Assembly (NCBI GenBank): GCA_021399395.1
Contig: JAAFKJ010000192.1
Span: 1-10,240 of the forward strand
DNA from: Candidatus Heimdallarchaeota archaeon
GTDB lineage: Archaea; Asgardarchaeota; Heimdallarchaeia; Heimdallarchaeales; Heimdallarchaeaceae
DNA: 10,240 nucleotides
Direction: 5' to 3'
How positions within the stretch are numbered: position 1 is the stretch's first letter; every line of letters starts with the position of its first letter. Below are positions 1-10,240 of the stretch, piece after piece. The translations under genes and the position numbers were made by a program. A model generated the notes under the pieces. That model did no database searches and was not told the DNA's origin. It saw only the letters and a list, made by a program, of their open reading frames with translations.

Positions 1-2
1 AC

Positions 3-2153
3 TTCTTGAAGAAGAATAACTTTTTGTCGTTTTATAAATTTCAACAAGAGGCTTTTGAGACAATAACAGAAGGTAAAGACACTATTATTGTTGCACCTAC
101 TGGTACTGGTAAAACGGAAGCTTTTCTCTTACCCATCATAACTAAAATTTGGAATATATCTTCTCACCCACTATTAAGGAGGGGGGTTTCTGCTATTCTG
201 ATTTACCCAACCAAAGCATTAGCAAGAGATCAAGAGAAAAAAATAAGTAAATATGGTTCACCTCTAAGTGTTACCTGCGAAGTGTTTGATGGGGATACTC
301 CTAAGACATTGAGAGAAAAGATAATGGATTCACCTCCAGATATGTTGATAACTAATCCCGATATGTTGCATTACCATCTGAGAAATCCTCAGTTTACAAC
401 TCTTCTTAATGATTTGAAATTTGTCATAATTGATGAAGTACATATAGCAACGGGTGCATTTGGTTCCAATTTATATTTTATACTAAAACGCCTTCAAAGG
501 TTTGCAAAAACCAAACTTCAGTTTATTGGATCTTCTGCAACTATAGGAAACGCAAAAGAATTTACAAAGCAACTGTTTGATAGAGAAATAACAGAAATTA
601 GCATAGAAGAAGCAAGAAAGGCCCCAACACATCTTCTAATCACTATTCCTTGGAAAGTAAGTCAATATACTATCACTTCAGAAATCACTCGTCAGCTAGT
701 TAATGCTGGACATAAAACTCTTTGTTTTCAGAATAGTCATAAAAATGCAGAAATTATCAATTTGCTCTTGAAATCAGCAAGAATTCGTTCTTCAGTTCAT
801 CGAGCTGGTTTGACAAGGGAATATAGAAACAGAATTGAAACTCAATTTAGAAATGGTGATGTGGATGCACTTGTATCTACTCCAACATTGGAATTAGGAA
901 TAGATATCGGTGATGTGGATGGTGTCGTATCTTCAATTGTTGATATTACAAGTTTTACTCAAAGATTGGGAAGGGCAGGGAGGAAAGGACAAGAATCTGT
1001 AGGAACCCTTGTTCTGAGAAGCGATGACCCTATTAGTACTTTCTATTGTATTTATCCAGAATCATATTTTGATGACATTAGACGTGGATATGTTGAACCA
1101 AGCAACGAAATTGTCTCTTATTATCAACTTCTAGCTGCTGTTTTGGAGAAGAACATCGAAGAAGATGAATTCAAAGATCACAAGGATGTTCTTGAAAAAC
1201 TTGAGAAAGAATCACTGATAAGGAAAACTGATTCTGGTTCATTCAGAGTTCAATCACGAGCTGAGGTGGTTCGCCGATTACAATCTTACTCAATAAGAGG
1301 AATGGGAGATAATCTTATCCTAAAGGATGATAAAGGTAAAAGAATGGGTGAAAGATCCATGCCAATGGCTGCGAGGGAAATACATCCTGGTGCTATTTAC
1401 CTACATGGCGGTAAACACTATCAAGTGTCATCTTTCAAATATAATCCAAAATTTGGAGGGGGAGAAATAACACTTAAAGCTATTCAACCAGTAAACCAAA
1501 AAACAACAGCAAATAGATTTGCAATACCAACGATTCTTAAAATAAATGAAAGAAAGGAGGTAATGGGGTCAGAAGTGATTTATTGTGACTTGCAGATAAC
1601 TGAACATGTTACAGGTTACAAAGTATCCGACATTTTTACGAATAAATTGTTACAAGCGAAGGATTTTGATGAGCCGATAATTTATACTTTCGCGACCAAA
1701 GGTTTCATGTTTACTATGCCAGAGCCTACAAAAATGCTTAACGAACTTCAACATATTTCTGAAGATGTTATTTTAAATGGTACATTTCACGCAGTTGAGC
1801 ATGTAGTGATTGAATCAAGTTCAATGCTTACTGGAGGTGGGAGTTCAGAAATTGGTGGGATTTCCATGGGAAAATCTGGAGCAATATTTGTATATGATGG
1901 AGCTAAAGGAGGAAGTGGTCTATCCAAATTGCTCTATGATCGATTGGAAGAAGGTTTTCAACGATCATTGGAAATTCTGAAGAACTGTAAATGCTCAACA
2001 GATGATGGGTGTCCGAGATGTACTTATTCATACCAATGTGGTAATAACAATCAACCACTAAATAAATTGGGGGCAGTAGAATCTTTAGGACAACTTGGAA
2101 AATTGAAATTGAAAGTAGTAGAAAATTACAATGAATTTGAATCATATGTGTGA
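3..2153 (+). CDS. SF2 DEAH-box helicase with C-terminal DUF1998 Zn-binding domain (Hrq1/SftH/MrfA/YprA family); probably 5'-truncated
   Basis: Q motif FYKFQQEA, motif I APTGTGKT, Ia IYPTKALARDQ, Ib ITNPDMLH, II DEVH, III SAT, V STPTLELGIDIG, VI QRLGRAGR. C-terminus has HAVEH...DGAKGGSG...CKCSTDDGCPRCTYSYQCGNNNQPLNK. The frame is open upstream of TTG at 6 to the window edge, so the true start may lie outside. Confidence 0.93.
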   Translation, partial: FLKKNNFLSFYKFQQEAFETITEGKDTIIVAPTGTGKTEAFLLPIITKIWNISSHPLLRRGVSAILIYPTKALARDQEKKISKYGSPLSVTCEVFDGDTPKTLREKIMDSPPDMLITNPDMLHYHLRNPQFTTLLNDLKFVIIDEVHIATGAFGSNLYFILKRLQRFAKTKLQFIGSSATIGNAKEFTKQLFDREITEISIEEARKAPTHLLITIPWKVSQYTITSEITRQLVNAGHKTLCFQNSHKNAEIINLLLKSARIRSSVHRAGLTREYRNRIETQFRNGDVDALVSTPTLELGIDIGDVDGVVSSIVDITSFTQRLGRAGRKGQESVGTLVLRSDDPISTFYCIYPESYFDDIRRGYVEPSNEIVSYYQLLAAVLEKNIEEDEFKDHKDVLEKLEKESLIRKTDSGSFRVQSRAEVVRRLQSYSIRGMGDNLILKDDKGKRMGERSMPMAAREIHPGAIYLHGGKHYQVSSFKYNPKFGGGEITLKAIQPVNQKTTANRFAIPTILKINERKEVMGSEVIYCDLQITEHVTGYKVSDIFTNKLLQAKDFDEPIIYTFATKGFMFTMPEPTKMLNELQHISEDVILNGTFHAVEHVVIESSSMLTGGGSSEIGGISMGKSGAIFVYDGAKGGSGLSKLLYDRLEEGFQRSLEILKNCKCSTDDGCPRCTYSYQCGNNNQPLNKLGAVESLGQLGKLKLKVVENYNEFESYV

Positions 2154-2159
2154 TTTTTT
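2154..2159 (+). terminator. Candidate archaeal oligo-T terminator after the helicase
   Basis: T6 tract directly after the TGA stop (TGATTTTTTG). Confidence 0.35.
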
Positions 2160-2265
2160 GAATGAATATTCTTACATCTCAAACTTAGTGTAATACCACA
2201 GATATGCTTACAATCTTATCTCTGTCTCATGTGCTTTTATGTTGTATTTAAGCTGTTTTGGTTTA

Positions 2266-2679
2266 ATGATGACAGTTGATTATGACTCAGAAGAGTTTGT
2301 CGATATTGCTCTCAATTGTATTTTTCCTTCAAGTGAGGAGATAGAACCAGATATTCTTAAGGAAATAACTGTTTTCCTTGAAGAGAGTGAAAATCATGTT
2401 TCACCAGAAGATGCAGAAATTGTAAGGGGTGAAGTGAGAAAGGCTTTGATTCATTTCAAAAATCGACCATATCTATACAACACTCGTAAGAAAATGGAGA
2501 AACTTCTGAAATCGAATGACAATTGGAAAAGATTTATCGTCGCACCAAGTTCTTTTGTTTCGGAATTCCGAGAAGCTGGATTAAACAATGAAGAAATAGA
2601 TCTGCTAAGAATTTCCTTGAAAACAGCTAGGACTTCTTACAATGCTATGAAAAACATTCCTCTTCCACGAGTAGTATAA
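2266..2679 (+). CDS. Hypothetical alpha-helical soluble protein (~137 aa)
   Basis: ORF 2239..2679 fills the gap between neighbours and has protein-like charged, amphipathic composition. In-frame ATGATG at 2266/2269 (MMTVDYDSEE) looks a more plausible start than 2239, with TTTTAT at ~2235-2240 about 26 nt upstream. No recognisable motif. Confidence 0.7.
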   Translation: MMTVDYDSEEFVDIALNCIFPSSEEIEPDILKEITVFLEESENHVSPEDAEIVRGEVRKALIHFKNRPYLYNTRKKMEKLLKSNDNWKRFIVAPSSFVSEFREAGLNNEEIDLLRISLKTARTSYNAMKNIPLPRVV

Positions 2680-2789
2680 CTCTAATCGATTCATAATCAA
2701 GTTTTAATACTCTAAAAGAAAACTTATTTTGATTTAAACTTTGAATTATTTCGAAGTTGGTACATGCAAAAAAAGGATTGGTGGGCTGA

Positions 2790-3701
2790 ATGCAGAAAGA
2801 AGATTTATTTGAGATTCTAGATAATCATCTTTTTAGTAATTCTTATCTTGATATAAAGAAATTGAGTGAAAAGATTCAAATAAGTCAAAAAGAAATCAAA
2901 GAATTTTTTTCTCGAAAATCAGAGGAAATGGGGTTCATAAAAGACGGTAGTTCTATCTATTTTGCTCATGAGATTATAAGAGAAAATATTGAAGACATAA
3001 AAGATTCTTTTTGGCTTTGGTTCTTGCGTTGTGTACCAAGTTATAGCGATCTTGCTTGGGAAGAAGGATCTGCAATTGCTGATACATCAAAAATAAAGGT
3101 AATTCCTTCACGAACCTCCTCTAAAAGCATGATACAGGCTTTTACAGCAAGAATTCTTATTCTTGGAGAAGAAAAAACTGGTAAGCAATCATATGTTTAT
3201 GCTCTGTCAGGCGATTCTCTTAACAGACCGGCCCCAGGTGTATTTTCAGGAAAAATCTCTAGAACCTTAGATGAATTTGAGACTGATTTCGAAAGCATTA
3301 TCTTGGATATTCCTCCAGATTCTCCTTTGTGGATTTATGCGAAGGCTTCCTTTGGAGTTATCCTTACTTATGATCTCTCGGAACCTCAAACCTTTGAGAA
3401 GTTGCTGTATTGGTTAGATACTTTCTCAGATTCATATTCATATGAACTGTGTCCTCCAATTATGCTGCTCGGAACGAAAAAGGATTTACTTACCAGAGAC
3501 GAAATAGCTGTTTACATAAAACAAGCTGATTCCCTAAGAGAACAAATTGAACAAGAATATGGTACTATAGCATTGAGTGAGATGGTATCTTTAACAGATG
3601 GGGGTAATGTTTTAAACTCCTTTGAGAGTTTTGCAAAAACAATCCGTCAGTGGTATCAGATAATCAAACAAGAATATCTTGATGACAATCCAATGGCTTA
3701 A
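2790..3701 (+). CDS. Divergent Ras/Rab-like small GTPase domain fused to an N-terminal winged-helix-like region
   Basis: ARILILGEEKTGKQS (G1-like, 3165-3191), ILDIPPD (G3 position, lacks DxxG), YAKASFGVILTYDLSEPQTFEKLLYWL (RabF4/F5-like, compare YYRGA..LLVYDIT..SF..L..W), PIMLLGTKKDL (G4-like), EMVSLTDGGNVLNSF (G5-like). Confidence 0.75.
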   Translation: MQKEDLFEILDNHLFSNSYLDIKKLSEKIQISQKEIKEFFSRKSEEMGFIKDGSSIYFAHEIIRENIEDIKDSFWLWFLRCVPSYSDLAWEEGSAIADTSKIKVIPSRTSSKSMIQAFTARILILGEEKTGKQSYVYALSGDSLNRPAPGVFSGKISRTLDEFETDFESIILDIPPDSPLWIYAKASFGVILTYDLSEPQTFEKLLYWLDTFSDSYSYELCPPIMLLGTKKDLLTRDEIAVYIKQADSLREQIEQEYGTIALSEMVSLTDGGNVLNSFESFAKTIRQWYQIIKQEYLDDNPMA

Positions 3702-3724
3702 GATCAAATCCTTAACAATCGCTT

Positions 3725-3739
3725 CGAAAAAATTAAATG
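3725..3739 (+). promoter_or_regulatory. Candidate BRE-TATA promoter of the glycosyltransferase gene
   Basis: CGAAAAAA followed by TTAAAT (3733-3738), 45-55 nt upstream of the start. AT-rich background limits certainty. Confidence 0.3.
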
Positions 3740-3783
3740 CTTGATATTGTTTAATATCTTAAGATTAGAAAGCAAGGCTATGA

Positions 3784-5505
3784 GTGAAAATAATGGAGAA
3801 ATTGAAAAGCTTACAACTTCGATTCCTGGATAAAGCCAAACAAAAACATGGCAAAAAACTCAAGATCCTGGTAATTGTTCTTATCGCAATTTCTTTGTTA
3901 ATAGCTTCTCTAATTGTTAAGGACATGGTTTCGAATTGGTATTGGGATAATCATGGATTAGGATTTTATTGGACAGACCCAACGTTATTTGAAACTGTGT
4001 ACACAGGTAAAGTTTGGTATATAGAGGCTTATGTAGATGCTTCTTATTATTACGAACCTTATTTACAGGCATTCAGATATGAAAACTGGAACCCTTATGC
4101 AGGCGGTCCTGGACCATTAAATGGGTATGCTTATGGTCCAATGTTCATTTTTGGAATATACTTTATCTCACTAATAATAAGTATGCTCTTTCCTCAGATG
4201 CCGATAACTGAATTAGTTCCTTTATCTGTAAAATGGACACACATAGCGTTTGATTCGTTATCAGTTGTAATGGTTTATCTAGTTGTAATATTCCTCAAAT
4301 CTTTCAAGAAAAACGAATTGAAAAGACATACCTTTGGTATTCTAGCAGCGGCAATTTTTGCTTGTATGCCTATAAATTTAATTTATGTGGACAGCCTCTA
4401 TCTTAATACTCCTCAAATGACTTTTTTCACTCTGTTGAGTCTCTTATTATTTATGAAAGAGAAGTATAGAGTAGGGGCATTCATTCTATCAGTTGCATGG
4501 CTTACTAAACAGATGTCCCTATTTTTGCTAATTCCTTGGTTTTTCATAGTATGGAAGAAGAAATCTTTGAAATCAGCTTTTATGGATTTCTTGTTCCCAT
4601 TCCTCCTTACGACAATATTAATCTCTTTACCTTGGCTTATAATGACGCCAAGAAACTATTTGAGAAGAGTTTTTGGCCCCGGTAGCCCTGTAAGAATATT
4701 CGATGTTAACACTGCTCTAACTGCTGCTAACAATGGCCGAACGGTTACTCTAGCACATAGTTTCTTATATCTAGAAAATGAAGCATTGGCGTTATTCTAT
4801 CATAAGATAAATCTGTATATGATACCCTTCGTGTTTTTCTATCTCCTTGCTGTTTTATTCGCTTATTTCAATGGAGATAAAATAGGCAATAACGAATCTT
4901 ACCTCATTATACTCTCAACATGGATTCTTGTAAGTACTCATCTTTTCATTTCTAGAGGTGTATACAAGTACTATAACGCATTTCTTACTCCTTTTGTTGT
5001 GATCAGTCTTCTAGTATTTTTTGATGACATTCTACCAAAAACTGTTCAACAAATACCAAAAACATACAAAAGGTTGCAACTATTATTAATTATTATTGAA
5101 ACGAGAATTCTAAAAAGAACAACAGAAATAGAAATAAAAATAATAGAAATAAAACCCAAGCAAGAAAAAATAATTTCAAATGTATTTCTAGCCCTGACAT
5201 TCTTAGGTTCGTGTTTTGCTTTTTATTATTTTAACTGGATTTTAATTGTAAACACAAGATTTTTACACCCGCTATATCTCTTAATTTTGTTTGTAGTAAT
5301 CAGCTTACTTATCCCTCCTTCTATTTACTTAAGCTTGTTCAAAGCTGGTTCCTACAAAATGATCTGGACCGATTTAGTTTACATCTACAATGAAACAGTT
5401 AAAGGAATAGTTTCAGCAGGTAAATCTACTCAAAGTTTTTTTGTGGGAATATATAAGAAAACCAAGAACTTTGTTCGTAAATCTGAAAATGAAGAAGACA
5501 AGTGA
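3784..5505 (+). CDS. Multi-pass membrane GT-C superfamily glycosyltransferase (GT87/PimE/PMT-like)
   Basis: About 10-12 hydrophobic segments. First external loop carries DASYYY...WNPY...YAYGPMF, resembling the GT87 D..Y...PY...Y.YPP pattern. Also AWLTKQ, SLPWL and YKYY. Start is GTG 3784 or ATG 3793. Confidence 0.7.
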   Translation: MKIMEKLKSLQLRFLDKAKQKHGKKLKILVIVLIAISLLIASLIVKDMVSNWYWDNHGLGFYWTDPTLFETVYTGKVWYIEAYVDASYYYEPYLQAFRYENWNPYAGGPGPLNGYAYGPMFIFGIYFISLIISMLFPQMPITELVPLSVKWTHIAFDSLSVVMVYLVVIFLKSFKKNELKRHTFGILAAAIFACMPINLIYVDSLYLNTPQMTFFTLLSLLLFMKEKYRVGAFILSVAWLTKQMSLFLLIPWFFIVWKKKSLKSAFMDFLFPFLLTTILISLPWLIMTPRNYLRRVFGPGSPVRIFDVNTALTAANNGRTVTLAHSFLYLENEALALFYHKINLYMIPFVFFYLLAVLFAYFNGDKIGNNESYLIILSTWILVSTHLFISRGVYKYYNAFLTPFVVISLLVFFDDILPKTVQQIPKTYKRLQLLLIIIETRILKRTTEIEIKIIEIKPKQEKIISNVFLALTFLGSCFAFYYFNWILIVNTRFLHPLYLLILFVVISLLIPPSIYLSLFKAGSYKMIWTDLVYIYNETVKGIVSAGKSTQSFFVGIYKKTKNFVRKSENEEDK

Positions 5506-5541
5506 TTGCTTTAGTACCTCTTTCGCTTTGCCCGTATACTT

Positions 5542-5553
5542 AAAAGTTAAATA
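5542..5553 (+). promoter_or_regulatory. Candidate BRE-TATA promoter of the pilin gene
   Basis: AAAAG followed by TTAAATA (5547-5553), ~45 nt upstream of ATG 5598. Confidence 0.35.
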
Positions 5554-5597
5554 TCAAGATATAATAATATAGTTTAGTAGAACGTTAGGGATTACAT

Positions 5598-6167
5598 ATG
5601 TTCAATAAATTGCGCAAATCTAGAAGAGCTGTTTCGGAAGTATTGGCAACTGTAATAATAATCTCTCTTGTTCTTGCAGCTACAGCACTTGTAAGCGCAA
5701 TACTAACAAATGTGAATATAGCTGATTTATTTGGTTATTTAGCTGTTCCTGAAACTAAGGAAGTAACCCTTACCATGGATGTTATAGTAATTAATGATAC
5801 AGACTTGGATTCCTTAACTGATACAGTAATAGTGTATCTATCTCTAGATGTAGATTCTCCAAGTATCTATGTTTATGATGTTGACCTACAACTTCCTACC
5901 GGAGACACGTTGGATGATATTACGCCATGGTCCATTTTAGCGACATCTCAATCTTGGAATACTGAATTTAACGGTTATACTATTCTGTATGGTCATATTA
6001 ATGCTTCATTTACAATTCAAATTAATGATTTTGTACAGGATGACGCAGAACTAAGTTCTGGAACTTCTTTTTCACTAATTTTCCATTATACTTATATCTC
6101 AGATTTAGGCGGACAAATCAGAACTATGTCTGATTATTATGTGAGCTCGTTATTAATCGCTCCATGA
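5598..6167 (+). CDS. Archaeal type IV pilin / archaellin-like N-terminal domain protein
   Basis: Class III signal peptide MFNKLRKSRRA|VSEVLATVIIISLVLAATALV: basic leader, [RK][GA] cleavage site, S at +2, long hydrophobic helix. It is followed by an acidic beta-rich domain with sequons NDT and NAS. Confidence 0.85.
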   Translation: MFNKLRKSRRAVSEVLATVIIISLVLAATALVSAILTNVNIADLFGYLAVPETKEVTLTMDVIVINDTDLDSLTDTVIVYLSLDVDSPSIYVYDVDLQLPTGDTLDDITPWSILATSQSWNTEFNGYTILYGHINASFTIQINDFVQDDAELSSGTSFSLIFHYTYISDLGGQIRTMSDYYVSSLLIAP

Positions 6168-6209
6168 CAAATATCTCTCAATAGAATATATTTTTCACTT
6201 GCTGTCTAC

Positions 6210-6222
6210 AAAAGAATTAAAA
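6210..6222 (+). promoter_or_regulatory. Candidate BRE-TATA promoter of the Rab-like gene
   Basis: AAAAGAA followed by TTAAAA (6217-6222), ~30 nt upstream of ATG 6253. No SD, consistent with a near-leaderless transcript. Confidence 0.35.
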
Positions 6223-6252
6223 TGATGAAGAAAAATTAGCATATTAGATAAT

Positions 6253-6984
6253 ATGTCACTCGAACCAAAAAGAGCTTACAAAATTGTTCTTATCGGCGAT
6301 CCCGAAGTGGGCAAAACTTCTATTAGAAGGAAATATATGGGAAAGTCATTTAGAGCTGACTATCTTAAAACTTTGGGGGCAGATTTTGCTGCTCAAAAAG
6401 TTAATGTGGAAGGAGAATCAGTTCTTTTAACAATCTGGGATTTAGCAGGTCAATCAATCTTTCATGGTATGAGGTCATCTTTTTATCATGGGTGTAAATG
6501 CGCACTTGTTGTTTTTGATGTCACAAACCCTCAAACGTTGGAAAATTGCTACAAATGGGCAGACGAAGCGGCAAAATATGCTAAAAGCTCATTAAAAGAA
6601 ATTTATCTAATTGGTAATAAAATCGATCTGGTGGATGATCGTTTAGTTACCCCTGTAGATATCCAATCAACAGCTGAAAGGTTTGAACAAGCTTTCAAGT
6701 TCCCAATAGAGATATATGAAACTTCAGCCTTAACTGGTGAAAACATCATTGAACTATTTGAGCATATGAGTAGAAGATTAATAATCGGTGATGAAACCAA
6801 AGAAGAACAGCAAGAAGTGCAAATTGAAAGCGAAAAGATTGAGCAAGAAGAAGAGGCTAGTAAGGAAGGGAAAGAAGAAAGTAATGTGGACATTATCAAG
6901 ATGCTTGAATCACTGGAAAAAAGAATAAACAGCATTAATGATGATTTGAGTGAAATCAGAAAACATATCAAAAAAGATGACTAA
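6253..6984 (+). CDS. Rab-like small GTPase (Ras superfamily) with acidic linker and C-terminal coiled coil
   Basis: G1 GDPEVGKT, G2/RabF1 YLKTLGADF, G3 IWDLAGQ, RabF4-like FYHGC, RabF5-like VVFDVT, G4 GNKID, G5 ETSALTG. No C-terminal Cys prenylation motif. Confidence 0.93.
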   Translation: MSLEPKRAYKIVLIGDPEVGKTSIRRKYMGKSFRADYLKTLGADFAAQKVNVEGESVLLTIWDLAGQSIFHGMRSSFYHGCKCALVVFDVTNPQTLENCYKWADEAAKYAKSSLKEIYLIGNKIDLVDDRLVTPVDIQSTAERFEQAFKFPIEIYETSALTGENIIELFEHMSRRLIIGDETKEEQQEVQIESEKIEQEEEASKEGKEESNVDIIKMLESLEKRINSINDDLSEIRKHIKKDD

Positions 6985-6996
6985 GGGCGAATGGAG

Positions 6997-7040
6997 ATTT
7001 TTGTCACCTTTTTAAACATTCTAGAAAAATATTTTTGTCA
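6997..7040 (+). terminator. T-rich candidate terminator region containing a 10-bp direct repeat
   Basis: T5 tracts at 6998-7002, 7009-7013 and 7032-7036. ATTTTTGTCA occurs at 6997-7006 and 7031-7040. Confidence 0.35.
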
Positions 7041-7060
7041 AAATTCAACTAAGGTTCCGT

Positions 7061-7105
7061 ATATATTGTATACTAGTAATATAATGCAATATATTTTTAT
7101 ATTAC
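7061..7105 (+). promoter_or_regulatory. Candidate TATA box (TTTATAT 7096-7102) with interlocking inverted repeats (possible operator)
   Basis: ATATATTG 7061-7068 pairs with CAATATAT 7087-7094. GTAATATAA 7076-7084 pairs with TTATATTAC 7097-7105. Confidence 0.4.
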
Positions 7106-7140
7106 ATCGCCTTAGATGAAATGCTTACAATAATGTAGGC

Positions 7141-7147
7141 AAGGTGA
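7141..7147 (+). promoter_or_regulatory. Archaeal Shine-Dalgarno site
   Basis: AAGGTGA, 8 nt before ATG 7156. Confidence 0.7.
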
Positions 7148-7155
7148 AATAAAAG

Positions 7156-8364
7156 ATGAATAAAAAAGGACTAATTTTAATCTTCCTTTTTGTAGTTTCT
7201 GCTGTCGGTGCTGTGACTTTTACACAAGCAGCCACCGATGATCAAGTCGAAGTTACACTTTCTTATATCCCTTCAGCTTATGTTGAAATGGGTGAAGTGT
7301 ACGTCGAATTTGACAGCAGATTCTTAGATGACAATATGGTATTTGGAGAAGACGACACCATAAACTTTGCCTTCTTTTACGATGTAGCTGTTGAAACATG
7401 GGGCGGCGCCCACACATATGGTGGGGGTATCCAACCCGAGATGTGGTATTACGAAACACCAGATCCCAACAGTACCTGTCTGTATACCGAAACAAGATTT
7501 GTCGGTGTTTTCAATGTAATGATCGACAATTATGATATCGGTATGACAAACTTTGACATATGGGCAGACAACGGAAACTATCAAGATATCGCTATACAAT
7601 TAGATATCGGATGGCACGTTATGACTATCGTAGCTGCTGAATTGATTTCCGACTGCAACCACACCACATGGGAGTGGACATATGCAAAGGATCAGAAGAG
7701 ATTCTATGTCTCTGAAGATAAAGAAGACACACCTGCATTGTCAGAAGACGCAAGTTATAATGAAATAGATGTTCTTGCAACTCCAGTGAACTCAGAAGAT
7801 TTGAATGCATATTATAATTGGACCAGCTTCCTAGACTCACCAAGGCCAATCGCAGAAGCAACCCTGAACCAATATACAATCGAAGATCTCGGAACTGAAG
7901 CAGTTCCAGTGACAACTGATTTCGCTTTGCAATATAACGCATCAGATAACGTCTTAACTCTAGCCGACGGACCAAGCGGTCTAATGTATGACAACATCTA
8001 CGAGATGGGACCATTAACATACATGTGGATCGTTAATGACCAACCTGCTATTATAGCAAACGATACTTTTGAACCAGCAACACTAGATGTTGGACTATAC
8101 AAAGGACAAAATTGGATTTACTTCGTTCTATTTGGTTTCAGAGTAGATGATTACTCTCAATTATACAGTAATCCTGCTCCACAGTTAGCTACAACTACAG
8201 TCAGATTTGACTTGTGGTTAGGTGACTTACCAGAAGAACCAACATACACAGACCCATGTCCAGAATGTATATGTCCAGAACCAACACCAGGGTTCGGCAT
8301 ATTTATAAGTGTCTCAATGCTCGGGCTAGCAGCCGTACTTATGATGGTACGCAGAAGAAAATAA
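7156..8364 (+). CDS. Secreted acidic beta-rich cell-surface protein with PGF-CTERM-type (Heimdall-CTERM-like) sorting signal
   Basis: Sec signal MNKKGLILIFLFVVSAVGAVTFTQA. D/E/Y/W-rich mature region with five N-x-S/T sequons (NST, NHT, NWT, NAS, NDT). Pro/Thr linker, then TPGF + TM helix GIFISVSMLGLAAVLMMV + RRRK. Confidence 0.85.
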   Translation: MNKKGLILIFLFVVSAVGAVTFTQAATDDQVEVTLSYIPSAYVEMGEVYVEFDSRFLDDNMVFGEDDTINFAFFYDVAVETWGGAHTYGGGIQPEMWYYETPDPNSTCLYTETRFVGVFNVMIDNYDIGMTNFDIWADNGNYQDIAIQLDIGWHVMTIVAAELISDCNHTTWEWTYAKDQKRFYVSEDKEDTPALSEDASYNEIDVLATPVNSEDLNAYYNWTSFLDSPRPIAEATLNQYTIEDLGTEAVPVTTDFALQYNASDNVLTLADGPSGLMYDNIYEMGPLTYMWIVNDQPAIIANDTFEPATLDVGLYKGQNWIYFVLFGFRVDDYSQLYSNPAPQLATTTVRFDLWLGDLPEEPTYTDPCPECICPEPTPGFGIFISVSMLGLAAVLMMVRRRK

Positions 8365-8365
8365 T

Positions 8366-8372
8366 AAGGTGA
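8366..8372 (+). promoter_or_regulatory. Archaeal Shine-Dalgarno site
   Basis: AAGGTGA, 8 nt before ATG 8381; same motif and spacing as at 7141. Confidence 0.7.
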
Positions 8373-8380
8373 GCTTAAAT

Positions 8381-10240
8381 ATGAAAAGAAATACAGCGAT
8401 TTTCGCACTTCTAATCCTTACTAGCCTGCTCGCAACAAGTGCAGCAACCACAACTGTAAATGTAGATGGTGCTACAGCAATCGCCAACATTGTCTTTAAG
8501 ACAAACGGCGGTGGTGTAAGACCAGACTATGGGTTGTACATTGCACAATATCTCAGAGCACTAGGTATCGAAGTAGAAGTCAAAGTAGAAGAATGGTCGG
8601 TATTCATAGGAACACTCCTATTAACACACGATTATGATATAGGTATAGTCGGTCTAACCGGTGGTGGAGCATCTCCCGATATGAGAGACGTCTACTCAGA
8701 AAATGGGTCACTTAACCTGTTCTTAGTCGGTCCAGATATACCATATGGTCTTGATAGTGAAGAAATGCAAGCTTCAGGTGTTACAATCACTGATCTTGAA
8801 GCAAGACAACAACACTATTATGATTGGCAACAATTGATGATGGATAAAATCGTCCCAATGTTACCATTGTACTCACCCAGAACTTACGTAGGAACATGGG
8901 CTAATACATTAGGTTACGAAGGAAGATGGGGAATAGTTGATTCCTTACCATACATGGAATATGATGGCTATCATGACGGTCAAGCGTCTTTAACCGAATT
9001 CAATTTAGCAGATGCTAACTGGAGAGAACTCAATCCATTGTTCACAGATGATACATCAAGTTCATTCATCTGGGATCTAATGTCTGAATCAGTTCTAACA
9101 TTTAGTCCAGATCTTGCACCTCTTAAAACAGGTCTAGTTATTGACTGGGATCAAATTGATGAATTCCATTACAAATTCTACATGAGAGATAATGTATATT
9201 GGAACCCATCATACAATGTTACAATGAGAACCGCAAGTTCAGGCCTATTAAGCGCAATCCCAACTTCAGAGCTAATGAAAGGATTAAATGATCCTCTTGT
9301 AGCCGACGATGGTGAATACAGCGATGGTTCTAACCAACAAGTTACAGCTAAAGATGTAGTCTTTACCTATCTAGCTTGGTCAAACCCAGTTATCAGTGAA
9401 AGTACAACTTATCATGATTGGATCTCAGGTTGTTATGTAGATCCAGTAGATCCTTTGGCTTTCCACATCCACATTGATGGTGATCCAACTACTATCCCAG
9501 TAGAGCAATACGTAGACTTTTGGGCAAGACTCCCATGGGATGTTCTACCAGAATTTTACTTGAACTCAACCGACCTCGGTGTTACTTACACAGATGGTCA
9601 TATTCCATGTGTTGGTCTATACGAAGGTATGGAAACTACACCTGAGTGGGTTGCTTTCAGTACATCAGCTTTTGGCTGTGGTAAATACATGCTTGATTAC
9701 GCCGCTGATAACTCCGTTACAGTTTTACAAGCCAATCCAGATTGGTTTGGTATTGGAGCAATCGATGGTGAAGCTCAAGACTTGGACATTACTACAATCA
9801 ACATTCGTGTTATTCCTGATACCTCTGCTGAACTAGCAGAATTCAAGGCAGGAAAACTAGATTGGACTGGTTTAACCGCATGGCCCGCAGAAAGAAAGCA
9901 GATGCAAGCAGACCCAAGATTTGAAGTGCAAACCTATGTAGTAGGATATATCACATTCATGTTCTACAACCTACGTCGTCCTTTTGTTGGCGGTGCAGAT
10001 AACTTCGAATATCTTGACGCTATAGGTAAGGAAGAATATACCAAGGCTTGTGCAGTTCGTAAAGCTATGAACTACGCAATTGACCGTGATGAAATGAACC
10101 AGGTTCTACATGATGGTGAATATCTAATTGCTCACAGTGTTCTTTACCCATCCACAGCATACTACTACTACAATGATATCATAAAATACAATTATGATCT
10201 CTATTCAGCTATGGAATGGTTAATCGCCGCTGGTTATCCA
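8381..10240 (+). CDS. ABC transporter substrate-binding protein, family 5 (OppA/DppA/NikA-like), circularly permuted; 3'-truncated (>=620 aa)
   Basis: Manual translation shows no stop from ATG 8381 to the window end. Signal peptide MKRNTAIFALLILTSLLATSAA. SBP_bac_5 motifs include LNPLFTDDTSSSFIWDLMSESVL, YKFYMRDNVYW...SDG..QVTAKDVVFTY, FGCGKYML, LQANPDWFG, IRVIPDTSAELAEFKAGKLD, FMFYNLRRPF, VRKAMNYAIDRDEM, YNYDLYSAMEWLIAAGY, IAQYLRALGIEVEVKVEEW and TDLEARQQHYYDWQQLMMDKIVPMLPLY. Confidence 0.92.
   Translation, partial: MKRNTAIFALLILTSLLATSAATTTVNVDGATAIANIVFKTNGGGVRPDYGLYIAQYLRALGIEVEVKVEEWSVFIGTLLLTHDYDIGIVGLTGGGASPDMRDVYSENGSLNLFLVGPDIPYGLDSEEMQASGVTITDLEARQQHYYDWQQLMMDKIVPMLPLYSPRTYVGTWANTLGYEGRWGIVDSLPYMEYDGYHDGQASLTEFNLADANWRELNPLFTDDTSSSFIWDLMSESVLTFSPDLAPLKTGLVIDWDQIDEFHYKFYMRDNVYWNPSYNVTMRTASSGLLSAIPTSELMKGLNDPLVADDGEYSDGSNQQVTAKDVVFTYLAWSNPVISESTTYHDWISGCYVDPVDPLAFHIHIDGDPTTIPVEQYVDFWARLPWDVLPEFYLNSTDLGVTYTDGHIPCVGLYEGMETTPEWVAFSTSAFGCGKYMLDYAADNSVTVLQANPDWFGIGAIDGEAQDLDITTINIRVIPDTSAELAEFKAGKLDWTGLTAWPAERKQMQADPRFEVQTYVVGYITFMFYNLRRPFVGGADNFEYLDAIGKEEYTKACAVRKAMNYAIDRDEMNQVLHDGEYLIAHSVLYPSTAYYYYNDIIKYNYDLYSAMEWLIAAGYP

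Follow-up and report, generated by a model that had tools for sequence, protein, structure and literature searches.

A naturally permuted cluster C solute-binding protein of Heimdallarchaeota, probably serving an Opp-type importer encoded elsewhere in the genome

The last gene in the 10,240-nucleotide stretch of Candidatus Heimdallarchaeota DNA analysed here (the window) encodes a cluster C (PF00496) binding protein that has undergone a clean circular permutation, a conclusion that leaves practically no room for doubt. Same fold, reversed order of the two blocks, neither block lost or doubled, and a single history for both are found together in this protein, which is real and conserved and most likely functional. 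The whole of the evidence is very probably explained by an intact, naturally permuted cluster C binding protein that works outside the cell and delivers to an Opp importer; its basic function would be that of an ordinary ABC binding protein.

The coding sequence of this permuted solute-binding protein (P0001, 620 aa, 8381..10240, on the forward strand like its parts and its upstream neighbour) starts at an ATG preceded at 8 nt by GGTGA (8368..8372), a stretch that sits right behind the upstream stop codon and that we take to be the Shine-Dalgarno-like site of the gene. A Sec-type signal peptide (8381..8476, aa 1 to about 32, its cleavage site estimated by eye) displays a basic start and a hydrophobic core without a lipobox Cys, and is followed by the C-block (8477..8962, aa 33–194), the canonical C-terminal third that now comes first and holds the second part of the C-lobe, the hinge strand PLY and the terminal strand. 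The junction of the old C- and N-termini (8963..8992, aa 195–204) leads into the N-block (8993..10240, aa 205–620), the canonical N-terminal two thirds, which closes with the YD...A..L..AG helix, the new C-terminal end of the fold. The N-lobe (8879..9946, approximately aa 167–522, with bounds taken from the deletion ends of single-lobe relatives that lack this stretch) is now one contiguous insert within the C-lobe, the opposite of the canonical topology in which the chain starts and ends in the N-lobe and the C-lobe forms one insert. Motifs reported in an earlier note, which read the letters alone, stand in the translation where they had been placed: IVFKTNGGG from aa 37 (aa 36 being nt 8486), DGYHDGQAS at aa 195–203 (8963–8989), EFNLADANWRELNP at aa 206–219 (8996–9037), and ...WLIAAGYP at the window end. 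The contig (C111) stops at 10240, as does the window, with the reading frame still open, and orthologue tails indicate that this assembly's copy lacks some 35–45 aa, made up of the linker, the TM anchor and a basic tail.

A protein profile search matched PF00496 at 125.9 bits (gathering cut-off 32.4) in two stretches, and these come in the reversed order that had been predicted, model positions 289–354 (at 8483–8680) lying upstream of positions 28–279 (at 9314–10240). Pairwise phmmer alignments placed aa 37–180 on AppA 362–503 and aa 216–293 on OppA3 42–120, and three pieces of H. pylori DppA were met in the order 384–517, 43–105, 301–370; the reversed motif order is beyond chance. An AlphaFold2 model of aa 33–620, built on a 96-row alignment, reached pLDDT 93 and pTM 0.87, with pLDDT 91–96 in the blocks, no weak segment at the junction, and both lobes and both hinges intact. 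VIA comparisons recovered the two-lobed fold with the extra cluster C domain (Z 20–22 over about 320 residues), and the sequential alignment superimposed model residues 173–588 (aa 205–620) on residues 1–341 of DppA (1dpp; Z 20.7, rmsd 2.9 Å, 322 aligned). For the front block the structural match was made on the equivalent block of P0160, a single-lobe relative, rather than on the window's own block, and P0160 residues 31–169 correspond to DppA 341–480 (Z 10.1, rmsd 1.6 Å, 131 residues). Because the N-block equals DppA 1–341 and the P0160 front block DppA 341–480, the cut falls at about DppA 341 with nothing lost. A colinear full-length match to a canonical protein, which had been named beforehand as speaking against permutation, did not come out of the structural alignments: the front block is covered in none of the 50 Foldseek-ranked VIA rows and none of the 46 cluster C rows (48,161-chain search). 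Neither set contains a solved cluster C chain in permuted order, although being missing from such lists proves nothing. Taken together, phmmer, the model, VIA and P0160 bear out the proposal that the old termini are joined and the chain is reopened after the A..L..AG helix, inside the C-lobe.

The initial OppA/DppA label holds at the level of the PF00496 class and was otherwise too specific, since no NCBIfam equivalog reaches its cut-off. Scores for the named OppA, DppA and NikA subfamilies stay far below these cut-offs, the best match, Opp4A, scoring 63 bits against 650, DppA 14 against 1005 and NikA 25 against 393, values that the permutation itself lowers.

Homologues numbered 261, and of the 119 listed besides the query, which are 54–87% identical and, where named, belong to Heimdallarchaeaceae or Heimdallarchaeota, 117 align in one piece over at least 90% of its length. 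The best 150 representatives comprise 71 full colinear proteins, 28 fragments across the junction, 38 other fragments, 12 single-lobe forms and one tandem, with canonical order in none. The suggested homologue survey thus recovered the permuted form as the standard form of its family rather than a one-off, with the same cut in unrelated lineages. All homologue tails but one extend 28–143 residues beyond the window-end position, and the membrane anchor expected past 10240 is present in orthologues, a TM helix and basic tail ending 93 of 95 homologues; no second C-block, the announced sign of partial duplication, follows in the full-length proteins. According to the same alignment the anchor has indeed moved to the other lobe, the C-terminal TM helix now following the C-lobe. 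At the junction, aa 190–212 span 23 residues in 95 of 96 aligned rows (the query and 95 of the 119 listed homologues), with P190 and Q201 conserved in 96/96 and H198 in 95/96, so that the short linker DGYHDGQAS, present as described, is better regarded as a conserved fixed-length turn than as a flexible spacer. Across five orthologues dN is 0.10–0.34 against a dS of 0.59–2.0 or saturated, in both blocks and in the junction, which is under purifying selection.

An assembly artefact or a partial duplication at a contig end might be suspected from a gene that runs off a 10-kb contig, and from run X3, in which two contigs overlap only at 8978–8988 (11 bases) and one low-depth contig skips 8984–9142. 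However, a contig from another study (X4, record 23) spans 8626–9306 with 0 differences, clearing the suspected region near 8960–8990 of misassembly, and the same block order occurs in single-contig genomes. Together with the one-piece homologue alignments and the TM-anchor tails, the X4 contig refutes this explanation, whose remaining probability is negligible.

Thirteen relatives have nothing but a signal peptide, the C-lobe and an anchor, a form that one deletion can yield from the permuted order. In these 'half flytraps', mostly of about 300 aa, the N-lobe has been cut out at both hinge strands and the TM anchor kept (P0160, P0178, P0180, P0190, P0202, P0203, P0218, P0229, P0230, P0247, P0267 and P0270, with further genes at L046:3558-4583 and L157:1489-2286). 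There is also a divergent permuted sister clade, about 28% identical and present roughly once per genome (G000:C171:29273-30088 and C91:3486-4640, a gene split across these two contigs; L235:6747-8606; L241:6764-8629), whose members carry the C-terminal anchor and, at the other end, a longer N-terminus, perhaps a TM helix that is not cleaved off.

Canonical cluster C proteins (E. coli DppA 1dpp and 8z1z, B. subtilis AppA 1xoc, C. jejuni NikZ 4oet, H. pylori DppA 6ofq) are alike in fold, lobes, hinge strands and extra domain, whereas the permuted chain runs from 341 to the end and then from 1 to 341, has both termini and the anchor in the C-lobe, shares only 14–22% identity, bears N-lobe insertions and is encoded by an orphan gene. 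The genome's own canonical archaeal family-5 protein (contig C20) resembles it in signal peptide, TM anchor with basic tail, and Opp-type permease family, but has the normal order, an anchor after the end of the N-lobe, its own oppABCDF operon and under about 21% identity. The halves of OpuAC are reportedly swapped relative to those of ProX. No mention of such a swap is made in the accessible part of PMC2861598. TpMglB-2 (Tp0684, 'Cluster Bc') is likewise a natural, family-wide circular permutant of a membrane-tethered ABC binding protein; in the accessible portion of its description it still binds ligand and closes, and the authors suggest tethering as the driver of permutation (PMC4990184). 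That protein has the cluster B / type I sugar-binding fold, to which permutation adds a fourth crossover (PMC4990184, same portion), whereas the Heimdall protein belongs to cluster C, keeps two hinge crossings and is anchored by a C-terminal TM helix. A literature search whose coverage largely excludes subscription journals returned no described cluster C permutant, and none is described in the available text of PMC8694067, PMC10601554 or bioRxiv 10.64898/2026.10.28.762692; within the searched publications, as far as their text was accessible, natural permutation is known in cluster B (TpMglB-2) and a cluster C case was found in none.

The cut of the window protein (cut A) recurs across Asgard archaea. 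A canonical HMM built from 31 full-order proteins gave 166 matches in sampled Asgard loci, of which 145 were classified (21 fragments being left out): 37 are canonical, 84 have cut A (two of them single-lobe), 18 are cut near HMM position 238 and six near 309, class counts that do not represent frequencies, the sample having been picked partly for truncated PF00496 matches. Cut A was met in 11 of the 13 sampled Asgard families. In a tree of 114 rows (three short rows and 28 near-copies dropped) the starred branches force at least six changes for cut A, an AU test on 26 rows chosen after that tree rejected a single cut-A clade (p 1e-106), and cut A was held together in 0% of 200 bootstrap trees (30 rows). 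Sister pairs of opposite order are up to 63% identical, as are L072 (cut A) and L079 (canonical). In PF00496 numbering, two cut points other than cut A, at about positions 143 and 210, were noticed in Asgard family-5 proteins (L165–L188 of G037, G074 and G011; L128–L135 of G061 and G101).

The proposed origin is a tandem duplication that would have been followed by trimming. Tandem proteins exist (P0157, P0188 and L129), and a search for 'longer' homologues of the window gene's clade found none among 7999 candidates, and no tandem, a negative of little weight given that a profile search did find long multi-domain relatives. As side observations, the tandem multi-domain binding proteins also include L081 and L082; L129 (G061:C170) consists of two permuted units, so that a complete canonical-order domain lies inside, and in P0188 domains from two distinct permuted clades are fused among acidic repeats. 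In-order alignments to the model, from residue 1–3 to about 555–570, were obtained for four small class II binding proteins (Z 7.9–9.4, rmsd 4.1–4.3 Å), and from these middling scores we infer that the cut may lie where the second of the fold's pseudo-symmetric repeats begins. GshT (4eq9), TupA (5my5) and an amino-acid binder (6a80) align in sequence order over the whole model, starting at residue 2–3, with 205–226 residues, but are proteins of about 240 residues with no extra domain, 7–12% identity and an rmsd above 4 Å, so that only topology is shared. Recurrence of the same cut would be explained by its falling between two pseudo-symmetric repeats, where small class II proteins start.

It has also been considered that cut A arose once, early in Asgard archaea, the interleaved canonical proteins being reversions via tandem intermediates. 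Within one clade of 35 rows (support 100), canonical proteins of families f2–f4 are indeed interspersed with cut-A and cut-C rows, and L129 offers a full canonical-order domain within a tandem permuted protein. Other cut-A rows (e.g., L127, L066) nevertheless sit among mostly canonical rows, and the trees, unrooted and without a bacterial outgroup, do not fix the direction of change; a single origin is somewhat unlikely. Far less probable is a chimera of two blocks taken from two different binding-protein genes and fused in reverse order. This possibility was raised for TpMglB-2 by its authors (PMC4990184, accessible part), and the nearest sampled canonical proteins being only 19–21% identical, the parent of the window protein cannot be named. 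Still, the blocks meet precisely at DppA 341 without any loss or doubling, trees of the two blocks (114 rows) have 54 strong splits for the N-block and 28 for the C-block with 0 conflicts between them, and other cut-A proteins have canonical sisters 47–63% identical over both blocks.

With a circular permutation of one and the same protein, as preferred here, this family amounts to an experiment on the chain topology of a large three-domain protein, run repeatedly by nature. Canonical and permuted sisters share up to 63% identity, the chain is cut at three different points, and both tandem intermediates and single-lobe products occur; because all of these exist, both the permutation-by-duplication model and the anchoring hypothesis put forward for TpMglB-2 are directly testable. 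Natural tolerated cut sites are also shown for flytrap-based biosensors.

In the proposed mechanism, the signal peptide would export the protein, the C-terminal TM helix, now behind the C-lobe, would hold it at the membrane, and the protein would close on its ligand like a Venus-flytrap protein and hand it to an OppBCDF importer whose own gene cluster includes none for a binding protein, the likeliest partner being encoded on C183 (oppBC) and C191 (oppDF). Neither the window nor any of the 16 syntenic family-f1 loci listed has a permease gene near the binding-protein gene. The genome has one canonical binding protein (that of C20) and, in two main clades, over ten orphan genes or gene fragments of the permuted kind; its C28 and C183/C191 permease clusters come without a binding-protein gene. 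In the single-contig relatives G073 and G026, where 11 and seven family-5 proteins are intact and full-length, every one of these is cut-A and canonical order is absent; each genome has an oppBCDF operon without a binding-protein gene, G073 having in addition a separate oppBC pair of this kind. In four other Asgard genomes (G048, G037, G101, G061) complete oppBCDF sets adjoin cut-A genes, and since these proteins head ordinary oppABCDF operons there, docking on the permease is argued to be basically kept. On this genomic evidence, the permuted protein in all likelihood feeds an Opp-type ABC importer encoded elsewhere in the genome.

That this importer is the C183/C191 system in particular is suggested, with a fair degree of probability, by the phyletic pattern and the permease trees. 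Among 27 family genomes, C183-type OppB is found in 26, C28-type OppB in 23, clade B in 25 and the window gene's clade in 24 (E below 1e-200). G085 and G144 keep the window gene's clade together with C183-type OppB and have neither clade B nor C28-type OppB; the pairing is based on these two genomes, which are incomplete (89% and 91%) and may stand for a single loss. On the permease side the pattern fails in G079 and G126, which keep clade B without C28-type OppB, so that absences are noisy. In family f2, oppBC is flanked by related cut-A genes in three genomes; f2 OppC is sister to the C183 type at 96/97, the OppB pairing stands at 81/84 with a long-branch warning, and the f1+f2 binding-protein clade, with f3 outside, has 88/85 in the careful tree. 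Complex prediction for the binding protein with C183-type OppB alone (OppC left out) gave 0.47, 0.00 and 0.00 in three runs, values that count neither for nor against the pairing. Most likely the C183/C191 system is shared with at least six paralogues. A likely binding subunit and permease can thereby be named for what is probably a major nutrient-uptake route of Heimdall archaea.

Some features of the permeases deserve mention in their own right. Most family genomes have a second copy of C183-type oppB, 75–83% identical and without oppC, usually adjoining a gene for a protein of 550–570 aa (G000:C134:14831-15562; L230:7157-8239; L232:7483-8490; L233:6892-7899; L239:6570-7577 and 8969-9976). 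C183-type OppB (L228:933-1937, G000:C183) carries an 11-residue insert with a conserved C-x4-C in the first extracellular loop, at the position of DppB's scoop motif, in all 11 C183-type rows and in neither other OppB type. At G000:C28:35407-38019 an OppB of 870 aa has a large N-terminal repeat-rich extracellular region; in several relatives this OppB measures about 575–600 aa.

The ligand would probably be an organic solute such as a peptide or an amino-acid derivative, with about an even chance that it is peptide-like. In the phmmer alignment L92-T-G-G95 of the permuted protein (G95 held in 82 of 96 rows) stands where H. pylori DppA has W-M-A-D, the Asp of which is presumably D436. R47 (83/96 rows) aligns to an Arg of AppA, whose Arg373 we take to be a peptide-binding residue, and a literature search for peptide-binding residues of AppA gave nothing relevant. 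DppA grips the peptide ends with R383 and D436, according to the accessible part of PMC12136057. Because the W-x-x-D stretch reads L-T-G-G and is Gly-rich in the permuted protein, its ligand would probably not be gripped in the DppA way.

Directly upstream, in 16 syntenic loci listed, lies the gene for a secreted, C-terminally anchored surface protein of no known family (402 aa, 7156..8364), a conserved partner that probably forms one operon with the binding-protein gene. Its product matches Heimdall-CTERM weakly (20 bits against a cut-off of 24), and an Atlas search queried with the orthologue P0121 gave only Ig-like leads under 0.8. The binding-protein gene uses C-ending codons for F/Y/N/H in 57 of 104 cases, which places it ninth among 2169 ORFs and sets it apart from the genome mean at p 2e-7, by a noisy measure in which transposase-like ORFs rank high too; the fraction is highest in eight of ten orthologous loci and second in two, paralogues reach 0.22–0.36, and the 402-aa gene has 35/72 (rank 37/2169). 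This codon usage points to a gene that is probably highly expressed. Both genes are covered by contigs that two studies obtained from RNA libraries of relatives, whereas 5500–7089 is not; contigs give no measure of expression level.

These neighbourhood data bear on a different reading, in which the permutation is real and the abundant copy is mainly a surface-coat, adhesion or sensing protein acting with the 402-aa partner rather than a transporter subunit. High abundance is normal for transport binding proteins. The reading can nonetheless appeal to an orphan gene coupled to a surface protein in the loci listed, to the strong codon bias common to both genes, to the altered pocket motif, to single-lobe relatives showing that the clade can leave transport, and to P. 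syntrophicum, whose top-ranked protein is a family-5 binding protein and for which S-layer proteins were not detected, in the available part of PMC11284389. But both lobes and both hinges are intact, conserved permease clusters without a binding protein need a partner, and the related f2 proteins flank oppBC, which together render a coat role improbable. Delivery to an importer remains the preferred function. A wider and distinctly tentative picture, doubtful as a whole, would have cluster C carry a recurrent re-cutting site at the boundary of two ancestral repeats, the permuted form having replaced the canonical one outright in some Heimdall-family genomes; the N-lobe as an excisable insert and the new C-terminus would have seeded half flytraps and C-terminal domain fusions, and the most strongly expressed copy, the window gene, with its upstream partner would form a major cell-surface part of these close relatives of eukaryotes.

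A plasmid search gave one weak partial match, and a sigma-70 promoter scan, a model that does not suit archaea, found four sites where 5.6 were expected. The window further contains a DEAD/MrfA-type helicase (1-2153), two Ras/Rab-like small GTPase genes (2790-3701 and 6253-6984), of which one is extended at its N-terminus and matches Ras in degenerate form, a multi-TM protein that weakly matches a surface-glycopolymer family (3784-5505), and a protein resembling archaellin/pilin N-termini (5598-6167; 19.3 bits against a cut-off of 20). Many relatives have an extra gene of about 440 aa, absent from this genome, between 6167 and 6253. The block of helicase, Ras-like, membrane-protein, pilin-like and Rab-like genes is kept in at least 12 same-genus loci, a count that excludes two paralogue loci, and in all four of the other genera.
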